Source: Nitrospinota bacterium
GTDB lineage: Bacteria > Nitrospinota_A > UBA7883 > JACRLM01
Assembly: GCA_016235255.1 (NCBI GenBank)
Contig: JACRLM010000031.1
Span: 43,763-107,762, forward strand
Length of the DNA: 64,000 nucleotides
Direction of reading: 5' to 3'
Part shown: one piece after another, positions 1-64,000 of the stretch
Position numbering within the stretch: position 1 is the first letter of the stretch
Layout: every line of letters starts with the position of its first letter
Position numbers and translations under genes: made by a program
Notes under the pieces: generated by a model
What the model saw: only the letters and a program-made list of their open reading frames with translations
What the model was told of the DNA's origin: nothing
Database searches by the model: none

Positions 1-334
1 CAATCGCCCGCGCCAGGTCGGACTCTTTCATCCCCACATTGCGCCGTTCCGTGGCGGGGTCGAGCGTAAGAAGCTTTTGTCCCGCCTTGATCGCATCCCC
101 CGGCTCGTATGGAAACTCGGTCACCTCGCCTGAAGCTTTCGATTTTATCTCCACCTGCGAATCCGGCTCTATGGCCCCAGTGGCGGACACGGCCAGTGTG
201 ATGTCCCCTTTTGCAATCCGGGCGGTCCTGGTCTTTTCATTCTTTCCGGACGTGCCGTTGAATTTGAAGACCCCCGCACCGGCGATAATCACCGCGAGGA
301 TGGTGACAATGGCGATAATCTTCTTTTTGTTCAT
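1..334 (-). CDS. HlyD-family membrane fusion protein (efflux periplasmic adaptor), N-terminal part; the 3' end runs off the window
   Basis: Minus-strand translation from the ATG at 334 gives MNKKKIIAIVTILAVIIAGAGVF...ARIAKGDITLAVSATGAIEPDSQVEIKSKASGEVTEFPYEPGDAIKAGQKLLTLDPA. This is a signal-anchor followed by the typical HlyD/MacA N-terminal biotinyl-lipoyl-like hairpin. The listed + ORF 39..410 is its antisense artefact. Confidence 0.55.
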   Translation of the reverse strand, partial: MNKKKIIAIVTILAVIIAGAGVFKFNGTSGKNEKTRTARIAKGDITLAVSATGAIEPDSQVEIKSKASGEVTEFPYEPGDAIKAGQKLLTLDPATERRNVGMKESDLARAI

Positions 335-663
335 CTTTGCATTGTATCATCGGGAAGCGCATCGGCATATGTCCGCGATTCAGACTAACGCCAAGATGAA
401 AACGACCTGAAAAAGGACACTGTAACTGTCCGCAAAGAAGTCAAATCGCCATAAGTTTATATCAAAGCAAACACAAAATGGGGGGCAGGAAGTTTCCGCG
501 CGACAGTCATCTTGATGATATTATTGAATTTATAAATAGACACCGCGCGAAAAACCGTTTGGCGTATTAATTGCTTAATATCATGGGCAGACTTGTCGGT
601 TTCATCCAAACGCTATTATATAAGTTGGAATACAACGATTTGAATTTGGTGGGGGTGTTTCTT

Positions 664-1671
664 ATGTTTCGCAGGGCGGTAGCAGGATTGGCGCTTGCCG
701 GGTTGATGATGATAGCTGGCTGCAGCGGGGTGGGCGGGGAGAATGACACTTCCACTTCGGGCTCCTCTTCTACCGGATCGGGCTCCACCAAGGACCTGAG
801 CAAGATAGGGCAGACCCCCGACCTGACCTGGCACAACGATTATATGACCGGCTCCCACGCAAACTATTCGTGCGGGATCACCTGCCACCCCACGGACACG
901 GCGCTCACAAAAACTTCGGCGCGGACCTCCGGCCAAACCAAACCGGGGATGGCGCTCACCTCCACCCGGTCGGAAATCTGCTCCCAGTGCCATATGAGCA
1001 ATTACAACGCCGCGTCCAACTTCAAACATTCCCAGAATAACGTGGGCACATACTGCAACTCGTGCCACTATTCGGACAGCTTCACCTCCCATTCGCGCGT
1101 GAGCCACACGGAATTCCACTCCGTCATCACCACGAACTGCGAAAGCTGCCACTCGAACAGGTATCCTTCATCGCACTCGTCCTCTGGCAGGACCTCTGGC
1201 TGCGCCTCGTGCCACCAGTATTCCAGCGGCTCGTGGGGTCTCTCGTCCGGCGGCGCGCACACTTATACCAGTGGCTGCTCCTCTTGCCACAGCCCGACCA
1301 CGAACCATTCCGGCAGGTCCTCAAGCTGCGAAACGTGCCACACATACCCGACATGGACGGTGGCGCATACTTATACCTCCGGCTGTTCCTCTTGCCACAG
1401 CCCGACAACAGACCATTCCGGCAGGTCCAGCAGTTGCGAAACGTGCCACACATACCCGACATGGGCATGGTCGCACCCGGACGTAACTTCCGGATGCTCC
1501 TCGTGCCATAGCGGCCACTACAGCCCCTACTCCTGCGAGGGGTGCCACACGAGGGGCTTAAGCTGGGACTTCAGCCACAACTCGGTGAGTTCCTCCAACT
1601 GTATCGCCTGCCACGCCGACGGGTATGGAGATGACGGCGGCGAGGGCGGCCACGGCGGCGGCGACAACTAA
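664..1671 (+). CDS. Secreted multiheme c-type cytochrome lipoprotein (~12 heme-binding motifs), Ser/Thr/His-rich
   Basis: Lipoprotein signal MFRRAVAGLALAGLMMIAGC with lipobox IAGC. There are 11 CXXCH motifs (CSQCH, CNSCH, CESCH, CASCH, CSSCH x3, CETCH x2, CEGCH, CIACH) plus one CX3CH (CGITCH) in ~335 aa. Many extra His residues could serve as distal ligands. A GGGGGTG RBS-like stretch lies 8 nt upstream of the ATG at 664. Confidence 0.6.
   Translation: MFRRAVAGLALAGLMMIAGCSGVGGENDTSTSGSSSTGSGSTKDLSKIGQTPDLTWHNDYMTGSHANYSCGITCHPTDTALTKTSARTSGQTKPGMALTSTRSEICSQCHMSNYNAASNFKHSQNNVGTYCNSCHYSDSFTSHSRVSHTEFHSVITTNCESCHSNRYPSSHSSSGRTSGCASCHQYSSGSWGLSSGGAHTYTSGCSSCHSPTTNHSGRSSSCETCHTYPTWTVAHTYTSGCSSCHSPTTDHSGRSSSCETCHTYPTWAWSHPDVTSGCSSCHSGHYSPYSCEGCHTRGLSWDFSHNSVSSSNCIACHADGYGDDGGEGGHGGGDN
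1255..1470 (+). repeat. Internal tandem duplication (2 x 108 bp, ~90% identical) inside the multiheme cytochrome gene
   Basis: Unit 1 at 1255-1362 and unit 2 at 1363-1470 each encode AHTYTSGCSSCHSPTT(N/D)HSGRSSSCETCHTYPTW, a two-heme module. Confidence 0.8.
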
Positions 1672-1842
1672 AAAGCGCTCCGGAAGGCTGTGCCCCAGAG
1701 AAATTTAATACCGTATTTGGTGGCGCCGGCCTGGCTTGCCCTTACCTCTTGCGGCGGGCCATCCGGGGTGGTTCGTGGGACCATGAGGCGGAAAGCCTTC
1801 GCATGACATTCCGGTGGGGTCTTCTGCCAGGACAGAAAGGAT

Positions 1843-3351
1843 ATGACAACGGATTCCGCTGCGCCATGTGACACGGGCCGTGACCGCATGGCGGATTACC
1901 CCGTCCTTTTCATCGCCGGAACGCTCATAGCGCTGGCCCAGTACTTCCTTTTGCAGGAGGTCACCGCGCTTACCGCCGGCACCGAAATCGTGATACTGCT
2001 CGTCACGGTGGCTTACTTTTCAGGATTTTCCATCGGATACACTCTTTCCGGACGGATCTCCGAACCGGCCATAATAAAACTGATCGCGCTTTTTTTTCTT
2101 TTGCACCTTACGTTCCCGTTTTCATTACGGCTCCTGGCCGGGGCGCTGCATGAAATGCTTCCCGGCCTTGCGGCGCTGGCGCTTTTGTTCGTCACGGCGT
2201 TTGCGATGGTCTCCGTTTTTTCGATCCTCCTCCCGGCGTACATAGACAGGCGCGGGCCGGCCTCGCTCCCGGCGCTGTACGCCACCGAGCTTTGCGGAAC
2301 CGCCTTCGGATTCGCCGTGATATTCGGCGTGGGGGCCGCCCAGGCTTACGCTGTGGCGGCGATTTACCATGTGGCGTTCGCGGCCCTGGTGGGCGCCGTG
2401 TTCTGGAACATGAAAGCGGCCTTGGCGGCGCTTGCATTGGCCGGTGTTTCCGTGTTCATGTCCTCTTCGATGGACCGGTGGTCGCTATCCTATTTCTATG
2501 AGCGCGCTTTCGGCGTCAAAGACGCCCAGACCCTCTACAGCGTGTACAGTCCATATCAGAAGGTGGACATTATCGAGGCAAAGTCCGGATCGCGAAGGCT
2601 GTACCTTAACGGGCTTTTGTTTTACGGCTCCGGCTCGCTGCGCCAGTTCAACCTGTACCTGACGAGGCTTCCGGTGGAGCTTGCCGCCCCGGCAAATACG
2701 CTTATCATAGGCTCGGGATCCATGGAGTCCGTCGCGTATGCGTCACAAAAATCGGCCAGCGTCACCACGGTGGAAATAGACGAGGCGGTGATAAAAGGGA
2801 GCCTGGCCTATTTCACAGATGTGAACATGGGCGGGAAAATACCCGGTTGGCGCTACGTGGTGGACGACGGCAAGCATTTCCTGGGATCGGGCGTGGAGAA
2901 ATATGACCTGATATCCGTGGACGTGCCTGCGCCTTTCACCATACAGACCGGGCTTGTATATTCGGAGGACTTCATGCGGCTTGCGCGCGGGAGGCTCTCG
3001 CCCAAAGGCGTTTTCTCAATTTCGTTGTGCGGCAGGATAGATGACGGAGGGATGATCGCCACGGCTGTGGCCGCCGCTGTGCTGAACACCTTTGACGGCG
3101 TGATAATCCACACTCCCGAAAAATCCCCATACAGTTTCGCGTTGGCCGGGCATAAACTCCCTTTCACAAAAGAGCAGGCCGCGCGATTGATCGGGCAGTA
3201 CGGCGGCGGGACCGTGAAAATAATGGACAAAGCCGAGGCGATGGCGGCGGTGGGGGGCGCAAAGCCGATCAGGTGGGACGATCCTAGCCTGCCGGTGAAG
3301 GCCAGCTTGCGGCGGACCGCGAAAAAATTCTTCCCCGCGGAGGGGAGATGA
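1843..3351 (+). CDS. Spermidine-synthase-like (polyamine aminopropyltransferase fold) protein fused to an N-terminal polytopic membrane domain
   Basis: The N-terminal ~200 aa are hydrophobic with multiple TM helices. The C-terminal half (YQKVDIIEAKSGSRRLYLNG...LIIGSGSMESVAYA...VTTVEIDEAVI...DLISVDVPAP) matches the SpeE-like Rossmann methyltransferase/aminopropyltransferase fold. AAAGGA lies upstream of the ATG at 1843. An alternative start is at 1888. Confidence 0.5.
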   Translation: MTTDSAAPCDTGRDRMADYPVLFIAGTLIALAQYFLLQEVTALTAGTEIVILLVTVAYFSGFSIGYTLSGRISEPAIIKLIALFFLLHLTFPFSLRLLAGALHEMLPGLAALALLFVTAFAMVSVFSILLPAYIDRRGPASLPALYATELCGTAFGFAVIFGVGAAQAYAVAAIYHVAFAALVGAVFWNMKAALAALALAGVSVFMSSSMDRWSLSYFYERAFGVKDAQTLYSVYSPYQKVDIIEAKSGSRRLYLNGLLFYGSGSLRQFNLYLTRLPVELAAPANTLIIGSGSMESVAYASQKSASVTTVEIDEAVIKGSLAYFTDVNMGGKIPGWRYVVDDGKHFLGSGVEKYDLISVDVPAPFTIQTGLVYSEDFMRLARGRLSPKGVFSISLCGRIDDGGMIATAVAAAVLNTFDGVIIHTPEKSPYSFALAGHKLPFTKEQAARLIGQYGGGTVKIMDKAEAMAAVGGAKPIRWDDPSLPVKASLRRTAKKFFPAEGR

Positions 3352-3887
3352 ACGGATCAGCGGGGCTAAAGACTTTATACGTGTTCATGATGGGGTTTTT
3401 TCTCGCCCTCACGCAGACCGGCTTTTTTTTCGGAATGGAGATATTTTTCACCTCCGCTTTCGCCGGATTCGGCGCTGTGGCCGGCGGCTGGCTTCTGGGA
3501 AGCGCGGCGGGGCTTTTCATCGCAAAAGCGCGAATATGGGGGAGCGGCGCCGTCCGCGCGCAGATTGCCCACATAGCCTTGTGCCTTGCCGCGTACTACG
3601 CCTTGCAATGGGGATTGCGGACGGCTCCTTTCGACACGGCGCTGGCGCCTGTGTACATAGTCCTCATCGCCGTCTCAGGATCGCAGGCCGGAGCTTTCTT
3701 TGCCCGGAGCGGCGGGATTTTCCCCACAGCCTCGCGGCTTTATCTGTGGGAGAACAACGGGTTCATCGCCGGGTGGGTGGCCGGATTCGCAGGGTACGTT
3801 TTCATGGGGAGCGGATTTACATTATGGGCGCCAGCATTGGCCGCCGCGCTCACGGCCTCGTTGGGAAACAGGGCGCACAAGGCCTGA
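3348..3887 (+). CDS. Hypothetical polytopic membrane protein, translationally coupled (ATGA overlap) to the SpeE-like gene
   Basis: The start overlaps the upstream stop at 3348-3351. The product has 5-6 predicted TM helices rich in G/A/F and no recognisable family motif. Confidence 0.45.
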   Translation: MNGSAGLKTLYVFMMGFFLALTQTGFFFGMEIFFTSAFAGFGAVAGGWLLGSAAGLFIAKARIWGSGAVRAQIAHIALCLAAYYALQWGLRTAPFDTALAPVYIVLIAVSGSQAGAFFARSGGIFPTASRLYLWENNGFIAGWVAGFAGYVFMGSGFTLWAPALAAALTASLGNRAHKA

Positions 3888-4089
3888 TCCCCTTGCGCCA
3901 TCCGGGAAGCCGCCACCAGTGCGGTCACAATCAGGCCTGCTTTCAGCTCTTTCAGTACGTTCCCTGCGCTCAGTTCGTTCAGATGCGGCTTTTCATTCTG
4001 TCCGCCTTCCAATCTGCGGGCCATACGGGTATATTCAGCTTGTGAAAGGCGGATAGCCTCCGCCGCCTTATGAATGGAAGGATGCTGAC

Positions 4090-5349
4090 ATGGACGGAAA
4101 AATCGCGGTCCCGGCTTACATGGCGGACTTTGCATGCCTTGGCGGCGAGTGCGACATGACATGCTGCCGTGTATGGGATGTCCCCTATGATGACGCGGCG
4201 TTTGACCGCTTGCAATCGGCCATGAGCCGGGATGAGTGGGCCGCAACCCTGAAAAATTTCCGCGCTCCCGATGTGGAGATAAAGGGGGCGAAGAGCATAG
4301 TAAAACTGCGGCCGGACGGTTATTGCGTATTTTTCGATGACAAAGGGCTCTGTTCCATACAGGGGAAGTACGGGGAGATGCGCCTTGGCGACGTTTGCGC
4401 CAAATACCCGCGCCAGTTCATCGGAATCGGGAACAGGATAGAGATGGTCGGCTGCCTTTCATGTCCGGAAGCTGTCCGGGGCCTTATCGCCAAGGGGGCG
4501 GCGCATGTGGCGGTAAAAGAGCCCTCATCGCTGCCACGGCCGGACTTGCTCACGCTCAAGCATTTTGTGGACACATCGTCCGCAAGTCTTTACCAAAGCG
4601 CATTTGACGATGTGCGGGGCGTTCTGCTTCAGCTATTGCAGGACGCTTCCCATCCGTTGGACACGCGACTTTTTCTGGCCAGCTATTTCGCCTCCCGCAC
4701 ATCCACTTTCTTCAGGAAAGGGGCCGGACGTGAGCATGCCGGGAAATTGGCCGTGGAGATAAAGAATATATTGTCGTCTGCGGCGCAGATGGAGCTTAAG
4801 GCCGGTTTTGACTCGATCAGTTTTTCCAGCAAGCTTGCCGTCTCCACCATCCGCGGCGTTCTGGAAGTCCGGGCCAAAACAAAAAGCGTCTTCCCGGAAT
4901 ATGTGGAGCTTATCGGGAAAATCGCGGACCATTACGCAGGCGAATCCTCGTCGGACGCTCTCTGGAAAGCGTATGAAGGGAGCAAATCCGCCGCGCCGCA
5001 ATCAGTGCGGGACTATTTTGACAGGCTGCTCGGCAATTACTGCGCGGAGCATTTGTTGTCCACCCCATATATAGTTGAAGAGGAGCTTCTTTCGTACATC
5101 GTGCTGCTCCTTTTGCGGGTGGCGGCGCTGCGTTTCATTTTCTACAGCCATCCGGACATTTATGAATTTCAGCATGAGGTGGACAAAATTCCGGAGGAAG
5201 ATTTTTATGGACGTCTGGCCGTGAAGACAGTGGTCTTTTTCACGAAAAACCTGGAGCACAACCTGGGTTACATGGAAGAGGTCAAAAAAGCGCTTGGGGG
5301 CGGCGGGATGTTCTCGCTGGCGCACGCGGCGGTCTTTATCAGGATGTGA
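4090..5349 (+). CDS. FliB-like flagellin lysine-N-methylase (YkgJ / CxxCxxCC-type Cys-rich family)
   Basis: The N-terminal FACLGGECDMTCCRVWDV (C-x4-C-x3-CC) matches my recollection of Salmonella FliB (FSCSGSACRDHCCKGWKI). The second cluster CVFFDDKGLCSIQGKYGEMRLGDVCAKYPR matches the FliB CPYLDEHRLC...C.SYPR block, and LSCPEAVRGLI matches LSCPEAARIIL. Confidence 0.55.
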   Translation: MDGKIAVPAYMADFACLGGECDMTCCRVWDVPYDDAAFDRLQSAMSRDEWAATLKNFRAPDVEIKGAKSIVKLRPDGYCVFFDDKGLCSIQGKYGEMRLGDVCAKYPRQFIGIGNRIEMVGCLSCPEAVRGLIAKGAAHVAVKEPSSLPRPDLLTLKHFVDTSSASLYQSAFDDVRGVLLQLLQDASHPLDTRLFLASYFASRTSTFFRKGAGREHAGKLAVEIKNILSSAAQMELKAGFDSISFSSKLAVSTIRGVLEVRAKTKSVFPEYVELIGKIADHYAGESSSDALWKAYEGSKSAAPQSVRDYFDRLLGNYCAEHLLSTPYIVEEELLSYIVLLLLRVAALRFIFYSHPDIYEFQHEVDKIPEEDFYGRLAVKTVVFFTKNLEHNLGYMEEVKKALGGGGMFSLAHAAVFIRM

Positions 5350-5416
5350 TTCCGGGCTTCATTCGGCGGCGTTTAACTAGTAGAATACGGCGGTTGGTTT
5401 TTATTAAGGAGACGAA

Positions 5417-6625
5417 ATGTCCAGGAAGATAAACAAGGTGGTCCTTGCCTATTCGGGCGGGCTGGACACCTCTGTCATAGTCCGGTGGCTCATCGAAAAT
5501 TATGGATGCGAGGTTGTCTGCTTCGCCGCCGACCTGGGGCAGGGGGAAGAACTAAAACCACTTCACGCCAAGGCGAAGGCCTCCGGCGCGTCCGGGCTTG
5601 TTATCCGGGACCTGAAGGAAACGTTCGTCAACGATTTCGTTTTCCCGATGCTGCGCGCCAACGCCATATATGAAGGGTCATACCTTTTGGGCACGTCCAT
5701 CGCCAGGCCGCTCATCGCCCGGGAGCAGGTGGCCATCGCCCGGGAAACCGGGGCGGACGCCGTTTCCCACGGCGCCACCGGCAAAGGCAACGACCAGGTG
5801 CGGTTCGAGCTGACGTTCGCCGCGCTCAATCCGTCGTTAAAATGCGTCGCCCCGTGGAGGGAGTGGAATTTCAAGTCGCGCGAGGACTTGATGAAATACG
5901 CGGCAAAATGGAAAATCCCTGTCTCCACCACGAAGAAAAAACCGTGGTCCATGGACAGGAACCTTCTGCACCTTTCGTTCGAAGGCGGGATTCTGGAAAA
6001 TCCGTGGAGCGCGCCGCCGGACGAAATGTTCGTATTGAGCGTGTCGCCGAAAAAAGCTCCGGACAAGGAGACTGTGCTGACCATCGGCTATAAAAAAGGC
6101 AACCCGGTCTCCATCAACGGCAAGGAGATGAGCCCGGCGAAACTGCTGGCTAGGCTGAACGAGCTTGGCGGGAAGAACGGCATCGGCCGGGTGGACCTAG
6201 TGGAGAACCGGTTCGTCGGGATGAAATCGCGCGGGGTGTATGAGACCCCCGGCGGGACCATATTGCACGCGGCGCACAGGGCTGTGGAATCGCTGACCCT
6301 CGACCGCGAGGTTTTGCGGCTGCGTGACTCGCTGATTCCCCAATACGCGGCGATGGTGTACAACGGATTCTGGTATTCGCCGGAGCGGGAGAACCTGCAG
6401 ACGTTGATAGACGAAATCCAGAAACCGGTGACAGGCGAGGCGCGTGTGTCGCTATACAAGGGAAGCGTCGCGGTGCTTGGCCGCCGTTCCCCCAATTCGC
6501 TGTTCGATCCGCGCTACGCCACCTTCGAGGCGGACACCGTTTACAACCAGGCCGACGCGGAAGGTTTTATACGGCTCAACGCGCTGCGGTTGAGGATCCG
6601 GGCGTTGGCCAAAAAGAAGCGATAA
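5417..6625 (+). CDS. argG: Argininosuccinate synthase
   Basis: [18 protein letters not shown] is the PP-loop ATP pyrophosphatase motif. The protein is full length at 402 aa. RBS AGGAGA is upstream. Confidence 0.95.
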
Positions 6626-6679
6626 AGGTTGGCATGGGGCGGATGGCAAGTCCGTCCCATGTATCCACACAGGAGATCA

Positions 6680-8800
6680 ATGACCCACCCATCCGTTGAC
6701 CTCGCCTCTCCAGTGCAGTTCCTCAAGGGTGTGGGGCCGCGCCGGGCGGAGCTTCTGGGCAAACTTGGAATCCAGACAGTGCGGGATCTTTTGAATCATT
6801 TCCCGCAGCGCTACGAAGACCGCGCCGCAATCAAACCGATAGCCCAGACCCAGGTGGACAATCTGGAGACCGTGCGGGGCGTCGTGAAAAACGTTTCCGT
6901 ATCCCCCATGGGGCGCACCCGGAAAAAAGTGTTCGAGGCGGCGTTCGCCGACAAGTCCGGCGTCATCCGCGCCATATGGTTCAAGTTTCCCGAAAAGGCG
7001 TATCTGCAAAGGTACGCCGTGGGGACGGAATGGATAGTTTCCGGCAAGGTCACTGTCAATAAATTCCGGGGCAACAAGGTGATCATCCACCCGGAGACCG
7101 AGGAGGCGGACATTGAACCGGGGGACGAGGGCGCCGCTGATTCATATAAAATCGTCCCCATATACCCCCTCACGGAAGGGCTTATCCAGCGGGCCTTGCG
7201 CGGCATCATAAAATCGGCCGAGCCGTTGATAGAACATATCGCCGACTTTATCCCCGATGAACTTAATGAGCGGTACAAACTGCCGGGGCTTGCGGAAAGC
7301 ATGGCGTATATCCATTCCCCCCCGCCGGATGCGGACGTGAACTCTCTAAACGAGTTTGAGGACCGCCACCAGAAAAAGCTTATCTTCAACGAGTTCTTCC
7401 TCGTGCAGACCGGCCTTGCGCTGAAGCATGGGACCGCCCGCGCCAAAATCCCCGGCGTGGCGATGGGGGTGGAGAGCGCGTTGATGGAAAAAATCCGATC
7501 CGTGTTCCCCTTTCCGTTGACGGGGGCGCAGAAACGGGCGCTAGGCGAGATCACGGCGGACATGACTTCCGACAAGCCGATGAGCAGGTTGCTGCAAGGG
7601 GACGTTGGAAGCGGGAAGACCGCCGTGGCCCTCTCCGCCGCGTTGATCGCCGTGCACAACCGCAAACAGGCCGCCATAATGGCCCCCACGGAGATATTGG
7701 CGAACCAGCATTACAAAAACATAAGCAGGGCGCTTGGCGCCACAAAAGTTCGCGTCGAACTTATAACTTCAGGTTCGGACGGAAAGAAGGAGGCCATATC
7801 CCGCGCCATGAGCGGCGAGGCGCACATCATCATCGGCACACACGCGTTGATACAGGAAGGGGTGGATTTCCACAACCTTGGGCTTGTGATAATAGACGAG
7901 CAACACAGGTTCGGTGTGCGCCAGCGGGCGGAGCTTATGAAACGCGGCGTCCACGCACACACTCTGATAATGAGCGCCACGCCGATCCCACGGACGCTGG
8001 CGATGACACTATATGGCGACCTTGACGTGTCGGTGTTGGACGAAATGCCGCCCGGGCGCACCCCCATCTCAACGAAAATCCATGAGCCGGAGCAGCGCCG
8101 CCGCGCCATCGAATTAGTGCGCGACGAAGTGAAAAAAGGGAGGCAGGCGTATATCATTTATCCGTTGGTGGAGGAGAGTGAGAAGCTGGAATTAAAGGCC
8201 GCCGTCACCATGTTCGAGCATCTGCGCGAAGGTGATTTCGCCGGATTGCGGCTCGGCCTCACCCATGGCCGGATGAAAAGCGCGGAGAAGGACGAGGTGA
8301 TGGAACGGTTCGGCCGGGGGGAGATAGACATACTCGTCTCCACCACGGTGATAGAGGTGGGGATAGATTACCCCAACGCCACGGTGATGATGATAGAGCA
8401 CGCGGACAGGTTCGGCCTAAGCCAGCTTCACCAATTGCGCGGGCGGGTGGGGCGCGGGACGCATTCTTCGCATTGTTTGTTGATGGCCGAATGCCACCGT
8501 GGCGCTCCAGGATGGGACAGATTGAAGGTGATGGAAAAATTTCAGGACGGATTCAAGATCGCCGAGGAAGACCTTGCGCGGCGCGGCGCCGGCGACTTTT
8601 TCGGATCGAAACAATCAGGATTGCCGGAATTTAAAATCGGGGATATATTGCGCGACCACCGCATACTTGCCGAAGCCCGCAAGGCGGCCTTTGCCTTGGT
8701 GGAAGAAGACCCTAAACTGGCGAAACCGGAGAACGCGAAATTATTGAAAGCGGTGAAGGAGAATTGGAAGGACAGGTTTGAATTGGGGGAGGTGGGATAG
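6680..8800 (+). CDS. recG: ATP-dependent DNA helicase RecG
   Basis: The N-terminus PVQFLKGVGPRRAELLGKLGIQTVRDLLNHFPQRYEDR is the RecG signature. Helicase motifs GDVGSGKT, DEQHRFG and QLHQLRGRVGRG are present. Start chosen at the ATG at 6680 (MTHPS), preceded by AGGAG. Confidence 0.9.
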   Translation: MTHPSVDLASPVQFLKGVGPRRAELLGKLGIQTVRDLLNHFPQRYEDRAAIKPIAQTQVDNLETVRGVVKNVSVSPMGRTRKKVFEAAFADKSGVIRAIWFKFPEKAYLQRYAVGTEWIVSGKVTVNKFRGNKVIIHPETEEADIEPGDEGAADSYKIVPIYPLTEGLIQRALRGIIKSAEPLIEHIADFIPDELNERYKLPGLAESMAYIHSPPPDADVNSLNEFEDRHQKKLIFNEFFLVQTGLALKHGTARAKIPGVAMGVESALMEKIRSVFPFPLTGAQKRALGEITADMTSDKPMSRLLQGDVGSGKTAVALSAALIAVHNRKQAAIMAPTEILANQHYKNISRALGATKVRVELITSGSDGKKEAISRAMSGEAHIIIGTHALIQEGVDFHNLGLVIIDEQHRFGVRQRAELMKRGVHAHTLIMSATPIPRTLAMTLYGDLDVSVLDEMPPGRTPISTKIHEPEQRRRAIELVRDEVKKGRQAYIIYPLVEESEKLELKAAVTMFEHLREGDFAGLRLGLTHGRMKSAEKDEVMERFGRGEIDILVSTTVIEVGIDYPNATVMMIEHADRFGLSQLHQLRGRVGRGTHSSHCLLMAECHRGAPGWDRLKVMEKFQDGFKIAEEDLARRGAGDFFGSKQSGLPEFKIGDILRDHRILAEARKAAFALVEEDPKLAKPENAKLLKAVKENWKDRFELGEVG

Positions 8801-8834
8801 CGCGGCTATATATAGATCGCCATGCTCGCGCCAT

Positions 8835-8927
8835 GTCATCCCGGAAGCCGTAATCGGCTATCCGGGATCACGGTATACAAGGGGCAACCCGGTGGGGGTC
8901 GCCTGAGGGCAAGCCAGCGGCTTGCCC
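8835..8927. repeat. REP-like palindromic intergenic element (two adjacent hairpins)
   Basis: Hairpin 1: GTCATCCCGGAAGCC-gtaatc-GGCTATCCGGGAT (8835-8868). Hairpin 2: GGGCAAGCC-agc-GGCTTGCCC (8907-8927). The hairpin-1 arm reappears in inverted orientation at 35752-35783. Confidence 0.45.
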
Positions 8928-8978
8928 CTACAAGGCGCTGATGCCGGATCAAGTCCGGTATGACAATTATTGAGCGCT

Positions 8979-9749
8979 CTACCCCACCCTCACAATCTTA
9001 CCCGGCCTGTCCTGCCCGGCCACTTCAAACGGTGTTGCGCCGCCGGGCAATGCTTCTTCCGCCATCTGGCGCACCAGATGTGGATTATTGTTCGTTTGCG
9101 ACACGTGGGCGAAGGTGATCCCTTGCAGGTTTGCGTGAACCACGTTTTTCACAAGCTCGAGGCATTGCCCATTTGAAAGGTGCCCGTTGCGGCTGGCGAT
9201 GCGTTGCTTCAACTCCCACGGGTACGGCCCGGCCTTTAGCATCTCGGGATCGTGGTTTGATTCCAGAATCATATAATCGGCCCCGGCTATTTTGCGCTCC
9301 ATAAGCCAGGTCACATATCCCGCGTCCGTCGCCACCGCCAGGCTGATTCCGCCCACCCTGAATATAAACGCGCAAGTGTCCCGCGCGTCGTGCGGGATGG
9401 AGAATGACACCACCTCTATCCCGCATGCGTCAAAAGCGCTTCCGGTGGCGAAATGCTCCACCCGGGGCAATTTCCCCAACCTATCCTTCACCGCATGATG
9501 GGTCTCCCGGTTCATGAATACCGGAACTTTCAAATTGCGCGCAACCACTCCGGCGCCTTTCACATGGTCGTTATGTTCGTGGCTTACCACGATGGCCTTG
9601 ATGTGATCCGGACGTATCCCCGCCTCGCTCAACCTTGCCAGTGTTCCTTTCGCGGAGAAACCCGCGTCCAACAGAATTCCCTCCCGCTCACCGCCAATGA
9701 ATATGGAATTGCCGGACGAACCGGAGCCGAGGACGCAAAGACGCAGCAT
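8979..9749 (-). CDS. MBL-fold metallo-hydrolase (YycJ/PhnP-like)
   Basis: HEHNDHVKG (the HxHxDH metallo-beta-lactamase motif) together with downstream His/Asp ligands. Confidence 0.75.
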   Translation of the reverse strand: MLRLCVLGSGSSGNSIFIGGEREGILLDAGFSAKGTLARLSEAGIRPDHIKAIVVSHEHNDHVKGAGVVARNLKVPVFMNRETHHAVKDRLGKLPRVEHFATGSAFDACGIEVVSFSIPHDARDTCAFIFRVGGISLAVATDAGYVTWLMERKIAGADYMILESNHDPEMLKAGPYPWELKQRIASRNGHLSNGQCLELVKNVVHANLQGITFAHVSQTNNNPHLVRQMAEEALPGGATPFEVAGQDRPGKIVRVG

Positions 9750-9756
9750 CGGAATG

Positions 9757-10704
9757 TTAATCCGACACCAGCATGTGATATAACAGCGGAATCATTATCT
9801 CGTGATGGCCCGTGATGGATATTCCGCGCCCGGCGCCCTGGATGGGGCGGTTCACAACGTTCACGGCGGGGCGGTAATGCTGGATCATGTCCATGTTCAC
9901 GGTCATAAATTCCGAAACATCGCTCCCCAGATTCCGCGCGGCGGAAAGCGCCTTGATGAACACCTCCGGCAATATCACAGACGAGCCGACGTTAAGGTAC
10001 ACCCCGCCGCCGCCGAGTTGGGAGACGACGCCGGTGAACAGGCGGAAATCGTTCAGCGTGGCCCGACCCGTCGCCGCGCCGTCCACGTTCGGATGGATAT
10101 GCACGATGTCCGTGCCGATGGCGGCGTGGACCGTCACCGGGATTTTGCGGTCATAACCGTTCGCCAACAGCGACAATGCGGCGTTGGGCATTTTTGATTC
10201 GGCGATATACCGCCCGATAGCTTCCCCCATGCCGGTGTCGCCAGTGGCGAACTTTTTTAACGCACCGTTAAAATGCGCCGCCGTCTCCTCCACCATGCCA
10301 AAGCGCCCTTCTTTTATTTCCACCGCCACATCTTCGCTGGTGGCCCCGTTAAACGCTATTTCCAGATCGTGCACCGCCCCCGCCCCGTTCATCGCCAGCG
10401 CGTCGAGGATGCCACGTTCCATAAGGTTGATGAGGATCGGCGGCATGCCGCACTTGATCACATGCGCCCCGATGGCCATCACAACGGGTTTGCCTTTGGA
10501 CTTTGCATCGCGTATGGCGGACACCACCTTGCGCAAATCATTCGCCTTTAGTATCGAAGGGAGCAGATCGGAAAACTTCCCGCTTTTTTGATACGCCGCC
10601 ACGTCCGCGAACATCCCGGTGGTGACGAGGCTTTTGCGCCCGGCGATCGGGTATGACCCGATTTTCGAAAAGTCCGCCGGTTTGAATTTGTATCCGTCCG
10701 CCAT
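9757..10704 (-). CDS. Deoxyhypusine-synthase-like NAD-binding protein (bacterial DHS-like family)
   Basis: The product is ~315 aa. KPVVMAIGAHVIKCGMPPILINLMERGILDALAMNGAG, HAAIGTDIVHIHP and GGGGVYLNVGSSVILPEVF follow the architecture of deoxyhypusine synthase (TIFLGYTSNLISSG..VLVTTAGG, FSPALTDGSLGDM, ILGGGVVKHHI). The gene ends 8 nt before the MBL start, so the two are probably co-transcribed. Confidence 0.4.
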   Translation of the reverse strand: MADGYKFKPADFSKIGSYPIAGRKSLVTTGMFADVAAYQKSGKFSDLLPSILKANDLRKVVSAIRDAKSKGKPVVMAIGAHVIKCGMPPILINLMERGILDALAMNGAGAVHDLEIAFNGATSEDVAVEIKEGRFGMVEETAAHFNGALKKFATGDTGMGEAIGRYIAESKMPNAALSLLANGYDRKIPVTVHAAIGTDIVHIHPNVDGAATGRATLNDFRLFTGVVSQLGGGGVYLNVGSSVILPEVFIKALSAARNLGSDVSEFMTVNMDMIQHYRPAVNVVNRPIQGAGRGISITGHHEIMIPLLYHMLVSD

Positions 10705-10929
10705 TTATTTAATCAATTCCATGAATTCATCCAACGTCAGGCCAGCCTGCTCGATTATGTTCACCAGCGTTCCCTTTTTTATGTCCCTGTTCTGGTGATG
10801 GGGGACAACCACCCGGAAGCCCTCTTTCTTGAATATTTTATGGCTCCCCTTTTGCCGATGCTCGATAAAGCCCGCCTTCACCAAGGCTTTGACCACTTCA
10901 CGGCTTTTTAGCGTGGGAGTTTTCGTCAA
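10705..10929 (-). CDS. hicA: HicA-family type II toxin (mRNA interferase)
   Basis: 74 aa; KSREVVKALVKAGFIEHRQKGSHKIF...VVVPHH is typical of HicA. Confidence 0.8.
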   Translation of the reverse strand: MTKTPTLKSREVVKALVKAGFIEHRQKGSHKIFKKEGFRVVVPHHQNRDIKKGTLVNIIEQAGLTLDEFMELIK

Positions 10930-11147
10930 ACGCTGGCTTCCACCTCGAGGAACAAACGGTTTTCCTCCGGGACGGGCAATCCGTCCGCCTCCAAGCTTTC
11001 AATATAAAGGTCCATAGCTTCCTTGATGTTGGCTATGGCCTCATCATAAGTGTCCCCTTGTGAAATGCACCCGGGCAACGAAGGGACCAAAGCGGTGAAT
11101 CCCCCTTCTTCCTGTGGTTCAAGGATGACCTTGTAATAGCGTTTCAT
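10926..11147 (-). CDS. hicB: HicB-family antitoxin
   Basis: MKRYYKVILEPQEEGGFTALVPSLPGCISQGDTYDEAIANIKEAM is the HicB (UPF0150) N-terminal fold. GGAG lies 6 nt upstream of the ATG at 11147. There is a 4-nt overlap with hicA. Confidence 0.75.
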   Translation of the reverse strand: MKRYYKVILEPQEEGGFTALVPSLPGCISQGDTYDEAIANIKEAMDLYIESLEADGLPVPEENRLFLEVEASV

Positions 11148-11231
11148 GATATCTCCGCTTTCCAACAATTACCTGGCGGCAAGTTTCTTTGTTTATTATA
11201 GCTATCCCGCGCGCCGGGGAGCCATTTATAT

Positions 11232-12695
11232 TTACCCGCCGAACCGGCCCATGATGCCGTTAATAATGTTCGTGGTGGACTTGCCCGCCACCAGCGGCAC
11301 TATCTCCACCCTGCCGCCGCGTTTCTCCACCACGTCGCGCCCCACCACCGTGTCCGGGGTATAGTCTCCCCCTTTCACCAGGATGTCCGGCGACACGGCC
11401 TTGATAACGTTGATCGGCGTGTCCTCGTTGAAAACGGTGACAGCGTCCACGCATGAGAGCGCGGAAAGAACTTTTATCCTGTCGTCCTGCTTTGTCAGCG
11501 GCCTGTTTTTACCTTTGATGCGGCGCACGGAAGCGTCCGAGTTAAGGCCCACCACCAGCGCGTCGCCAAGGGCGCGGGCCTTTTCCAGATAATGGACATG
11601 CCCTGCATGGACGATGTCGAAACAGCCGTTGGTGAACACCACCGCCCGTCCCTCGCCCCGGAGTTTTTTGGCGTATTCCGCCGCCTGCGCGCGGCTCTTC
11701 ACCTTGCCGTTTCCAGCCTTGTCGGGCATAAGCCTGTCGAGCACTTCGCGCCGGGTGACGGCCCTTGCGCCCACATGCCCCACTTCGATGGCGGCCGCCA
11801 CGTTGGCGATTTTCGCCGCCTCTTCCAGCGGCAGCCCGGCGAAAAGCGTGACGGCCAGCGCCGCTATCACAGTGTCCCCAGCGCCGGTGACGTCAAACAC
11901 TTCCAGCGCCTCAGCGGCGAAATGCATGCTGGCTCCATCTTTGCCAAACACGCTCATCCCCTCGTCGCCGCGGGTGATGAAGATGTGCTCGGCGCCGGTC
12001 ACTTTGAAAAGCCGCGCCGCCGCCGTGCGGTAATCCCTGTCCGTTTTTATCTCCACCCCGGAGGCCAGCGCGGCCTCCTTGCGGTTCGGCGTGATGATGG
12101 TGGCGCCGGAGTATTTGGAATAGTCGCGACCCTTCGGATCGACTATCACCATCTTGCCCGCTTTCCGGGCGCATTTTATTATCCGCGCCGTGACGGCGGC
12201 GGGAAGCGCCCCTTTGCCGTAATCGGAAAGGATCACCCCGTCGCACTTTTTGACGGCGCCTTCCACCCGCGCCACAAGCCTGGCCTGGCCTTTGTTGTCA
12301 GCGTCCGCCCTGCTCTCCCGGTCCACCCGGAGCATCTGCTGGCGCATGGCGATGAACCTTGTCTTGCGCGTGGTGGGGCGTGCCGGGTCGGTGACAAGGT
12401 CGGCCGGGCTGATCCCTTTTTTCTTTAGCAGCGCCTTTATGGAATCCGCGCCGTCATCATCTCCCAGAAGGCCCACAAGCCGGGCCTTGGCCCCAAGGGC
12501 GGATGCGTTTGCCGCCACGTTCGCCGCGCCGCCTAAAATCTCCTCCTCGTCGGTCACTTCCAGCACCTGCGCCGGGGCCTCGGGCGATATCCGCTCGATA
12601 TGCCCCCGCACATACCTGTCGAGTATCACGTCCCCCACCACCAAAGCGGTGGGCCGCCGCATTCCGTTCAAAGCATCGAATAGCCGCTTGTTCAT
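11232..12695 (-). CDS. hldE: Bifunctional D-beta-D-heptose 7-phosphate kinase / D-beta-D-heptose 1-phosphate adenylyltransferase
   Basis: The N-terminal ribokinase-like domain has GAGDT. The C-terminal cytidylyltransferase domain has VFTNGCFDIVHAGHVHYLEKAR. Confidence 0.9.
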   Translation of the reverse strand: MNKRLFDALNGMRRPTALVVGDVILDRYVRGHIERISPEAPAQVLEVTDEEEILGGAANVAANASALGAKARLVGLLGDDDGADSIKALLKKKGISPADLVTDPARPTTRKTRFIAMRQQMLRVDRESRADADNKGQARLVARVEGAVKKCDGVILSDYGKGALPAAVTARIIKCARKAGKMVIVDPKGRDYSKYSGATIITPNRKEAALASGVEIKTDRDYRTAAARLFKVTGAEHIFITRGDEGMSVFGKDGASMHFAAEALEVFDVTGAGDTVIAALAVTLFAGLPLEEAAKIANVAAAIEVGHVGARAVTRREVLDRLMPDKAGNGKVKSRAQAAEYAKKLRGEGRAVVFTNGCFDIVHAGHVHYLEKARALGDALVVGLNSDASVRRIKGKNRPLTKQDDRIKVLSALSCVDAVTVFNEDTPINVIKAVSPDILVKGGDYTPDTVVGRDVVEKRGGRVEIVPLVAGKSTTNIINGIMGRFGG

Positions 12696-12701
12696 CTGGC
12701 G

Positions 12702-13406
12702 TTATATTTCCCCGTTGTCCGAAAACGAATAGTACCGCCCGTCACCAAAAATCAGGTGGTCGAGCACTTTTATGTTCATCAACCGCCCCGCCTCCGCCAT
12801 GCGCCGGGTGAGGTTTATGTCATCGTCAGAAGGGTCAGGATCGCCACTGGGATGGTTGTGCATCAGGATCACGCCGCAGGCGGACTCCCGGATGGCGGGG
12901 TTGAACACTTCCCTGGGCTCCACCACCGCCGCCGTGATTCCCCCTTCGGAAACTACGACAGTCTTTATTATCCTGTTTTTCGCGTTAAGCAGCGCCACGC
13001 GGAACGTTTCCTTGCGCAGGTTCTTCATTTGCGGCTGATAAAGTTTGGCCACGTCCTCGCTGGCCCGCACTGGGGTGGAAGCTGTGTCCCTGCCGGACGA
13101 CGAGAACCTGCGCCCAAGCTCCAGGCCCGCCTTTATGCTTATGGCCTTCACCTCGCCGATCCCCTTCACTTTTTTGAGCTCGCCGATGGAGGCTGCCTCC
13201 AGCCCGCTAAGGTCCTCGAATGTCCTTAAAAGTTCCCTTGCCAGGTCCAGCGCGTTTTTCTCCCCCACGCCAGATCCGATGAGGATGGCGATCAGTTCGG
13301 AATCCGAAAGGCTGGACGCCCCGTTTCGCAGAAGCTTCTCCCGCGGCCTGTCATTCTCCGGCCATTGCTTGATCGCTTCCCTGAGGGCGTATTTTTTAGG
13401 TGGCAT
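12702..13406 (-). CDS. radC: RadC-like JAB/MPN-domain protein
   Basis: HNHPSGDPDPSDDD is the JAMM motif. The N-terminal helix-hairpin-helix reads LKKVKGIGEVKAISI. Confidence 0.8.
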   Translation of the reverse strand: MPPKKYALREAIKQWPENDRPREKLLRNGASSLSDSELIAILIGSGVGEKNALDLARELLRTFEDLSGLEAASIGELKKVKGIGEVKAISIKAGLELGRRFSSSGRDTASTPVRASEDVAKLYQPQMKNLRKETFRVALLNAKNRIIKTVVVSEGGITAAVVEPREVFNPAIRESACGVILMHNHPSGDPDPSDDDINLTRRMAEAGRLMNIKVLDHLIFGDGRYYSFSDNGEI

Positions 13407-13440
13407 CCTTTAATCTCCGCTTGTGGAGGAGGCCGCGCCG

Positions 13441-14379
13441 TTATACTTCCAGCTTGGTCAGGTAATAGTCTATCGTTTTACGGAGCCCTTCCTTGAGGTT
13501 CACCTTCGGCTCCCATCCCAGCTTTTCCTTCGCGCGGCTTATGTCCGGCCGGCGCTTCTTCGGATCGTCCTGCGGCAGGTCGTGGAATGTTATCTTGCTA
13601 GAAGACCCGGTGCGCTCAAGCACCACATTGGCCAGTTCCAGTATGGTCATCTCCGCCGGGTTGCCTATGTTCACAGGCTCGGTGACGTTGGAGTAAAGAA
13701 GCTTTACGATCCCCTCCACCATGTCCGTTACATAGCAGAACGACCGTGTCTGCGACCCGTCGCCATACACCGTCAAGTCATCCCCCCGCACGGCCTGACA
13801 GACAAAATTGGTGACCGCGCGCCCGTCCTCCACCCGCATGTTCGGGCCGAATGTGTTGAATATCCGCAATAGCCTGATGTCCACCCCGTGCTTGCGGTGA
13901 TAGGCCATCGTGGCGGCCTCCGCGTACCTTTTCGCCTCATCGTAGCAGGAGCGCGGCCCGATGGAGTTCACGTTCCCCCAATATGTCTCTTTCTGCGGAT
14001 TGATCTCCGGGTCGCCGTATATCTCCGACGTGCTGGCGATCATGAACACCGCCTTGTCCCGCAGCGCCACATCAAGACAGGCGTGGGTGCCAAGCGATCC
14101 GGTCAACAGCGTCTCCACGGGATATTTCAGATAGTCCGGCGGCGAGGCTGGCGAAGCGAAGTTCATCACATAGCTGAAAGGTCCTTTGATGTCCATCAAG
14201 CCCTTGGTGATGTCCCTTTCGATATATGTGAACTTCGGCGATTTGATATCGCTTATGTTTTCCAGCGATCCTGTGATCAGGTTGTCCACGCACACCACCT
14301 CGTGCCCTTCGCCAAGAAACCGTTCGCAAAGGTGCGAGCCGATGAAACCGGCGCCGCCCGCTATCAAAAATCTTGCCAT
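13441..14379 (-). CDS. UDP-glucuronate decarboxylase (UDP-xylose synthase) / NAD-dependent epimerase-dehydratase family
   Basis: LIAGGAGFIGSHLCERF is the Rossmann motif. YDEAKRYAE is the catalytic YxxxK. The protein is ~312 aa and lies directly downstream of ugd. Confidence 0.7.
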   Translation of the reverse strand: MARFLIAGGAGFIGSHLCERFLGEGHEVVCVDNLITGSLENISDIKSPKFTYIERDITKGLMDIKGPFSYVMNFASPASPPDYLKYPVETLLTGSLGTHACLDVALRDKAVFMIASTSEIYGDPEINPQKETYWGNVNSIGPRSCYDEAKRYAEAATMAYHRKHGVDIRLLRIFNTFGPNMRVEDGRAVTNFVCQAVRGDDLTVYGDGSQTRSFCYVTDMVEGIVKLLYSNVTEPVNIGNPAEMTILELANVVLERTGSSSKITFHDLPQDDPKKRRPDISRAKEKLGWEPKVNLKEGLRKTIDYYLTKLEV

Positions 14380-14392
14380 CGCAATTTTCCTT

Positions 14393-15688
14393 TCAGGCCC
14401 TTCCTATGCAGTAATACTCGAAGCCGGAGGCCCTGATCCTGTCGGGATCGTATATGTTCCTGCCGTCAAAAATCACCGGCGTCTTCATAAGGCTCCTGAG
14501 CCTTTCCGCGTTCAACAGCCGGAACTCCCGCCATTCGGTGACAATCACCAGCGCGTCCACCCCTGTGGCGGCGGTGTATGCGCTGTCGCAATATTCCACG
14601 CCGGAAGGGAGCGTCTTGCGGCTGTTTTCCATTGCCACCGGGTCATACGCCTTCACGGCGGCCCCTTTTTCCACGAGGGATTTTATTATCTCCGCCGATT
14701 TGGCCTCGCGCATGTCGTCCGTGTCCGGCTTGAACGCAAGCCCAAGCACGCCGAACCTGCGCCCTTTCATATCGGGAAACCGCTTGTATATCCTGTCCAT
14801 GAAGTGGGACACGCGGTTATCGTTCACGCTGAGCACTTCCTTTAGCATCCCGAACGGCGTGCCAAGCTTGCCTGCGGTATAAAGAAGGGACATCACATCT
14901 TTCGGGAAACACGATCCGCCGAATCCAAGCCCTGCGTTAAGGAATTCATGCCCGATCCGCCTGTCCGCCCCCACTCCCTTGGCCACGTCCTTCACGTTGG
15001 CGCCAACGGTCTCGCAAATATCGGATATTTCGTTGATAAACGATATTTTAAGGGCCAGAAACGCGTTGGACGCATATTTGATAAGCTCCGCCGAAGGGAC
15101 GTCCGTCACCAGCACCGGCGCCCCCAAGGTGTAATAAAGCTCCAGCAGCTTTAACGCCACCTGCTTGGTTGGCGCGCCTATCACTATCCTGTCCGGGCTG
15201 AGCGCGTCGGCAATGGCCGAACCCTCGCGCAAAAACTCGGGATTGGACACCACGTCGAATTCCTGCCCGTTGCTTTTAGATTCGTTTATCACGCGGCGCA
15301 CCAGGTCCCCCGTGCCGACGGGAACGGTGCTTTTGTTGACTATAACCTTGTATCCATTGAGGTTTTTTCCGATTGTCTTGGCGGCGCTTTCAACATATGA
15401 AAGATCCGTCCCGCCATCGTCCTTCGGAGGGGTGCCCACACATATGAAAATGATTTCCGAAGTATTCACCCCACCGGCCACATCAGTGGAGAAAGTCAGG
15501 CGGTTTTCGTCCATGTTCCGCTTGACCATTTCTTCGAGCCCCGGCTCGTAAATGGGCATGATTTTCTTGTTAAGGGAGGCCACTTTCGCCCCGTCCACGT
15601 CCGCACAGTTCACATCATTGCCCATGTCGGAGAAAACGGCGGCGGTGACAAGCCCGACGTAACCTGAGCCAATAACGCAGATTCGCAC
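14393..15688 (-). CDS. ugd: UDP-glucose 6-dehydrogenase
   Basis: MRICVIGSGYVGLVTAAVFSDMGNDV and the catalytic GGSCFPKD motif are present. Confidence 0.9.
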   Translation of the reverse strand: MRICVIGSGYVGLVTAAVFSDMGNDVNCADVDGAKVASLNKKIMPIYEPGLEEMVKRNMDENRLTFSTDVAGGVNTSEIIFICVGTPPKDDGGTDLSYVESAAKTIGKNLNGYKVIVNKSTVPVGTGDLVRRVINESKSNGQEFDVVSNPEFLREGSAIADALSPDRIVIGAPTKQVALKLLELYYTLGAPVLVTDVPSAELIKYASNAFLALKISFINEISDICETVGANVKDVAKGVGADRRIGHEFLNAGLGFGGSCFPKDVMSLLYTAGKLGTPFGMLKEVLSVNDNRVSHFMDRIYKRFPDMKGRRFGVLGLAFKPDTDDMREAKSAEIIKSLVEKGAAVKAYDPVAMENSRKTLPSGVEYCDSAYTAATGVDALVIVTEWREFRLLNAERLRSLMKTPVIFDGRNIYDPDRIRASGFEYYCIGRA

Positions 15689-15867
15689 CTCTATTTCCTC
15701 GTTAAAGAATGAAAAGCAAGGGGTTATTATAGCGTATAAGCGTTTTCATGGAAGGGAAATTAAAGCTTTCAGCCAGTTCCGTGCCGCCGGCATGGTCATA
15801 GGGCCAGCGGTGGGATATAATCTTGCGAGGTTGTAACATTTAGTAATCAGGGAAGTGACCGGAAGTT

Positions 15868-16452
15868 ATGGGCAAAGTATCGTTGAGACGAGGGTCGGAC
15901 GCCGCGCGAAGGAAAGCCGCAGAGACCATAGAGGCCACCATCATCCATCAGAGGCAAAAGGAACTTACGGTTGGGCGGTGGGATTTCGTGGTGTTCGGCC
16001 CTTCGCGGGATAGGGGCAAAGCTGTGGCCAGGGTGTGCGTGGCGGAGCATATGATCATCCAGAAGGCTCCGGTGTACCTTGCGGCTGTGGGGGATCCATC
16101 GGTGATCGGTGAACCGGGCCTTGTGCCCATCGAGGAACTGACCGGCGGGGACGTGGCCGAGGAACTTTTCGGCCTTGAGGTCTATCACATTTCCCCGCTG
16201 CGCCCAATAGACGTGGTGGAAAGAAAAGAAAACGTGGATTTGGACCGGCTGCGCGGCATTGTGATAGAGGAATATTCCGGCCTGAACATAGCCATAATCG
16301 AAACACCCGACGAGGCGGCGTGGAGCGTTTCCGCGCTTCAATACCTCAACGATTGCGACGATATTTTTCCCGACCAGCTTATGAGCGCCATCCGCTCCAC
16401 CATGCGGGACACTTCCATAACCTTCCGCCAGCCACCGGGGCTTATAAACTAG
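15868..16452 (+). CDS. Hypothetical protein (acidic, 194 aa), divergent from ugd
   Basis: Good GC3 codon bias in this frame and no recognisable family. The overlapping minus-strand ORF 15847..16341 is His-rich antisense junk. Confidence 0.35.
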   Translation: MGKVSLRRGSDAARRKAAETIEATIIHQRQKELTVGRWDFVVFGPSRDRGKAVARVCVAEHMIIQKAPVYLAAVGDPSVIGEPGLVPIEELTGGDVAEELFGLEVYHISPLRPIDVVERKENVDLDRLRGIVIEEYSGLNIAIIETPDEAAWSVSALQYLNDCDDIFPDQLMSAIRSTMRDTSITFRQPPGLIN

Positions 16453-16539
16453 CTTTTCCAGCCATTTTTACCGTGCCGCTCCGGCATGATTATAACGCCG
16501 CATTATTACAATTATTGTTCAAAGCGGCGTATATTAGTC

Positions 16540-19325
16540 ATGGATAGGCATCGGCGGAACGCGCTAATGAAAATGAAAAGGCCTCCGTTAACCCCGGCGC
16601 AGATAGCATTGGTTTACCTGGTCGTAGCTATCGCGTGGGAAATATTTTCAGACACTTTTGTGTTCCATCTGACAGGCAGATTCGGCCCGCCAACGCTCGC
16701 GCATATTTCGGAAGAATTTCTTGTCGTATCGGTCACCGCTTTTATCATTTTCGCGCTCATTCGCAAATCGTCCATTACCCTGCTTGGCAAACAGGTGGAA
16801 ATTGAGTCCGCAAACCGCTTTCTGAGGATCATAAGCGACTCCAACAAGATATTGATCAACTCGGGATCCGAAGTGGAATTTCTTCGCCGGATATGCGAGG
16901 TGATCGTGGAAACTGGCGGTTACCCGATGGCCTGGGTGGGATTGGCGGGGGATGATAAAGACCGCAAAGTAACGCCATTGGCATGGGCCGGCGCCGTGGA
17001 CGGATATTTCGAGGCCGTTCAAATACGCTGGGACGATTCCGATGGGGGCGCCGGCCCCACCGGGCGGGCCATCAAGACCGGCCTGCCCCAGATTAGTGGC
17101 GATATGCGGACGGACGAATCATGCCGCAATTGCGCCGAAGAGGAGGCCAAGCGCGGATTCCTTTCGTGCATTTCGTTCCCGATGATCGGCAACGGCGGTA
17201 CATTTGGCGTCCTGACCGTTTTTTCGGACACCCCCAACGCTTTCACGGAGGTGGAGTCGCAACTGCTCGGCGAACTGGCGGACGACATGGCCTATGGAGT
17301 CGCCGCGTTGCGCGCAAGACAAACCGCGATTCTAGCTGAAGAAACATCGCGCCGGCTGGCCAGATTCCCGGAAGAAAACCCTCATCCCGTGCTGCGCGCC
17401 GGAGAAGACGGCTCGCTGATATACGCCAATCCGGCCGCGGAAAGTATCTGTCAAAACGGAGGGCTGCTGCCGGACGATCTGGCGGCTGCGGTGGTGAGCG
17501 CCTACTTAAACGAGACCAGTGACGAGATTGTCGTGGAACGGGGCGGCAAACACTTTTCGTTGCACATAGTCCCGATTCCAAAGGAAGGGTATGTCAACAT
17601 TTATGGACGGGACATAACCGAACGTATAGAACGCGAGAGGAGCCTTGCGTACCGGCTTGGAGCGGAAAAGGCGCTGGCGGAGTTTTCGGCCATGTTCGCC
17701 TCACCGGATCCGCCGGACATGGACGTGGCGCTGGGGGTGCTTGGCCGCGCCGTGGACACGAGCCGATGCTACATCTTCGCAATGGAAGAGGGCGGCAGGA
17801 AGATGAGCAACGTCAACGAATGGGTGAAGGAAAGCGTGACGCCCCAGATCGCGAATTTACAGAATCTCGACGTTTCCATCGTCCCCTGGTGGAACGCCCG
17901 GATCGGCGCGCAGGAATACATCGCCATTCCAGACGTTTCCGCCATGCCACTTGAAGCCGCGGCGGAAAAGGCCATATTCGAACAACAGGACATAAAATCC
18001 TTGCTTTGCGTCGCCATCAGGCATGGGGACGGGCGGCTGGCCGGCTTTATCGGATTTGACGACACGGATAAGGCGCGCAAATGGCATGATGAGGACATCC
18101 GGCTTATGAAAGTTGCGGCGGATATCCTTTCCGCCCACTTTAAACGCAGGGAAATGGAAAAAATATTGCGGCTGCTCTCCGTCGGTGTGGAGCAGAGCAA
18201 CGCCTCCATTATCATGACGGACACGCAAGGGAGGATCGTCTATGGCAATAAAAAGACGTTTGAAGCCACCGGATACAGCAAGGCGGAGCTGATGGGGCAA
18301 AATCCCCGGCTGTTCAAGTCTGGGCACACTGCGCCGGAGGAATATAAAAAGCTTTGGGACACCATCACGTCGGGCCGGGTATGGCGGGGTGAATTCCATA
18401 ACAAAATGAAAAACGGCGAGCTTTACTGGGAGAGCGCCGTGATATCGCCGGTGAGGGGGACGGACGCATATCCAACTACATCGCCGTCAAGGAGGACATA
18501 ACCCAAAAGAAACACCTGGAGGCCGTCGCGCTCCAGTCTGAAAAAATGGCCTCCATAGGCCAACTGGCGGCGGGCGTGGCCCACGAGATAAACAATCCCA
18601 TCGGATACGTATATTCCAATTTCGGCTCGCTGGAACGATATGTAAAGGCGCTTGTATTCCTTCTGGACGAGCACGGAGCGCTGGAAAACCATTTGCCGGA
18701 GGAAGCTCGTTCGCGGCTTGACGATATCAGGAAAACCATCAAGTTCGACATTATAAAGACCGACATTTTCGACCTGATGAGCGAATCCCGCGATGGTCTA
18801 GAGCGGGTGAAGCACATCGTTATGGCCTTGCGGGACTTCTCCCACTCCGCCGAAAACGAATGGCGGGAGTACGACCTTGCCGCCGGGCTTTCCAGCACGC
18901 TTAACATCGTGCACAACGAAGTGAAATACAAGGCCGAAGTGGTGAAGGAGTTCGGCGGCATTCCGAAGGTGGAATGCATGCCCATGCAGATAAACCAGGT
19001 TTTCATGAACATCATCATAAACGCGGCGCAGGCGATCACGGAGCGGGGCGTCATCACGATAAAAACATATGCGGAGGATGAAGGCGTGGCCGTGGAGATA
19101 ATAGACACCGGCCAGGGCATCCCGCCCGGCGACTTGAAAAAAATCTTCGACCCGTTTTTTACGACCAAGCCGGTTGGGCAGGGAACCGGGCTGGGCCTTT
19201 CCCTTTCCTACAGCGTTATCCAGAAACACCGGGGCAGACTGGAAGTGGAAAGCGAACCGGGAGAAGGAACCCGGTTCAAGATATGGCTCCCCTGTAAGCG
19301 CAAGGTGGAGAGCGGCGGCCAATAA
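16540..19325 (+). pseudogene. Multi-domain sensor histidine kinase (2TM-GAF-PAS-GAF-PAS-HisKA-HATPase_c) interrupted by a 1-nt frameshift in a G5 run at 18455-18459
   Basis: ORF 16486..18501 ends mid-PAS domain at ...WESAVISPVRGTDAYPTTSPSRRT*. Reading one base earlier continues DGRISNYIAVKEDITQKKHLEAVALQSEKMASIGQLAAGVAHEINNP (HisKA H-box) and GTGLGLSLSYSVIQKHRGRL (G2 box), ending at 19325. Confidence 0.65.
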
Positions 19326-19384
19326 ACCACCCCTCCCGCGCGGCCGACACACTGAAAGCGGGCGTTGCGTGGTAAAATGTCCGG

Positions 19385-20431
19385 ATGAGCCAGGATATTA
19401 TAAAACTGCCCGACCGGCCCCGGATTCTGGTGGCGCGGACGGACAGGATCGGCGACGTGGTCCTGTCGCTGCCGGTGTTCACTTCGTTGAAAACGTTTTT
19501 TCCCAGGGCATACTTGTGCGCCCTCACCAGAAGCTATACCAAAGACCTTCTGCTCAGCAGGCCGGACGTGGACGAGGTGATATCGTTCGATTCAAAGAAC
19601 GCGGCCATACCCTTCGGCGAATTTCCAAGGCTGCTAAAAGAAGTGAGGAAAAGGAAATTCGACGCGGCGGTGATCCTGTACTCGAACTTCTCCGTGGCGG
19701 CTCTGGCGGCGATGGCGGGGATTCCCTGCCGCGTTGGGCCCGCTTCCAAGGTGGCGCAGGTTTTTCTTACGCAAAGAGTGATCCAGCGCCGTTCCAAAAA
19801 CCTTGTCCACGAGGCCGACCACAACCTGAATCTCTTAAAGCCGTTCGGAGTGACCCCTATCCGGGTCCCTTTCCTGCTGGCGCCAAAGCCGCCTCTTATC
19901 CTTTTGCAAAGGACGGAAGGGCGGCCTCTTATCGGTGTGCATCCGGGGCATGGCGGATCTTCGCGCAACTGGCCGGAAGAGCGGTATGCCCAGCTTTGCG
20001 CACAACTGTATGATTCCGGTTGCGACGTTGTGGTGACAGGATCGGCCGCCGAAAAGCCGCTTGTGGAGCGGATTGTGGCGGCAAGCGGCAAGCCTGCGCG
20101 GAAATTCATCGGCTCCGGCCCTTTGCCAGAGCTTGTAAGCGCCCTTTCGCAACTGGACGTTTTCGTGGCGTCGAGCACCGGTCCTTTGCACATCGCCTCC
20201 GCCGTGGGGACTCCGGTGGTGGGGCTGTATTGCCCGATCTTCGCCTGTTTGCCGCAGCGCTGGGGCCCCATCGGGCCGAAGGACACGGCCCTCAGCCCCA
20301 AGGTGGAGCCTTGCATGCGTTGCACCCCCCGAAAGTGCCTTCATTTCGATTGCATGGAAAAAATCGAGGTGCGCCTCGTGCGGGACGCGGCGCTTGGAAA
20401 AGTCAGCCCGGTCATGGAGCTTGCGCGCTGA
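19385..20431 (+). CDS. ADP-heptose:LPS heptosyltransferase (GT9 family)
   Basis: RILVARTDRIGDVVLSLPVFTSLK at the N-terminus and SAAEKPLVERIV...GPLHIASAVGTPVVGLY are typical of RfaF/RfaC-like GT9 enzymes. Confidence 0.8.
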   Translation: MSQDIIKLPDRPRILVARTDRIGDVVLSLPVFTSLKTFFPRAYLCALTRSYTKDLLLSRPDVDEVISFDSKNAAIPFGEFPRLLKEVRKRKFDAAVILYSNFSVAALAAMAGIPCRVGPASKVAQVFLTQRVIQRRSKNLVHEADHNLNLLKPFGVTPIRVPFLLAPKPPLILLQRTEGRPLIGVHPGHGGSSRNWPEERYAQLCAQLYDSGCDVVVTGSAAEKPLVERIVAASGKPARKFIGSGPLPELVSALSQLDVFVASSTGPLHIASAVGTPVVGLYCPIFACLPQRWGPIGPKDTALSPKVEPCMRCTPRKCLHFDCMEKIEVRLVRDAALGKVSPVMELAR

Positions 20432-22191
20432 TGGATATGTACAGGCGCCTTCTTTCATACCTTGCTCCGTACCGGGACCGGTTCATCTTCGCGGCGCTTT
20501 GCATGGTGGCCGTTTCCGCCACATCCGGAGCCGCCGCATACATAATCCAGCCGATATTGGACGACATCTTCATGAGCAAAAACGCGGACATGCTCTCGCT
20601 TTTGCCGCTGGGGGTGGTGGCCATTTATCTGGTCCGGGGCGTCGGGCGCTATTTCGCGTCGTCGCTTATGCAGTCCATCGGCCAGCTGGCAGTAAAGGAC
20701 ATGCGGGACGCCCTTTTCGGAAGGCTGCAAAGCCTCTCCCTTTCGTTTTACTCCACAAGGCAGACCGGCCAGATCATGAGCCGCGTCACAAACGACGTGA
20801 CGGTGATCCAAGACGCTGTCTCCATCGTGGTGTACGACCTGATCCGCGAGGCGCTGACAATGGTGGCGCTCATGGCGGTGGTGTTCTACCGGGACTGGAA
20901 GATGGCCCTGGTCTCCGTGACGATCATTCCTTTCTCCGGCGCGCTCATCGGCAGGCTGGGCAAGTCTTTGCGGATCGTCTCCCGGGAGTCGCAGGAGCGC
21001 ATGGCCGACCTGACCGCCATGCTGCACGAGTCCATCACCGGCATCCGCGTTGTGCAGGCGTTCGGGATGGAGGAGTATGAGACGGGCCGCTTTAAAAAGG
21101 CCAACAACAGCTATTACGAGACCATCCGCAAGACCATCGTTATAAACGAGCTGTCCAGCCCGCTATTGGAATTTATCGGCGCTTTCGGCATCGCGGCGAT
21201 TATCTGGTATGGCGGCGCGCAGGTGATAGAGGGGAAGGCCACCGTCGGGTCGTTTTTCTCGTTCCTTACCGCATTGTTCATGCTGTACACCCCCATCGCC
21301 AGGCTTTCCCGGGTGAACAACAAAATTCAGCAGGCCTTAGCTTCCGCCGCCAGGATTTTCGAGCTTATGGACTCGGAGGTGACCATAAAGGACCCGCGGG
21401 ACGCAGTGGATATCCCGCCGCTGGAAAAAGGGATCGGGTTTTCAAGCGTCAGCTTTTTCTACGCTCCCGGCAAGCCGGCCCTTTCGGACATCCAGCTTAA
21501 CGTGGCCAAGGGGGAGATTGTCGCCATAGTCGGCTCTTCCGGAGCGGGGAAGACCACGCTGGTGAACCTTATCCCAAGATTCCTGGACCCGGGCGCGGGC
21601 GCCGTGCTTTTCGACGGGCTGGACATCCGGCGCGCCACGCTAAAATCGTTGCGGGCCCAGATCGGCATCGTAACGCAGGACGTGTTCCTGTTCCACGGCA
21701 CAATCAGGGAAAACATCGCCTACGGACGGGTGGACGCCCCGATGGAAGCGGTGGAAGGCGCCGCCAGGGCCGCCTTCGCCCACGATTTCATAATAGAGAC
21801 TCCAGACGGATACGACACAATGACCGGCGAGCGCGGCGTAAAGCTTTCCGGCGGGCAGCGCCAGCGCATATCCATCGCCCGGGCCATTATGAAAAATCCG
21901 GCGGTGCTCATTCTCGACGAGGCCACATCGGCGCTGGACACGGAGTCGGAAAAGATGGTGCAGATGGCTCTTTCCAACCTTATGCAAAAACGGACAACCT
22001 TCGTGATCGCCCACAGGCTTTCCACGATAATGCACGCGGACAGGATAATCGCCATGGAAAGGGGCCGGATCGTGGAGACTGGCTCCCATGACCAGCTTAT
22101 GCGGCAAGATGGTTACTACAAGCGGCTCTTTGAGTTACAATTTAACGGCGGCGGGGACATCGCCGCTGCTGCAACAGGGAAAATGGAGTGA
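20431..22191 (+). CDS. msbA: Lipid A export ABC transporter (fused permease/ATPase), MsbA-like
   Basis: Six TM helices precede the ABC domain (GSSGAGKTTL, LSGGQRQRISIARA, ILDEATSALD). The real start is MDMYRRLL at 20431, overlapping the upstream stop as TGATG. The listed ORF 20020.. is an upstream read-through of the frame. Confidence 0.85.
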   Translation: MDMYRRLLSYLAPYRDRFIFAALCMVAVSATSGAAAYIIQPILDDIFMSKNADMLSLLPLGVVAIYLVRGVGRYFASSLMQSIGQLAVKDMRDALFGRLQSLSLSFYSTRQTGQIMSRVTNDVTVIQDAVSIVVYDLIREALTMVALMAVVFYRDWKMALVSVTIIPFSGALIGRLGKSLRIVSRESQERMADLTAMLHESITGIRVVQAFGMEEYETGRFKKANNSYYETIRKTIVINELSSPLLEFIGAFGIAAIIWYGGAQVIEGKATVGSFFSFLTALFMLYTPIARLSRVNNKIQQALASAARIFELMDSEVTIKDPRDAVDIPPLEKGIGFSSVSFFYAPGKPALSDIQLNVAKGEIVAIVGSSGAGKTTLVNLIPRFLDPGAGAVLFDGLDIRRATLKSLRAQIGIVTQDVFLFHGTIRENIAYGRVDAPMEAVEGAARAAFAHDFIIETPDGYDTMTGERGVKLSGGQRQRISIARAIMKNPAVLILDEATSALDTESEKMVQMALSNLMQKRTTFVIAHRLSTIMHADRIIAMERGRIVETGSHDQLMRQDGYYKRLFELQFNGGGDIAAAATGKME

Positions 22192-23165
22192 CAATGAAGA
22201 AGAATCTATTGCTTTCGCTTCTGGCCGCAACTGTCCTCTACGCGGCTGGATGCGGCAACATCACTGAGACTATACTTTCGGGAGGCGCGGAAACACCCTA
22301 TGACAAACTTGGCGTGGGGATATTCCCGGGCAACCGCAACGCCGGGGACCTTTATACCCAAATGGCGGACATAGCCACCCTCAAGTTCAAGTGGGTGCGG
22401 GCCACTTTCTGGTTTGACACACAGTTTATGGCCTACAACGGAGCGTCGCCAAACTACGCCAGGTTTGACGAGACCATCAACGCGGCCGCCGCATCCGGAC
22501 TGGAGGTCGTCCCTATTCTGGCTTACGTGCCGGACTGGCTTCGGGGAGACCCAAACTGGAAAAACACTTTTGTGAACGATTATGTAATCCCGCTGGTGAG
22601 GCGGTACAAAGGCTCGGTGAAATACTGGGAGGTCTGGAACGAGCCGGACGAGATGAAATATGACGTGCTAAACGGCTCGGCGGAGGACTATTTCGACCTG
22701 CTAAAGCAGGTGTCGGCCGCGATACGCTCTGTTGATCCGTCCGCGAAAGTCGTCGCCGCGGCCACCACGAGCATAGTCACCGACGGGCTGGCCAAGTTCG
22801 AGTGGACGCAAAAACTTGTGGACATGGGCCTTTCGTCGTACGCCGACGTGCTTAATATTCATTATTATTCCGATCTGGACATAGAGCTTTCCGCCAACGG
22901 CGGGCCGCTGGTGACCAACGCCGGAATGCCTGTGTGGGTGACCGAGACCGGCAAGAGCGGACAGGGAAACCAAAAATCCTATTTCGACTCCAACATGGGA
23001 TACATAGACAAGTCGGTCAATCCCGAACGCATTTTCTGGTATTGCTATATCGAAGGCGAAGGGCGGACGGAGGAGCATAATCCGGACGAGACCTACGGCC
23101 TGTTGACATATTACGGCGGATACAGGTACGAATCATCCTTGTACACGCACCTGAAGAGCCGCTGA
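22188..23165 (+). CDS. Lipoprotein, putative glycoside hydrolase (GH5/GH39-like clan GH-A)
   Basis: Signal plus lipobox LYAAGCG. KYWEVWNEPD matches the clan GH-A acid/base NEP motif. The start overlaps msbA (ATGA), inside the LPS cluster. Confidence 0.4.
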   Translation: MTMKKNLLLSLLAATVLYAAGCGNITETILSGGAETPYDKLGVGIFPGNRNAGDLYTQMADIATLKFKWVRATFWFDTQFMAYNGASPNYARFDETINAAAASGLEVVPILAYVPDWLRGDPNWKNTFVNDYVIPLVRRYKGSVKYWEVWNEPDEMKYDVLNGSAEDYFDLLKQVSAAIRSVDPSAKVVAAATTSIVTDGLAKFEWTQKLVDMGLSSYADVLNIHYYSDLDIELSANGGPLVTNAGMPVWVTETGKSGQGNQKSYFDSNMGYIDKSVNPERIFWYCYIEGEGRTEEHNPDETYGLLTYYGGYRYESSLYTHLKSR

Positions 23166-24376
23166 TGGGCGATAGCGCCATAAAGTATCCTTGGCCTGTA
23201 AGAGCCGAGGTATGGGACAGGTGGCTCTGGATTTTCGCTGTCGTTTTCGCTGTCATGGACTTTGTTTCTATATCCATCGCGCAAACGGCCGCTGCGGGCA
23301 TGGTGATATGCTGGACGGCAAGGCATGCAGCGGGAAGAACGCTGCCTGATCTTTCTCCTTTGAAGCGGCCCATCGGCGCTTTTGTCATTGTGTCTCTGCT
23401 GGCCGCCCTGTTTTCGGTCAATGTGAAAGAGTCGCTGATAGATTCGAAGGATCTTTCACACTTCCTCATTTTTTTCGTCATGTTCGACTACCTTTCCAGG
23501 CGGCGGGAAAAAATACGGCCGGCGTTGCTGGCCGTCGCGGCGGGTGGGGCGATCGCGGCTTTTATGGGCCTTTATCAGGCCGCCATGCGGGGAATAGACA
23601 TTCACAACCGCATTTCCGGCTTTCAGGACATATACATGACATTCGCCGGTCTTTTGATGCTGGCAGCCGTCGTGGCCACAGCCATTTTCATCTTCAACGG
23701 AGCCGCGTGGCGTGGCGTGGCTCTGGCCGGAGCGGCCGTGATGACCGCCGCTATTTTCCTTTCTTTGACTCGCAACGCTGTGATGGGACTTGGCGCCGGG
23801 CTGGCCGTGATCATCGCTCTTCGAAAGCCTGCATGGCTGGTCATACTTCCGTTGCTGGCCTCGGCGGTGTTCATTCTTTCTCCATCCGGAGTGCGCAACA
23901 GGGTGAGCAGCATTGCCGACCTTGGGGACGAGACCACCCGCGAGCGGTTCCACCTCTGGAGCGCCGGGGTGAAAATCATCCTGGACCACCCGGTGCTGGG
24001 CGTCGGGCAGAATTCTTTTCCGCTTGTGTACCCGTCATACCGCAGTGCACAGGTGAAGGAGCCTAACATCTCCCACCTGCACAACAATTTTTTGGAATTG
24101 GGGGCCGAAAGGGGTCTGGCCGGCCTTGGAGTGTGGACATGGATGTGGGCAGCCGCTTTCTGGCTGACGCTCAAAGGGTGGAAAAGCCCTGTGGAAAGAG
24201 GGCTTCGGGCCGCAAGGGCGGCCGGTATTGGCGCCATCACAGCCTTCATGGCGGCTGGAGTCTTCGAGTACAACTTTGGGGCGTCGGTGATCCAGATGCT
24301 TATGTACTACATTGTGGCGGCCGGTCTTGCGGCCTCCCATGAAGGGAATAACTCTAAGGACACCGTTTTGGCTTGA
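23165..24376 (+). CDS. O-antigen ligase-like (Wzy_C domain) polytopic membrane protein
   Basis: About 10 TM helices. SLTRNAVMGLGAGLAVII and HNNFLELGAERGLAGLGVW resemble the WaaL/Wzy_C signature. Confidence 0.65.
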   Translation: MGDSAIKYPWPVRAEVWDRWLWIFAVVFAVMDFVSISIAQTAAAGMVICWTARHAAGRTLPDLSPLKRPIGAFVIVSLLAALFSVNVKESLIDSKDLSHFLIFFVMFDYLSRRREKIRPALLAVAAGGAIAAFMGLYQAAMRGIDIHNRISGFQDIYMTFAGLLMLAAVVATAIFIFNGAAWRGVALAGAAVMTAAIFLSLTRNAVMGLGAGLAVIIALRKPAWLVILPLLASAVFILSPSGVRNRVSSIADLGDETTRERFHLWSAGVKIILDHPVLGVGQNSFPLVYPSYRSAQVKEPNISHLHNNFLELGAERGLAGLGVWTWMWAAAFWLTLKGWKSPVERGLRAARAAGIGAITAFMAAGVFEYNFGASVIQMLMYYIVAAGLAASHEGNNSKDTVLA

Positions 24377-24427
24377 CGCGGAGCCTGCAATAGGTTCAAA
24401 TTTTATAAAGACCTTTATATTTGGATC

Positions 24428-24787
24428 ATGAGCAAAATCAATTTAGATTTTTTCAGACAGGCCCTCGAAAAGCAGCGGGAGGACATCGTCAAGGAAGCGA
24501 CGGAGTCCGCCAATGGGGGGATCTCCGCGAATTCGGAAGAACTTCCCGACGTGGTGGACCGGTCATCGCTTGAGACCGACAGAAACTTCACCCTCCGTCT
24601 GCTGGACCGGGACAGGAAGCTTATTAAAAAGATCGAAGAAGCCATCGGCAGGATAGAAGCCGGTGAATTCGGCCATTGCGAGGATTGCGGCGGGGAAATC
24701 GGCGAAGAACGCCTGAAGGCGCGCCCCGTGGCCACCTTGTGCATCGGGTGCAAGGAAGAGCAGGAGCGCAAGGAGAAGGCCCGCTAG
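24428..24787 (+). CDS. dksA: DksA/TraR-family C4 zinc-finger transcription factor
   Basis: A coiled-coil is followed by GEFGHCEDCGGEIGEERLKARPVATLCIGCKEEQE, the C4 zinc finger. Confidence 0.8.
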   Translation: MSKINLDFFRQALEKQREDIVKEATESANGGISANSEELPDVVDRSSLETDRNFTLRLLDRDRKLIKKIEEAIGRIEAGEFGHCEDCGGEIGEERLKARPVATLCIGCKEEQERKEKAR

Positions 24788-24892
24788 CGCACTTTCAGCG
24801 CTTTTGACTTCCTGGTGGAAACCTCAGAGCCGCTTGTTTCCAAGATATTTCCAGCGGATTTTGCGGCGCATATTTACCGTCGATTATCGAAT

Positions 24893-24921
24893 TTGAACTT
24901 TGCGGCCCGATAGAATATAAT
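24893..24921 (+). promoter_or_regulatory. Sigma70-type promoter for tRNA-Arg
   Basis: TTGAAC (24893-24898), a 17-nt spacer, then TATAAT (24916-24921). The tRNA 5' end is 12 nt downstream. Confidence 0.55.
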
Positions 24922-24932
24922 TACAGATTCGT

Positions 24933-25010
24933 GCGCCCGTAGCTCAGCCCGGATAGAGCGCCAGATTGCGGTTCTGTAGGTCGCAGGTTCGAATCCTGCC
25001 GGGCGCACCA
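24933..25010 (+). tRNA. tRNA-Arg, anticodon read as GCG (includes the encoded CCA)
   Basis: Manual cloverleaf: acceptor GCGCCCG/CGGGCGC, D-stem GCTC/GAGC with D-loop AGCCCGGATA, anticodon stem CCAGA/TCTGT, loop TTGCGGT, T-arm GCAGG-TTCGAAT-CCTGC, discriminator A, then CCA. Overall similarity to E. coli tRNA-Arg(ACG) is high. Confidence 0.85.
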
Positions 25011-25099
25011 ATCAAACACATCCAGCCACGCCACACCTTCCGTATGTTTCTTGCGGAAGAGCGGACTTCGCCAGACGTCAGACCGGCCCAGGCAATAGC

Positions 25100-25222
25100 C
25101 TATCTGTAGCCGTGGGACATGACCCGGAATATAAATGATGTTGCTATGCCAGCCATGACAAGGATCATTATGATGACAAGCGTGCGCTGGGAAATAAAAA
25201 ACTTCTTTTTGCCTTCAGACAT
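25100..25222 (-). CDS. Candidate 40-aa single-TM micro-protein following ctaB (MSEGKKKFFISQRTLVIIMILVMAGIATSFIFRVMSHGYR)
   Basis: The ATG at 25222 is 21 nt after the ctaB stop. The product has one hydrophobic helix. It is below the ORF-track size cut-off. Confidence 0.3.
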   Translation of the reverse strand: MSEGKKKFFISQRTLVIIMILVMAGIATSFIFRVMSHGYR

Positions 25223-25242
25223 TTGAGACCGCCAGGTGAGTT

Positions 25243-26139
25243 TTAACGAATATCAACGATAATCAGGCAGTACAGCAGGGGGAGATGCACCAGGGAGAAA
25301 AAGAAGAGGCTCATCGCCACCTTCCTGCCCGAGAAAACAAACCACAGGGACAGAGAGAAGAACAGGACGCCGGCCGCCATTGCTCCGGCAAGGTAAAACA
25401 GCCCCGCCATCCCGACTACATAAGGCAGAATTGAGACCGCCGCAAGCACAAAGGCCCATATGGCTATCTGCCGCTTGGTCTCGTCCACCCCTCTTTTCAC
25501 CGGCAGGTTCATCACTCCGGCGCTTTTGTACTCATCCATGTACTTTAGGGCGAGCGACCAGAAATGCGGATGCTGCCAGGCGAATATTATCAGGAAAAGC
25601 GTGAGCGCCCAGATGTCCGGAACCGGCTTGATCGCCGCGTAACCTATCACCGGAGGAAGAGCCCCGCCCACGCCGCCCACAAAGGTGGCCAGCGGCGTGC
25701 TGCGCTTGGTCATCAAAGTGTACGGTATGACGTAAATGAACAAGGCCGCCGTGGAATATAGCGCGGCGGCCTTGTTTACATGTGCCGTAAGGATCACAAC
25801 GGAAATGGCGGAAAGCGCCAGCCCGCAATAAAGGGCCTTCAACGGGCTGATCAATCCGGAGGGGAGCGGCCGGCCTGAAGTTCGGCGCATGACAAAATCT
25901 ATATCTCTGTCGATATAGTTGTTCAATGCGGCGGCGCCCGCCGTGGAAAAAGCGGTCCCCAGAAGTGTCCAGAAGACAAGCGCGGGGGCGGGAAGCCCCC
26001 TTTGCGCTATGTACATCCCGGCCAGGGCGGAAACTATCACAAGCGCGATTATCCCCGGCTTTACAAGCGCAAGGTGGTCCAACAGGACCCCTTTAAGGCT
26101 GATCTGCCTCGCTTCAGCGGTGGATACGCGCCCGGACAT
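25243..26139 (-). CDS. ctaB: Protoheme IX farnesyltransferase (heme O synthase)
   Basis: UbiA-family motif NNYIDRDIDFVMRRTSGRPLPSG. The product is polytopic. Confidence 0.9.
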   Translation of the reverse strand: MSGRVSTAEARQISLKGVLLDHLALVKPGIIALVIVSALAGMYIAQRGLPAPALVFWTLLGTAFSTAGAAALNNYIDRDIDFVMRRTSGRPLPSGLISPLKALYCGLALSAISVVILTAHVNKAAALYSTAALFIYVIPYTLMTKRSTPLATFVGGVGGALPPVIGYAAIKPVPDIWALTLFLIIFAWQHPHFWSLALKYMDEYKSAGVMNLPVKRGVDETKRQIAIWAFVLAAVSILPYVVGMAGLFYLAGAMAAGVLFFSLSLWFVFSGRKVAMSLFFFSLVHLPLLYCLIIVDIR

Positions 26140-27033
26140 TTACGCCCTCGCCTCCTCTTGAACCAGCATGTTAAATCCAAGAAGCCCCGGGGCCGACCTG
26201 TAGGCCACCCAGCCGAGCAGCAGGAATCCAAAGGCGCCGTGGCCGACAATCAGGGGGAGGAACATGCCGGAATGCACGATTCCTATGCCCACCGCCCCCT
26301 GCGCCACCACGAGCGAAAACGTTATGACGGAATTGGCCACGTCGCTCTTGTCCTTTATCGCCTTTATCATATAACCGCCGGTGAAAAAGAACACCACATA
26401 CGCCATCAGCCGGTGGACAAAGTGAAGAGCGATACCCGGCTCCGCGAATTCCGGGATCACCTGGCCGTTGCAAAGCGGGAACTCCGCCGAGCAGGCCATG
26501 GCCGCCTGGCTGTACCTGACGAAAATCCCAAGGATCACCTGGAGAAGGATTATGGCGAACATCACAGTATAGACACTGTTTTCCTTCGCCGCCGGAGCCG
26601 TGTCCAGCCGCCGGTAGGCAAGGATCATGAGAATGAAAATGGCCGTGGCCACAATAATGTGGAACGAGATAACCATTATATGCAGAACGCCCTCAAGAAG
26701 CGGCGCCTCCAGCATGACGATCACCCCGCCGAATACCGCGCCAACCCCCAATAGCCCCAACGCCGACATCGTCAGCGCCCTGACAGGCCCCTTTGCCGTC
26801 AACCATACGGAAACCGTCGCGCCTAATATGAAAAGCCCTGTCGCGCCTCCAAGAAGCCTGTGACTCCATTCAATCCATGTCTGTATCTGAAGGGGAGGGA
26901 CTACCGTCCCGTAACACAACGGCCAGTCCGGACAACCCAGGCCGGATCCGGTCGTGGTGACCACGTTCCCCACCACCATAAGAATGTAAGTGAAAGCGAT
27001 TGAGAGCCCGATAAGTATCTTGTTCATGCGCAT
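26140..27033 (-). CDS. ctaA: Heme A synthase (COX15/CtaA)
   Basis: GSGLGCPDWPLCYG and conserved His-containing TM helices are present. Start chosen at MRMNK (ATG 27033) with AGGAA upstream. The stop abuts the ctaB start. Confidence 0.85.
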   Translation of the reverse strand: MRMNKILIGLSIAFTYILMVVGNVVTTTGSGLGCPDWPLCYGTVVPPLQIQTWIEWSHRLLGGATGLFILGATVSVWLTAKGPVRALTMSALGLLGVGAVFGGVIVMLEAPLLEGVLHIMVISFHIIVATAIFILMILAYRRLDTAPAAKENSVYTVMFAIILLQVILGIFVRYSQAAMACSAEFPLCNGQVIPEFAEPGIALHFVHRLMAYVVFFFTGGYMIKAIKDKSDVANSVITFSLVVAQGAVGIGIVHSGMFLPLIVGHGAFGFLLLGWVAYRSAPGLLGFNMLVQEEARA

Positions 27034-27158
27034 TGTTCCTCTACTGCTTTTAATGCTAACAAAGATGTATTTGAAAATATACGCAAACTTTATAAAGAAC
27101 GGCCCGGCTCCGGTATTATACCAGAGCCGGGACCGCATCATTCTACCAGGAACACGCC

Positions 27159-28742
27159 TTATATCGTGTGAGCAGTATGCTTACCGTAGTTATAAGGCGA
27201 CCAATCCGCCGACACGGTCGGAGGAGTGGGGAAGTTGCCGGCCCCCGGAGGATACACGGTGTGTGTCCACTCCAGCGACTTGGAACCCCACGGATTGTGA
27301 GGGGCCTTCTCGCCGGCGATGGCGCCGTGGATCCAGGTGATGATCGTGATGGCCATGCCAAGGGCGATGATAAGGGCGCCGACAGTGGCGATCTTCATCG
27401 CGCCTTCAAACTGCGGGAACATGGCATAGTCGAAATACCTCCTGGGCATCCCTTCCACGCCGATCCACATCAGCGGAGCGAAGGTCACGTTCACGCCGAT
27501 GAAATTGAGCAGGAAGCCCAGCTTGCCGAGGGTCTCGTTGTACATCCGGCCGGTCATAAGCGGGAACCAGAAATAGACCCCCGCAAACACCGCGAATGTG
27601 GCCATGATTCCCATTATGTAATGGAAGTGGGCCATAACGAAGTATGTCTCGGAAAGATGCAGCGTCATCGAGGTCATGGACAGCGGGATACCGGTCAGCC
27701 CGCCCGCCAGGATCAGGAACAGCTCGGAGGCCGCGTACAGCATCGGGGTGTTGTACTGGATGGAACCCTTGTACAGCGTCCCCACCATGGTCAAGACCAG
27801 CAGACCCACCGGGATGGAGATGATGATCGTCGTCATCATCATGCCGATCCTGAGCCAGTCCACAAGACCTGAAACGTACAGGTGGTGGGCCCACACGTCC
27901 GAACCGAGCACCACAGTCCCCCACACGCCGCCATAAACACAGGTCTTATAGTTGAATATGGGGTTGCGGGACATGGTGGAGAGTATCTCAAGGATGGTCC
28001 CGATGGCCGGCAGCAGAATAACGTACACCGCCGGGTGCGAATAGAACCAGAACAGGTTCTGGTATAAAAGCACGTCGCCACCCTGGGCCGGCGCGAAGAA
28101 CGCCGTGCCGAAATACTTGTCAAAGAGAACCAAAGTCACCGCCGCGGCGAGCACGGGGATGAAGATCAATTGCAGGACGAACGCGCCCAGAACGGTCCAC
28201 ACGAAGATGTTCAGTTGGTTCCAGCCCAGGCCTGGCGCCCTCATGTAGATCACGGTGCAAAGGAAGTTGACCGCGCCGAGGATGGACGAGAAGCCCATCA
28301 GGTGCACGGTGAACACGTAGAAAGAAGTGTTCCCGGCCGTCTGCACGGAGTACGGGGGATAGCCCGTCCACATGACATCAGGCGGATCCGGGATGACGAA
28401 AGTCAGAAGAGCAAGAACGATGGCGAACCAGAAGAGCCACACCGAGAACGAGTTGATCCTCGGGAAGGCCACGTCGTGCGCGCCTATCATTATCGGGATG
28501 AGGTAGTTCGCCAAAAACCCTGTCAGCCCCGGTATCAGGAACGCCAAGATCATCGCGGCGCCGTGGAAATACAACCATACGTTGTAGTTCGTGGCGTCGC
28601 TTGTGATTGTCGGCCCCAGGCCCGACTGTTCAAGCCGTATCAGAAGGGCCATTATCCCGGCGACAGCGAACGCCGCGATGGACCCTACCAGATACAGGAT
28701 GCCGATCCTTTTATGATCGGTTGAAAAAATCCAATCCTTCAT
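27159..28742 (-). CDS. ctaD: Cytochrome c oxidase subunit I
   Basis: MKDWIFSTDHKRIGILYLV, the heme-copper oxidase His ligands, and WAHHLYVSG.. / HFHYIMG motifs. AGGA RBS is present. Confidence 0.95.
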   Translation of the reverse strand: MKDWIFSTDHKRIGILYLVGSIAAFAVAGIMALLIRLEQSGLGPTITSDATNYNVWLYFHGAAMILAFLIPGLTGFLANYLIPIMIGAHDVAFPRINSFSVWLFWFAIVLALLTFVIPDPPDVMWTGYPPYSVQTAGNTSFYVFTVHLMGFSSILGAVNFLCTVIYMRAPGLGWNQLNIFVWTVLGAFVLQLIFIPVLAAAVTLVLFDKYFGTAFFAPAQGGDVLLYQNLFWFYSHPAVYVILLPAIGTILEILSTMSRNPIFNYKTCVYGGVWGTVVLGSDVWAHHLYVSGLVDWLRIGMMMTTIIISIPVGLLVLTMVGTLYKGSIQYNTPMLYAASELFLILAGGLTGIPLSMTSMTLHLSETYFVMAHFHYIMGIMATFAVFAGVYFWFPLMTGRMYNETLGKLGFLLNFIGVNVTFAPLMWIGVEGMPRRYFDYAMFPQFEGAMKIATVGALIIALGMAITIITWIHGAIAGEKAPHNPWGSKSLEWTHTVYPPGAGNFPTPPTVSADWSPYNYGKHTAHTI

Positions 28743-28817
28743 GCCTATATCCTTTCATTTCAAGCCTATTTTCCGTAAAGCCGACGAACCCCAAGCCCGC
28801 CGGCCTCTTTAAAACCG

Positions 28818-29639
28818 TTACTTTCCGGCGGCCGGAGCAGCCGGAGCGGCGGCGCCTTCAGCTGCCGGAGCGGCCGGGGCAGCGCCCTCAGCCGGAGCGG
28901 CCGGAGCCGGAGTTGCTGCGCCACTCTTGGCAAGGATCATTTCCTCAAACTTGGCTGCGGGAATGACCTTCACCTTGCCGAACATGTTCGAATGACCAAC
29001 GCCGCAATACTCGGTGCAGGTGAGCACGTTCTCCCCGATCTGCTTGGGCAGGAACCACTCGTAAGTGATGCGCCCAGGCATAACGTCTTCCTTCACGCGG
29101 TAATCGGGAAGGAAGAAGGAGTGGACCACGTCTTCGCTGTGCATCCGGAGGACAACAGGCTGCCCCTGAGGAACGAAAAGCTGCGGCCTGCCGTTGGCGT
29201 CCGCCTCGGCGACGACTCCGTTGCCGTAGTCGAACTCCCAGTTGTACATCATTGCGGTCAGTTTGACTTCCCTGGCGTTCACAGGGACGGTCCTCTGGTT
29301 GATCCACAGCTTGAAGCCATTGGCGGCCAGATACATATCGTCCGCCAGGAACACAAACACCGGGACAAGCGTCCAGGCCAGCGAGCCGCCCAGCGACAAT
29401 CCCGGAAGGCTGCCCTCTTCGTTCTCGCTCTTCCTCACGAAAGACACGAGCATGTAAATCGATATCAGCCCGAAAACAACGCCAATCGCGCCCAGGTCTA
29501 GCACCAGATGGCCCCAAAGATTGTTCCAACCCTCGGTGTGGTCATGGATAGCCCCCTCGGCGGCCGGTGCGGCTGATGACGCCATAGCCGTCAATGGAGC
29601 GGCAGCCATCATAGCCGCCGTAAACACCCATTTCTTCAT
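28818..29639 (-). CDS. ctaC: Cytochrome c oxidase subunit II (CuA) with a C-terminal Ala/Pro-rich tail
   Basis: CTEYCGVGHSNM is the CuA motif. Two N-terminal TM helices. The C-terminus is PAPAAPAEGAAPAAPAAEGAAAPAAPAAGK. The start overlaps the SCO1 stop (ATGA). Confidence 0.9.
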   Translation of the reverse strand: MKKWVFTAAMMAAAPLTAMASSAAPAAEGAIHDHTEGWNNLWGHLVLDLGAIGVVFGLISIYMLVSFVRKSENEEGSLPGLSLGGSLAWTLVPVFVFLADDMYLAANGFKLWINQRTVPVNAREVKLTAMMYNWEFDYGNGVVAEADANGRPQLFVPQGQPVVLRMHSEDVVHSFFLPDYRVKEDVMPGRITYEWFLPKQIGENVLTCTEYCGVGHSNMFGKVKVIPAAKFEEMILAKSGAATPAPAAPAEGAAPAAPAAEGAAAPAAPAAGK

Positions 29640-30487
29640 ATTTTAGTCTCCTTGCCTCTCTTCACTTTTTTCCTCTGAATATTGGCGGCGAATAAAAACG
29701 CCGCCACTCCCGTCAACAATGAACCGAAAGAAACGAAAAGCGGATAATTGAGCCGGTACTTGCCATCCTTGAAGTTATAGCTGTAGCACATGCTCATCGC
29801 TATATTGCCCGCGTCCGCCGGCTTGAGCTGCTCGAACTTGCTTTCCAATATCGCAAGCTCCATGTCCCGCGCGTCGGAAACCTGGCTTTGAAGGATTCGA
29901 AGGACCCTGCCCTCGGGGGAAATGAAATAATACGCGCTTGAGTGGAAGAACATCCTGTCGGCGGGAGACCAGAAGAACTTGAAACCAACATTCGAAGTGA
30001 GCTTTTTGATGTCCTCATGATCCTTGAAGGTGGCCACATACCAGCTGCCCTTCATGTCCGATGGAATCCCAAGGCTCTTCGAAAATATTTCCGCGCTCGA
30101 CGCATTGTCGTTCTTGTCGAAAGACAGGGTCAACACGGAAAAGTCCTTGCCGATCTTCACGTTCTTTAACGCCTGCGCCTTGTCGAGCACCTTTTTCAGG
30201 TCGCCGTTGAAGGCCGGGCAGAATCCGTCGCAAGAATAATAGGAAAGGACCATGATCACAGGCCTGCCACGCAGGTCTTTCATGGAAAATTCCTTCCCGT
30301 CGCTCCCTACGAAGGTCAGTCCGCCGTCAAGCTTGGTCCCGAGGACGTTGATCTCGTCAACCAGCAAGGTCGCCGGATCAAGCTCGGACTCGGGCGGGCG
30401 GAATCCCTGGGCGCTCCCTTGCGCCGCGAAAAACAGGATAAGCGCGGCCGCCATCACAACGGCCCGGTGCTTCCCAAACGTGTACAC
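29636..30487 (-). CDS. SCO1/SenC copper chaperone (thioredoxin-like)
   Basis: YYSCDGFCP is the CxxxC copper-binding motif. A signal peptide or anchor is at the N-terminus. The gene sits between oxidase subunits III and II. GTG start at 30487; an alternative ATG is 11 codons in. Confidence 0.75.
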   Translation of the reverse strand: MYTFGKHRAVVMAAALILFFAAQGSAQGFRPPESELDPATLLVDEINVLGTKLDGGLTFVGSDGKEFSMKDLRGRPVIMVLSYYSCDGFCPAFNGDLKKVLDKAQALKNVKIGKDFSVLTLSFDKNDNASSAEIFSKSLGIPSDMKGSWYVATFKDHEDIKKLTSNVGFKFFWSPADRMFFHSSAYYFISPEGRVLRILQSQVSDARDMELAILESKFEQLKPADAGNIAMSMCYSYNFKDGKYRLNYPLFVSFGSLLTGVAAFLFAANIQRKKVKRGKETKI

Positions 30488-30502
30488 TTGATTATCCCCG
30501 AA

Positions 30503-31276
30503 TTACCAGATGTAAACCTGGCTCACAACGAAGAACCAAACGATATCAACGAAGTGCCAGTAAATCCCGGCCCCCTTCACGAAAGTGTGGCTCACAGCCC
30601 CGCCAAGCGCCGGTATCAGTATCGCGATGAACGCGCACAGGCCGACGAGAACGTGGGAAGCGTGGAAGCCGGTTATCGAGTAGAACGCCGTGCTCTTCGC
30701 GTTGGTGCCCCACACGAAACCTTCGCTGAGAAGATGGTTGTATTCATAGGCCGTGCAGCCAAGGAATACGGCGCCCAATGCTATGCTCACCATCAGCCAG
30801 GTGTTGAACCCGCCCTTGTCTCCCTCTTCGATCCTCATTTCACCGAGGTGGTATGTGACCGAGGAAGTGACCAGTATCACGGTCATAATCAGAGGAAGGG
30901 TCACGCCTATCTCCGGAGAACCCGCAGGCGGCCACACGTCGGCGGACATCCTCATTGTCCAGTAAGCGGCGAAAAGAGACAGGAATATCATGACTTCCGA
31001 AACGATGAAGATCGGAAGGCCTGTCAGGGAGTAGCCGTGCTCATGATCCCTGTTTGCGATGCCTTCCTTCGTCCAACCAGCGACCCCCCAGATCAAAAGC
31101 GGCGTCCCAATGCCAAGGGCGGCTATGCCCATGGTGGCGTTGTGATACTGGAAAAAGAGGCCGAATGCGATTGGAATCGCGAAAAAGATGCCCGCCACCA
31201 GAATCAGCGGATAAACGCTTGATTCCCAGTGATGGACGGTATGGCCTTGGCCACCATGGCCCTCGTTATGCGCCAT
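30503..31276 (-). CDS. ctaE: Cytochrome c oxidase subunit III
   Basis: HHWESSVYPL, FYSITGFHASHVLVG and WHFVDIVWFFVVSQVYIW are present. Start chosen at MAHNEG (ATG 31276), preceded by GGGGGAGGG 5 nt upstream. The longer listed ORF (to 31339) lacks an RBS. Confidence 0.9.
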   Translation of the reverse strand: MAHNEGHGGQGHTVHHWESSVYPLILVAGIFFAIPIAFGLFFQYHNATMGIAALGIGTPLLIWGVAGWTKEGIANRDHEHGYSLTGLPIFIVSEVMIFLSLFAAYWTMRMSADVWPPAGSPEIGVTLPLIMTVILVTSSVTYHLGEMRIEEGDKGGFNTWLMVSIALGAVFLGCTAYEYNHLLSEGFVWGTNAKSTAFYSITGFHASHVLVGLCAFIAILIPALGGAVSHTFVKGAGIYWHFVDIVWFFVVSQVYIW

Positions 31277-31705
31277 AAAAACCCTCCCCCATAATGTTAG
31301 TTGATAAAAACCTAAAGCCCACCCACGCGCGCAATGCATATACGCGTGGAATTAAACCGTTTTTTCTGACCGATCCAGGACACTTTAGTTAACAAGACTT
31401 TGTTTGAATTTCTCCCCCCCCACTTTCGCTGAACCCATTTAGCGCCGGATGCCCCTCTCAAGGCCCGCGCGTTTATGAAATCAACGATTTGGAGATAAAT
31501 CAAGGTCTCTATATACCTTGATGTTCTTGACTTTTTACATTAACCGGCATGTATTGTCAAGTGATTACTTTTCGGGAAGGGAAAATTACTTGTTTACGGA
31601 TTGACAGCGCTTACAAGACAAAAACGAGGACATATGTCCACAATTGCGCAAGTTTTTTCCGGGAGCCTTTCAAAATCGTGGCCCGATGGCTCCAATGCGC
31701 CGTTT

Positions 31706-31995
31706 TTACGGCTTTTCCCGGGCAGTAATCACAATGGCGGAGCCGTCATGGTCAACTATCACATCATCCCCTATCACATCATCCCCGCCGAGCACATTTC
31801 CTTCGACGATCATCATCGAGAGTTTGTCGAGTATCTGGGCCTGGATAGCCTTTTTAGCGGCCTGACGCCGAATGTTTCGTCATACCCGGCCTGCGCAAGG
31901 TACGCGGCGGCCGCGGGAGTGACAATAATGCCGATGTTCTTTTTGGCAAGCCTTTCCTCCACATTTTCATCTGCAGCCACGCCACGCCGGCTATC
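31706..31995 (-). pseudogene. Relic C-terminal fragment of a Clp/Hsp100 ATPase (ClpB/ClpA/ClpC C-terminal D2-small domain), frameshifted
   Basis: Minus-strand translation gives ...RLAKKNIGIIVTPAAAAYLAQAGYDETFGVRPLKR; a 1-nt slip in an A-run near 31848 then continues AIQAQILDKLSMMIVEGNVLGGDDVIGDDVIVDHDGSAIVITAREKP*. This matches the ClpB C-terminus ...GYDPVYGARPLKRAIQ...ILSGE..G..I.VD. There is no upstream ATPase body (stop at 31996-31998). The listed + ORF 31601..32023 is antisense to it. Confidence 0.55.
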
Positions 31996-32142
31996 TACTC
32001 CCGGTCCAGTTTGTGGAAAATAATGGTGTCGTACAGCCTGCTTAAAAACTCATAGATAATACCTGCGGCAGGCAAGTCATGGTTTTACATGCTCATAAAA
32101 ATATACTTGACTATAAACTTAGATAGCAGCATATATTTAATC

Positions 32143-32823
32143 ATGAGACATAAACAATTGTCCCTTCGGGAAAAGAAGTTCGCCAGAACCAAGCAAAAAC
32201 TGCTGGATGCGGCGCTGGCCCTTATGGCGCAAAAACCACTGGAAGAAGTGACCGTCGCCGAAATATGCCATGCGGCGGAGGTCTCATACGCCACCTTCTT
32301 CAACTATTTCGCCAGAAAAACAGACCTGCTTGTTTATTTCATCCAGCTTTGGAGCGTGGAAGTTTCATGGCGCGCAAGGATGACCTACGAAGAAGGTGGG
32401 GGGAGCGTTGCGGCCATCGAGGCGATTTTCGCCCATACCGCCAGCCTTTGCGAGAAAAACCCGGAGGTGATGGAGGAGATCGTCGCGTTCCAGTCCCGAA
32501 AAAGGAACATGGAAAACATCTCGGCCATTCCTCTCACCATTGCGGAAAAAGCACTCCGGTTCCCCCAGATCGAAGATTTCCAGGAATTGGGGGACTTGGG
32601 ATTGGAATCGGTATTGCCCCCCCTCATCAAAACGGCCATCGCTAATGGCGAACTTCCCTCCGGGGCGGATGTGGACGGGATTATGCTTTCGCTGGCGGTG
32701 ATATTCCTTGGAACGCCGGTGGTTGTGGCGTCCCACAGGATGATAGGGCTTGGCGAGGCTTACAAACGGCAGTTGGCGCTCCTATGGACGGGGGCACGTG
32801 GGCGCCACGCCGGGAATATATAG
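32143..32823 (+). CDS. TetR/AcrR-family transcriptional regulator
   Basis: VAEICHAAEVSYATFFNYFARKTDLL is the TetR HTH. Possible promoter TTGACT at 32107-32112 with a -10-like TATATT 8 nt before the ATG (near-leaderless). Confidence 0.75.
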   Translation: MRHKQLSLREKKFARTKQKLLDAALALMAQKPLEEVTVAEICHAAEVSYATFFNYFARKTDLLVYFIQLWSVEVSWRARMTYEEGGGSVAAIEAIFAHTASLCEKNPEVMEEIVAFQSRKRNMENISAIPLTIAEKALRFPQIEDFQELGDLGLESVLPPLIKTAIANGELPSGADVDGIMLSLAVIFLGTPVVVASHRMIGLGEAYKRQLALLWTGARGRHAGNI

Positions 32824-32834
32824 GAGGATCGAAA

Positions 32835-34334
32835 ATGAATGCGCTCACGGAGGTTGATGATGGGAGGTTTTCACTTTCAAACAAGGGATTTCATTTAACG
32901 CTTCTGGCAGGGGGGGCGTTGTTGTTCCTTTCCATGTACCGGTTTAGCGCCCAGGAACTGGCGTGGGTGGCGTTCGCCCCTTTCCTTGTGGCAATGACCG
33001 CCCGGAGCGACTTTAAAGGGCATTTATGGCTGCTTTTTTATCTGACCATTGCCATGAACCTGACTGTGGCGAAAATAATCTCTCCTCCGGTGATCCTGCC
33101 GGTCCCTCTTTTCGCTGTCCCGGCGGCGGTCTATGTATTCGCGGGAATATCTCTCACCGCCGCCATATCAAGACGGCTGGGCGTCCGGTGGGGGATATAC
33201 TTCTTCCCAGCTATCACTGTGGCGGCGGAGTGGCTAAATTACAGTTTCACTGAACTGGGGACGTGGGGCGCCCTTGCGCTCACCCAGGTGGACAACCTTC
33301 CTCTGGCGCAGTCAGGCTCGCTGGCGGGCATCGCGGGCCTTTCGTTTCTAGTTGCGCTAGGCTCATCAGTGACGGCGGCGGTTGCTATCTATGGGCCGCG
33401 CGCCGTGAAAGGGGACATCTTCGCGTTCATCATCCTCTTCATCGCAACGCAGGCGTATGGCAATCTGCGGCTGCTCACCGATCCTCCATTAAAGAACGCC
33501 ACCGTTGCGGCGGTCTCATCGCCTTTGCCACTTGACCTCATACTCGAAATGAGGAAGAGCACCGACATTTTCAGGCCGTATGACAGCGTCCTTTTCGATC
33601 GGACCGGCAAGGCCGCCGATATGGGCGCAAAGACCGTGGTATGGAATGAAGCGGGCACGCTTCTGCGTAAAGATGAAGAAGAGGCGTTCGTTGCCAGAGG
33701 GGCGGCGCTTGCCCGCGAAAAGGGGATATCGCTGGTGATGGCTATTGGTGTGGTAAATTCGTTCGAGCCGTTTGTGTGGGAGAATAAATATCACTTCATC
33801 ACAAGTTCGGGGAAAGTGGCGGACGTTTATCACAAGCGCCATCCCGTGCCGGGCGAAGGACCGATACCCGGCGAGGCCAAAGCGGCGGTGGTGGAGGTGG
33901 ACGGAGTGAAGATGACCGGCGCGATCTGCTACGACTACGATTTCCCGCAAATAGCGCGGGACAACGCCCAGAGCGGGGCGGACATGGTTTTGCTCCCGTC
34001 GTCCGACTGGCCGGGGATAGACCCTGTCCATTCGATGATGGCCCGGTACATGGCGCTGTCCAACGGGATGCCGATGGTGCGTTCGGTCCGCCGGGCCACA
34101 TCCTTCGCCTCCGACCAGTATGGCAGGACGGCCGCCTCCATGCGGTTTGACGGCGACGCGGACGGAATCATGATCGCCGACGTTCCCGTTGGGCGCGTTC
34201 CCACATTGTACGCCGACACGGGGGACGTGCTGCCTGTAATGGCGCTCATTTTCTGCGCCGTTTCGGGGCTGGCGGCTTTAATAATACCCAAAGTCCGGAG
34301 ACGGCTTCAACCGGAGGAATTCAGCCGCATATAA
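32835..34334 (+). CDS. lnt: Apolipoprotein N-acyltransferase
   Basis: N-terminal multi-TM region plus a CN-hydrolase domain (VVWNEAGT, ICYDYDFP, LLPSSDWPG). AGGAGG RBS lies before the ATG at 32835. Confidence 0.8.
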   Translation: MNALTEVDDGRFSLSNKGFHLTLLAGGALLFLSMYRFSAQELAWVAFAPFLVAMTARSDFKGHLWLLFYLTIAMNLTVAKIISPPVILPVPLFAVPAAVYVFAGISLTAAISRRLGVRWGIYFFPAITVAAEWLNYSFTELGTWGALALTQVDNLPLAQSGSLAGIAGLSFLVALGSSVTAAVAIYGPRAVKGDIFAFIILFIATQAYGNLRLLTDPPLKNATVAAVSSPLPLDLILEMRKSTDIFRPYDSVLFDRTGKAADMGAKTVVWNEAGTLLRKDEEEAFVARGAALAREKGISLVMAIGVVNSFEPFVWENKYHFITSSGKVADVYHKRHPVPGEGPIPGEAKAAVVEVDGVKMTGAICYDYDFPQIARDNAQSGADMVLLPSSDWPGIDPVHSMMARYMALSNGMPMVRSVRRATSFASDQYGRTAASMRFDGDADGIMIADVPVGRVPTLYADTGDVLPVMALIFCAVSGLAALIIPKVRRRLQPEEFSRI

Positions 34335-34353
34335 AGACTTGGAGGGACACACT

Positions 34354-34389
34354 CGCTGACATATACTTGTTCATGAGTATATGTCAGCG
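34354..34389. promoter_or_regulatory. Perfect 14-bp inverted repeat with 8-nt spacer (CGCTGACATATACT-tgttcatg-AGTATATGTCAGCG) between lnt and pfp
   Basis: Read directly. Arms are at 34354-34367 and 34376-34389, 25 nt upstream of the pfp ATG. Confidence 0.4.
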
Positions 34390-34414
34390 AATTAATCCAT
34401 TTTAGGGGATAGGC

Positions 34415-35722
34415 ATGAACCCTTTGACTGTAGGCATACTGGTGGGCGGTGGGCCCGCTCCGGGGATAAACAGCGTCATCCGCGCGGCCACGATAAAGCT
34501 TCGCAACCATGGATCGAAGGTGATAGGCATTTTCGATGGCTTCGCCAACCTGATGGCAAAGGATATCACCCAGGTGAAGGAGCTTTTCATCGAGGATGTG
34601 TCCACTATTCATTTTGAGGGGGGCTCCATCCTTCGCACTTCGCGGGCAAATCCGACGAAGAGGCCGGAGGACTTGAAGGCCGTCGTCGAATCGCTCGACA
34701 ATCTCGGGATAAATTGCCTTTTGTCCATCGGGGGGGACGACACGTGTTTCTCCGCCCACCAGGTGGCAAAGCTTGCCCAGGGGCGCATCCGGGTGATCCA
34801 TGTCCCCAAGACGATAGACAACGACTTGAACCTCCCCCACGGCATCCGCACCTTCGGCTTCGCCACAGCGCGGCATTTCGGGGTGCAGATAGTCAAAAGC
34901 ATAATGAACGACGCCAAGACCACAAGAAGGTGGTACCTGGTGGTTGCCATGGGAAGAAAGGCCGGGCATCTTGCCATCGGCATCGGCAAACCGGCCGGCG
35001 CCACCATAACCGTGATACCGGAGGAGTTCGCCGGACCTAAAATTGACTTCATGTGGATTGTGGACACCCTGCTGGGAGCCATCATAAAACGCAAGGCGGC
35101 AGGCAGGCCCTATGGCGTGGCGATATTGGCGGAGGGACTGGCCGAAAAACTTTCCACGGAAGAACTCGAACGCATGGGGCATCTGGAATACGACGAGCAC
35201 GGCCATCCGCGCCTTTCGGAAATCGAGCTTGGCAAGGTGGTGAAGAACACCCTGCGCGGCGAACTTAAAAAACTTGGGATAAAGACCACCGTCGTGGACA
35301 AGGACATAGGCTATGAGCTGCGCTGCGTGGAGCCTGTCCCTTTCGACATGGAGTACACGAAAGAACTGGGCTTCGCCGCGGCGAAACACGCGCTATTGGG
35401 CGGCAGCGGGGACATGATAACGATACAGGACGGCAAGTCGGTGCCGATGCCTTTTTACGCGATCATGGACCCGGATACGGGGCGCACGAAGGTGCGCATG
35501 GTGGACATACACACCGAGACGTACGAAATGGCGCTGGAATACATGATCCGGCTGAAAAAGGACGACTTTAAGAACGAAGAATACGTAAAGCACCTGGCCG
35601 CCCAGACAAACCTTACACCGGAGCAGTTCCGCGAGAGGTTTGAGCGCGTCGCGGTGGCATTTGAAGGGCCATCCACGTACATCCCGTACCAGCAGCCCGG
35701 TTTCGCGGCGGGGGAGATATAG
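34415..35722 (+). CDS. pfp: 6-phosphofructokinase, probably pyrophosphate-dependent (PPi-PFK)
   Basis: GILVGGGPAPGINSVIRA, GGDDT (Asp, not Gly, at the ATP/PPi-discriminating position) and PKTIDNDL (Lys) point to the PPi-dependent type. Confidence 0.8.
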   Translation: MNPLTVGILVGGGPAPGINSVIRAATIKLRNHGSKVIGIFDGFANLMAKDITQVKELFIEDVSTIHFEGGSILRTSRANPTKRPEDLKAVVESLDNLGINCLLSIGGDDTCFSAHQVAKLAQGRIRVIHVPKTIDNDLNLPHGIRTFGFATARHFGVQIVKSIMNDAKTTRRWYLVVAMGRKAGHLAIGIGKPAGATITVIPEEFAGPKIDFMWIVDTLLGAIIKRKAAGRPYGVAILAEGLAEKLSTEELERMGHLEYDEHGHPRLSEIELGKVVKNTLRGELKKLGIKTTVVDKDIGYELRCVEPVPFDMEYTKELGFAAAKHALLGGSGDMITIQDGKSVPMPFYAIMDPDTGRTKVRMVDIHTETYEMALEYMIRLKKDDFKNEEYVKHLAAQTNLTPEQFRERFERVAVAFEGPSTYIPYQQPGFAAGEI

Positions 35723-35751
35723 AGAGGCTCCGAGCCGGGGCCGGGGCCCTT

Positions 35752-35783
35752 ATCCCGGATAGCCTATGAGGCTTCCGGGATGA
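35752..35783. repeat. REP-like hairpin unit (inverted copy of the unit at 8835-8868)
   Basis: ATCCCGGATAGCC-tatgag-GGCTTCCGGGATGAC. The 3' arm is the exact reverse complement of 8835-8849. Confidence 0.45.
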
Positions 35784-35840
35784 CAGCAAACGCGCTGGTG
35801 GCGCTCCCAAAGGAAAAACCCATTGTCGAAAATGATTTTC

Positions 35841-36195
35841 TGCTTCCCCGTAACCGTTTCTATTAACGCTTCCCCGTGGTCGCCTCTTAATGCTTCCCCG
35901 TGGTCGCCTCTTAATGCTTCCCCGTGGTCGCTGACCACGGATTCCTAAAGCGGGGAACCGGGGACTTCGTGGGAGCGCGGGCATCTTGCCCGCACTAATT
36001 AGACGGGGCCTAAACGGCTCCGTCTAATTACAGCAGCGCTTTTTGCAAGTCCAAGACGCCTTCGAGGCTCCTTGGACTTGTTGCGGGCAAGATGCCCGCG
36101 CTCCCAGGGGGGAACGAATCGCTGTCCGGGGTGTTCTTCACCCCGGACTCATCATGCCGCCGTATACGATGGCGGGGTGAAGAACATCCCGGCGA
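35841..36195. repeat. Composite palindromic intergenic repeat element, copy A (tandem 26-bp direct repeats plus nested hairpins enclosed by a 23-bp inverted repeat)
   Basis: Direct repeats CGCTTCCCCGTGGTCGCCTCTTAATG x2.5 (35867-35940). Hairpins GTGGTC-g-CTGACCAC, TAATTAGACGG..CCGTCTAATTA, CAAGTCCAAG..CTTGGACTTG, CGGGGTG..CACCCCG. Outer inverted repeat GGGAGCGCGGGCATCTTGCCCGC (35961-35983) / GCGGGCAAGATGCCCGCGCTCCC (36083-36105). A ~95-nt core is near-identical to 58690-58790. Confidence 0.55.
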
Positions 36196-36316
36196 GCAGT
36201 AAAAAGTCAAAAGTAAACGGCCTGACCCCTTTCTTACTTTCAAAAAAGGTCAAGCTCCCCCGCCCCACCGCCGATAAGTTCTCCATGAAGACTTATCGGG
36301 CGAGGAGTGCGGTCGA

Positions 36317-36592
36317 ATGCCTTCGTTGAGCGTGCCTAAGGCCACGGGCAATAAAATGTCGTCGTCCATCAGGCCGACGGGGAAGAACATATCCATGCCC
36401 CCAGCGGCCAAAAATCCGGGGCAGCTTCTGGACTGGTCCGGCAAACTGTCCAATGTGCCGATGAAAGGAAGCGGAGCTCCATATAAGAACGTCAACAACC
36501 AGACGTCGGACGCGCAGACCTCGCGCCTGCGGCAGAGCGGCCAGGAAGCGGTACAAGGCGGAAAGGGTGAGAGAATCGGCATTAAAGTGTAG
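36317..36592 (+). CDS. Possible small polar/disordered protein (91 aa), low confidence
   Basis: High GC3 in frame (~70%) but no hydrophobic core or motif. It lies between the repeat element and the DUF72 gene. Confidence 0.2.
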   Translation: MPSLSVPKATGNKMSSSIRPTGKNISMPPAAKNPGQLLDWSGKLSNVPMKGSGAPYKNVNNQTSDAQTSRLRQSGQEAVQGGKGERIGIKV

Positions 36593-36667
36593 GCGCCCTC
36601 CAAAAAATATCGCACCACCCCCTCCCCTCCTGTTAATCTATTTCAATTTGACGTTGGGCGTGGAACC

Positions 36668-37480
36668 ATGGAAATAGACGAACCCCGGATATTGGCCGGA
36701 ACCTCCGGCTTTTCGTATGACGACTGGATAGGGCCGGTGTACCCGAAAGGGACGAAAAAGGAGGAGATGCTCTCCTATTACGCCACCGAGCTTAAGTTCA
36801 AGATAGTGGAGCTAAACTTCACCTATTACACCATGCCCGCCGCCAAGACGTTTGAGACCATGTTAAAGCACGTGCCGGACGATTTTACGTTCGTGGTGAA
36901 GACCCACGGCTCGATGACCCACAAGATCCGCGCCGGGGACGGCTCCCTTGTCCGGGACGAGGGGACGTTCGCCGATTTCATGGAAGGATTGAAACCCCTT
37001 ACGGAGGCGGGGCGGCTAAAGTGCGTGCTGGCGCAGTTCCCTATTAAATTCGCCAGAAGCGGAGAGACCGAGGAGCATCTAAAATGGTTCGTCCAGGCGC
37101 TCCGGCCATTGAAGCTCACGGTGGAACTTCGCAACCGGGGGTGGGTGGCGCAATCGGCCTTCGACCTTTTGCGGAGCCTGGATGCCGGGTATTGCGTTGT
37201 GGACGAGCCGGACCTGCCAAAACTCACGCCGTTCACCCCCGTGGCCACGTCGGACCTGGCGTATTTCCGGTTCCACGGGAGGAACACGAAATGGTTTGAC
37301 GTGCCCGCCTATGTCCGTTACGACTATCTTTATTCGGACGCGGAGTTGAGGGGCTTTATAGAGCCGGTGAAAAGGGTGGCTGCGCAGGCCGGGGAGACGC
37401 TGGTATTTTTCAACAACCACTTCCAGGGCTCGGCGGCGAAGAACGCCCAGATGTTCAAAGAGCTTGTGGGAGCGAAGTAA
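36668..37480 (+). CDS. DUF72 (YecE-like, UPF0759) family protein
   Basis: ILAGTSGFSYDDWIGPVYP...FTYYTMP...FVVKTHGSMTH is the DUF72 signature. Confidence 0.75.
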   Translation: MEIDEPRILAGTSGFSYDDWIGPVYPKGTKKEEMLSYYATELKFKIVELNFTYYTMPAAKTFETMLKHVPDDFTFVVKTHGSMTHKIRAGDGSLVRDEGTFADFMEGLKPLTEAGRLKCVLAQFPIKFARSGETEEHLKWFVQALRPLKLTVELRNRGWVAQSAFDLLRSLDAGYCVVDEPDLPKLTPFTPVATSDLAYFRFHGRNTKWFDVPAYVRYDYLYSDAELRGFIEPVKRVAAQAGETLVFFNNHFQGSAAKNAQMFKELVGAK

Positions 37481-37487
37481 GACTGCG

Positions 37488-38303
37488 ATGGACGACGAAA
37501 ATATAGCGGCCCCGGACAAGCAAAAGCAAGCCCCCGGCGCGGCCGTCCCCCCAAAAGTCATGCGCCGCGTGGGGGAAGAGGAAAAACTTCCGTTCACCAC
37601 CCACCTGGAGGAACTGCGGCAACGGCTTATCTATTGTCTTGTGACCGTCGGCGTGGTGTTCATGGCGGTCTATGCCGTTTCCGGAGATATCTACCAGTTT
37701 GTCAGAAAGCCTATAGGCATTGACCTTGTGTTCCTTTCCCCCACCGAGGCTTTTTTCGTTTACTTAAAGCTTTCCATATACGTTGCCGTGATGATTAGCA
37801 CGCCGATGCTTCTATACCAGGCCTGGGAATTCGTGGCGCCGGGCCTTCTGGCGGTGGAGCGGCGGTACACGGGGGCTTTCGTGGTGATAGGCACCCTGTT
37901 TTTCGCGATTGGGGCGGCGTTCTGCTACTTTGCCGTGTTGCCCATCGGATTGCAGTTCCTGATCGGATACGGCGGAGAGGGATTAAAGCCGATGATCTCG
38001 GTGGGCAATTACCTCTCTTTCGTGTTCATGTTCACGCTGGCGTTCGGGATCATATTCGAGATGCCGCTTGTGATAGTGTTTCTGGCCAGCATGGGATTGG
38101 TCACGCCGGACTGGCTGGCCAAGCAGAGGTCATATTTCATCGTTGGGGACTTTGTGGTGGCGGCCATTCTCACACCGACTCCGGACGTGGTCTCCCAGCT
38201 TATGATGGCCGTGCCGATGATGATATTGTTCGAGGCGGGGTTATTCGCGGCCCGTTTCTTCACGGCGAAAAAGCAGGAGGAGCCGGATGGGCAAACGGAC
38301 TGA
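37488..38303 (+). CDS. tatC: Twin-arginine translocase subunit TatC
   Basis: PFTTHLEELRQRLIYCLVTV and six TM helices. Start chosen at MDDENIA (37488), after the DUF72 stop. Confidence 0.85.
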   Translation: MDDENIAAPDKQKQAPGAAVPPKVMRRVGEEEKLPFTTHLEELRQRLIYCLVTVGVVFMAVYAVSGDIYQFVRKPIGIDLVFLSPTEAFFVYLKLSIYVAVMISTPMLLYQAWEFVAPGLLAVERRYTGAFVVIGTLFFAIGAAFCYFAVLPIGLQFLIGYGGEGLKPMISVGNYLSFVFMFTLAFGIIFEMPLVIVFLASMGLVTPDWLAKQRSYFIVGDFVVAAILTPTPDVVSQLMMAVPMMILFEAGLFAARFFTAKKQEEPDGQTD

Positions 38304-39027
38304 CGATCCGGCCGAAAGGCTGATGGTGGCGCTGGACGTTGCAACCCACGCGGAGGCGATGGCCGCCGTGGAGCCGCTTAAGGGGGCCGTCCAGTGGTTC
38401 AAGGTTGGAAGCCAGCTTTTCACCGCCTGCGGGCCCCGCATAATAGAAGATATTAAAAACGCGTCCGGCGCGAAGATATTCCTGGACTTAAAGTTCCACG
38501 ATATACCGGCCACCGTCGCCTTGTCCGGAAAGGCGGCCGCCGGGCTTGGGGTGGACATGTTCAACATGCACGCCCTGGGAGGGCCGGAAATGATGTCCAC
38601 CGCCGTCAAGGAAGTGACGGCCTTTTGCGCGAGCGCTGGAAAGACCCTTCCCATAATAATAGCGGTCACAATCCTCACAAGCATGACGGAGCCGGAACTA
38701 AAAGCGGCCGGCGTTGGCTCCACTCCAGCCATGATGGTCCTTCATCTGGCGAGGAACGCCAAAATATCGGGGCTGGACGGCGTGGTGGCGTCGCCGCAGG
38801 AGGCGCGGATGATAAAGGAAATCACCGGGGACGATTTTCTGGTGGTCACGCCGGGTGTCCGCCCGGCGTGGGCCGCAGCCGACGACCAGGCGAGGATAAT
38901 GACCCCCTCTGCGGCCATCGAGGAAGGAGCGGACTATATAGTAGTGGGACGCCCAATATTGAAGGCTGGCAATCCCAAGGAGGCCGCCTTAAGAATAATA
39001 GAGGAAATTTCGTCCACCTCCGTCTAA
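38287..39027 (+). CDS. pyrF: Orotidine 5'-phosphate decarboxylase
   Basis: MVALDVATHAEAM...FLDLKFHDIPATV (catalytic D-x-K) and the C-terminal IVVGRPI. Confidence 0.9.
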   Translation: MGKRTDDPAERLMVALDVATHAEAMAAVEPLKGAVQWFKVGSQLFTACGPRIIEDIKNASGAKIFLDLKFHDIPATVALSGKAAAGLGVDMFNMHALGGPEMMSTAVKEVTAFCASAGKTLPIIIAVTILTSMTEPELKAAGVGSTPAMMVLHLARNAKISGLDGVVASPQEARMIKEITGDDFLVVTPGVRPAWAAADDQARIMTPSAAIEEGADYIVVGRPILKAGNPKEAALRIIEEISSTSV

Positions 39028-39238
39028 TATCCCCCCGGCAATTTTTTCATCTCCAGCCAACTTCCATGCCATCTTTCCCGCAAGCAAAAAAAACCCTCAA
39101 GGAAAAATTTCGCCGGGACGATAAGAAATCAACTTCGGGAAAACCCGATGAAGATCGGCGGTAGAAGCGCCACCGACAAAAGAGGTTAACTGGTTTCAGC
39201 AAGGATGCTGAGGCCCACATTATCAAGGAGGACCGGCA

Positions 39239-40120
39239 ATGCCATTAAGAGTTTACAACAACCTGTATTCCCTCACCGCCCAGCGCAATTTGGGCACCAA
39301 CAACGCCAGCCTTGGCACATCGTTGGAAAGACTTTCATCCGGTATGAGGATCAACCGCGGATCGGACGACGCGGCGGGTCTGGCCATATCCGAAGGCTTG
39401 AGGGCGGACATCCGCTCCCTCCAGCAGGCCACAAGGAACGCTTACGACGGCGTGAGCATGATCAACACGGCGGAAGGCGCCCTTTCCGAACAGTCTTCCA
39501 TCCTCGTTCGTATGCGCGAACTGGCCGCGCAGGCCGCCACGGGCACAGTCGGTTCCACCGAACGGGCCACCATCAACCGCGAATTTTCCGCGCTGCGGGA
39601 CGAAATAGACAGGATCTCGACGGTCACCGAATTCAACGGCCAGAAACTGCTCAACGGCGCACTGAACGGCGACATAACCACCATCAAGTTGAACAACGGC
39701 GCATCCGCCAACTCGGTGGTGATCCAGATTGGCATGCAGGCCGGCTGGGCTGACCGCATCAGCCTGAACGCCTCCGTGGACCTGACCGCCATAGACTCCA
39801 CCGGGCTTAACATAACCAACATTTCGGTGACGCACGTCTCTTCGGCCCTCGACGCTCTTGGCAGGATAGATTCCGCTCTTGCCAGGGTGACCGAAGCCCG
39901 CGGCCGGCTTGGCGCGGTGCAAAACCGGCTCGTGCACACCATCAACAACCTGGCGGTGTCCGCTGAGAACCTGCAGGCAGCCGAATCACAGATACGCGAC
40001 GCGGACTACTCGCACGAAATCTCGCAGTTCACCAGGAATCAGATACTGGTGCAGGCTTCGACGGCGATCTTGGCCCAGGCCAACCTTGTGCCTCAGTCGG
40101 TGCTGCAGCTGCTCGGTTAA
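39239..40120 (+). CDS. fliC: Flagellin (short, 293 aa, D0/D1 only)
   Basis: The N-terminus LGTSLERLSSGMRINRGSDDAAGLAISEGL and the C-terminus LGAVQNRLVHTINNLAVSAENLQAAESQIRDADYSHEISQFTRNQILVQASTAILAQANLVPQSVLQLL are the flagellin N and C domains. Confidence 0.9.
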   Translation: MPLRVYNNLYSLTAQRNLGTNNASLGTSLERLSSGMRINRGSDDAAGLAISEGLRADIRSLQQATRNAYDGVSMINTAEGALSEQSSILVRMRELAAQAATGTVGSTERATINREFSALRDEIDRISTVTEFNGQKLLNGALNGDITTIKLNNGASANSVVIQIGMQAGWADRISLNASVDLTAIDSTGLNITNISVTHVSSALDALGRIDSALARVTEARGRLGAVQNRLVHTINNLAVSAENLQAAESQIRDADYSHEISQFTRNQILVQASTAILAQANLVPQSVLQLLG

Positions 40121-40171
40121 CGTCATGGCGCTTCGCATCCAACACCTTGATAATCAAACCGTTGGATCAAA

Positions 40172-40210
40172 GAAGGGGTCTGGAGCAATCCAGACCCCTT
40201 TGATTTTTCA
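40172..40210 (+). terminator. Rho-independent terminator after fliC
   Basis: AAGGGGTCTGG-agcaat-CCAGACCCCTT is a perfect 11-bp stem, followed by TGATTTTTC. Confidence 0.65.
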
Positions 40211-40314
40211 AGCGAAGTGGCGTTTAAACCTGCAATCTGGCGGCAAAAATTAATGTTTTGGCCTGTTTATTGCTATAATTTTCTAGCGCATATGGGTAAA
40301 CAGTAAGATTATCC

Positions 40315-40342
40315 TAAAGGGGATAGCGCATTGAACCGATAA
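40315..40342 (+). promoter_or_regulatory. Candidate sigma28 (FliA) promoter upstream of fliD
   Basis: TAAA (40315-40318), a 16-nt spacer, then ACCGATAA (40335-40342), against the consensus TAAA-N15-GCCGATAA. Confidence 0.3.
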
Positions 40343-40385
40343 TATACTTGAAGTTCGATTATGCGGCTTTAACGGGGTTTATAAA

Positions 40386-41975
40386 ATGTCTATTTCCATT
40401 GACGGGCTGGTCTCAGGGACTAACTATACGTCCTTGATCCAGCAACTGATTGACATCGAGAGGCAGCCCATAAAGCTAATCGAGAACAAGCAGACCATCC
40501 TCAAGGAAGAAAAGACCGCCTGGTCGGCCATCAGCCCCAAGCTCGTTTCGCTTGAGTCCGCCGCCAATGACTTAAAATCGGCCCAGAAGTTCTCCAGCCT
40601 GTCCGCCTCGTTCCAGAACAACAACTCCGCCGGCGGGTCCGTCCTGTCGGTCACGGCCACCACATCCGCGGCGGCAGGCACATATAACGTAAAGGTCACT
40701 CAACTAGCCGCCAACCAGATTTCCGCCAGCAGCCAGACTTTTGCGAGCATGACCACAGCCGCCGGGCTTTCGGGGACCTTGAGCATCGGCGCCACCAACG
40801 TGAGCATCACTTCCGGGCAGAGCCTGTCGGATATTTTGAGCAACATAAACAATTCGGCCGCCGCAGCCACGGCGACAATAGTCAACTCCGGAACGACCGC
40901 AAGCCCACTATACAAGCTTGTCCTCTCCGGCGATGACACCGGGGCCGCCGGGGCATTCACCGCATCAACGGTGATGGACGCGGGAGCGCTTAGTTTCACC
41001 ACCACGCAGTCCGCCCAGAACGCCCTGTTCACCGTCAACGGCATATCCATAAGCAAGGACACGAACACGGCCACTGACGTCATTTCCGGGGTGACGCTAA
41101 ACCTGCAGACCTCCGGGTCCGGCGCCGTGACGGTCGCCACCGACTATGCCGGGATCGTCACGAAGGTAGAAAAATTCGTCGCCGCGTACAATGACGCGCT
41201 CAACCTGATCTCCAACGAGCTCAAGTACGACCCGTCCACAAAGTCGAAAGGGGCGCTTTTCGGCAATAACGCCCTGATGACCATACAAAACCAGCTGCGC
41301 TCCATAGTCAGCGGCGCGGTGCCCGGACTGGACCCCACTGACACAAGCACGTTATCGACGCTGTCGCAGGTGGGGATCATGATGGACCGGAATTTCCAGC
41401 TCACGGTGGACACAGCCGAGCTTTCCTCGGCGCTGCAGACCAATTTTGCCCAGGTCCAGAACCTTTTCGCCCCCAGCGGAAGCGGTACCTACACTTTCGT
41501 GGCCGCCTCTGGCAAAACACAGGGCGGGACATACAGCACCAGGGTGTCCGGCGGGGTGTTCCAGATGAAGCTTTCCGGCACAAGCGACTGGATATCCCTC
41601 ACGCAGGACGGGAACTTCGCCCTTGGGCAGGCCGGAACATCGCTTGAAGGGCTGCTAATCAGGACAGGATCGCTGGTGGAAAGCGCCACGGGCCAGATGA
41701 AAATAACCGTGGGCGTGGCCGAGCGCGTGGCCACCAACGCTTCGACTTACACGGAATATTCGGCTGAAGGGCTGATCTACACCCAGACCAAGAGCATAGA
41801 TGACCGGGACAGGGAATATCAGGACAACATTGACGCCTTGAACGTGAGAATCACGAAAAAGGAAGTGGACCTGAAAGCTAAATTCGCCAATCTGGAGGTC
41901 TTGCTGGCAAAGATGAGCTCCCAGCAGCAATACCTTAACAACCAGTTGACGAACCTGAACAAGAACTGGAGATAA
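40386..41975 (+). CDS. fliD: Flagellar filament cap protein FliD (hook-associated protein 2)
   Basis: The N-terminus ISIDGLVSGTNYTSLIQQLIDIERQPIKLIENKQ and the C-terminal coiled coil (...DNIDALNVRITKKEVDLKAKFANLEVLLAKM) are characteristic of FliD. Confidence 0.85.
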   Translation: MSISIDGLVSGTNYTSLIQQLIDIERQPIKLIENKQTILKEEKTAWSAISPKLVSLESAANDLKSAQKFSSLSASFQNNNSAGGSVLSVTATTSAAAGTYNVKVTQLAANQISASSQTFASMTTAAGLSGTLSIGATNVSITSGQSLSDILSNINNSAAAATATIVNSGTTASPLYKLVLSGDDTGAAGAFTASTVMDAGALSFTTTQSAQNALFTVNGISISKDTNTATDVISGVTLNLQTSGSGAVTVATDYAGIVTKVEKFVAAYNDALNLISNELKYDPSTKSKGALFGNNALMTIQNQLRSIVSGAVPGLDPTDTSTLSTLSQVGIMMDRNFQLTVDTAELSSALQTNFAQVQNLFAPSGSGTYTFVAASGKTQGGTYSTRVSGGVFQMKLSGTSDWISLTQDGNFALGQAGTSLEGLLIRTGSLVESATGQMKITVGVAERVATNASTYTEYSAEGLIYTQTKSIDDRDREYQDNIDALNVRITKKEVDLKAKFANLEVLLAKMSSQQQYLNNQLTNLNKNWR

Positions 41976-42016
41976 CGTCGGCGGTTCGAACATTTATCTG
42001 AAAGGAATCACTTACA

Positions 42017-42454
42017 ATGCAAGGTTACGGCAGGCCATCGGTTTACCAGGTGACGCAGGTTTCGACCGCGAACAAGTCAAAGCTGGTCCTCATGATGTAT
42101 GACGGGGCGATACGCTTCATCAACGACGCGAAACGCTGCCTTGAAACACGGGACATCGCGGGCAGGGGGCTTGCCATAAGCAAGGCTCAACGCATAGTGC
42201 ACGAATTGCGCGCCGCTCTGAACATGGAAAAAGGGGGAGAGGTGGCGGTCAGTCTGGAGAAGGTCTATTCGATCGTCAACAGGCGGCTTTTGGACGCGAA
42301 CATGAAGGGAAGCGTGGCGGACCTGAACATCTGCATGGACATGTTCACCACGTTAAAGGACGCGTGGAGCCAGGCGATGCACTCGGCGGGGCAGGAGCAA
42401 ATGCCGATCCACGCCGCGCCAATGGCGGCGGCCGGGGTTAAAGTGGCCGTCTGA
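42017..42454 (+). CDS. fliS: Flagellin-specific chaperone FliS
   Basis: YQVTQVSTANKSKLVLMMYDGAIRFINDAK...VAVSLEKVYSIVNRRLLDANMKGS is the FliS four-helix-bundle signature. Confidence 0.85.
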   Translation: MQGYGRPSVYQVTQVSTANKSKLVLMMYDGAIRFINDAKRCLETRDIAGRGLAISKAQRIVHELRAALNMEKGGEVAVSLEKVYSIVNRRLLDANMKGSVADLNICMDMFTTLKDAWSQAMHSAGQEQMPIHAAPMAAAGVKVAV

Positions 42455-42520
42455 CGGATACTTGCGGCGCAATGACGGGCGCATTGTCCCCGTTGCCAAA
42501 GATGACGTCAGTTCTTTTTT

Positions 42521-42772
42521 TCAGACGGCCTGCATCTGCTCAAGCTTGCGTTTCATGATATCGAGCAGGTATGAGGTGCATTCCTGGCAGAATTCATATG
42601 GCTTTAACTGGAACTCAAGGCCCCGCCGCCGGGCGTGAAGCGTCACCCCAAGCGGAACGCTCCTCATGTCCTTGAATTCGGCCTCAACCTCAATCTGGCC
42701 TGGTTCGCCTTCATCGGAAAACATCCTGCCGCACCCGTCGCACTTTACAAGACTTTGCGTGTCCATTTCCAT
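42521..42772 (-). CDS. Hypothetical zinc-ribbon protein (CxxC...CxxC), 83 aa
   Basis: KCDGCGRMF ... FCQECTSYL are two CxxC pairs ~50 aa apart. It is convergent with fliS and upstream of the hemerythrin gene. Confidence 0.4.
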   Translation of the reverse strand: MEMDTQSLVKCDGCGRMFSDEGEPGQIEVEAEFKDMRSVPLGVTLHARRRGLEFQLKPYEFCQECTSYLLDIMKRKLEQMQAV

Positions 42773-42794
42773 AACTCCGGAATCAGATTGACGC

Positions 42795-43232
42795 TCATAC
42801 GCCCGTCTCGCGTCCGCTCATGGCGTGACGCTGCGTTTGCCCGCTTGAAAGACAGGCGCCGTATTCAATGTCCCTTTTCATGATGTGGTTTTTCAGCCAT
42901 TCGGAAATAAACCGGAGCAGGTCCAGGGGCATGACCTTCACCCCGTTCATGTGATCGGAAAGACAGCCGATCACCTCGCTCCGGAATAAAGCGTGCTCCT
43001 TTTTGTGGGCTTCCAGCCCCGCATACCCGGCCGCGGCCATCGCCTTTTCCTCCAGGGAAAAATGCGTGGCGGCGTAACTGGCCAGCTCGTTTAACGTGGG
43101 GAGCAGGGAATCCCCGCTGTGGCCGGAAATTATCCGGCTGTGAAAATCGTTCATGATGTCGAACAATATCTTGTGCTGCCTGTCAAAATTATCCACGCCG
43201 GCCCTGTATGAACTGCTCCACTGGATATACAT
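42795..43232 (-). CDS. Bacteriohemerythrin (hemerythrin-like O2/NO-binding di-iron protein)
   Basis: W.....G....D.QHK.LF, H...E...H..F...E and H...WL..HI..D are the hemerythrin His/Glu/Asp ligand pattern. Confidence 0.75.
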   Translation of the reverse strand: MYIQWSSSYRAGVDNFDRQHKILFDIMNDFHSRIISGHSGDSLLPTLNELASYAATHFSLEEKAMAAAGYAGLEAHKKEHALFRSEVIGCLSDHMNGVKVMPLDLLRFISEWLKNHIMKRDIEYGACLSSGQTQRHAMSGRETGV

Positions 43233-43468
43233 GGCCCACCCCGATTTTCATGTTTGACATCGCCACCGATTCACGCCGCCGCAAAACATATTTGCTCCGC
43301 CAAGCAGAAGCGGCACTCCAATCATTTATGGAGCAATAGCGGCGCCAGACGTAACATGTGAATTTTAAAAGAGTTAATTTGGATGGGGATTCTTTCACCG
43401 CCGCATTTGGCCACACCCGGTGAAAATTGCGGCAGTGGAACATGCAACATACAGCCGCGCCTGTCCGC

Positions 43469-43924
43469 TCAATCAAACTTCGGATCGGCCAGAAGTTTCA
43501 TCACCATGCGCCATGCCTCCTCCGCCTTTGACCCGGCTTTCGCGAACACTTTGGCGAAACGCATGCGCTGGGCTCCGGACAGTTCCCGCTCCAGCCGCTG
43601 GCCGTTCTTCGTGAGGGAAAGGCGCTTTACACGGCGATCCTGCCCGTCCTGGACAAAGCTGACATGGCCTTTTTCCATAAGCTGCCTTAACGGCCTGTTG
43701 AGGTATTGCTTGCTCACGCCCAGGATGCGCAAAAGTTCGTTGACGCCAAGCCGGGGATTGCGCCCGACGAAGTATAGGATGCGGTGATGGACGCGCGAAA
43801 ACCCGAGCCCGGCAAGCCGCGCGTCGGGCTTGGCGATGACCGCGCGGAAAGCAAAGAACAGCGCTTCCAGCGCCTTGTTCAGACAAGCCTCCCGGGAGGC
43901 TTCGGGCGTAATATGGTCAACCAT
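43469..43924 (-). CDS. MarR-family transcriptional regulator
   Basis: LGVNELLRILGVSKQYLNRPLRQLMEKGHVSFVQDGQDRRVKRLSLTKNGQ is the winged HTH. Confidence 0.8.
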   Translation of the reverse strand: MVDHITPEASREACLNKALEALFFAFRAVIAKPDARLAGLGFSRVHHRILYFVGRNPRLGVNELLRILGVSKQYLNRPLRQLMEKGHVSFVQDGQDRRVKRLSLTKNGQRLERELSGAQRMRFAKVFAKAGSKAEEAWRMVMKLLADPKFD

Positions 43925-43975
43925 GTTGACATTATAGACCGGATGGAGTAAGTTTAATATGTCAATATAGTTGAC
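43925..43975. promoter_or_regulatory. Candidate MarR operator / divergent promoter region (inverted TTGACAT ... ATGTCAA half-sites)
   Basis: TTGACAT (43925-43931) and ATGTCAA (43958-43964) are reverse complements. TTGACC at 43970-43975. The site lies between the marR-like gene and the aminotransferase gene. Confidence 0.3.
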
Positions 43976-44001
43976 CTTATTTGAGACAAAGGAGGGCGGT
44001 C

Positions 44002-44865
44002 ATGGGCGGCAAATCGGTGTGCTGGATGGACGGGAAAATCGTCCCGGGGGACGAGGCGAAGGTTTCGGTGTTCGATCACGGCCTGCTGTACGGCGACGGC
44101 GTCTTCGAGGGTATCCGGTTCTACCGGCGCAGGATTTTCAAACTCGGCGAACATTTGGACAGGCTGTTCGGCTCGGCCCGGGCCATCGCCCTTGATGCAG
44201 GGCGCACCCATGACGAAATCAGAACGGCTGTGGAAAAGACCGTTGCCGCTTTCCCTGGTGAAGACGGATACTTAAGGCTGGTTGTCACCCGGGGCAAAGG
44301 GCCGCTGGGAATAGATCCAAAAAAATGCCCGAAACCGTCGTTATTTATCATCGCGGACGAACTTGCGATGGTGAGCCGGGAAGCCCGCGAGCGAGGCGCA
44401 AGGGTGATAATCGCATCCACCCGGCAGGCCCCTTCCGATGTGCTCGACCCGCGCATTAAAAGCCTTAACTACTTGAACCGCATCCTGGCCAGGATCGAGG
44501 CGAACCGGGCGGGGGCCGACGAAGCTTTGCTGCTCAACGCACAGGGAAGGGTGGCCGAGGGGACGGCGGACAACGTGTTCATCGTCCGCAACGGGCGTGT
44601 GCTAACCCCTCCCGCCGTCGAGGGGGCGCTGGAGGGGATCACCCGGTCTGTCGCTCTGGAACTGGCGGGCAAGGCCGGGATTCCCGCCGCCGAAACGGCA
44701 TTGGCGCCATATGACATATATACGTCCGACGAGTGCTTTTTAACCGGGACGGGGGCTGAACTGATACCCGTGGCGCAGGTGGACGGCCGGCAATTGGCCG
44801 CGTGTCCGGGGCCTGTGTTCCTTGAATTGTCCAAAAGGTTCATGGCGCTCGTCACGCAGGGATAA
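44002..44865 (+). CDS. Class IV (fold-type IV) PLP aminotransferase, branched-chain amino acid aminotransferase-like
   Basis: DHGLLYGDGVFEGIRFY and the later E..NVF...G.L.TP / TGTGAE motifs. AGGAGGG RBS lies before the ATG at 44002. Confidence 0.75.
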   Translation: MGGKSVCWMDGKIVPGDEAKVSVFDHGLLYGDGVFEGIRFYRRRIFKLGEHLDRLFGSARAIALDAGRTHDEIRTAVEKTVAAFPGEDGYLRLVVTRGKGPLGIDPKKCPKPSLFIIADELAMVSREARERGARVIIASTRQAPSDVLDPRIKSLNYLNRILARIEANRAGADEALLLNAQGRVAEGTADNVFIVRNGRVLTPPAVEGALEGITRSVALELAGKAGIPAAETALAPYDIYTSDECFLTGTGAELIPVAQVDGRQLAACPGPVFLELSKRFMALVTQG

Positions 44866-44932
44866 GGGCAATTTGGAGGCAAATTACTAAATCCAGGCGC
44901 CTTGCCGCCGTTTGATTGGCTATACTGTCCTG

Positions 44933-46924
44933 ATGAGCGCTAAATTCAGGATAGTCTCGGACTTCAAGCCGGCGGGGGACCAGCCGGACGCCATCGCAAA
45001 ACTCGTGGAGGGAGTCGAGTCCGGTTTGAAGCACCAGACGTTGCTGGGGGTCACAGGCTCGGGCAAGACTTTCACCATCGCCCACGTCATCGAAAAAACC
45101 CAGAAACCTGCGCTGGTGATCGCCCATAACAAGACCCTGGCCGCCCAGTTATATTCGGAGTTCAAGTCGTTTTTCCCGGAGAACGCGGTCGAATATTTCG
45201 TCTCCTATTACGACTACTACCAGCCGGAGGCGTATCTGCCCAAGACAGGCACATACATCGAGAAAGACTCCTCCATCAACGAGGAGATAGACAAGATGCG
45301 CCACTCCGCCACCATGTCGCTTCTGGAGCGGCGGGACGTGATCATAGTGGCCTCCGTTTCGTGCATATACGGTCTGGGTTCGCCGGAAGCATATAACGCC
45401 ATGCGGATCCGGATCGAGCGGGGCAAGAAGATGGAGCGGGACGCGCTTCTGGAAAAACTTGTGGAGATACAGTACGAGCGAAACGACATCGACTTTAAAC
45501 GCGGCACGTTCCGCGCCACCGGGGACGTGGTGGAGATACTCCCCATATACGAAAGCGACACGGCGATACGCGTGGAGTTCTTCGGCGACGAGATAGACTC
45601 CATAAGTCGGGTGGACTCCCTCACCGGCAGGGTGGCCGCCAGGCTTGACGGGGTGAACATCTATCCAGGCTCGCATTACGTCACCCCCGCCGAGGTGATG
45701 GAAAAGGCCATGGGCAGGATCCGCTCCGAACTTCTGGAGGTGGTCCCGCAATTCACCGTCAACGGCAAACTTATCGAGGCGCAGCGGATAGAGGAGCGCA
45801 CCATGGCCGACATCGAGATGATAAAGGCCATCGGCTACTGCAACGGGATAGAGAATTACTCGCGCTACCTGACCGGCCGCAAGCCGGGGGATCCGCCCCC
45901 CACCCTTCTGGACTATCTGCCCAAGGACGCGCTATTGGTGATAGACGAATGCCATCAGACAATCCCGCAGATCGGCGCCATGCTAAAGGGGGACAGGTCC
46001 AGGAAGAGATCGCTGGTGGAATACGGGTTCCGCCTTCCTTCCGCCTATGACAACAGGCCCCTTTCCTTTGAGGAGTTCGAGGCGCTTGTGCCGCAGGCGA
46101 TATACGTTTCCGCCACACCGGCGGCCTACGAGCTGGAAAAGTCTTGCGGTGTGGTTGTTGAGCAGGTGGCGCGTCCCACCGGGCTTTGCGATCCTCAGAT
46201 CATCGTGCGCCCCGTGGCGGGGCAGGTGGACGACCTGCTCGACGAGATAAGGAAACGGGTGGAGCGCAACGAGCGGGTGCTTATCACGGCGATGACCAAG
46301 AAGCAGGCCGAAGACCTCGCCGATTACTATCAGGGGCTGGAGGTGCGGGCCCGCTACCTGCATTCGGACATCCAGACCCTGGAGCGCATGGCGATCATCC
46401 AGGACTTGCGGATGGGGGAGTTTGACGCGCTCATCGGCATCAACCTTCTGCGCGAGGGGCTGGACATCCCGGAAGTGAGCCTGGTGGCCATCCTCAACGC
46501 GGACATGGAGGGGTTCCTGCGGTCGGAAACGTCTCTGATCCAGACCTCCGGGCGCGCCGCGCGTAACGTGGAGGGGACGGTGATAATGTACGCCGACAAG
46601 ATGACCGGCTCGATGAAGCGGGCAATCGGCGAGACAGACAGGCGCAGGAGCATCCAGCGGGCCTACAACGAAAAGCACGGCATCACCCCCCAGAGCGTGA
46701 AGAAAAAGATCGGCGAGGCGCTCGCCTCCGTGTACGAGCAGGATTATGTGACCGTGCCCAAGGAAAGCGAGGAAGCGCTCGACTATCTGCCGGAGGCGCA
46801 GATCGAAAGGCTGATCCGCGAATACGACGCGAAGATGAAAAAAGCGGCGCGGGACCTTGACTTTGAGACCGCCGCCATGTACCGCGACAGGATAAGGAAG
46901 CTTAAGAAGATGGAGATGAAATGA
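44933..46924 (+). CDS. uvrB: Excinuclease ABC subunit B
   Basis: [37 protein letters not shown] and the C-terminal UVR domain ([12 protein letters not shown]). Confidence 0.95.
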
Positions 46925-46956
46925 GCCCATGCCGGTAAAATCGGGCTAAAATATTT

Positions 46957-47316
46957 ATGGCGAATACCATGCCGGAGGAAACCATGTTTGAAAAGAGCGT
47001 CACCACCAACATCAATATCAACGGCAAGGTTTACCGGAGCCTTGACGAGGTCCCGGAGGAGCTGCGCGCCCTGCTTGGGGACAACATCCACAAGGCCATG
47101 GAAAATCCGGGCCAGACAATCACTGCCAAGAGCGGGTTGGAGGTTCCGTTGGACCAACTGCCCAAAGAAACCCGGGACAAAATCGCTTCCATGTTGCCGG
47201 GCAAGGCGCAAAACTCCTCAAGCGGCGTCAGCTTCACGATAAAGGGGGGGCGCAAGGCAGACGAGGGATCACAACCGGCATTTTTGGCCTTGACTTGCCG
47301 CTCCAACCGTTCTTAA
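46957..47316 (+). CDS. Hypothetical protein (119 aa)
   Basis: ORF with reasonable codon bias and no recognisable domain. Confidence 0.3.
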   Translation: MANTMPEETMFEKSVTTNININGKVYRSLDEVPEELRALLGDNIHKAMENPGQTITAKSGLEVPLDQLPKETRDKIASMLPGKAQNSSSGVSFTIKGGRKADEGSQPAFLALTCRSNRS

Positions 47317-47345
47317 ACTGAGAACTTAAATTCAACCGGAATAAA

Positions 47346-48110
47346 ATGAATAACACCTTACGCAACGCGGCCCTCATTCTCGCTGCGGCCTTCACAATGG
47401 CCGGAACATCTTCCTGCGCTTCCATGACCGATTCTCTGATCTGGAAAACGGAGGACGCGGACAAGCCGATGCCCGGCAAACCGGCGCAGGCCAAACAGGA
47501 AAAGGCGGCGGAGATAACGCCTGTGGGCCTGGAGGAGACGCGGATAAATCCAATTAGCCCCGAGGAGACGGCGCGCACGGCCCTTTCGCGCCCGAAAGTG
47601 GTGAAGGTGGAAGAGGCCGGCCTCGGCAACGGAGCCAACAAACGGTACTTCGAGGTGGTGGACGAAAAGGCGCAGACTCCCTCCGGAGCCGCCGTGGACG
47701 AGGGGGCAAAGCCCACCCGGGTGGTCACATACGACAACAACTCGGTGCTAAAAGAGTACAACCTGAAATTCGGCGTGGCCTGGAACAGGATTGTGGACAC
47801 CGTTGTGGACCTTCCGTTGACAACGCTGGACAGGTCGTCCGGGATGATATTGACCGGCTGGATATATGACGAGCGCAAGGACAAGGACGCGCTCATCTCC
47901 ATCAACCCCTTCGGGGGAGATGCGGTGATCCGCTATCGCTATAACGTGCGCATCGCCGACAAGGGGGCATCGGTACAGATAAAGGTGGTCCCGTTCACGG
48001 AGGTCTTCAAGGGGACCAGGTGGGAAGAGGCCAAGCCAAACATCGTCGTCACCGACAGGCTGTTTAAAAGGCTCGAACGGGAGCTGGCGATCCCGCTGGC
48101 GTCGGAGTGA
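47346..48110 (+). CDS. Hypothetical lipoprotein (254 aa)
   Basis: Signal peptide with lipobox-like MAGTSSC. The mature part is a beta-rich soluble domain with no family assignable by eye. Confidence 0.45.
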   Translation: MNNTLRNAALILAAAFTMAGTSSCASMTDSLIWKTEDADKPMPGKPAQAKQEKAAEITPVGLEETRINPISPEETARTALSRPKVVKVEEAGLGNGANKRYFEVVDEKAQTPSGAAVDEGAKPTRVVTYDNNSVLKEYNLKFGVAWNRIVDTVVDLPLTTLDRSSGMILTGWIYDERKDKDALISINPFGGDAVIRYRYNVRIADKGASVQIKVVPFTEVFKGTRWEEAKPNIVVTDRLFKRLERELAIPLASE

Positions 48111-48128
48111 TTCCGGTAAAACTCCTGA

Positions 48129-48782
48129 TCAGGAAAGATTGAGCGAGGGGAGGACCGCCTCCACCGCCGCGATCAGGCTTCCTATCCTTTCGCTCTTGGT
48201 CTTGTAGGAGGCCCTGTTCACCACAAGGCGCGCCGTGGCCTCCATGATAAGCTCCACCTGCGTAAGCCCGTTCTTGCGCAGGGTCTCGCCCGTGGAGACA
48301 AGGTCGACTATCCTTTCGGAAAGACCGACCAGCGGGGCCAGCTCGATGGAGCCGTACAGCTTTATTATCTCTATCTGCACTCCCCGCCCGGCGAAATGGG
48401 CCTCCGTGATGTTGGGGAATTTCGTCGCTATCCTGATGTGGGTCCAGTCGCCGGGGTTGTCCCGCTCCGAAAGCTCCTTGGGCTCGGCAACCATCATCCG
48501 GCAGTAGCCGTATTTGAGGTCGAGCGGCTCATACAGGTCCCGCCCCTGCTCGGCCAGCACGTCCGCCCCGGACACGCCGATATCGGCGGAGCCGTTTTCG
48601 ACGTACGTCGGGATGTCCGTGTCCCGCACGACAATTGCCCTGGAGCCGGCCCCGGGCGCTTCGAATATCAGTTTGCGGTTGTCGGTGAGCGCTCCGGAAA
48701 AATCTAGCCCCACCGCCTTGAAAAGCGCCACGGATGGCTTTAAGTTGCGCCCTTTGGGCAACGCTATCGTCAAATATTCCAT
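48129..48782 (-). CDS. hisG: ATP phosphoribosyltransferase (short form)
   Basis: LTIALPKGR, IVVRDTDIPTYVENGSADIGVSG.D and PLDLKYGYCRMMVA. Confidence 0.9.
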   Translation of the reverse strand: MEYLTIALPKGRNLKPSVALFKAVGLDFSGALTDNRKLIFEAPGAGSRAIVVRDTDIPTYVENGSADIGVSGADVLAEQGRDLYEPLDLKYGYCRMMVAEPKELSERDNPGDWTHIRIATKFPNITEAHFAGRGVQIEIIKLYGSIELAPLVGLSERIVDLVSTGETLRKNGLTQVELIMEATARLVVNRASYKTKSERIGSLIAAVEAVLPSLNLS

Positions 48783-48800
48783 TTCATGTTTCCATTTTCT

Positions 48801-50612
48801 TCAGCCGCCGTCCGCCGCGCCGAGGGCCGCGATTTTTTCCTTTGCCTGCGCCATGAGGCTGCCGCCATGTCTGGACAGCCTTATGGTCTCCATATAATAG
48901 AAAGCCGCCGTCTTTTTGTCTCCAGAAATCTCATGCGCCCGGGCAAGGGCGAAGGCGCGCACCGGCCTTGGATCCATGTCCAACCCTTTCTTGATCAGGG
49001 GAGCCGCTTTCACCGCATCGCCTTTCATAAGGTACGCAAGGCCCATGTTGTGGTATGCGTCGGCCGATCCCGGCTCGATTTGCAGCGCTTTCATGTTTTG
49101 CGCTATGGCCTCGTCCGGCTGGTTTGCGGCAAGCGCCACCGAACCCAATAACGAAGCGAACCTGGACTGCGCGGGGAATTTCTCGGCGCCAGCTTGCGCC
49201 GCGGCTTTGGCGCCGGCAAGGTCGTTTAAGGCAAGGTACCCCTTCGCCAGATAGAACTCCTCCGCCCCGGATGGAGGGGACGGGGCGACGGACTTTGACG
49301 CGGCGAACAACGCCAGCGCCACTGCGCATACCGACGCCATCCGCGCATAGTCGCGGCCTTTGAGCCATTCGGCCGCCTGTTTCACAAAAATCCCCGCGCC
49401 AATGGCAAGAAATGGGACCGCTTCCATCCTCATCCGCGACGAAGCGTAAAAGATCACTATGGAGCATGCTATCGCCAGCGGCGGCCCTATGGCGTAGACC
49501 ACGCGCCTGTCCCGCCAGAATCCTGCGGCAAGGCCGGGAATCCCCAGGGCCAGCAGGAACGCGAATGTGGGAAGAGGAAGCCTTAACACCCACGAAAACT
49601 CCGCCGCCTGGTAAAACGAATGGATGTCGGGTATCTCGTAATCGCCCCCAGCCGCCTTGAGTTTGTTGGCCGCAAGCCGCAATATGACCGATGGGGTGGA
49701 GGCGAGAAAGCTTAGCGTCTCATTCGTCCAATAGTCCGACACCTGGCGCTGCGTAAGTTTCTTGCCCAGCCGTTTCTCCGCCTCGGCGTGGAAATCTGTC
49801 TCGGAGTCCTCCGGATTCGGGCGGGAAAACGGAGGGGTGTTGTATCGCCCGGTGAGGTTGTCCGGATTGTTGCATGAATAAAGGAGCCTCCCCCCCTGCG
49901 TCGGCAGCATGGCAAACTCACCTGCGGCGGCGAAGTTCCTTGCCGCTCCGGCCATGAGAGGCGCCATTACTCCGGCGGCGAACATCACGCAGGCGCCAAC
50001 GAAGGCGCCCATCCTGGGGCGGCGGGCAATCCAATACATGGCCGGAACCATCGTCATGAGAAGAGCCGTGTTCGCCCGAAGCTCCACGGCCAATCCGCCC
50101 AACAGCCCGAGCAATAACCATCGTTTCAGGCTTGCGTTTTCCGATGCGCGGACAAGGAGGTGCACGAACAACAGCAACGCCGTCATGGTCAGCGTGGTCT
50201 TGAGGATCGTCAGAGAATAAAAGAACGACACTTTATAAAAAGCGTATATCAGCCCCGCCGCAAGCCCCGCCGTTTTGCCGGCCAAACGCGCCCCGATCAA
50301 ATAAACGAGGGCCGCGCTCACCGAGTCCAGGACGATTTGCGCGGCGCGCACAAACAAAAGATCGTCACCGGCGGCTGCGAGCAGCGCGCCAAGAAAATAA
50401 CCGTACAGCGGATCCATGAAAAAAGCCCGCCCCTCGCCCATGAGAAATCCGGAGGCGATCCCCCTGCCAAGACCTGCGTAATACGCTTCATCGAGAATGG
50501 GTGTGTGGAGCAATGGATTTTGCAGGCTGGCCAGAAGGTGGAGGAACCTGGCCGCAAGCGCCACGGCGAAAACGATCCAGACCTCCCTGCGCCCCCAGGC
50601 CGCATCATCCAT
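48801..50612 (-). CDS. Membrane glycosyltransferase of the GT39/GT83 (PMT/ArnT-like) family with C-terminal TPR repeats
   Basis: The N-terminal ~420 aa have ~11 TM helices, with DEAYYAGLGRGIASG... and the loop-1 acidic motif typical of GT-C enzymes. The C-terminal ~180 aa carry TPR-like repeats (AYHNMGLAYLMKGD..). Confidence 0.6.
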   Translation of the reverse strand: MDDAAWGRREVWIVFAVALAARFLHLLASLQNPLLHTPILDEAYYAGLGRGIASGFLMGEGRAFFMDPLYGYFLGALLAAAGDDLLFVRAAQIVLDSVSAALVYLIGARLAGKTAGLAAGLIYAFYKVSFFYSLTILKTTLTMTALLLFVHLLVRASENASLKRWLLLGLLGGLAVELRANTALLMTMVPAMYWIARRPRMGAFVGACVMFAAGVMAPLMAGAARNFAAAGEFAMLPTQGGRLLYSCNNPDNLTGRYNTPPFSRPNPEDSETDFHAEAEKRLGKKLTQRQVSDYWTNETLSFLASTPSVILRLAANKLKAAGGDYEIPDIHSFYQAAEFSWVLRLPLPTFAFLLALGIPGLAAGFWRDRRVVYAIGPPLAIACSIVIFYASSRMRMEAVPFLAIGAGIFVKQAAEWLKGRDYARMASVCAVALALFAASKSVAPSPPSGAEEFYLAKGYLALNDLAGAKAAAQAGAEKFPAQSRFASLLGSVALAANQPDEAIAQNMKALQIEPGSADAYHNMGLAYLMKGDAVKAAPLIKKGLDMDPRPVRAFALARAHEISGDKKTAAFYYMETIRLSRHGGSLMAQAKEKIAALGAADGG

Positions 50613-50624
50613 CGCCGGGCACCT

Positions 50625-51548
50625 TTACCTTTTTCCCCGTGAAAAAGCCTTTTTCACGGACCAGTCTATATTCTTCCTATCCACGCAATACCGCGCCACC
50701 CATTCGGAAAAGCTGGCGATATGGCAGTGCCGGGTGACTATCCCGGATTCCGAACAATTGTAAAACTCGGCCGGGGGCTGGTCCCGCTTGAGGTTGACGA
50801 AAGCCCACTCCATCCACTGTTTGGACACCGAAAAACTTTTGCGTGTGCGCACCGGGCGGCCGAAAATGTCCCGCTCCTCCACCACGGCGTCCACGCTGGA
50901 GGCCAGGGCGTCCTGGGCGGAGATGTCTTCATAAATCGTGTCCCCGGCGTAGGCCGCCCCGCCGTGAGGGAACGAAAGGTCCTGCCCGATAAAGGCGATA
51001 CGCGGGCAGCCGAGCCTGAAGGCCAAGTCCAGCCCCACGGTGAGGACCGATCCGCCGGGTATTAAATAGCCAAGCCTCTGGTTCATCCGTGCGATTTCCG
51101 TGAGTACAGGGATGTCCGGGGCGAACTTGTTGTAGAAGACCGTCTCCCCTTTCCACGCCTCTATCGTGGCGGGATGGGCTATGGAGGGGACCACAAGAAT
51201 TTTTTTTGCGGTGGAAGCGCCGGCGAAGAACCTGGCCACGTCGGGCTGGGGATCGAGGGTCACGGTGAACGTGGGCGCTATCCCCTCGTCCGCCAATGAC
51301 TTGAAAATCGTGTCCACGGCGATTATCACCGCCTTTCCCTGCGCGGCGTGGAGCCACATCCTGTTCTTGTCCAGCGACGGGCCCGCCCCCACGATCACCG
51401 CCGGAACGTCCGTGAACCTTCCGAACAGCGGCGCAACGCCGGGTGATGATGCGATCTTAGGCTTTAGCGCTTCATGGTTGGCAAGCCATAGGGCGCCGAA
51501 ATTGGCGATGGTGGCGGTCTTTACCTCGTATATCCTTTGCAGGTCCAT
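50625..51548 (-). CDS. Maf-like / DUF115 (6-hydroxymethylpterin diphosphokinase MptE-like) protein, putative flagellin glycan transferase
   Basis: PAVIVGAGPSLDKN...VIIAVDTIFKSL...TVTLDP...GGSVLTVGLDLAFRLGCPRIAFIGQDLSF follows the MptE-like/Maf core (G-x-G-P-S-L). Confidence 0.45.
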   Translation of the reverse strand: MDLQRIYEVKTATIANFGALWLANHEALKPKIASSPGVAPLFGRFTDVPAVIVGAGPSLDKNRMWLHAAQGKAVIIAVDTIFKSLADEGIAPTFTVTLDPQPDVARFFAGASTAKKILVVPSIAHPATIEAWKGETVFYNKFAPDIPVLTEIARMNQRLGYLIPGGSVLTVGLDLAFRLGCPRIAFIGQDLSFPHGGAAYAGDTIYEDISAQDALASSVDAVVEERDIFGRPVRTRKSFSVSKQWMEWAFVNLKRDQPPAEFYNCSESGIVTRHCHIASFSEWVARYCVDRKNIDWSVKKAFSRGKR

Positions 51549-51556
51549 TCGCGCCG

Positions 51557-52951
51557 CTAGCTTGCCACGACGCGGTTGCGCCCCTGCTTCTTGGCATCGT
51601 ACAGCCGCTTGTCCGCCCGCTGGATGAGGCTCTCGGGCGTGTCCCCCTCCGCAAACTCCGCCACTCCAAGGGACACATTCACGCTTATCGTCTTGTCCCC
51701 GCCTTTGAAAACGAACTCGTGGGAGCCGACCGCCGCCCGGAGCGACTCCGCCACCTTGGCCCCTTGTTCGCTCGATGTCTTGTACACTATCACGGCGAAT
51801 TCCTCCCCGCCGTAGCGCGCCACTGTGTCCGCCGCCCGTACAGTGTCCTTGGATATGTCCGCCACCGTGCGCAGCACCTTGTCCCCCACCTGGTGGCCGT
51901 AAGCGTCGTTGAATTTCTTGAAATGGTCCACGTCGTACATTATCAGGCAGAAGGGCTCTTTGTAACGCTGGTAATTTGTTACCGTCTCCTTTAGCTTCTC
52001 GTCGAAATATCCCCGGTTGTACAACTGGGTCAGGTGGTCGACGATCTTCTCCTGCCGGGCCATTTCAAGGGCGTTCTCCAGCTTTGCTATCTTCTCGGCG
52101 GACTCTTTTAGCTTGCGTTCCGACTCCACAAGCCGCTCCCGCACCGCGCCGTTTTCTTTCTGTATGGTCAAAGTCTCGGTGAGAATGGCGCGCTGGATCT
52201 GCTTTATCTCGTCCAGGTTCGTGGTGACAGCGATCTTCCTGGAGTACGTGTCCAACTTGTTGCCGAAGGTTTCGCTGGATACGGAGAGCGTCTGGATGTG
52301 GCTTGTGAGGTTGCTGATTATCCGCTTGAGCTCTTCGCGCTCATTTTCAAGGGCGTGGGACTCGTTGCTCTTGTTGATATAGAAGTTGTACAGGGAGGCG
52401 CTCATGGAGTCCACCTCCGGCTGTTTAAGTTCGGCGAACCGCTTGTCCCGCTTGAACTTCAACGGCGTGTAGAACGGCTCCTCCTCGTCGGCCAATATGA
52501 GCGTCCCTTTGGCGAAGCTGTCCAGAAGGGAGACATATGGGCCGAGAAGCTCCCGCGATGTGTCCACAATCTCCATCCGCGTGTCGTATTCCTTTGCGGC
52601 GGCCGCTTCCACTTTCTGCTCGGCCTCCTCCTTGCCTCCGAACAGCGATCCTATGGCGGAGAACAGACCTCCTCCCCCCCCCCCTTTGGCCGCGCCCCAC
52701 CGGTCCTTCATCCAGGAGTCCACGTACTTCACCAGCGTCATGTAATCGCGATGAAGCTGTTGCACCTGGAAAAGGTTGTCCGCCCCCTTGATGCGCTGGG
52801 CCAGCGCGTCCATCGCTTTTTCAAGCTCTGGATTCCCCTTCACCAGCCCTTTGATATGGGTGAGTATGGCGGTTGCAAGGGTCTTGTACGACTCGATGAC
52901 TTCGGAAAGCCGCTCTGCCTTGTCCCTGTATTTCTGGATTACTTCGCTCAT
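51557..52951 (-). CDS. GGDEF-domain diguanylate cyclase with N-terminal coiled-coil sensor region
   Basis: LTQLYNRGYFDEKL...LIMYDVDHFKKFNDAYGHQVGDKVL...RYGGEEFAVIV is the GG(D/E)EF A-site, with an RxxD I-site upstream. Confidence 0.8.
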   Translation of the reverse strand: MSEVIQKYRDKAERLSEVIESYKTLATAILTHIKGLVKGNPELEKAMDALAQRIKGADNLFQVQQLHRDYMTLVKYVDSWMKDRWGAAKGGGGGGLFSAIGSLFGGKEEAEQKVEAAAAKEYDTRMEIVDTSRELLGPYVSLLDSFAKGTLILADEEEPFYTPLKFKRDKRFAELKQPEVDSMSASLYNFYINKSNESHALENEREELKRIISNLTSHIQTLSVSSETFGNKLDTYSRKIAVTTNLDEIKQIQRAILTETLTIQKENGAVRERLVESERKLKESAEKIAKLENALEMARQEKIVDHLTQLYNRGYFDEKLKETVTNYQRYKEPFCLIMYDVDHFKKFNDAYGHQVGDKVLRTVADISKDTVRAADTVARYGGEEFAVIVYKTSSEQGAKVAESLRAAVGSHEFVFKGGDKTISVNVSLGVAEFAEGDTPESLIQRADKRLYDAKKQGRNRVVAS

Positions 52952-53053
52952 CGGCTCAGGATAACCTTCTTACATTAAAATCGCGGCGGCATGATCCGCC
53001 TTGCGGTAAAGTCTATCCCTATCCGGCAGACGGCGCAACGTTATCGGCGCGCT

Positions 53054-54640
53054 TCATCCGGTCAACACCCTGCCGCCGCGCTGCCGGGTCAGCTTGCCGG
53101 ACTTCATCGCAATGGCGCCATTGACGATAACAGTGTCCACCCCTACGGAGTAATGGAGCGGGTCGGCGTAGGTTGATCTGTCCCCGATGGTGTCCGGGTC
53201 GAACACCACGATGTCGGCGAAATGCCCTTCGCGCAGCCTGCCACGGCCCGACAGACCGAAAAAATCGCAGGCGGCGGTGGAGGTCTTTTTCACCGCCTCG
53301 GGGATGGTGAACATCTTTTTCTCCCGCACGAATTCCTTGAAGAATTTCGGGAACGATCCGAACGTGCGCGGATGTGGCCTGCCCAGGGCCAAAGGCCCGT
53401 CCACCGCCCTTGCGCCAGAGTCCGATCCTATCACCACCCACGGTTTGCGGAGTATTCGGGAAAGGTTGTCCTCGCTCATGCAGAAGTAAATCGCCTCGAC
53501 ATCGGTCTTCTCCTCCGCCAGAAGGTCGAACACGAAATTGAAGACGTCCTTGCCCCGCGCCGCCGCTCCCTGGGCCACGGTGAGCCCTTCCATGCCGCGG
53601 TTTGCGTCCGTCACCACCTGGGACACCATCACCGTCTCCCAGTATTCCGGTTCCGGATGGTTTTTCAAAATCTCCGCCTTGAAAGCGTCTCGCTCGCGCC
53701 TGTCCTTTAACATCGCCACCAGGTTGTCCTTGCCGCCGTCAAACGCCCTGTCCGGCAGAATCACCTGCAATCCGGTGTTGGATGCGAGGTATGGATACCT
53801 GTCCGCCATTATCTCCACCCCGCCGTCCATGGCGCCTTCCAGTATTTCAAAGGCCCGGGGAAGCTTTCCCCAATTTTCCTTCCCGGCGGTCTTTAAATGG
53901 CTCACCTGCAATTTCGCCCCGGAGCCTTTTGCCACCGCCGCCACTTCTTCCAGCGATTCAAGCAGCCTGGGCCCTTCGGATCTTATGTGCGAGGTGAACA
54001 CTTTCCCACGCTCCGCCACCGGACGAAACGCTTCGATGAACTCGTCCGTTTCCGCGAAACAGGCCGGCGGGTACACAACGCCGACGGACATGCCTATTGC
54101 GCCGTGGTCAAGGGCGCCTGCCACCGTCTCCTGTATTTTTTTCATTTCGCGCTCCCCCGGCTTGCTGGAATTCATCCCCAGCACCGAACCGCGCACCGTG
54201 TTGTATCCTATCAGCGCAGCGAAGTTCACCGCCGGTTTCGCGTCCTCAAGCGCGCCGAGATATTCGTCCATCCGCGTCCAGTCAACATTGATGGAGAACT
54301 GTTCCTTGTAATCCCTGGCCCTGCGCGCGGCCACCTCGCCGCTCATGGGGGCCGCCGAATATCCGCAGTTGCCGCCAACCTCGGTGGTCACCCCCTGGGT
54401 CACTTTCGATCCGGCCCTTGGATCGATGATCAGGTAATAGTCCGAATGGGAATGGGCGTCCACAAACCCCGGCGCCACAACGCGCCCGGCCGCGTCCACC
54501 AGCGCATCGGCGTTGTCCGCCGGAATTGATGGGGCAATAGCGACGATCTTGTCTCTTGACACGGCTATGTCCGCCTTGCTCATGGTGGGCGAATCACCGT
54601 CTGCCACAAGGCCGTTTTTGATCACTATGTCGTACTTCAT
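53054..54640 (-). CDS. N-acyl-D-amino-acid deacylase (D-aminoacylase) family amidohydrolase
   Basis: MKYDIVIKNGLVADG...APGFVDAHSHSDY is the amidohydrolase HxH. The product is ~528 aa. Confidence 0.8.
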   Translation of the reverse strand: MKYDIVIKNGLVADGDSPTMSKADIAVSRDKIVAIAPSIPADNADALVDAAGRVVAPGFVDAHSHSDYYLIIDPRAGSKVTQGVTTEVGGNCGYSAAPMSGEVAARRARDYKEQFSINVDWTRMDEYLGALEDAKPAVNFAALIGYNTVRGSVLGMNSSKPGEREMKKIQETVAGALDHGAIGMSVGVVYPPACFAETDEFIEAFRPVAERGKVFTSHIRSEGPRLLESLEEVAAVAKGSGAKLQVSHLKTAGKENWGKLPRAFEILEGAMDGGVEIMADRYPYLASNTGLQVILPDRAFDGGKDNLVAMLKDRRERDAFKAEILKNHPEPEYWETVMVSQVVTDANRGMEGLTVAQGAAARGKDVFNFVFDLLAEEKTDVEAIYFCMSEDNLSRILRKPWVVIGSDSGARAVDGPLALGRPHPRTFGSFPKFFKEFVREKKMFTIPEAVKKTSTAACDFFGLSGRGRLREGHFADIVVFDPDTIGDRSTYADPLHYSVGVDTVIVNGAIAMKSGKLTRQRGGRVLTG

Positions 54641-56818
54641 CTAATTCTCATCCGCGTGTTTGGCGCTTTTAAGCCCCGCTTCCGCCGCCGGATCCGGCCG
54701 GGCGGAAGGGGCGTATATACGCCGGTATAGGACCATGTTGCGCATCACTTTTTTCACATACTCCCTAGTCTCAAGATATGGTATCAATTCCACGAACTCG
54801 TCGTCGTCATGATTTCCAAACCGCGCGTCCCACCTGTCCACGGCGGGGGCTCCGGCGTTATACGCCGCGATGGCGCGGGGGAGGTTGCCCTTGTAACGGG
54901 CCACAAGCTCCTGGAAATATGCCGCGCCGAGGGTCACGTTCGTCTCCGGGTCGAATAACGACAAAGGATCAAACTTCACGGCGGGCTCACGCCCGGAGCC
55001 TGTTTTCTCGAAAATCACCTTGCCTGTGGAGGGTATCAGCTGCATCAGCCCCCGCGCGTTGGCCGGCGACAGCGCGCCGGGATTGAAAGCCGACTCCTGC
55101 TTTATTATCGCAAGGGTCATAAACGGGCTGATCCCACGGCTGGCCGAGGCGCCGCGTATGATCTCCCAATGGCTCACCGGATACACGGCCCGCCAGTATG
55201 GGTCGGTGTAATCCGCCGCGCGCTCGGCGAATATGGGCGAAGTGAGCAGGCGGATGGACTGGTCCGCCGCCCCCGCCCTCCGGTATAACGAAGCAAGCCA
55301 CAAGGTCTCCTCCGATCCACCGCCTGTAAGCCCGCCTATGGCGCCAGCCTCCATCCTCGCCCCTTCCATGTGGCCGATCTGGGCCAGCATTTCAAACCGC
55401 TGATAGCGCCGCAGCGCCTCCTCGGCAAGATGCGCGGGGGGAGCGGTAAAAGCGCCGGTAACCGGATCGATGTCCGCCATGTCCACAGCGCTTTCTCCAA
55501 TTCCTTCCGCCATTGTCCCGTAATATGTGCGCGGATGCTTGCGTGTCAGCGTCGCCATTAAAGCGCTGGCCGATTCGCCGTCCCCCGCACGGCTTTGCGC
55601 CCGGGCCGCCCAATACAGTAATTTCCCGTCATTATTGAATGAACCCGCCTTTTCGGCGGCGCGCTGGAAATACTTCGCCGCTTCCTTGAATTTCCCCTGC
55701 CGGTACTCTACCCATCCCAGCTTCCATCGAATTTCATCTTCCGCAGCGGGAGCAAGCCCCATTGCCAGCGCCCTTGAGTAATGCGATCTGGCGCCGGGGA
55801 AATCCCCCCGGGCCTCGGCGATCTTGCCCATAAGTATCCGCGCCTTTCCAGCCGCTTCGCACGTCGGCTCGGCCTTGATTAATTTAGACGCAGTCTCCAG
55901 CGCCTCGCCCCCCATGTCCAGGTTCCACTGGATAGACGCCATGTGATACATGGCCCATGCGGCGTGGCTGCTTTTCGGGAATTCGTCCAAAAGCCTTTGA
56001 TAGCGGTCAAGCGCCTTCTTGCGCTCACGCCCCTTGTTGTAAGCTTCGCCAAGTTTCAACAGGGCGCTCTCGCGCTGATGCGGCGGCGTGGCGGATTCGA
56101 TCACGCTCTCCAGCTCTTCGGCCGCCTCAGTATATTTGTACGCCGCCTTGAGTTTCTCCGCCCGTTCCATCCGCTGATTGATGGTGGTGATTTCCAGGTT
56201 TTCCCGCAGAGTCTCGTCCGCTCCGCTTTCGATGGAGTCTATCGCGGCCTTCGCCTTTGACGCCGCGCTGGAAGCCGGATATGAAAGATAGATGTCCATG
56301 AAAACGGCATGGGCTCCTGCGGCGTCTCCTTCTTTAAGCTTGAGCGTCCCTTCGATGAAAAGCCGCTCTGGGGCGAATTCGTTTGGAACATCCGCCGCGC
56401 CGATCAACTCCAGATATTCGCCGCACTTTTCCATCCCGGCGTCAGCGCAAGCGGCCCTGACCCGCAATTCGTTGGCCTTGGCCTGTAACGGGGTGTCCGG
56501 ATATCTTTCCAGCATGGTGTTCATGATGGACAAGGCTTCGGCGGGGCGCCTGTCTTCCATCTCCATGCGGGCCAGGTCATACGCCGCATAGTCACCAATG
56601 ATGAACGCGGCGGAACCGAGCTTTGCAAACTCCCGGCGAGCTTCGGAATATTTCCCTGCCTGCTTGAGTTTGCGGGCGCTTTGATACGCCATCGCATGGC
56701 CGCCGGAATCTTTTGACGTGGACTTGAAGGCCGCCGGGCGCTGATCCGGAGTTGTCCCGCACGACGCTAACGAAAGCGCGCTAATGAGCGACGCGGTGAC
56801 GAGCGAAATATTCCGCAA
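54641..56818 (-). CDS. Soluble lytic murein transglycosylase-like lipoprotein (superhelical TPR-like N-domain plus SLT domain)
   Basis: The C-terminal AIIKQESAFNPGALSPANARGLMQLIPSTG is the SLT catalytic motif (ES..GLMQ). Start inferred as TTG at 56818, giving MRNISLVTASLISALSLASC (lipobox LASC). The listed ATG at 56899 would overlap miaA by 119 nt. Confidence 0.75.
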   Translation of the reverse strand: MRNISLVTASLISALSLASCGTTPDQRPAAFKSTSKDSGGHAMAYQSARKLKQAGKYSEARREFAKLGSAAFIIGDYAAYDLARMEMEDRRPAEALSIMNTMLERYPDTPLQAKANELRVRAACADAGMEKCGEYLELIGAADVPNEFAPERLFIEGTLKLKEGDAAGAHAVFMDIYLSYPASSAASKAKAAIDSIESGADETLRENLEITTINQRMERAEKLKAAYKYTEAAEELESVIESATPPHQRESALLKLGEAYNKGRERKKALDRYQRLLDEFPKSSHAAWAMYHMASIQWNLDMGGEALETASKLIKAEPTCEAAGKARILMGKIAEARGDFPGARSHYSRALAMGLAPAAEDEIRWKLGWVEYRQGKFKEAAKYFQRAAEKAGSFNNDGKLLYWAARAQSRAGDGESASALMATLTRKHPRTYYGTMAEGIGESAVDMADIDPVTGAFTAPPAHLAEEALRRYQRFEMLAQIGHMEGARMEAGAIGGLTGGGSEETLWLASLYRRAGAADQSIRLLTSPIFAERAADYTDPYWRAVYPVSHWEIIRGASASRGISPFMTLAIIKQESAFNPGALSPANARGLMQLIPSTGKVIFEKTGSGREPAVKFDPLSLFDPETNVTLGAAYFQELVARYKGNLPRAIAAYNAGAPAVDRWDARFGNHDDDEFVELIPYLETREYVKKVMRNMVLYRRIYAPSARPDPAAEAGLKSAKHADEN

Positions 56819-57758
56819 CTTCCGTCCTTGCGAATATGGCGTCCGCCACGGCGCTTGCCGTGTCTGCCGCTCCGGCGGGTATGCAAATGGCGTTTTCAAC
56901 CTTCTTGAACCATGTTATCTGCCGCTTGGCGAAATTCCTGGTTTCCTTCTTTATCGTCTCCGCCGATTGGGCGGCGGGAATGGCGCCTTCAATCTCCCGC
57001 AGCAACGTCTTGTAGCCCAAAGCCCTCATCGGCTTTGTTTTTTCATTATAACCTTTTTCCTTCAGCCTTTTAACCTCTTCGCGCCATCCTTCTTCCATCA
57101 TCTCGTCCACCCTTTTCCCGATCCGGTCATATAAGACCTTGCGATCCGGGCTTATCACGATCACCAGCGCGTCCCACTCAGGCCGGTTCGGATTCCGGGC
57201 GTATATGCCGCTCATGGTCTTTCCGGTGGCAAGGAACACCCCCAGGCATCGCCGGATGCGGAAATTGTCGTTCGGATGGATTTTCGCCATCCACACCGGG
57301 TCGGCCTCAACGGCCCGTTTGTATAGCCCCGCAAGCCCCTCGGCCGCCTCGATGGCGTCCATGCAAAGCTCCGTCCTCTCGTCCGCCCGCACGCCGCAAT
57401 GCAATCCTTCGGTCAACGCCTTGATGTACAGCCCAGTGCCGCCCACCACCAGTGGGATTTTGACGCGTCTCCACATATCCCGCGCGATGGCCTCCGCCTG
57501 TTCCCGGAACATCCCCACCGTGTAGTTTTCGTCCGGCCCGGCCACGCTTACCAGATGGTGTTTCACCCGCGCCAATTGCCGCGCGGTGGGCTTGGCGGAG
57601 CCGATGTCGAAATGTTTATATACCTGCACCGAGTCGGCGGAGATTATTTCTGTTCCAAGCCTTTCGGCCACGATGACGCCGGTCTCTGTCTTGCCGCAGG
57701 CCGTCGGCCCGGCGATCACCAGCAGCGGCGGCGGAGCGTCCGGGTTATCTGGACACAT
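56781..57758 (-). CDS. miaA: tRNA dimethylallyltransferase
   Basis: LLVIAGPTACGKTETGV..ISADSVQVYKHFDIGSAKP. Confidence 0.9.
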   Translation of the reverse strand: MCPDNPDAPPPLLVIAGPTACGKTETGVIVAERLGTEIISADSVQVYKHFDIGSAKPTARQLARVKHHLVSVAGPDENYTVGMFREQAEAIARDMWRRVKIPLVVGGTGLYIKALTEGLHCGVRADERTELCMDAIEAAEGLAGLYKRAVEADPVWMAKIHPNDNFRIRRCLGVFLATGKTMSGIYARNPNRPEWDALVIVISPDRKVLYDRIGKRVDEMMEEGWREEVKRLKEKGYNEKTKPMRALGYKTLLREIEGAIPAAQSAETIKKETRNFAKRQITWFKKVENAICIPAGAADTASAVADAIFARTEVAEYFARHRVAH

Positions 57759-58458
57759 ATCTGGCGATTATCCTGTTGAATTCGTCCGAGTCCGCCCCGT
57801 CGCCTTTTTTAAGCACAAGCGCGGATTGCTCTTCCGCATTTCCTTTATGACCGAGCCTCGCTTCCGAAAGGAAAAGGATCGGGGGCGATCCTGTGAAGGA
57901 TTTTACGTCACGCACCCTTGTTTCGCCAAAACCGTGCCGCGCAAGGATCGCACAGTATTCATCGCGCCGCTCATGGATCATCGTTATCCAAAGCGCCCCC
58001 CCCTCTTTTAAAACATGCGAGGCCGATTTCACAAGCCCGTCCAGGGTCATCATTATCTCGTGCCGCGCCGCCGCCTTGGCCGGATCGGGATTGAGCCTGC
58101 CGGAGCCTTTGCGCCGGTATGGAGGATTGGAGACAACAGCATCGAACGTCCCTTTTGAAAACAGTTTTGGCGATTCCATCATGTCCCCCGTCACAACATG
58201 ATAGTTTTCAAGCCCGTTGTTGCGCGCGTTCTCTTCCGCCAGCCGAGCAAGCTCCGGGTTTATCTCCAGCGCCGTTATTTTTATCCTCGGATTTTCGATG
58301 CCGATCAATATGGACACCACCCCCACCCCCGCTCCCATGTCCAGAAGCGCCCCCGCTCCCGCCGGACGGAAAAAATCGGCCAGAGCGAACGAATCGCGGT
58401 TGTACCTGTAGCCAGTCTCGCGCTGGTTGAGGCTTAATGTTTTATATGAATGGGCCAT
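57745..58458 (-). CDS. Class I SAM-dependent N6-adenine methyltransferase, tRNA (adenine37-N6)-methyltransferase-like (YfiC/TrmN6)
   Basis: LDMGAGVGVVSI (motif I) and DAVVSNPPY (the NPPY N6-amino methyltransferase motif). The product is 237 aa. Confidence 0.6.
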   Translation of the reverse strand: MAHSYKTLSLNQRETGYRYNRDSFALADFFRPAGAGALLDMGAGVGVVSILIGIENPRIKITALEINPELARLAEENARNNGLENYHVVTGDMMESPKLFSKGTFDAVVSNPPYRRKGSGRLNPDPAKAAARHEIMMTLDGLVKSASHVLKEGGALWITMIHERRDEYCAILARHGFGETRVRDVKSFTGSPPILFLSEARLGHKGNAEEQSALVLKKGDGADSDEFNRIIARYVSR

Positions 58459-58662
58459 GGGGAGTGGGATATCGTTCTATTTTTTCAATAATATCATATC
58501 TCAACTGACGGGGGTCTTCTTGATCCGGCTATCTTCGCGACGCCGGTATAGTGCCTGCAATTGCCACCGTCAAAGGTGGCGCTGCAACGGAACCCAGGGA
58601 GCGCGGGGTGGCACGGCCACGGCGGAATTCCCGCATCACATAAATGGAACCTCAAAGACTCC

Positions 58663-58940
58663 ATAACGTTTCCCCGTGGCCGCCTCCATTAACGCTTCCC
58701 CGTGGTCGCTGACCACGGATTCCTAAAGCGAGGAACCGGGGACTTCGTGGAAGCGCGGGCATCTTGCCCGCACTAATTAGACGGAGCATCAAAGGCTCCA
58801 TAATGCTTCCCTGTGGTTACCTCTACTAACGCTTACCGCTGTCCGGGGTGTTGTAGCCCGCAAGGGCGGTCACCCCGGACTCTTTGTGCTCCGTTCAGGA
58901 AGGCGGGGTGACGCGCTTCGCGCTCAAACACCCCGCCGAG
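58663..58940. repeat. Composite palindromic intergenic repeat element, copy B (diverged)
   Basis: Shares the ~95-nt core ...TTAACGCTTCCCCGTGGTCGCTGACCACGGATTCCTAAAGCG(A)GGAACCGGGGACTTCGTGG(A)AGCGCGGGCATCTTGCCCGCACTAATTAGACGG... and the CGGGGTG..CACCCCG hairpin with copy A. It lacks the 3' partner of the long inverted repeat and has an 18-nt insertion in one hairpin loop. Confidence 0.55.
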
Positions 58941-58993
58941 CGGCAGAAGGCTGGCCGATGGCGATTAAAGGAGGGGATATAACTACTATGCGC

Positions 58994-60205
58994 TCACCAC
59001 CCGAATTCAAGCTTCGGGGCTCCGTATTTCACCATCGCCATGTAATATCTCTCGAACGCGTGTTTCATCCAGTGGTACACGCGCCCTCTGTCGTGGCGCA
59101 GCTTGTTGCGGGGCGGCAGAAGGGGCGAAGCGGAAATATAAAATGCTGTGTCCCCCGCGTCGGCTATGCAGATCACCGAAAAGTCCTTCCCCCGTTTTTT
59201 GGCCCCACCCCGGATGTCCGCCACGATGTTATGGGCGGCCGCTTCCGCCATGGCGCCGGTCATCTGCCCGGTCTTGGGAACGCCGACCGCCACTGGCGTC
59301 TCGGCTGGAGGCGGTATGGCAAGGGTCACCCCCACCGCATAAACGTTCTGGTATTTAGGGTTCGCAAGATAATCGTCACCAATTATGAATCCGCGCGGAT
59401 TTGAAAATCCTTCAATCCCCATATATGCATGGCTGCCGAAAAACGCGGGGACGATCAGAGAAAAATCGCTTTTCCATTTATCACCGTCGCCAAACTCCAC
59501 CCCGTCCGGCAACACTTGCGTCAACTTCGCGTTTGTTTTCCACGCGATCCCACGGTCGGCGAACTCGTCTTCCATCATCCGGCCCATGGCGCCAAAACCG
59601 CCAACGCCAAAATGACCGAGGAAAGGCTCGTTTGTGAAAAGTGATATCTTGAACTTGGGGCGGATTTTAAGGCCCCGCAACTTGGTGTCCATCATCATGG
59701 CCAGTTCGTACACCGGGCCAAGGCAGGAGGCCCCCGGCGCGTTGCCCAGCACTATATGGCCACTCCCCCGTTCGATCAGCGCGTCGAGCGCGCTTTTGGT
59801 CTGCATCGCCTGATGAACGTTGAAAATGGAATAACTGTTCCCCCCTTCCGGCCCCATTCCCGGTATGGCGGAAAAATCAAGCTCCGACCCTGTGGCGGCC
59901 ACAAGGTAGTCATAATCGTATTCGCCCGCGGAGCCCCGGACGCGGCATTTGTCCGGCTCGGCCTTCACTATAGTGTCATGGATGAATTTGATCCCAAGCT
60001 TTCCCAACCGCACGGCCACGTCCGCCTGTATGTCTTCCGGATTTTTCCATCCCATCGCCACCCATGGGAGCGACGGGACGAATGTGAACATTTTTTCGGA
60101 GGAGACCACCGTCACATCATCGGTGGGGCCAAGGGAATACCGCAGCGCAACCGCCGCGTTGAACCCGCCGAAAGACGAACCTGAAACGACGATCCTTTTG
60201 CCCAT
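58994..60205 (-). CDS. FAD-dependent pyridine nucleotide-disulfide oxidoreductase, sulfide:quinone oxidoreductase (SQR)-like
   Basis: RIVVSGSSFGGFNAA is the N-terminal FAD-binding motif. The 403-aa length and Cys positions (GASCLGPVYE ~160; VICIADAGD ~340) resemble SQR/flavocytochrome-c family proteins. Confidence 0.5.
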   Translation of the reverse strand: MGKRIVVSGSSFGGFNAAVALRYSLGPTDDVTVVSSEKMFTFVPSLPWVAMGWKNPEDIQADVAVRLGKLGIKFIHDTIVKAEPDKCRVRGSAGEYDYDYLVAATGSELDFSAIPGMGPEGGNSYSIFNVHQAMQTKSALDALIERGSGHIVLGNAPGASCLGPVYELAMMMDTKLRGLKIRPKFKISLFTNEPFLGHFGVGGFGAMGRMMEDEFADRGIAWKTNAKLTQVLPDGVEFGDGDKWKSDFSLIVPAFFGSHAYMGIEGFSNPRGFIIGDDYLANPKYQNVYAVGVTLAIPPPAETPVAVGVPKTGQMTGAMAEAAAHNIVADIRGGAKKRGKDFSVICIADAGDTAFYISASPLLPPRNKLRHDRGRVYHWMKHAFERYYMAMVKYGAPKLEFGW

Positions 60206-60233
60206 GCGCCGTCCCCTTTTTGAAAGGAAGATT

Positions 60234-60593
60234 TTAGAAAGTGACCACTTTATCCGAGCTCATAGTCCAGTCGTAAAGCAACTGCATGGATCCGGCGGCG
60301 ATTTCTCCGATCATGTCCCCCGTGCCAATCCCGCAACGGTCTATGCATGTCTTGCAGTATTTTACCTCCACTCCCTGCTCCGCTGTTTCTTTGAGCATAT
60401 CGGCCAGGTTGAAGTAATTTTCGGGGGGTTGCAGGCCGCTTCGCCCGGCGTCCACACCGTTGTTGATAAGGAAAATACGGGTCGCGGTCCCGTTTTTGAC
60501 CGATGTTTGCGCCAGCCGCATGGCGTTCCAAACGTTGTCAGTCCCATTATACGGAGCGGAACTTATGATGATAAGAAGTGACTTTCCAGCCAT
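60234..60593 (-). CDS. DsrE/DsrF/TusD-like sulfur-relay family protein
   Basis: ~119 aa; SLLIIISSAPYNGTDNVWNAMRLAQ... with a Cys cluster KYCKTCIDRCGIG. GGAGGAGG lies 9 nt upstream of the ATG at 60593. Confidence 0.5.
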   Translation of the reverse strand: MAGKSLLIIISSAPYNGTDNVWNAMRLAQTSVKNGTATRIFLINNGVDAGRSGLQPPENYFNLADMLKETAEQGVEVKYCKTCIDRCGIGTGDMIGEIAAGSMQLLYDWTMSSDKVVTF

Positions 60594-60672
60594 AATCGCC
60601 ATCCTCCTCCAGAGATAATGGCCGATTATCCAGCCTTAACAATAAAATGTCAAGACTGCTAACCGTTAGAGG

Positions 60673-61134
60673 TCAAGCTCCGGAGGATTGCACAAGACAC
60701 CGGGGGCCGATGTCCCGCCCCTGGTGTATCTTCATGTCTTTGTTCTTGTCGTACGTCAGGTAGATCGGGCATCCGTAACAGGTGCGCATGTCCGTCTGGC
60801 CCGATTCGGCTATGGCTTCCCAGCATTTTTTTGCCGTGGCGCCATACGCCGGGCAATCCCCCTGCCGTCCGCACTGTTTGATCTCCCAGCAGGGCGCCAT
60901 CATGTAAAGAAGTTTTAGCCCTGTAATAGTCATGCCGACTTTTTCCAGGTAGAAACGGATGTTCTTGATAAACTGGATATCGTTGTTCGAATACCGCCGC
61001 TGGCTGTTTATCCGGGCCGGTTTTATGAATCCCGCCTTCTCGTATTCGCGCAGCATCCTCGGAGTGGTACCGCACACTTCCGCCGCCACGTTGATCGGGT
61101 AAAGGGGCTTTGAGTCTTCAAATTCTGTTTCCAT
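60673..61134 (-). CDS. MerR-family transcriptional regulator with a Cys-rich C-terminal extension (6 Cys)
   Basis: YPINVAAEVCGTTPRMLREYEKAGFIKPARINSQRRYSNNDIQFIKNIRFY is the MerR HTH. The C-terminus is APCWEIKQCGRQGDCPAYGATAKKCWEAIAESGQTDMRTCYGCP. The listed 447-aa ORF is an artefactual upstream extension that overlaps the + strand M50 protease gene. Confidence 0.6.
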   Translation of the reverse strand: METEFEDSKPLYPINVAAEVCGTTPRMLREYEKAGFIKPARINSQRRYSNNDIQFIKNIRFYLEKVGMTITGLKLLYMMAPCWEIKQCGRQGDCPAYGATAKKCWEAIAESGQTDMRTCYGCPIYLTYDKNKDMKIHQGRDIGPRCLVQSSGA

Positions 61135-61215
61135 CCATCTGATAATACACCAAATGGAGGAATTTTTCCCATTTTGGCCTGTGGCGGGGCGCAAGTTGTA
61201 TGGTAAATTGTCCTG

Positions 61216-61920
61216 ATGGACACAGGAAATATCGGCCATCTTATCCAGACGATTTCGGTGATGGCCATCCCCGTTGTGCTTGCGGTGACTCTCCATGAGG
61301 TGGCACACGGATACATGGCCCACCTCAAAGGGGACGACACCGCCAAGATCATGGGAAGGCTCACACTCAATCCCTTGGCGCATGTGGACATCTTCGGCAC
61401 CGTGATCCTGCCCATCGTGTTCTACGCCACCACTGGGTTCCTTTTCGCCTACGCAAAGCCTGTGCCGGTGAACTTTTTCAACCTGCGCAGCCCGAAGCGG
61501 GACATGGTGTGGGTGTCGGCGGCGGGGCCTTTGACAAACGTAATCCTGGCGGTGATATCGGCTTTTGCGATAAAAGGGATCGGGTGGCTTTACCCTGAAT
61601 CCTTGCTGGAAGTGTACGCCAACATCCAGGGGGGTGGCGCCGGGGCCGGCAGCGTGGTGATCGTGCCGGTGATATACATGCTTTACTTCTCCGTGCTTCT
61701 CAACACCATCCTGGCGGTCATCAACCTTATCCCCATCCCACCCGCCGACGGGGGGAGGATCGTGGTCGGCCTTCTTCCGGAGCCGCATTCCTCTTCTTAC
61801 GCCCGGATAGAGCCTTTCGGCATGTTCCTTTTGATTTTCATCCTTTTCTTCAACCCGTTGCATATTATAGACGTCACGATCCACCCGCTGATACGGTGGG
61901 TGCTCGACCTTCTGTTGTGA
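61216..61920 (+). CDS. Site-2 protease family (peptidase M50) membrane metalloprotease
   Basis: HEVAHGY (HExxH) in a TM helix and NLIPIPPADGGR (the LDG motif). Confidence 0.7.
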   Translation: MDTGNIGHLIQTISVMAIPVVLAVTLHEVAHGYMAHLKGDDTAKIMGRLTLNPLAHVDIFGTVILPIVFYATTGFLFAYAKPVPVNFFNLRSPKRDMVWVSAAGPLTNVILAVISAFAIKGIGWLYPESLLEVYANIQGGGAGAGSVVIVPVIYMLYFSVLLNTILAVINLIPIPPADGGRIVVGLLPEPHSSSYARIEPFGMFLLIFILFFNPLHIIDVTIHPLIRWVLDLLL

Positions 61921-61937
61921 CAGGGGCTTAGGATAAA

Positions 61938-62948
61938 ATGGGCAAAAAACGGATACTCTCCGGCATGCAGACCACTGGGAACCTGCACATAGGCAACCTT
62001 CTTGGCGCCCTTTCAAACTGGGTGCGGCTGCAGGACGAGTACGAATGCTACTATTTCGCGGCGGACTGGCACGCCCTCTCCTCCAACTACGAGGAAACGG
62101 GGCATTTGAAGGACAACCTGCTGGACCTGGCGGTAAACTGGCTGGCCGCCGGGCTGGACCCGAAAAAGTGCGTCATGTTCGTCCAGTCGCTCATCCCGGA
62201 GCACGCGGTGCTGCACCTTTTATTTTCCATGATCACGCCATTGCCGTGGCTGGAGCGGGTGCCAAGCTATAAGGAAAAAATGGAGCAGGTGGAAAACAGG
62301 GACCTGCACACATACGGATTTTTGGGCTACCCGGTGCTGCAGGCGGCGGACATCGTGTTGTACAAGGCGGATTTCGTGCCGGTGGGGATAGACCAGATGC
62401 CGCACCTGGAGCTGACCCGCGAGTTAGTCCGCAGGTTCCACGACATCTACAAATGCCGTGTGTTCGTGGAGCCGGCGGGACTTATGAGCGAGGTGCCAAA
62501 ACTCCCCGGGGTGGACGGGCGCAAGATGAGCAAATCGTACAACAACGCCATATATCTTTCGGACTCGAAAGAGGTTATGGCGGCAAAAATAAAAAATATA
62601 GTCACCGACCCGGCCAGGGTGCGAAGGACCGACCCCGGTGATCCGGACAAGTGCGTCGCCTACAGCTTTCACAAGGTGTTCACATCGAAGGAGGACACGT
62701 CCGCCGTCGAATCGGAATGCCGCTCCGCCGCGAGAGGATGCGTGGACTGCAAAAAACAACTCGCCGGAAACATATTCTCCAAGCTCGCGCCGCTGCTCGA
62801 AGGCCGGGAACACTGGAAAGCCCGCCCCAAGGAAGCGCTGGACATTTTTTATAACGGGACGCAGAAGGCCCGCGAAGTTGCCCGGCAGACCATAGCCGAG
62901 GCCGAGGCGGCGATGAAGATAGATATAAAGGCGATGTTCGGGGAGTAA
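61938..62948 (+). CDS. trpS: Tryptophan--tRNA ligase
   Basis: ILSGMQTTGNLHIGN (HIGH-class) and KMSKS. The product is 336 aa. Confidence 0.95.
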   Translation: MGKKRILSGMQTTGNLHIGNLLGALSNWVRLQDEYECYYFAADWHALSSNYEETGHLKDNLLDLAVNWLAAGLDPKKCVMFVQSLIPEHAVLHLLFSMITPLPWLERVPSYKEKMEQVENRDLHTYGFLGYPVLQAADIVLYKADFVPVGIDQMPHLELTRELVRRFHDIYKCRVFVEPAGLMSEVPKLPGVDGRKMSKSYNNAIYLSDSKEVMAAKIKNIVTDPARVRRTDPGDPDKCVAYSFHKVFTSKEDTSAVESECRSAARGCVDCKKQLAGNIFSKLAPLLEGREHWKARPKEALDIFYNGTQKAREVARQTIAEAEAAMKIDIKAMFGE

Positions 62949-62990
62949 TTGCGGGGAAATGTGGAATATAATAGCTACACGGATTGAATC

Positions 62991-63308
62991 ATGATTACCG
63001 AAGACAAAATCATGGAAGCGGCCAGGCTCATCGGCGAGGCGGCCAAACCCGCCAAGGTGATCCTGTTCGGTTCCTACGCTCGCGGAGAGGCCACTGAGGA
63101 TTCCGACCTGGATTTCCTTGTCATAGAGCCCGCCGTGGATGACAAGGGACAAGAAATGGTGCGCCTTCACAAGGCGCTCCGCCCTCTCCGGATGACGGCG
63201 GACGTGCTGGTTTATTCCGAAGCCGAAGTGAAGGAGCGGCAAGATTGGTGTTCAACGCCCGTGTATTGGGCGTTGCGCGAAGGCAAGGTGGTTTACGAAA
63301 CAAGATGA
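62991..63308 (+). CDS. Nucleotidyltransferase (MNT) family antitoxin-like protein
   Basis: ILFGSYARGEATEDSDLDFLV is the GS..RG..x(n)..DxD pol-beta nucleotidyltransferase motif. Confidence 0.75.
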   Translation: MITEDKIMEAARLIGEAAKPAKVILFGSYARGEATEDSDLDFLVIEPAVDDKGQEMVRLHKALRPLRMTADVLVYSEAEVKERQDWCSTPVYWALREGKVVYETR

Positions 63309-63682
63309 AAAAGGAAGCCAAAATCCTTTTGCAGGTCGCGCAGAGAGATTACGTGGCTTTCGATATCCTCAGGAGAAATCCTGACGCCCATTTGAACAAT
63401 GTCCTTTTCAACGCACAGCAATGCGCCGAAAAACTGATTAAGGCCGCGCTGGCGTTCAATGAAGTTTATTACAAGAAAACACACAACCTCATTGAACTGT
63501 ATTATCAACTGGAAGAAAAAGATATCCCATTTCCGGCCAGCATGGACGACCTTGAGAAACTCAATCCGTACGCTGTCGGATTCAGGTATGAAAGCAGCGA
63601 GATCGGCCTGATGTCCCGGGAAGAAGCGGCGGAACTATTGAATATTTTGCGCGAGTGGGCGAAGCAAATCGTCGGCGAGTAG
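63305..63682 (+). CDS. HEPN-domain protein (toxin-like partner of MNT)
   Basis: ATGA overlap with the MNT gene. The fold is helical, and LIKAALAFNEVYYKKTHNLIELY is a HEPN-like R-x4-6-H region. Confidence 0.65.
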   Translation: MKKEAKILLQVAQRDYVAFDILRRNPDAHLNNVLFNAQQCAEKLIKAALAFNEVYYKKTHNLIELYYQLEEKDIPFPASMDDLEKLNPYAVGFRYESSEIGLMSREEAAELLNILREWAKQIVGE

Positions 63683-63701
63683 CCCATTCATGAGTTTTTC
63701 C

Positions 63702-63962
63702 TCAGACCAATCCCGTGAGCATGTGCGTCCCGTCGCAGAAAGGCGGCTTTGTCGTCTTCTTGCATCCGCATAGGGCGGCGTGCCTGTCCTTTTCGATTTC
63801 AAAAACCATCGGGACGTTTTTCATCCCTTCATACTCCGTCCCCTTGTGCGACCCGTCGCAGAAAGGCTGCTTTCTGGAAAGCCCGCACCCGCACCATGCG
63901 TAACTTCCAGCCTTAAGCTCCACGATGTAAGGAGCGTTCTTCGGCGATTTGGGATCAGGCAT
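63702..63962 (-). CDS. CDGSH-type iron-sulfur domain protein (mitoNEET-like), two CDGSH motifs
   Basis: CGCGLSRKQPFCDGSH and CGCKKTTKPPFCDGTH. Confidence 0.75.
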   Translation of the reverse strand: MPDPKSPKNAPYIVELKAGSYAWCGCGLSRKQPFCDGSHKGTEYEGMKNVPMVFEIEKDRHAALCGCKKTTKPPFCDGTHMLTGLV

Positions 63963-64000
63963 CGGGGCGCTCCGGCTTAATATTTTGTTTCCGCAATTTT

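Follow-up and report, generated by a model that had tools for sequence, protein, structure and literature searches.

REP/REPIN-RAYT systems are reportedly known from Enterobacteria and Pseudomonas, through the work of Nunvar in 2010 and of Ton-Hoang in 2012. The same systems are treated by Bertels & Rainey 2011 (PMC3116915), Messing 2012 (PMC3479197) and Bertels 2017 (PMC5581495), and the biochemistry of E. coli TnpArep is published (PMC3479197, and Ton-Hoang 2012 as cited in PMC5581495). In these systems, imperfect palindromes of 25–30 nt (REPs) with a conserved unpaired tag occur in many dispersed, mostly extragenic copies, and convergent units pair up at conserved distances. The gene of a small HUH/Y1 transposase (RAYT) lies between inverted copies of the matching hairpin, and several REP families are possible in one genome, each with its own RAYT. 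GTAG and CGTC tags define two published REP superfamilies, not REPs in general (PMC3733652).

The locus analysed here, copy B, covers about 280 bases (58659–58941) of a 64-kb stretch of Nitrospinota DNA, hereafter the window, and is very probably a BIME-like mosaic, now decayed, in which REPs of two or more families are combined. These families, among them R1 and R2, are dispersed in Nitrospinota genomes and presumably mobilised by RAYTs. At family level, the Nitrospinota repeats share with REP/REPIN-RAYT systems the features described above, but the tag is GCTTC (R1) or GCTS (R2) instead of GTAG, the host phylum is Nitrospinota, half-REP tandem arrays precede some units, and the system is known here from sequence alone. 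As in E. coli BIMEs, the copies are intergenic mosaics in which REPs of differing type and orientation are joined by short conserved linkers, their module number varies between copies, and there is tandem amplification inside the cluster. In E. coli BIMEs, however, the alternating palindromic units, Y and Z, belong to a single family, whereas two unrelated REP families and genome-specific hairpins are combined here, and it is a directly oriented half-REP that is amplified.

A further likeness is to the TIRYT or 'TIRtron' families of Di Nocera et al. 2013 (PMC3733652), in which repeats without a GTAG tag border tyrosine transposase genes. Some TIRYT repeats are self-complementary, moderately abundant and arranged in dimers or clusters (PMC3733652), and R1 and R2 are similar. 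Within the right-hand R1 variant, CCGGGGTCAGGCGACCCCGG, the stretch GGGGTCAG agrees by eye with the TIRYT consensus GGGGWSAS, an agreement that does not imply membership. A point of difference is that the Nitrospinota proteins pass the NCBI RAYT model, and the likeness to TIRYTs is one of repeat description. A literature search for Nitrospina together with repetitive extragenic palindromes found no paper.

Modular organization of copies A and B

Copy B lies in the gap between the stop codon of a flavoprotein gene and the start codon of a methyltransferase gene. The two flanking genes and the modules of copy B are as follows.

57745–58458, minus strand: MTS-domain methyltransferase gene (homologues named tRNA1(Val) A37-N6 methyltransferase), followed by miaA
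58668–58693, plus strand: half-REP unit H1, tag and left arm only (GTTTCCCCGTGGCCGCC), then linker TCCATTAAC
58694–58718, plus strand: R1 REP hairpin with tag GCTTCC, stem CCGTGGTC (58700–58707), loop GCT and stem GACCACGG (58711–58718)
58719–58754, plus strand: REPIN-1 spacer ATTCCTAAAGCGAGGAA and internally deleted right-hand R1 arm CCGGGGAC..TTCGTGGAAGC, with the 3' tag GAAGC kept
58755–58771, plus strand: R3 hairpin GCGGGCA-TCT-TGCCCGC, present twice, inverted, in copy A
58772–58804, plus strand: truncated hairpin ACTAATTAGACGGAGC-ATCAAA-GGCTCCATAAT, remnant of the centre of the long inverted repeat of copy A
58805–58837, plus strand: half-REP unit H2 (GCTTCCCTGTGGTTACC and TCTACTAAC) and the start of a third (GCTTACC)
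58838–58880, plus strand: R2 REP hairpin, long-loop variant, GCTG-TCCGGGGTG-TT-[GTAGCCCGCAAGGGCGG]-TCACCCCGGA
58902–58941, minus strand: inverted R2 REP hairpin, long-loop variant, GCTC-GGCGGGGTG-TT-[TGAGCGCGAAGCGCG]-TCACCCCGCC
58994–60205, minus strand: Pyr_redox_2 flavoprotein gene with a DsrE neighbour

A related composite, copy A (35843–36199, plus strand), lies 22.8 kb away and consists of the following parts.

35843–35916, plus strand: three half-units
35916–35940, plus strand: R1, then a decayed REPIN-1 arm, then R3 on the plus strand
35970–36018 and 36058–36106: arms (80% complementary) of a 49-nt inverted repeat, which contains R3 on the minus strand at 36083–36101
36119–36150, plus strand, and 36168–36199, minus strand: short-loop R2 doublet

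Pairwise alignment reveals a 111-nt core common to both copies with 94% identity (58689–58799 in B, 35911–36021 in A), in agreement with the initial annotation, which had described B as a diverged second copy of the composite. The alignment to A and a repeat scan also bear out its statement that B retains the core and the CGGGGTG/CACCCCG hairpin; hairpins of this type lie at 58844–58877 and 58904–58935 in B and at 36127–36145 and 36173–36191 in A. The 3' half of the long inverted repeat is indeed gone from B, where the first arm alone remains (58748–58796). A middle part of about 75 nt (58725–58800) is found only in A and B, and partly in loci L012 and L112. Since only A and B share the whole of this genome-specific part, they are true paralogues that descend from one composite.

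The right-hand R1 arm of REPIN-1 was assigned by pairwise alignment to the intact REPINs of L031, L125, L025 and L133, and the predicted fold of copy B pairs GCTTCC with GGAAGC. R3 has three matches against 0.11 expected; in L012 the hairpin GCGGGCG-TCC-CGCCCGC adjoins R1 and represents an A-T to G-C compensatory change relative to the R3 of the window. The H2 stretch (58805–58837) is a direct repeat of 58659–58703, and the GTGGTTACC variant of the half-unit is also present in L133. The two R2 units of B (58838–58880 and 58902–58941) form an intact heterodimer, REPIN-2. Both copies are thus mosaics of REP units and conserved non-REP linkers, with a module number that differs between A and B. 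The repeat structure of copy B is not a product of chance: 0–0.1 motif matches are expected in shuffles, and B folds far better than shuffled sequence, with a z-score of −5.8 for the plus strand and −4.9 for the minus strand.

Each R2 unit of B carries a mini-hairpin insert after GGGGTGTT. The first insert, GTAGCCCGCAAGGGCGGT at 58853–58870, lies within the loop of CCGGGGTG...CACCCCGG, where copy A reads CTT. The second, CGCGCTTCGCGCTCA at 58912–58926, occupies the equivalent loop position of the second hairpin and had been missed in the initial annotation. The GT(A/T)GCCCG.AAGG.CGG insert type recurs in L110, and the TGAGCGCGAAGCGCG insert in L081, L098 and L104, with a compensated G-C to T-A pair in L081; a short-loop R2 doublet like that of A recurs in L089. 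Because the loop inserts of B recur in unrelated contigs, they represent variants of a subfamily. The 18-nt loop insert first described for B is present, with its stem intact, but it is no insertion private to B.

R1 and R2 are dispersed hairpin families with covarying stems

The consensus of R1 is GCTTC-N-CCGTGGTC-GC(C)T-GACCACGG, and that of R2 is GCTS-NNCGGG-GTGTTCTTCAC-CCCGNN. A metagenome scan with the pattern CCCCGTGGTCGCN{0,3}TGACCACGG found R1 in at least 120 metagenome stretches, with several matches on single contigs; shuffled controls gave no matches. R1 is also present in three Nitrospinota MAGs. Two were found by a genome-collection scan, whose pattern was too strict in that it contained ATTCC, a motif found to be non-conserved, and the third is that of L133. 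In L011 the hairpin GCTTCCCCGTGGTCGCCTGACCACGG occurs once forward and twice inverted within 170 nt. The collected loci hold 259–279 full R1 units, the number varying with the loci included, and the count of the left variant is inflated by the choice of metagenome loci for an exact left-type R1. In the window's own genome the direct count is two clusters in 64 kb, plus assembly breaks on the repeat, and a copy number for that genome is extrapolated from the family.

R1 units form doublets. Adjacent pairs less than 400 nt apart are convergent in 74 of 91 cases (five of the 74 are one unit matched on both strands), with spacing modes of about 22, 60 and 94 nt. The left R1 arm is typically CCGTGG..CCACGG and the right arm CCGGGG..CCCCGG; because the two arms differ, the doublets are heterodimers. 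This organization matches that described for REP heterodimers and REPINs in PMC3733652 and PMC3116915. R1 is followed by R2 in L017, L105 and L117, and the two families occur together, in either order, in L012, L017, L025, L035, L105 and L117.

In an alignment of 50 distinct R1 units, 94.8% of the cells of the 8-bp stem are paired; one pair alternates between UA, GC and AU and another between UA and CG, and none of 500 shuffles reaches the observed score. R2 units, for whose collection just two anchors served (the 5' GCT tag and GTGTTCTTCAC, the core next to the loop), have a 9-bp stem with 91.7% of cells paired, in which both sides change in five of the nine pairs; again, 0 of 500 shuffles reach the score. 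The initial annotation had proposed a covariation analysis once more copies were collected. These further copies show compensatory changes in the stems of both R1 and R2, and not the lack of them that it had named as counter-evidence, and the hairpins are therefore real.

The R1 tag GCTTC is at least 90% conserved, and the R2 tag is GCT(C/G), with GCT invariant; neither family has a conserved GTAG or CGTC tag. Sequence outside the variable stem positions (tag GCTTC, stem, loop GTGTTCTTCAC) is highly conserved. The repeats are mainly extragenic: A and B are intergenic, and open frames of 150 codons or more contain 39% of the R1 units versus 83% of random 25-mers, about half the random frequency by a crude proxy that uses raw open frames in place of gene calls.

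Further hairpin repeats adjoin R1 in L018, L026, L029, L115, L121 and other metagenome contigs, for example gtcatggtgagc..cgaaccatgac, cacccttcgacaggctcagggtgac and ttcgctatc.gccagaatgaca. Their position suggests further REP-like families in the same organisms.

Half-REP arrays

About 11% of the R1 units (30 of 279) are preceded by half-REP arrays. A half-REP consists of the tag, the left arm GCTTCCCCGTGGYCGCC and a linker of 8–10 nt, and is repeated with a period of 23–26 nt. Arrays hold one to six direct copies and always stand directly 5' of a full R1 hairpin. The linker is constant inside one array and differs between arrays. Examples are the following.

Window 35843–35916 (copy A): array
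Window 58668–58693 and 58805–58837 (copy B): arrays
L020 22–203: array
L133 2396–2421 and 3640–3711: arrays

The 24-nt units might recall a CRISPR, a reading that was rejected on two grounds: spacers are lacking, and each array keeps one linker throughout. In the REP literature consulted, no counterpart of the half-REP arrays was found. Rather than debris of slippage, they could be the footprint of an undescribed strand-transfer or amplification mode of a non-GTAG RAYT clade, or a co-opted protein-binding array, although we regard this as a long shot. If it were true, composites like A and B would have a function and would not be mosaics in decay.

RAYT genes between inverted hairpins

A tblastn search with a RAYT consensus led to an open reading frame in L039, which was then tested against NCBIfam, Pfam and the PDB. 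It matches NCBIfam NF047646, 'REP-associated tyrosine transposase', with 85.4 bits (cutoff 80), and Pfam Y1_Tnp with a sub-threshold 20.5 bits. In the PDB its one hit is E. coli TnpArep (4ER8), from which it is distant (E = 0.0012 across 37 residues). The protein has 28 homologues, almost all from Nitrospinota where the source is named, and the 15 that were aligned all have the same HUH motif (MPNHxH) and YIHNNP tyrosine motif. The homologue clusters comprise one to five member sequences on one to three contigs each, which fits single-copy genes.

In six loci of other genomes the RAYT gene lies between inverted copies of R1 or R2 hairpins; in L141 one side is seen. Inverted R1 units stand within 4–40 nt of the gene on both sides in L039, L133 and L138/L139, those of L039 being 5 nt past the stop codon and 23 nt ahead of the start codon. 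P0004 (L133, GCA_016208975.1, a 2.2-Mb Nitrospinota contig) lies in a cluster of about 3 kb with at least 20 R1 units. Inverted R1 is found at the flanks of P0002 and directly after the stop codon of P0007 (L141 535–565). The members of a distant RAYT clade, P0009 and P0014 (L134 2950–3560 and L140 1455–2035, the latter from ENA metagenome assembly ERZ27275847), have inverted R2-type hairpins at their flanks, GGCGGGGTGTTCAC.. and GGCGAGGTGTTCTTCACCTCGCC. The MAG GCA_016207925.1 (L134, L141) holds both clades. R1 flanks one RAYT clade and R2 another, so that either REP family has a RAYT clade of its own. As a separate observation, the L133 cluster (860–4050) contains left and right R1 variants, including compensated CCGAGG..CCTCGG stems.

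No RAYT gene is encoded in the 64-kb window, and the window's own MAG presumably contains one elsewhere. The RAYT P0006 (MBI5816061.1) probably comes from this MAG, judging only from the closeness of its accession number to that of the window's methyltransferase (MBI5814737.1), 1,324 apart.

Genomic context

The genes on either side of copy B had been given as a tRNA methyltransferase gene and an SQR-like operon. The MTS domain agrees with the former, while 'SQR-like' is a loose label: the flavoprotein scores 77 bits against the SQR type III model, whose cutoff is 525. In the nearest methyltransferase orthologues (54–61% protein identity; L135–L137) the order methyltransferase-miaA-SLT-amidohydrolase is kept. 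The upstream gap of these three relatives is just 73–101 nt, the upstream gene is a different one and there is no R1, so copy B is not conserved at the same position by orthologous genes; at 54–61% protein identity, however, the relatives are too distant to serve as empty sites. A search among the 140 collected loci found no clean pair of filled and empty sites.

Short-read (Logan) contigs of the same organism, found by exact-protein look-up of the flanking genes (L001, L003, L004, L005 and L006; runs SRR12113393, SRR12113394, SRR12113395 and SRR12113407), end on the repeat at 58718 and 35843, as is expected of multi-copy DNA.

In a search of the window against Rfam 15 at the gathering score, the only match is a tRNA; at E ≤ 10, the best hits of A and B reach at most 17.7 bits (E ≥ 0.67) and none is relevant. 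Copy B contains no promoter-like or terminator-like site. A reading of its hairpins as terminators was dropped, as none of them is followed by a T-run on either strand. Copy A gave no blastn match in plasmid and phage collections, and a phage origin was rejected after scans of viral contigs with four patterns gave only chance or coding matches without tag or family context.

Several other features of the window were recorded. A 122-aa open reading frame beside copy A (36250–36618, minus strand) has no Pfam or NCBIfam match; its status as a real gene decides whether the setting of A is convergent or co-directional. Two tandem 108-nt copies with 85% identity occupy 1255–1470, and a 58-nt repeat with 123-nt spacing and 74% identity lies at 63713–63893. 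At its 3' end the TPR/SLT transglycosylase gene has an overlapping palindrome with 37-nt arms (54662–54723), which may be a terminator or another palindromic repeat.

Discussion

The interpretation of copy B as a decayed REP mosaic builds on what was directly observed, namely the repeat families, their doublets, the covariation, the association with RAYT genes in other genomes and the absence from orthologous sites. Mobilisation of the hairpins by RAYTs would follow from the family resemblance and, by analogy, from the published biochemistry of E. coli TnpArep, and the mode of cluster growth is one that we infer. A REP consists of a short conserved unpaired tag and an 8–9 bp hairpin, and convergent pairs of REPs make up REPINs. 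In the proposed scheme, which is modelled on the systems of E. coli and Pseudomonas, a single-copy domesticated HUH/Y1 transposase, the RAYT, would bind the folded hairpin on single-stranded DNA and cut beside the tag, and REPINs would be copied or moved into extragenic sites. New units may insert beside old ones, with the accumulation of mosaics as the result, and these mosaics would decay by deletion and local tandem duplication, which could yield the half-unit arrays. The stems would be kept, with compensatory changes, because the hairpin is the substrate of the transposase. Any effect on neighbours, such as 3'-end protection of the upstream flavoprotein mRNA, is conjectural and would be secondary.

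Between copies A and B the stems are preserved while the loops differ, as the initial annotation had noted. Its conclusion that the pattern reflects selection on secondary structure instead of sequence cannot be upheld. The modules (R1, R2, the half-units and the third hairpin) have dispersed independently and occur at 120 or more other sites, where their combinations and orientations vary, the tag, stem and loop motifs are strongly conserved as sequence too, the hairpins flank RAYT genes, and the element is absent from the orthologous gap of three relatives. Stem preservation is what recognition by a hairpin-binding HUH transposase would bring about, and it is no pointer to a functional RNA.

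It is improbable that A and B are structured non-coding RNAs or cis-regulatory UTR elements under RNA-structure selection, with the repeat-like hairpins incidental. The predicted folds are very stable, and they are so on both strands; the equal folding of the two strands, which is expected of DNA palindromes, argues against an RNA, as does the occurrence of the modules at 120 or more unrelated sites in either orientation. Compensatory stem changes are compatible with an RNA element, and so is the position of B, which lies 3' of the first and 5' of the second of two genes on one strand. Many REPs are moreover transcribed and act as RNA hairpins, according to PMC3733652. Against it stand the lack of a relevant Rfam match and of any promoter-like or terminator-like site within B, its absence upstream of the orthologous methyltransferase in three relatives, and the presence of the hairpins of B at the flanks of transposase genes.

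Nor is it at all likely that B is a cluster of MITEs or of IS200/IS605-derived palindrome-associated elements, moved by a multi-copy IS and not by a RAYT. Convergent inverted units with conserved spacers do look like terminal inverted repeats, but the units are self-complementary hairpins and not plain inverted repeats. RAYTs are related to IS200 TnpA, in line with the weak Y1_Tnp match, yet the associated protein goes beyond Y1_Tnp and passes the RAYT equivalog model. No tnpB, IS or other transposase gene adjoins the units in loci with gene calls, and the small homologue clusters fit single-copy genes.

The notion that A and B form the template repeat and the variable repeat of a diversity-generating retroelement, or another paired functional repeat, is close to refuted and deserves next to no credence: the two cores differ by six substitutions, and B has adenine at five of them, but one of the six falls on a C, no credible coding region contains either copy, the copies are 22.8 kb apart, their modules occur at 100 or more other sites, and the adjacent open reading frames searched against Pfam include no reverse transcriptase.

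The REP mosaic therefore stands as the preferred interpretation, and what it represents is an ordinary kind of bacterial repeat, a REP/REPIN-RAYT system with BIME-like mosaics in places. The stable fold and the preserved stems are explained by membership of a REP/REPIN family and not by a new riboswitch-like RNA, which removes a false lead. REP clusters fragment short-read assemblies at predictable places, a point that matters for MAG quality, and the half-REP arrays constitute a small puzzle. Nitrospinota, a phylum known almost only from MAGs, now has two defined REP families, each matched by a RAYT clade, and the combination of non-GTAG tags with the pairing of one clade to each family provides a data point on the co-evolution of RAYTs and their hairpins.

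Follow-up and report, generated by a model that had tools for sequence, protein, structure and literature searches.

The window, a stretch of 64,000 nt from an uncultured Nitrospinota bacterium (MAG), carries three co-directional genes on the minus strand, which encode a regulator of the MerR superfamily, a small DsrE/YchN-like protein and a flavoprotein resembling sulfide:quinone oxidoreductase (SQR). The following features were located:

58994-60205, minus strand: SQR-like flavoprotein, 403 aa (Pfam Pyr_redox_2, 2.8e-14)
60234-60593, minus strand: DsrE/YchN-like small sulfur-carrier protein, 119 aa (122 aa if the longest ORF, up to 60602, is used)
60603-60610, minus strand: Shine-Dalgarno sequence GGAGGAGG of the DsrE-like gene, 9 nt ahead of the ATG at 60593 (direct sequence reading)
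60625-60653, minus strand: sigma-70-type promoter of dsrE-sqr, TTGACA-17 nt-GATAAT, 11/12 consensus positions
60635-60654: candidate operator palindrome CTTGACA-TTTTAT-TGTTAAG (minus-strand reading), with the -35 hexamer inside its left arm
60673-61134, minus strand: MerR-superfamily regulator, 153 aa (PF13411, MerR_1, 9.7e-11)
60676-60903, minus strand: Cys-rich "CW" module of the regulator (residues 78-153)
60904-61107, minus strand: winged HTH of the regulator (residues ~10-77)
61142-61147, minus strand: -10-like TATTAT ahead of the regulator gene, 7 nt upstream of its ATG, without a Shine-Dalgarno sequence

All three ORFs lie where the sequence-only reading had placed them, with gaps of 70 nt (regulator to DsrE-like) and 28 nt (DsrE-like to SQR-like) for the listed ORF coordinates, and the Pfam families it had expected were all matched (Pyr_redox_2, MerR_1 and DsrE, the last with 9.9e-17). 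The regulator ATG at 61134 is an internal start within a longer mechanical ORF, and the same three genes were called in independent assemblies (loci L001 and L002). For the DsrE-like gene, a start at 60593 (MAGKSLL..., 119 aa) is more likely than one at 60602, because the Shine-Dalgarno sequence abuts the first ATG of the longest ORF; gene callers and orthologues also back this start, with which the distance between regulator and dsrE would be 79 nt. Rfam and tRNA scans of 56-64 kb of the window gave no matches.

In a PDB sequence search, the flavoprotein was closest to two solved type I SQRs, both aligned over the full length, namely those of Aquifex (3hyv, E 7e-84, 40% identity) and A. ferrooxidans (3sz0, 1e-73). 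NDH-2 (4nwz, 1.6e-17), FCSD (4.8e-8) and CoADR (1.7e-7) matched more weakly, and this ranking rules out an NDH-2 or CoADR identity. The catalytic pair C161 (GASCLGPVYE) and C346 (VICIADAGD), equivalent to Aquifex C156 and C347, is kept within the type I motifs GASCxGPxYE and ICIADxG and is invariant in 29 sequences (family alignment A2). The earlier assignment as SQR-like therefore stands, and the protein is not a generic NDH-2 or CoADR lacking sulfide-oxidation residues. Unlike type I SQRs, it has Phe (F128, nearly invariant in the subfamily) at the position of the third Cys (Aquifex C124, A. ferrooxidans C128). Its N-terminal dinucleotide motif is G9-S-S-F-G-G14, in which the second Gly of GxGxxG is replaced by Ser; GSSFGG or GGSFGG (GxSFGG) is the family-wide FAD fingerprint of the subfamily in alignment A2. 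Additionally, the C-terminus is ~26 residues shorter than in Aquifex SQR and bears a conserved tail, LPxLxFGW; the alignment reaches Aquifex residues ~396-404. In type I SQRs, C-terminal amphipathic helices serve monotopic membrane binding. The gene also differs from type I sqr in its setting, adjoining a YchN-like gene in 11/11 loci examined. Because of the Ser in the FAD fingerprint and the missing third Cys, SQR activity of this homologue is assumed here.

The DsrE-like protein scored 61.6 bits with PF02635 (gathering cutoff 22.7), and among solved structures E. coli YchN (1jx7, E 6e-19, full length) is its best match. C83, kept in 8 orthologues (alignment A3), aligns with TusD (2d1p) Cys78 and with the CKTC motif of YchN, so the active-site Cys that the sequence-only reading had looked for is present. 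It belongs to the conserved motif YCKTCIDRCGIGTG with C83, C86 and C90 (122-aa numbering), and the additional C90 (CKTCIDRC) distinguishes the protein from both YchN and DsrE/TusD. The module holds this single DsrE-family gene and no DsrF/DsrH (TusC/TusB) paralogues. Membership in a DsrEFH/TusBCD complex was rejected for want of DsrF, DsrH or TusBC partners; the TusD equivalog score is 28.7 (cutoff 89). To our knowledge, YchN itself has no established function.

The regulator was matched by MerR-type models only (PF13411 and PF00376, 42.1 and 33.8 bits, both above cutoffs) and not by CsoR-like, ArsR-type or sigma-54-activator models. Among NCBIfam models, HspR (NF047375) scored best, at 48.3 bits, which is below the cutoff of 105, so membership in the HspR equivalog was rejected; SoxR scored weakly (13.9 bits). 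In an AF2 model, the HTH is predicted with pLDDT >90, and only a 10-residue helix (70-79) separates the wing from the Cys module. Foldseek with the full model returned only MerR-type heads; the best folds for the HTH were GlnR (4r4e and 7tea; rmsd 1.2 A over 71-77 columns) and TnrA, neither of which has a coiled coil. The modelled head thus appears HspR/GlnR-like and seems to lack the long antiparallel coiled coil of MerR. It shares with GlnR/TnrA and CarH the short helix after the wing and a sensory function placed in a separate C-terminal part, but the effector domain is a different one.

The C-terminal extension had been described as a 6-Cys domain with the pattern C-x5-C-x5-C-x5-C...C-x14-C-x2-C. 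Seven Cys are in fact present, six of which are invariant and one (C146) nearly invariant in 24 homologues (alignment A1). Their spacing is C82-x5-C88-x5-C94-x9-C104-x14-C119-x2-C122-x23-C146, so that the third interval of the earlier pattern is x9 instead of x5. C82, W83, C88, C94, C104, W105, C119, C122 and P123 are invariant in alignment A1, C94-P95 and C122-P123 are invariant among the regulator homologues, and the module can be written as C-W-x4-C-x4/5-C-P-x8-C-W-x13/14-C-x2-C-P. No Pfam family was found for it. The closest NCBIfam model is the "two-CW domain" (NF045718), with which it has in common a pair of Cys-Trp dipeptides within a short Cys-rich stretch; the score over residues 81-121 is 17.4 bits (cutoff 35), and stand-alone homologues of the module had no match to it at all, so membership was rejected. 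The module was modelled with pLDDT 58-80 in the full-length regulator, and alone, from a 135-sequence alignment, with a mean pLDDT of 64, both of which are of low confidence. The six-Cys module also exists by itself, in stand-alone proteins, and was found twice at the N-terminus of a histidine kinase, a distribution that would suit a sensor. The stand-alone CW proteins have as neighbours LysR and a DUF417-like membrane protein, a molybdopterin oxidoreductase, or uninformative genes.

With two of the six invariant Cys followed by Pro, the set resembles metal or Fe-S ligands more than a two-thiol persulfide switch, and therefore the primary signal could be O2, NO, ROS or a metal. Ligands of clusters typically show Cys-Pro, and the C-x5-C-x4/5-C spacing resembles the cluster motif of Rrf2 proteins (IscR/NsrR). 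SoxR likewise combines a MerR-superfamily head with a C-terminal Cys cluster, and the present cluster might also hold a redox-active centre; SoxR, however, has four Cys in CX2CXCX5C and a long coiled coil and activates a promoter with a 19-bp spacer, unlike the six or seven Cys in another pattern and the 17-18 bp spacers found here. An Fe-S cluster would then report O2, NO, ROS or redox state in the manner of SoxR, NsrR or WhiB, and the sulfur-trafficking genes would serve thiol/Fe-S homeostasis. The ferredoxins, cysteine desulfurases and AhpC/TSA redoxin among the neighbours of the family, and one member beside a cbb3 oxidase, fit this explanation. On the other hand, no Fe-S family model matched the module, the regulator is most often paired with SQR and DsrE, whose roles are specific to sulfide and sulfane sulfur, and in a related genome its place is taken by an ArsR-rhodanese fusion, a kind of regulator linked to persulfide sensing. 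We therefore regard an Fe-S sensor as unlikely, though worth keeping in view.

The three genes had been taken as one operon. The gap between regulator and dsrE, however, holds a near-consensus promoter of its own, which is the best promoter-like site in 58700-61400, and therefore two transcription units are probable. Only a chance-level hairpin, overlapping the -10, was found as a terminator between the two genes, so read-through into dsrE from the regulator promoter may occur. A MerR-type promoter with a 19-20-bp spacer had been expected upstream of the regulator (61135-61215); that region lacks both TTGACA and a dyad and offers nothing beyond the TATTAT placed 7 nt ahead of the ATG, so that such a promoter was rejected there, and the regulated promoter appears to be the one in the gap, with a 17-bp spacer. 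The position of TATTAT suggests that the regulator mRNA is leaderless and probably constitutive; a hexamer followed by 7-8 nt and the ATG recurs in nearly all homologous regulator loci.

The dsrE promoter overlaps a conserved palindrome with the consensus cTTGACA-N6/7-TGTCAAG, in which the -35 box forms the left arm. The dsrE site is the only match with at most one mismatch to CTTGACAN6TGTCAAG in the 64 kb; no further regulon sites were found in the window, where two other matches with three mismatches are at chance level. Across 33 loci, the motif occurred 25 times in the 11 kb adjoining regulator genes and twice in the other 217 kb, i.e. it is ~250-fold enriched beside the regulator gene. 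In every Nitrospinota-type locus it lies directly after the regulator stop, upstream of dsrE, and in other lineages also upstream of the regulator itself. Orthologous loci, read by eye, show TTGACA followed 17-18 nt downstream by a TAnnnT-type hexamer. HspR is a repressor that binds the HAIR operator CTTGAGT-N7-ACTCAAG (PMC6102357). The present palindrome shares its architecture (CTTGAxx-N6/7-xxTCAAG, i.e. 7-bp arms CTTGAnn and a 6-7 bp spacer) and, as with HspR, overlaps the promoter in a way compatible with repression, but the inner bases differ, arm bases 6-7 being CA/TG instead of GT/AC. Moreover, unlike for HspR, no chaperone genes lie nearby, and HspR has no six-Cys C-terminal module. 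The TnrA box is TGTNA-N7-TNACA, and the half-sites here are oriented opposite to it.

The sequence-only reading had assumed a MerR-type activator, which would stay on the dyad and reshape the promoter upon a signal. The regulator does belong to the MerR superfamily, the dyad does lie inside the promoter, and in several orthologous dsrE promoters, read by eye, a spacer of 18 bp fits better than one of 17 bp. However, classical repression is more probable because the spacers are 17-18 bp and not 19-20 bp, the palindrome fully covers the -35 box and is centred ~6 bp upstream of the middle of the promoter, and the HspR/GlnR/TnrA-like head has no long coiled-coil helix in the model. Additionally, the window promoter matches 11/12 consensus positions at 17 bp, so remodelling would be unnecessary, and the closest relatives, HspR, GlnR, TnrA and CarH, do not use spacer distortion. 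Activation by promoter remodelling is accordingly rated as distinctly unlikely, and HspR-style repression of a separate dsrE-sqr transcript is the likely mode, not MerR-type activation of one operon.

The order regulator-DsrE-SQR, found in the window and in L004, L005, L006, L015, L017, L026, L028 and L031, recurs in at least seven other non-redundant loci, and an arrangement that recurs so often is evidently not due to chance. Together with the predicted operator conserved in the dsrE promoter, this synteny supports the proposed link of the regulator to DsrE and SQR. It would be coincidental if the regulator controlled something else and dsrE-sqr were constitutive. Some family members do lie away from sulfur genes, namely in a chemotaxis cluster (L022) and beside a cbb3 oxidase, MarR and cytochrome P460 (L023), and numerous SQR-DsrE pairs from this subfamily lack a regulator of this kind in their vicinity. 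Yet the palindrome, which is specific to this regulator family, is exactly on the dsrE promoter in every locus where both are adjacent and is almost absent elsewhere, which makes a coincidence extremely improbable. On a related Nitrospinae contig (L077), the orthologous dsrE-sqr pair, without a CW regulator, is near a divergently encoded ArsR-rhodanese fusion, with FA_hydroxylase and VTT-rhodanese genes in between.

Neighbours across the family include DsrE, SQR, rhodanese, cysteine desulfurase, CoADR-rhodanese, TauE and AhpC/TSA redoxin. A Spirochaetia contig carries the regulator followed by ferredoxin, DsrE, cysteine desulfurase and an SQR/FCSD-like gene, and in other phyla the neighbours are also sulfur or selenium trafficking genes, those of the selenium type being a SelD-like AIRS protein and a Sec-containing redoxin. 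The gene neighbourhoods are also consistent with a wider theme, sulfur/selenium or thiol-redox. Alternatively, the regulator might respond, via a polynuclear thiolate site, to a soft metal or to a metalloid/chalcogen (Cu(I), Zn, As(III) or selenide), with the module serving selenium/arsenic detoxification. Some members are followed by an ArsM/UbiE-type SAM methyltransferase, a PNP/MTA-type phosphorylase and a cysteine desulfurase, and others by the AIRS protein with TauE, or by the Sec-containing redoxin. Meanwhile, the best NCBIfam matches of the flavoprotein are SQR_III_seleno and "Nterm_to_SelD", and the DsrE-like protein weakly matches YedF, but all of these scores are far below the cutoffs. 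The Nitrospinota loci hold only DsrE and SQR as partners, and in the window neither metal-efflux nor ars genes adjoin the module; we consider metal or metalloid sensing quite improbable.

Taken at about even chances, the preferred interpretation is a two-unit module, in which the regulator would repress dsrE(ychN)-sqr until its Cys module is altered. The regulator gene (60673-61134) would probably be transcribed constitutively as a leaderless mRNA, and its product, presumably a dimer, would bind the palindrome CTTGACA-N6-TGTTAAG (60635-60654), which overlaps the -35 box and the spacer, and thereby repress the dsrE(ychN)-sqr transcript. A chemical change of the Cys module would release the repressor from DNA. 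The likeliest agents would be sulfide-derived sulfane sulfur, forming persulfide or polysulfide bridges between thiols, or an attack on a bound metal/Fe-S centre; we infer the sulfide or persulfide signal from the gene context. The SQR homologue would then oxidise sulfide with the quinone pool as acceptor, and the YchN-like protein could take over sulfane sulfur from the SQR cysteines via Cys83.

Bacterial sensing of sulfide and reactive sulfur is explained by a few folds, i.e. the CsoR-like CstR, the ArsR-type SqrR/BigR and the sigma-54 activator FisR, and reactions with sulfane sulfur have also been reported for several general redox regulators. Like CstR, SqrR/BigR and FisR, the present protein is a one-component regulator beside sqr and sulfur-transfer genes. 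It differs from them in an unrelated DNA-binding fold and sensor module, with no Pfam or NCBIfam match to their families, and in six invariant Cys compared with a two-Cys switch. No MerR-family sensor of sulfide or sulfane sulfur was found in the searchable literature, nor any relevant precedent for the two-CW domain, for YchN with SQR or for a Cys-rich HspR, which agrees with the earlier suggestion of a different sensing solution. The combination of an HspR-like head with a six-Cys module is thus a candidate for a previously undescribed regulator type and a new class of sulfide/redox sensor. More tentatively, and with less than even confidence, the ~55-residue module (C-W-x4-C-x4-7-C-x9-C-W-x13-21-C-x2-C) may be an unrecognised cytoplasmic sensor of sulfide-derived sulfane sulfur (or of chalcogenide/thiol stress) used in three formats, on an HspR-like repressor head, on histidine kinases and as stand-alone proteins. 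The MerR-CW proteins would then form a new class of sulfide-responsive repressors controlling an SQR subfamily (GxSFGG, no third Cys) with a YchN-like protein as its obligate sulfane-sulfur acceptor.

A repressor of the MerR superfamily that carries a six-Cys module of its own would bring in a sensing chemistry that is new, together with a portable sensor domain. The predicted operator cTTGACA-N6/7-TGTCAAG makes this hypothesis directly testable by EMSA and reporters, and regulator and operator together could yield a compact sulfide or redox biosensor. For the ecology of Nitrospinota, the module suggests that these bacteria detoxify or use sulfide inducibly in waters and sediments low in oxygen. 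The locus also points to an uncharacterised SQR subfamily, and its constant pairing with the YchN-like protein gives YchN a concrete candidate role. This SQR subfamily is widespread in Nitrospinota, Acidobacteria and Deltaproteobacteria-type MAGs.

The module comprises three genes, all on the minus strand and lying where the sequence-only reading had placed them:

61142-61147, minus strand: TATTAT, the -10-like hexamer of the regulator
60673-61134, minus strand: MerR-like regulator ORF, 153 aa
60234-60602, minus strand: DsrE-like ORF, 122 aa as the longest ORF
58994-60205, minus strand: SQR-like ORF, 403 aa

The analysis as a whole compares sequences from uncultured genomes. The same three-gene call was obtained on two independent assemblies, and the source annotation, which gives the organism as a Nitrospinae/Nitrospinota MAG, contains the protein accessions MBI5814740.1 (the 153-aa regulator) and MBI5814738.1. 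Pfam assigned MerR_1, DsrE and Pyr_redox_2 to the three products, in agreement with the gene identities first proposed. Because an SD sequence, GGAGGAGG (60603-60610), abuts the first ATG of the DsrE-like gene, translation probably starts at 60593, in line with the M-x-x-K-S-L-L opening of the orthologues. The module is flanked on one side by a divergent M50 peptidase gene, TrpS, an NTase/HEPN pair and a CDGSH protein, and on the other by a small-domain methyltransferase, MiaA and an SLT transglycosylase. These are housekeeping genes, so the module is inserted among genes unrelated to it. The overlapping NTP_transf_2/HEPN pair (62991-63308 and 63245-63682) and the zf-CDGSH protein (63702-63962, minus strand) lie just past TrpS and are unrelated to the finding.

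In a comparison with all PDB sequences, the flavoprotein best matched the Aquifex aeolicus SQR (3hyv, E 7e-84, residues 1-395), followed by the Acidithiobacillus ferrooxidans SQR (3sz0, 1e-73). The Acidianus SQR (3h8l, 5e-22), NDH-2 (1.6e-17) and FCSD (5e-8) were far weaker matches. This ranking upholds the assignment as SQR-like over the two competing identities, NDH-2 and CoA-disulfide reductase (CoADR; 1.7e-7). Both redox cysteines, C161 (GASCLGPVYE) and C346 (VICIADAGD), are kept and are invariant in a 29-sequence alignment. Unlike the solved type I SQRs, the protein has Phe128 where Aquifex C124 and A. ferrooxidans C128 stand, a G-[SG]-S-F-G-G fingerprint in which the second Gly is replaced by Ser, and a chain about 26 residues shorter at its end, with a conserved LPxLxFGW. 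These are family-wide traits, not faults of the window copy. That it binds flavin and acts as an SQR is an assumption. A large protein search returned 816 proteins at E < 1e-30. The named members of a clade at 59-71% identity are nearly all Nitrospinota, and beyond it identity drops to about 50%, in Acidobacteria and Deltaproteobacteria-type MAGs. A 2024 comparative study described Sqr genes in non-nitrifying Nitrospinota classes and is silent on their regulation (PMC10839748).

The nearest solved relative of the DsrE-like protein is E. coli YchN (1jx7, 6e-19, full length). TusD was a weak second match, with C83 aligned to the Cys78 position, and the motif YCKTCIDRCGIGTG (C83, C86 and C90) is identical across eight orthologues. 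Neither DsrF nor DsrH is present in the module, which is therefore not a DsrEFH complex. A YchN-like gene adjoins an SQR gene of the window subfamily in every inspectable locus, regardless of the regulator: seven MerR-linked loci, one locus each from Acidobacteria (L071), Deltaproteobacteria (L073) and a Nitrospinae contig (L077), and the marine Nitrospinota loci L074-76. The gene order is sqr-dsrE in L071 and L073. We infer that SQR and the YchN-like protein are functionally paired and that the carrier would take sulfane sulfur from the SQR cysteines. The SQR subfamily in the L071 and L073 MAGs has the fingerprint GGSFGG, and their sqr-dsrE genes lie behind an MMPL transporter, a TP_0789-like lipoprotein-sorting protein and a 421-422-aa protein without a solid family. 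In L009, a Syntrophobacterales-type locus, MMPL and a 279-aa gene, putatively for a lipoprotein-sorting protein, follow the regulator.

The regulator head (residues ~10-77) is a MerR-superfamily winged HTH, modelled confidently by AF2 (pLDDT > 90). Its top NCBIfam model was HspR (48 bits), followed by a fused HspR type and ZntR, and close homologues also matched the CarH and TnrA models. Foldseek ranked the GlnR-DNA and TnrA-DNA complexes highest (rmsd 1.2 A over 71-77 columns). In place of the long coiled coil of classical MerR, the AF2 model has only a 10-residue helix (70-79). The extension behind it is Cys-rich, as first read, but the spacing required correction to x5, x5, x9, x14, x2 and x23, which gives seven cysteines (82, 88, 94, 104, 119, 122 and 146). 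The 24 homologues (52-74% identity) all share C82, W83, C88, C94, C104, W105, C119, C122 and P123, and nearly all have P95 and C146 as well. AF2 modelling of the Cys module gave no confident structure.

A phmmer search with the Cys-rich tail alone against 1.8 billion representatives retrieved only 28 proteins, among them further MerR fusions, a histidine kinase with two module copies and proteins of about 86-118 aa in which the module stands alone. A profile search added 124 small 'hypothetical proteins', most of them from Desulfobulbaceae and Desulfocapsaceae-type MAGs and none with a Pfam domain. The six-Cys core shared by all formats is C-W-x4-C-x4-7-C-x9-C-W-x13-21-C-x2-C. The NCBIfam 'two-CW domain' scored 17 against a cutoff of 35 bits and did not recognise the stand-alone relatives; as HspR also fell below its cutoff (105 bits), neither membership was accepted. 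Given its occurrence in several formats and the sub-threshold two-CW match, the module behaves like a portable sensor domain, undescribed in curated libraries. The kinase, P0162 (495 aa), carries its two tandem CW modules N-terminal to the HisKA/HATPase core. The stand-alone CW proteins P0180 and P0187 have as neighbours a divergent LysR regulator and a DUF417-like membrane protein; in one case the neighbour is a molybdopterin oxidoreductase, upstream of which lie NrfAH-type cytochromes. In a Nitrospinales MAG (L017, 4303-4545), the regulator match stops at residues 1-61 and the dsrE start follows, with dsrE-sqr intact; the Cys module and operator region appear to have been deleted, or the contig misassembled.

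Alignment of the DNA around regulator genes from genomes and metagenomes yielded a candidate operator palindrome, cTTGACA-N6/7-TGT(C/T)A(A/G)G. In Nitrospinota-type loci it falls in the gap that follows the regulator stop and precedes dsrE; other lineages have it upstream of both the regulator itself and the next gene. Over 33 non-redundant loci, matches to a loose pattern numbered 25 in the 11 kb directly flanking regulators and two in the other 217 kb, a density difference of about 250-fold. The sole close match in the 64-kb window is at 60635-60654 (1 mismatch); the only others were two 3-mismatch matches, at chance level. The left arm doubles as the -35 hexamer of the best promoter that a neutral scan found in the region, TTGACA-17-GATAAT (60653-60625, 11/12 matches), and spacers of 17 bp or 18 bp were read by eye in homologous promoters. 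The regulator-dsrE gap thus holds its own promoter, and the single three-gene operon of the sequence-only reading is probably two transcription units. Since the gap lacks a convincing terminator, the regulator, dsrE and sqr may also be co-transcribed from the regulator promoter.

In almost every lineage, no SD precedes the regulator gene, and its ATG comes 7-8 nt after the end of a -10-like hexamer. This geometry points to leaderless mRNAs and backs 61134 as the start. There is no operator at the TATTAT hexamer of the window regulator, which is therefore probably not autoregulated. In the Syntrophobacterales-type group (L009 and L034-L046), the autoregulatory promoter upstream of the regulator reads TTGACA-T-TGTCATGA, with half-sites 1 nt apart instead of the usual 6-7; the downstream target site in these loci keeps the N6 spacing, CTTGACA-N6-TGTATAAG.

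MerR-type activation had been assumed at first. Such activation, by spacer remodelling, now seems quite unlikely: the promoter is near-consensus and its spacer optimal, the -35 box lies within the dyad, whose centre is offset about 6 bp upstream from that of the promoter, and the HspR/GlnR-type head has no coiled coil. These features argue for steric repression: the regulator probably acts as a repressor, as HspR does at its HAIR box, CTTGAGT-N7-ACTCAAG (PMC6102357). Although a member of the MerR superfamily, the regulator lacks the testable hallmarks of canonical MerR activators.

By our own tally of non-redundant family loci with readable neighbours, about 22 of roughly 26 carry genes for sulfur/selenium trafficking or thiol redox.

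Neighbours of regulator genes in family loci
At least 8 loci: DsrE and SQR
L015: rhodanese, DsrE and SQR
Spirochaetia: membrane ferredoxin, DsrE, cysteine desulfurase and SQR/FCSD-like gene
Further neighbourhood: cysteine desulfurase, SAM methyltransferase and PNP-type phosphorylase, with CoADR-rhodanese upstream
Further neighbours: ferredoxin-like membrane protein, AhpC/TSA redoxin, YgaP-type TM protein, MMPL transporter, Cys/Met PLP enzyme and cysteine desulfurase
L032, 5933-8382: AIRS/AIRS_C protein, TauE/SafE exporter and DsrE-like gene

The exceptions are one chemotaxis cluster and one neighbourhood with cbb3-oxidase, MarR and P460. In L077 (1030-5212), whose run belongs to the accession series that also gave the window's contigs (SRR121134xx), a VTT-domain-rhodanese protein and FA_hydroxylase precede the orthologous dsrE-sqr pair, and the place of the MerR-CW regulator is taken by a divergent ArsR(HTH_5/HTH_20)-rhodanese fusion. 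This looks like non-orthologous displacement by a regulator class already tied to persulfide sensing. Together with the neighbour genes, it leads us to propose, tentatively, sulfide-derived sulfane sulfur as the signal. Six invariant cysteines with two Cys-Pro pairs would also suit a metal or Fe-S centre, so the signal could instead be redox, O2 or NO, which we consider unlikely, or metal/selenium, which we consider very unlikely.

If sulfane sulfur is the signal, the predicted role of the module is like that of the cst, sqr-blh and pdo-sqr units under CstR, SqrR/BigR and FisR control, but the regulator belongs to none of these families. We rate it as a predicted one-component repressor of sulfide-oxidation genes, a known kind, whose sensor domain may be new. 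The literature searched, which does not span all journals, contained neither a MerR-family sulfide/sulfane-sulfur sensor nor a description of the six-Cys module.

In Syntrophobacterales-type loci (L009, 5145-5585; L034, L041, L042 and L046), an AhpC/TSA-type redoxin lies downstream of the operator. A conserved in-frame TGA in its redox motif (FWKSL-TGA-GRC) marks it as a putative selenoprotein, and the 147-aa read-through (U -> C) scored 60 bits on PF00578 versus 27 bits for the post-TGA fragment. The AIRS/AIRS_C protein of L032 was taken as selenophosphate-synthetase-like; the operator there is on the opposite strand.

An interspersed repeat of about 100 nt occupies two intergenic places (58664-58816 and 35864-36000). 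Its minus-strand reading is ...aattagtgcgggcaagatgcccgcgct.ccacgaagtccccggttcc.cgctttaggaatccgtggtcagcgaCCACGGGGAAGCRTTA... An Rfam scan of 56-64 kb, including the copy at 58664-58816, gave no match. The 3' unit CCACRGGGAARCRTTA (6 matches versus 0 expected) is iterated: it recurs every 24 nt in the three copies at 35864-35927 and is present again at 58664, 58690 and 58801. One copy of the repeat accounts for much of the 535 nt between the SQR gene and the next gene downstream.
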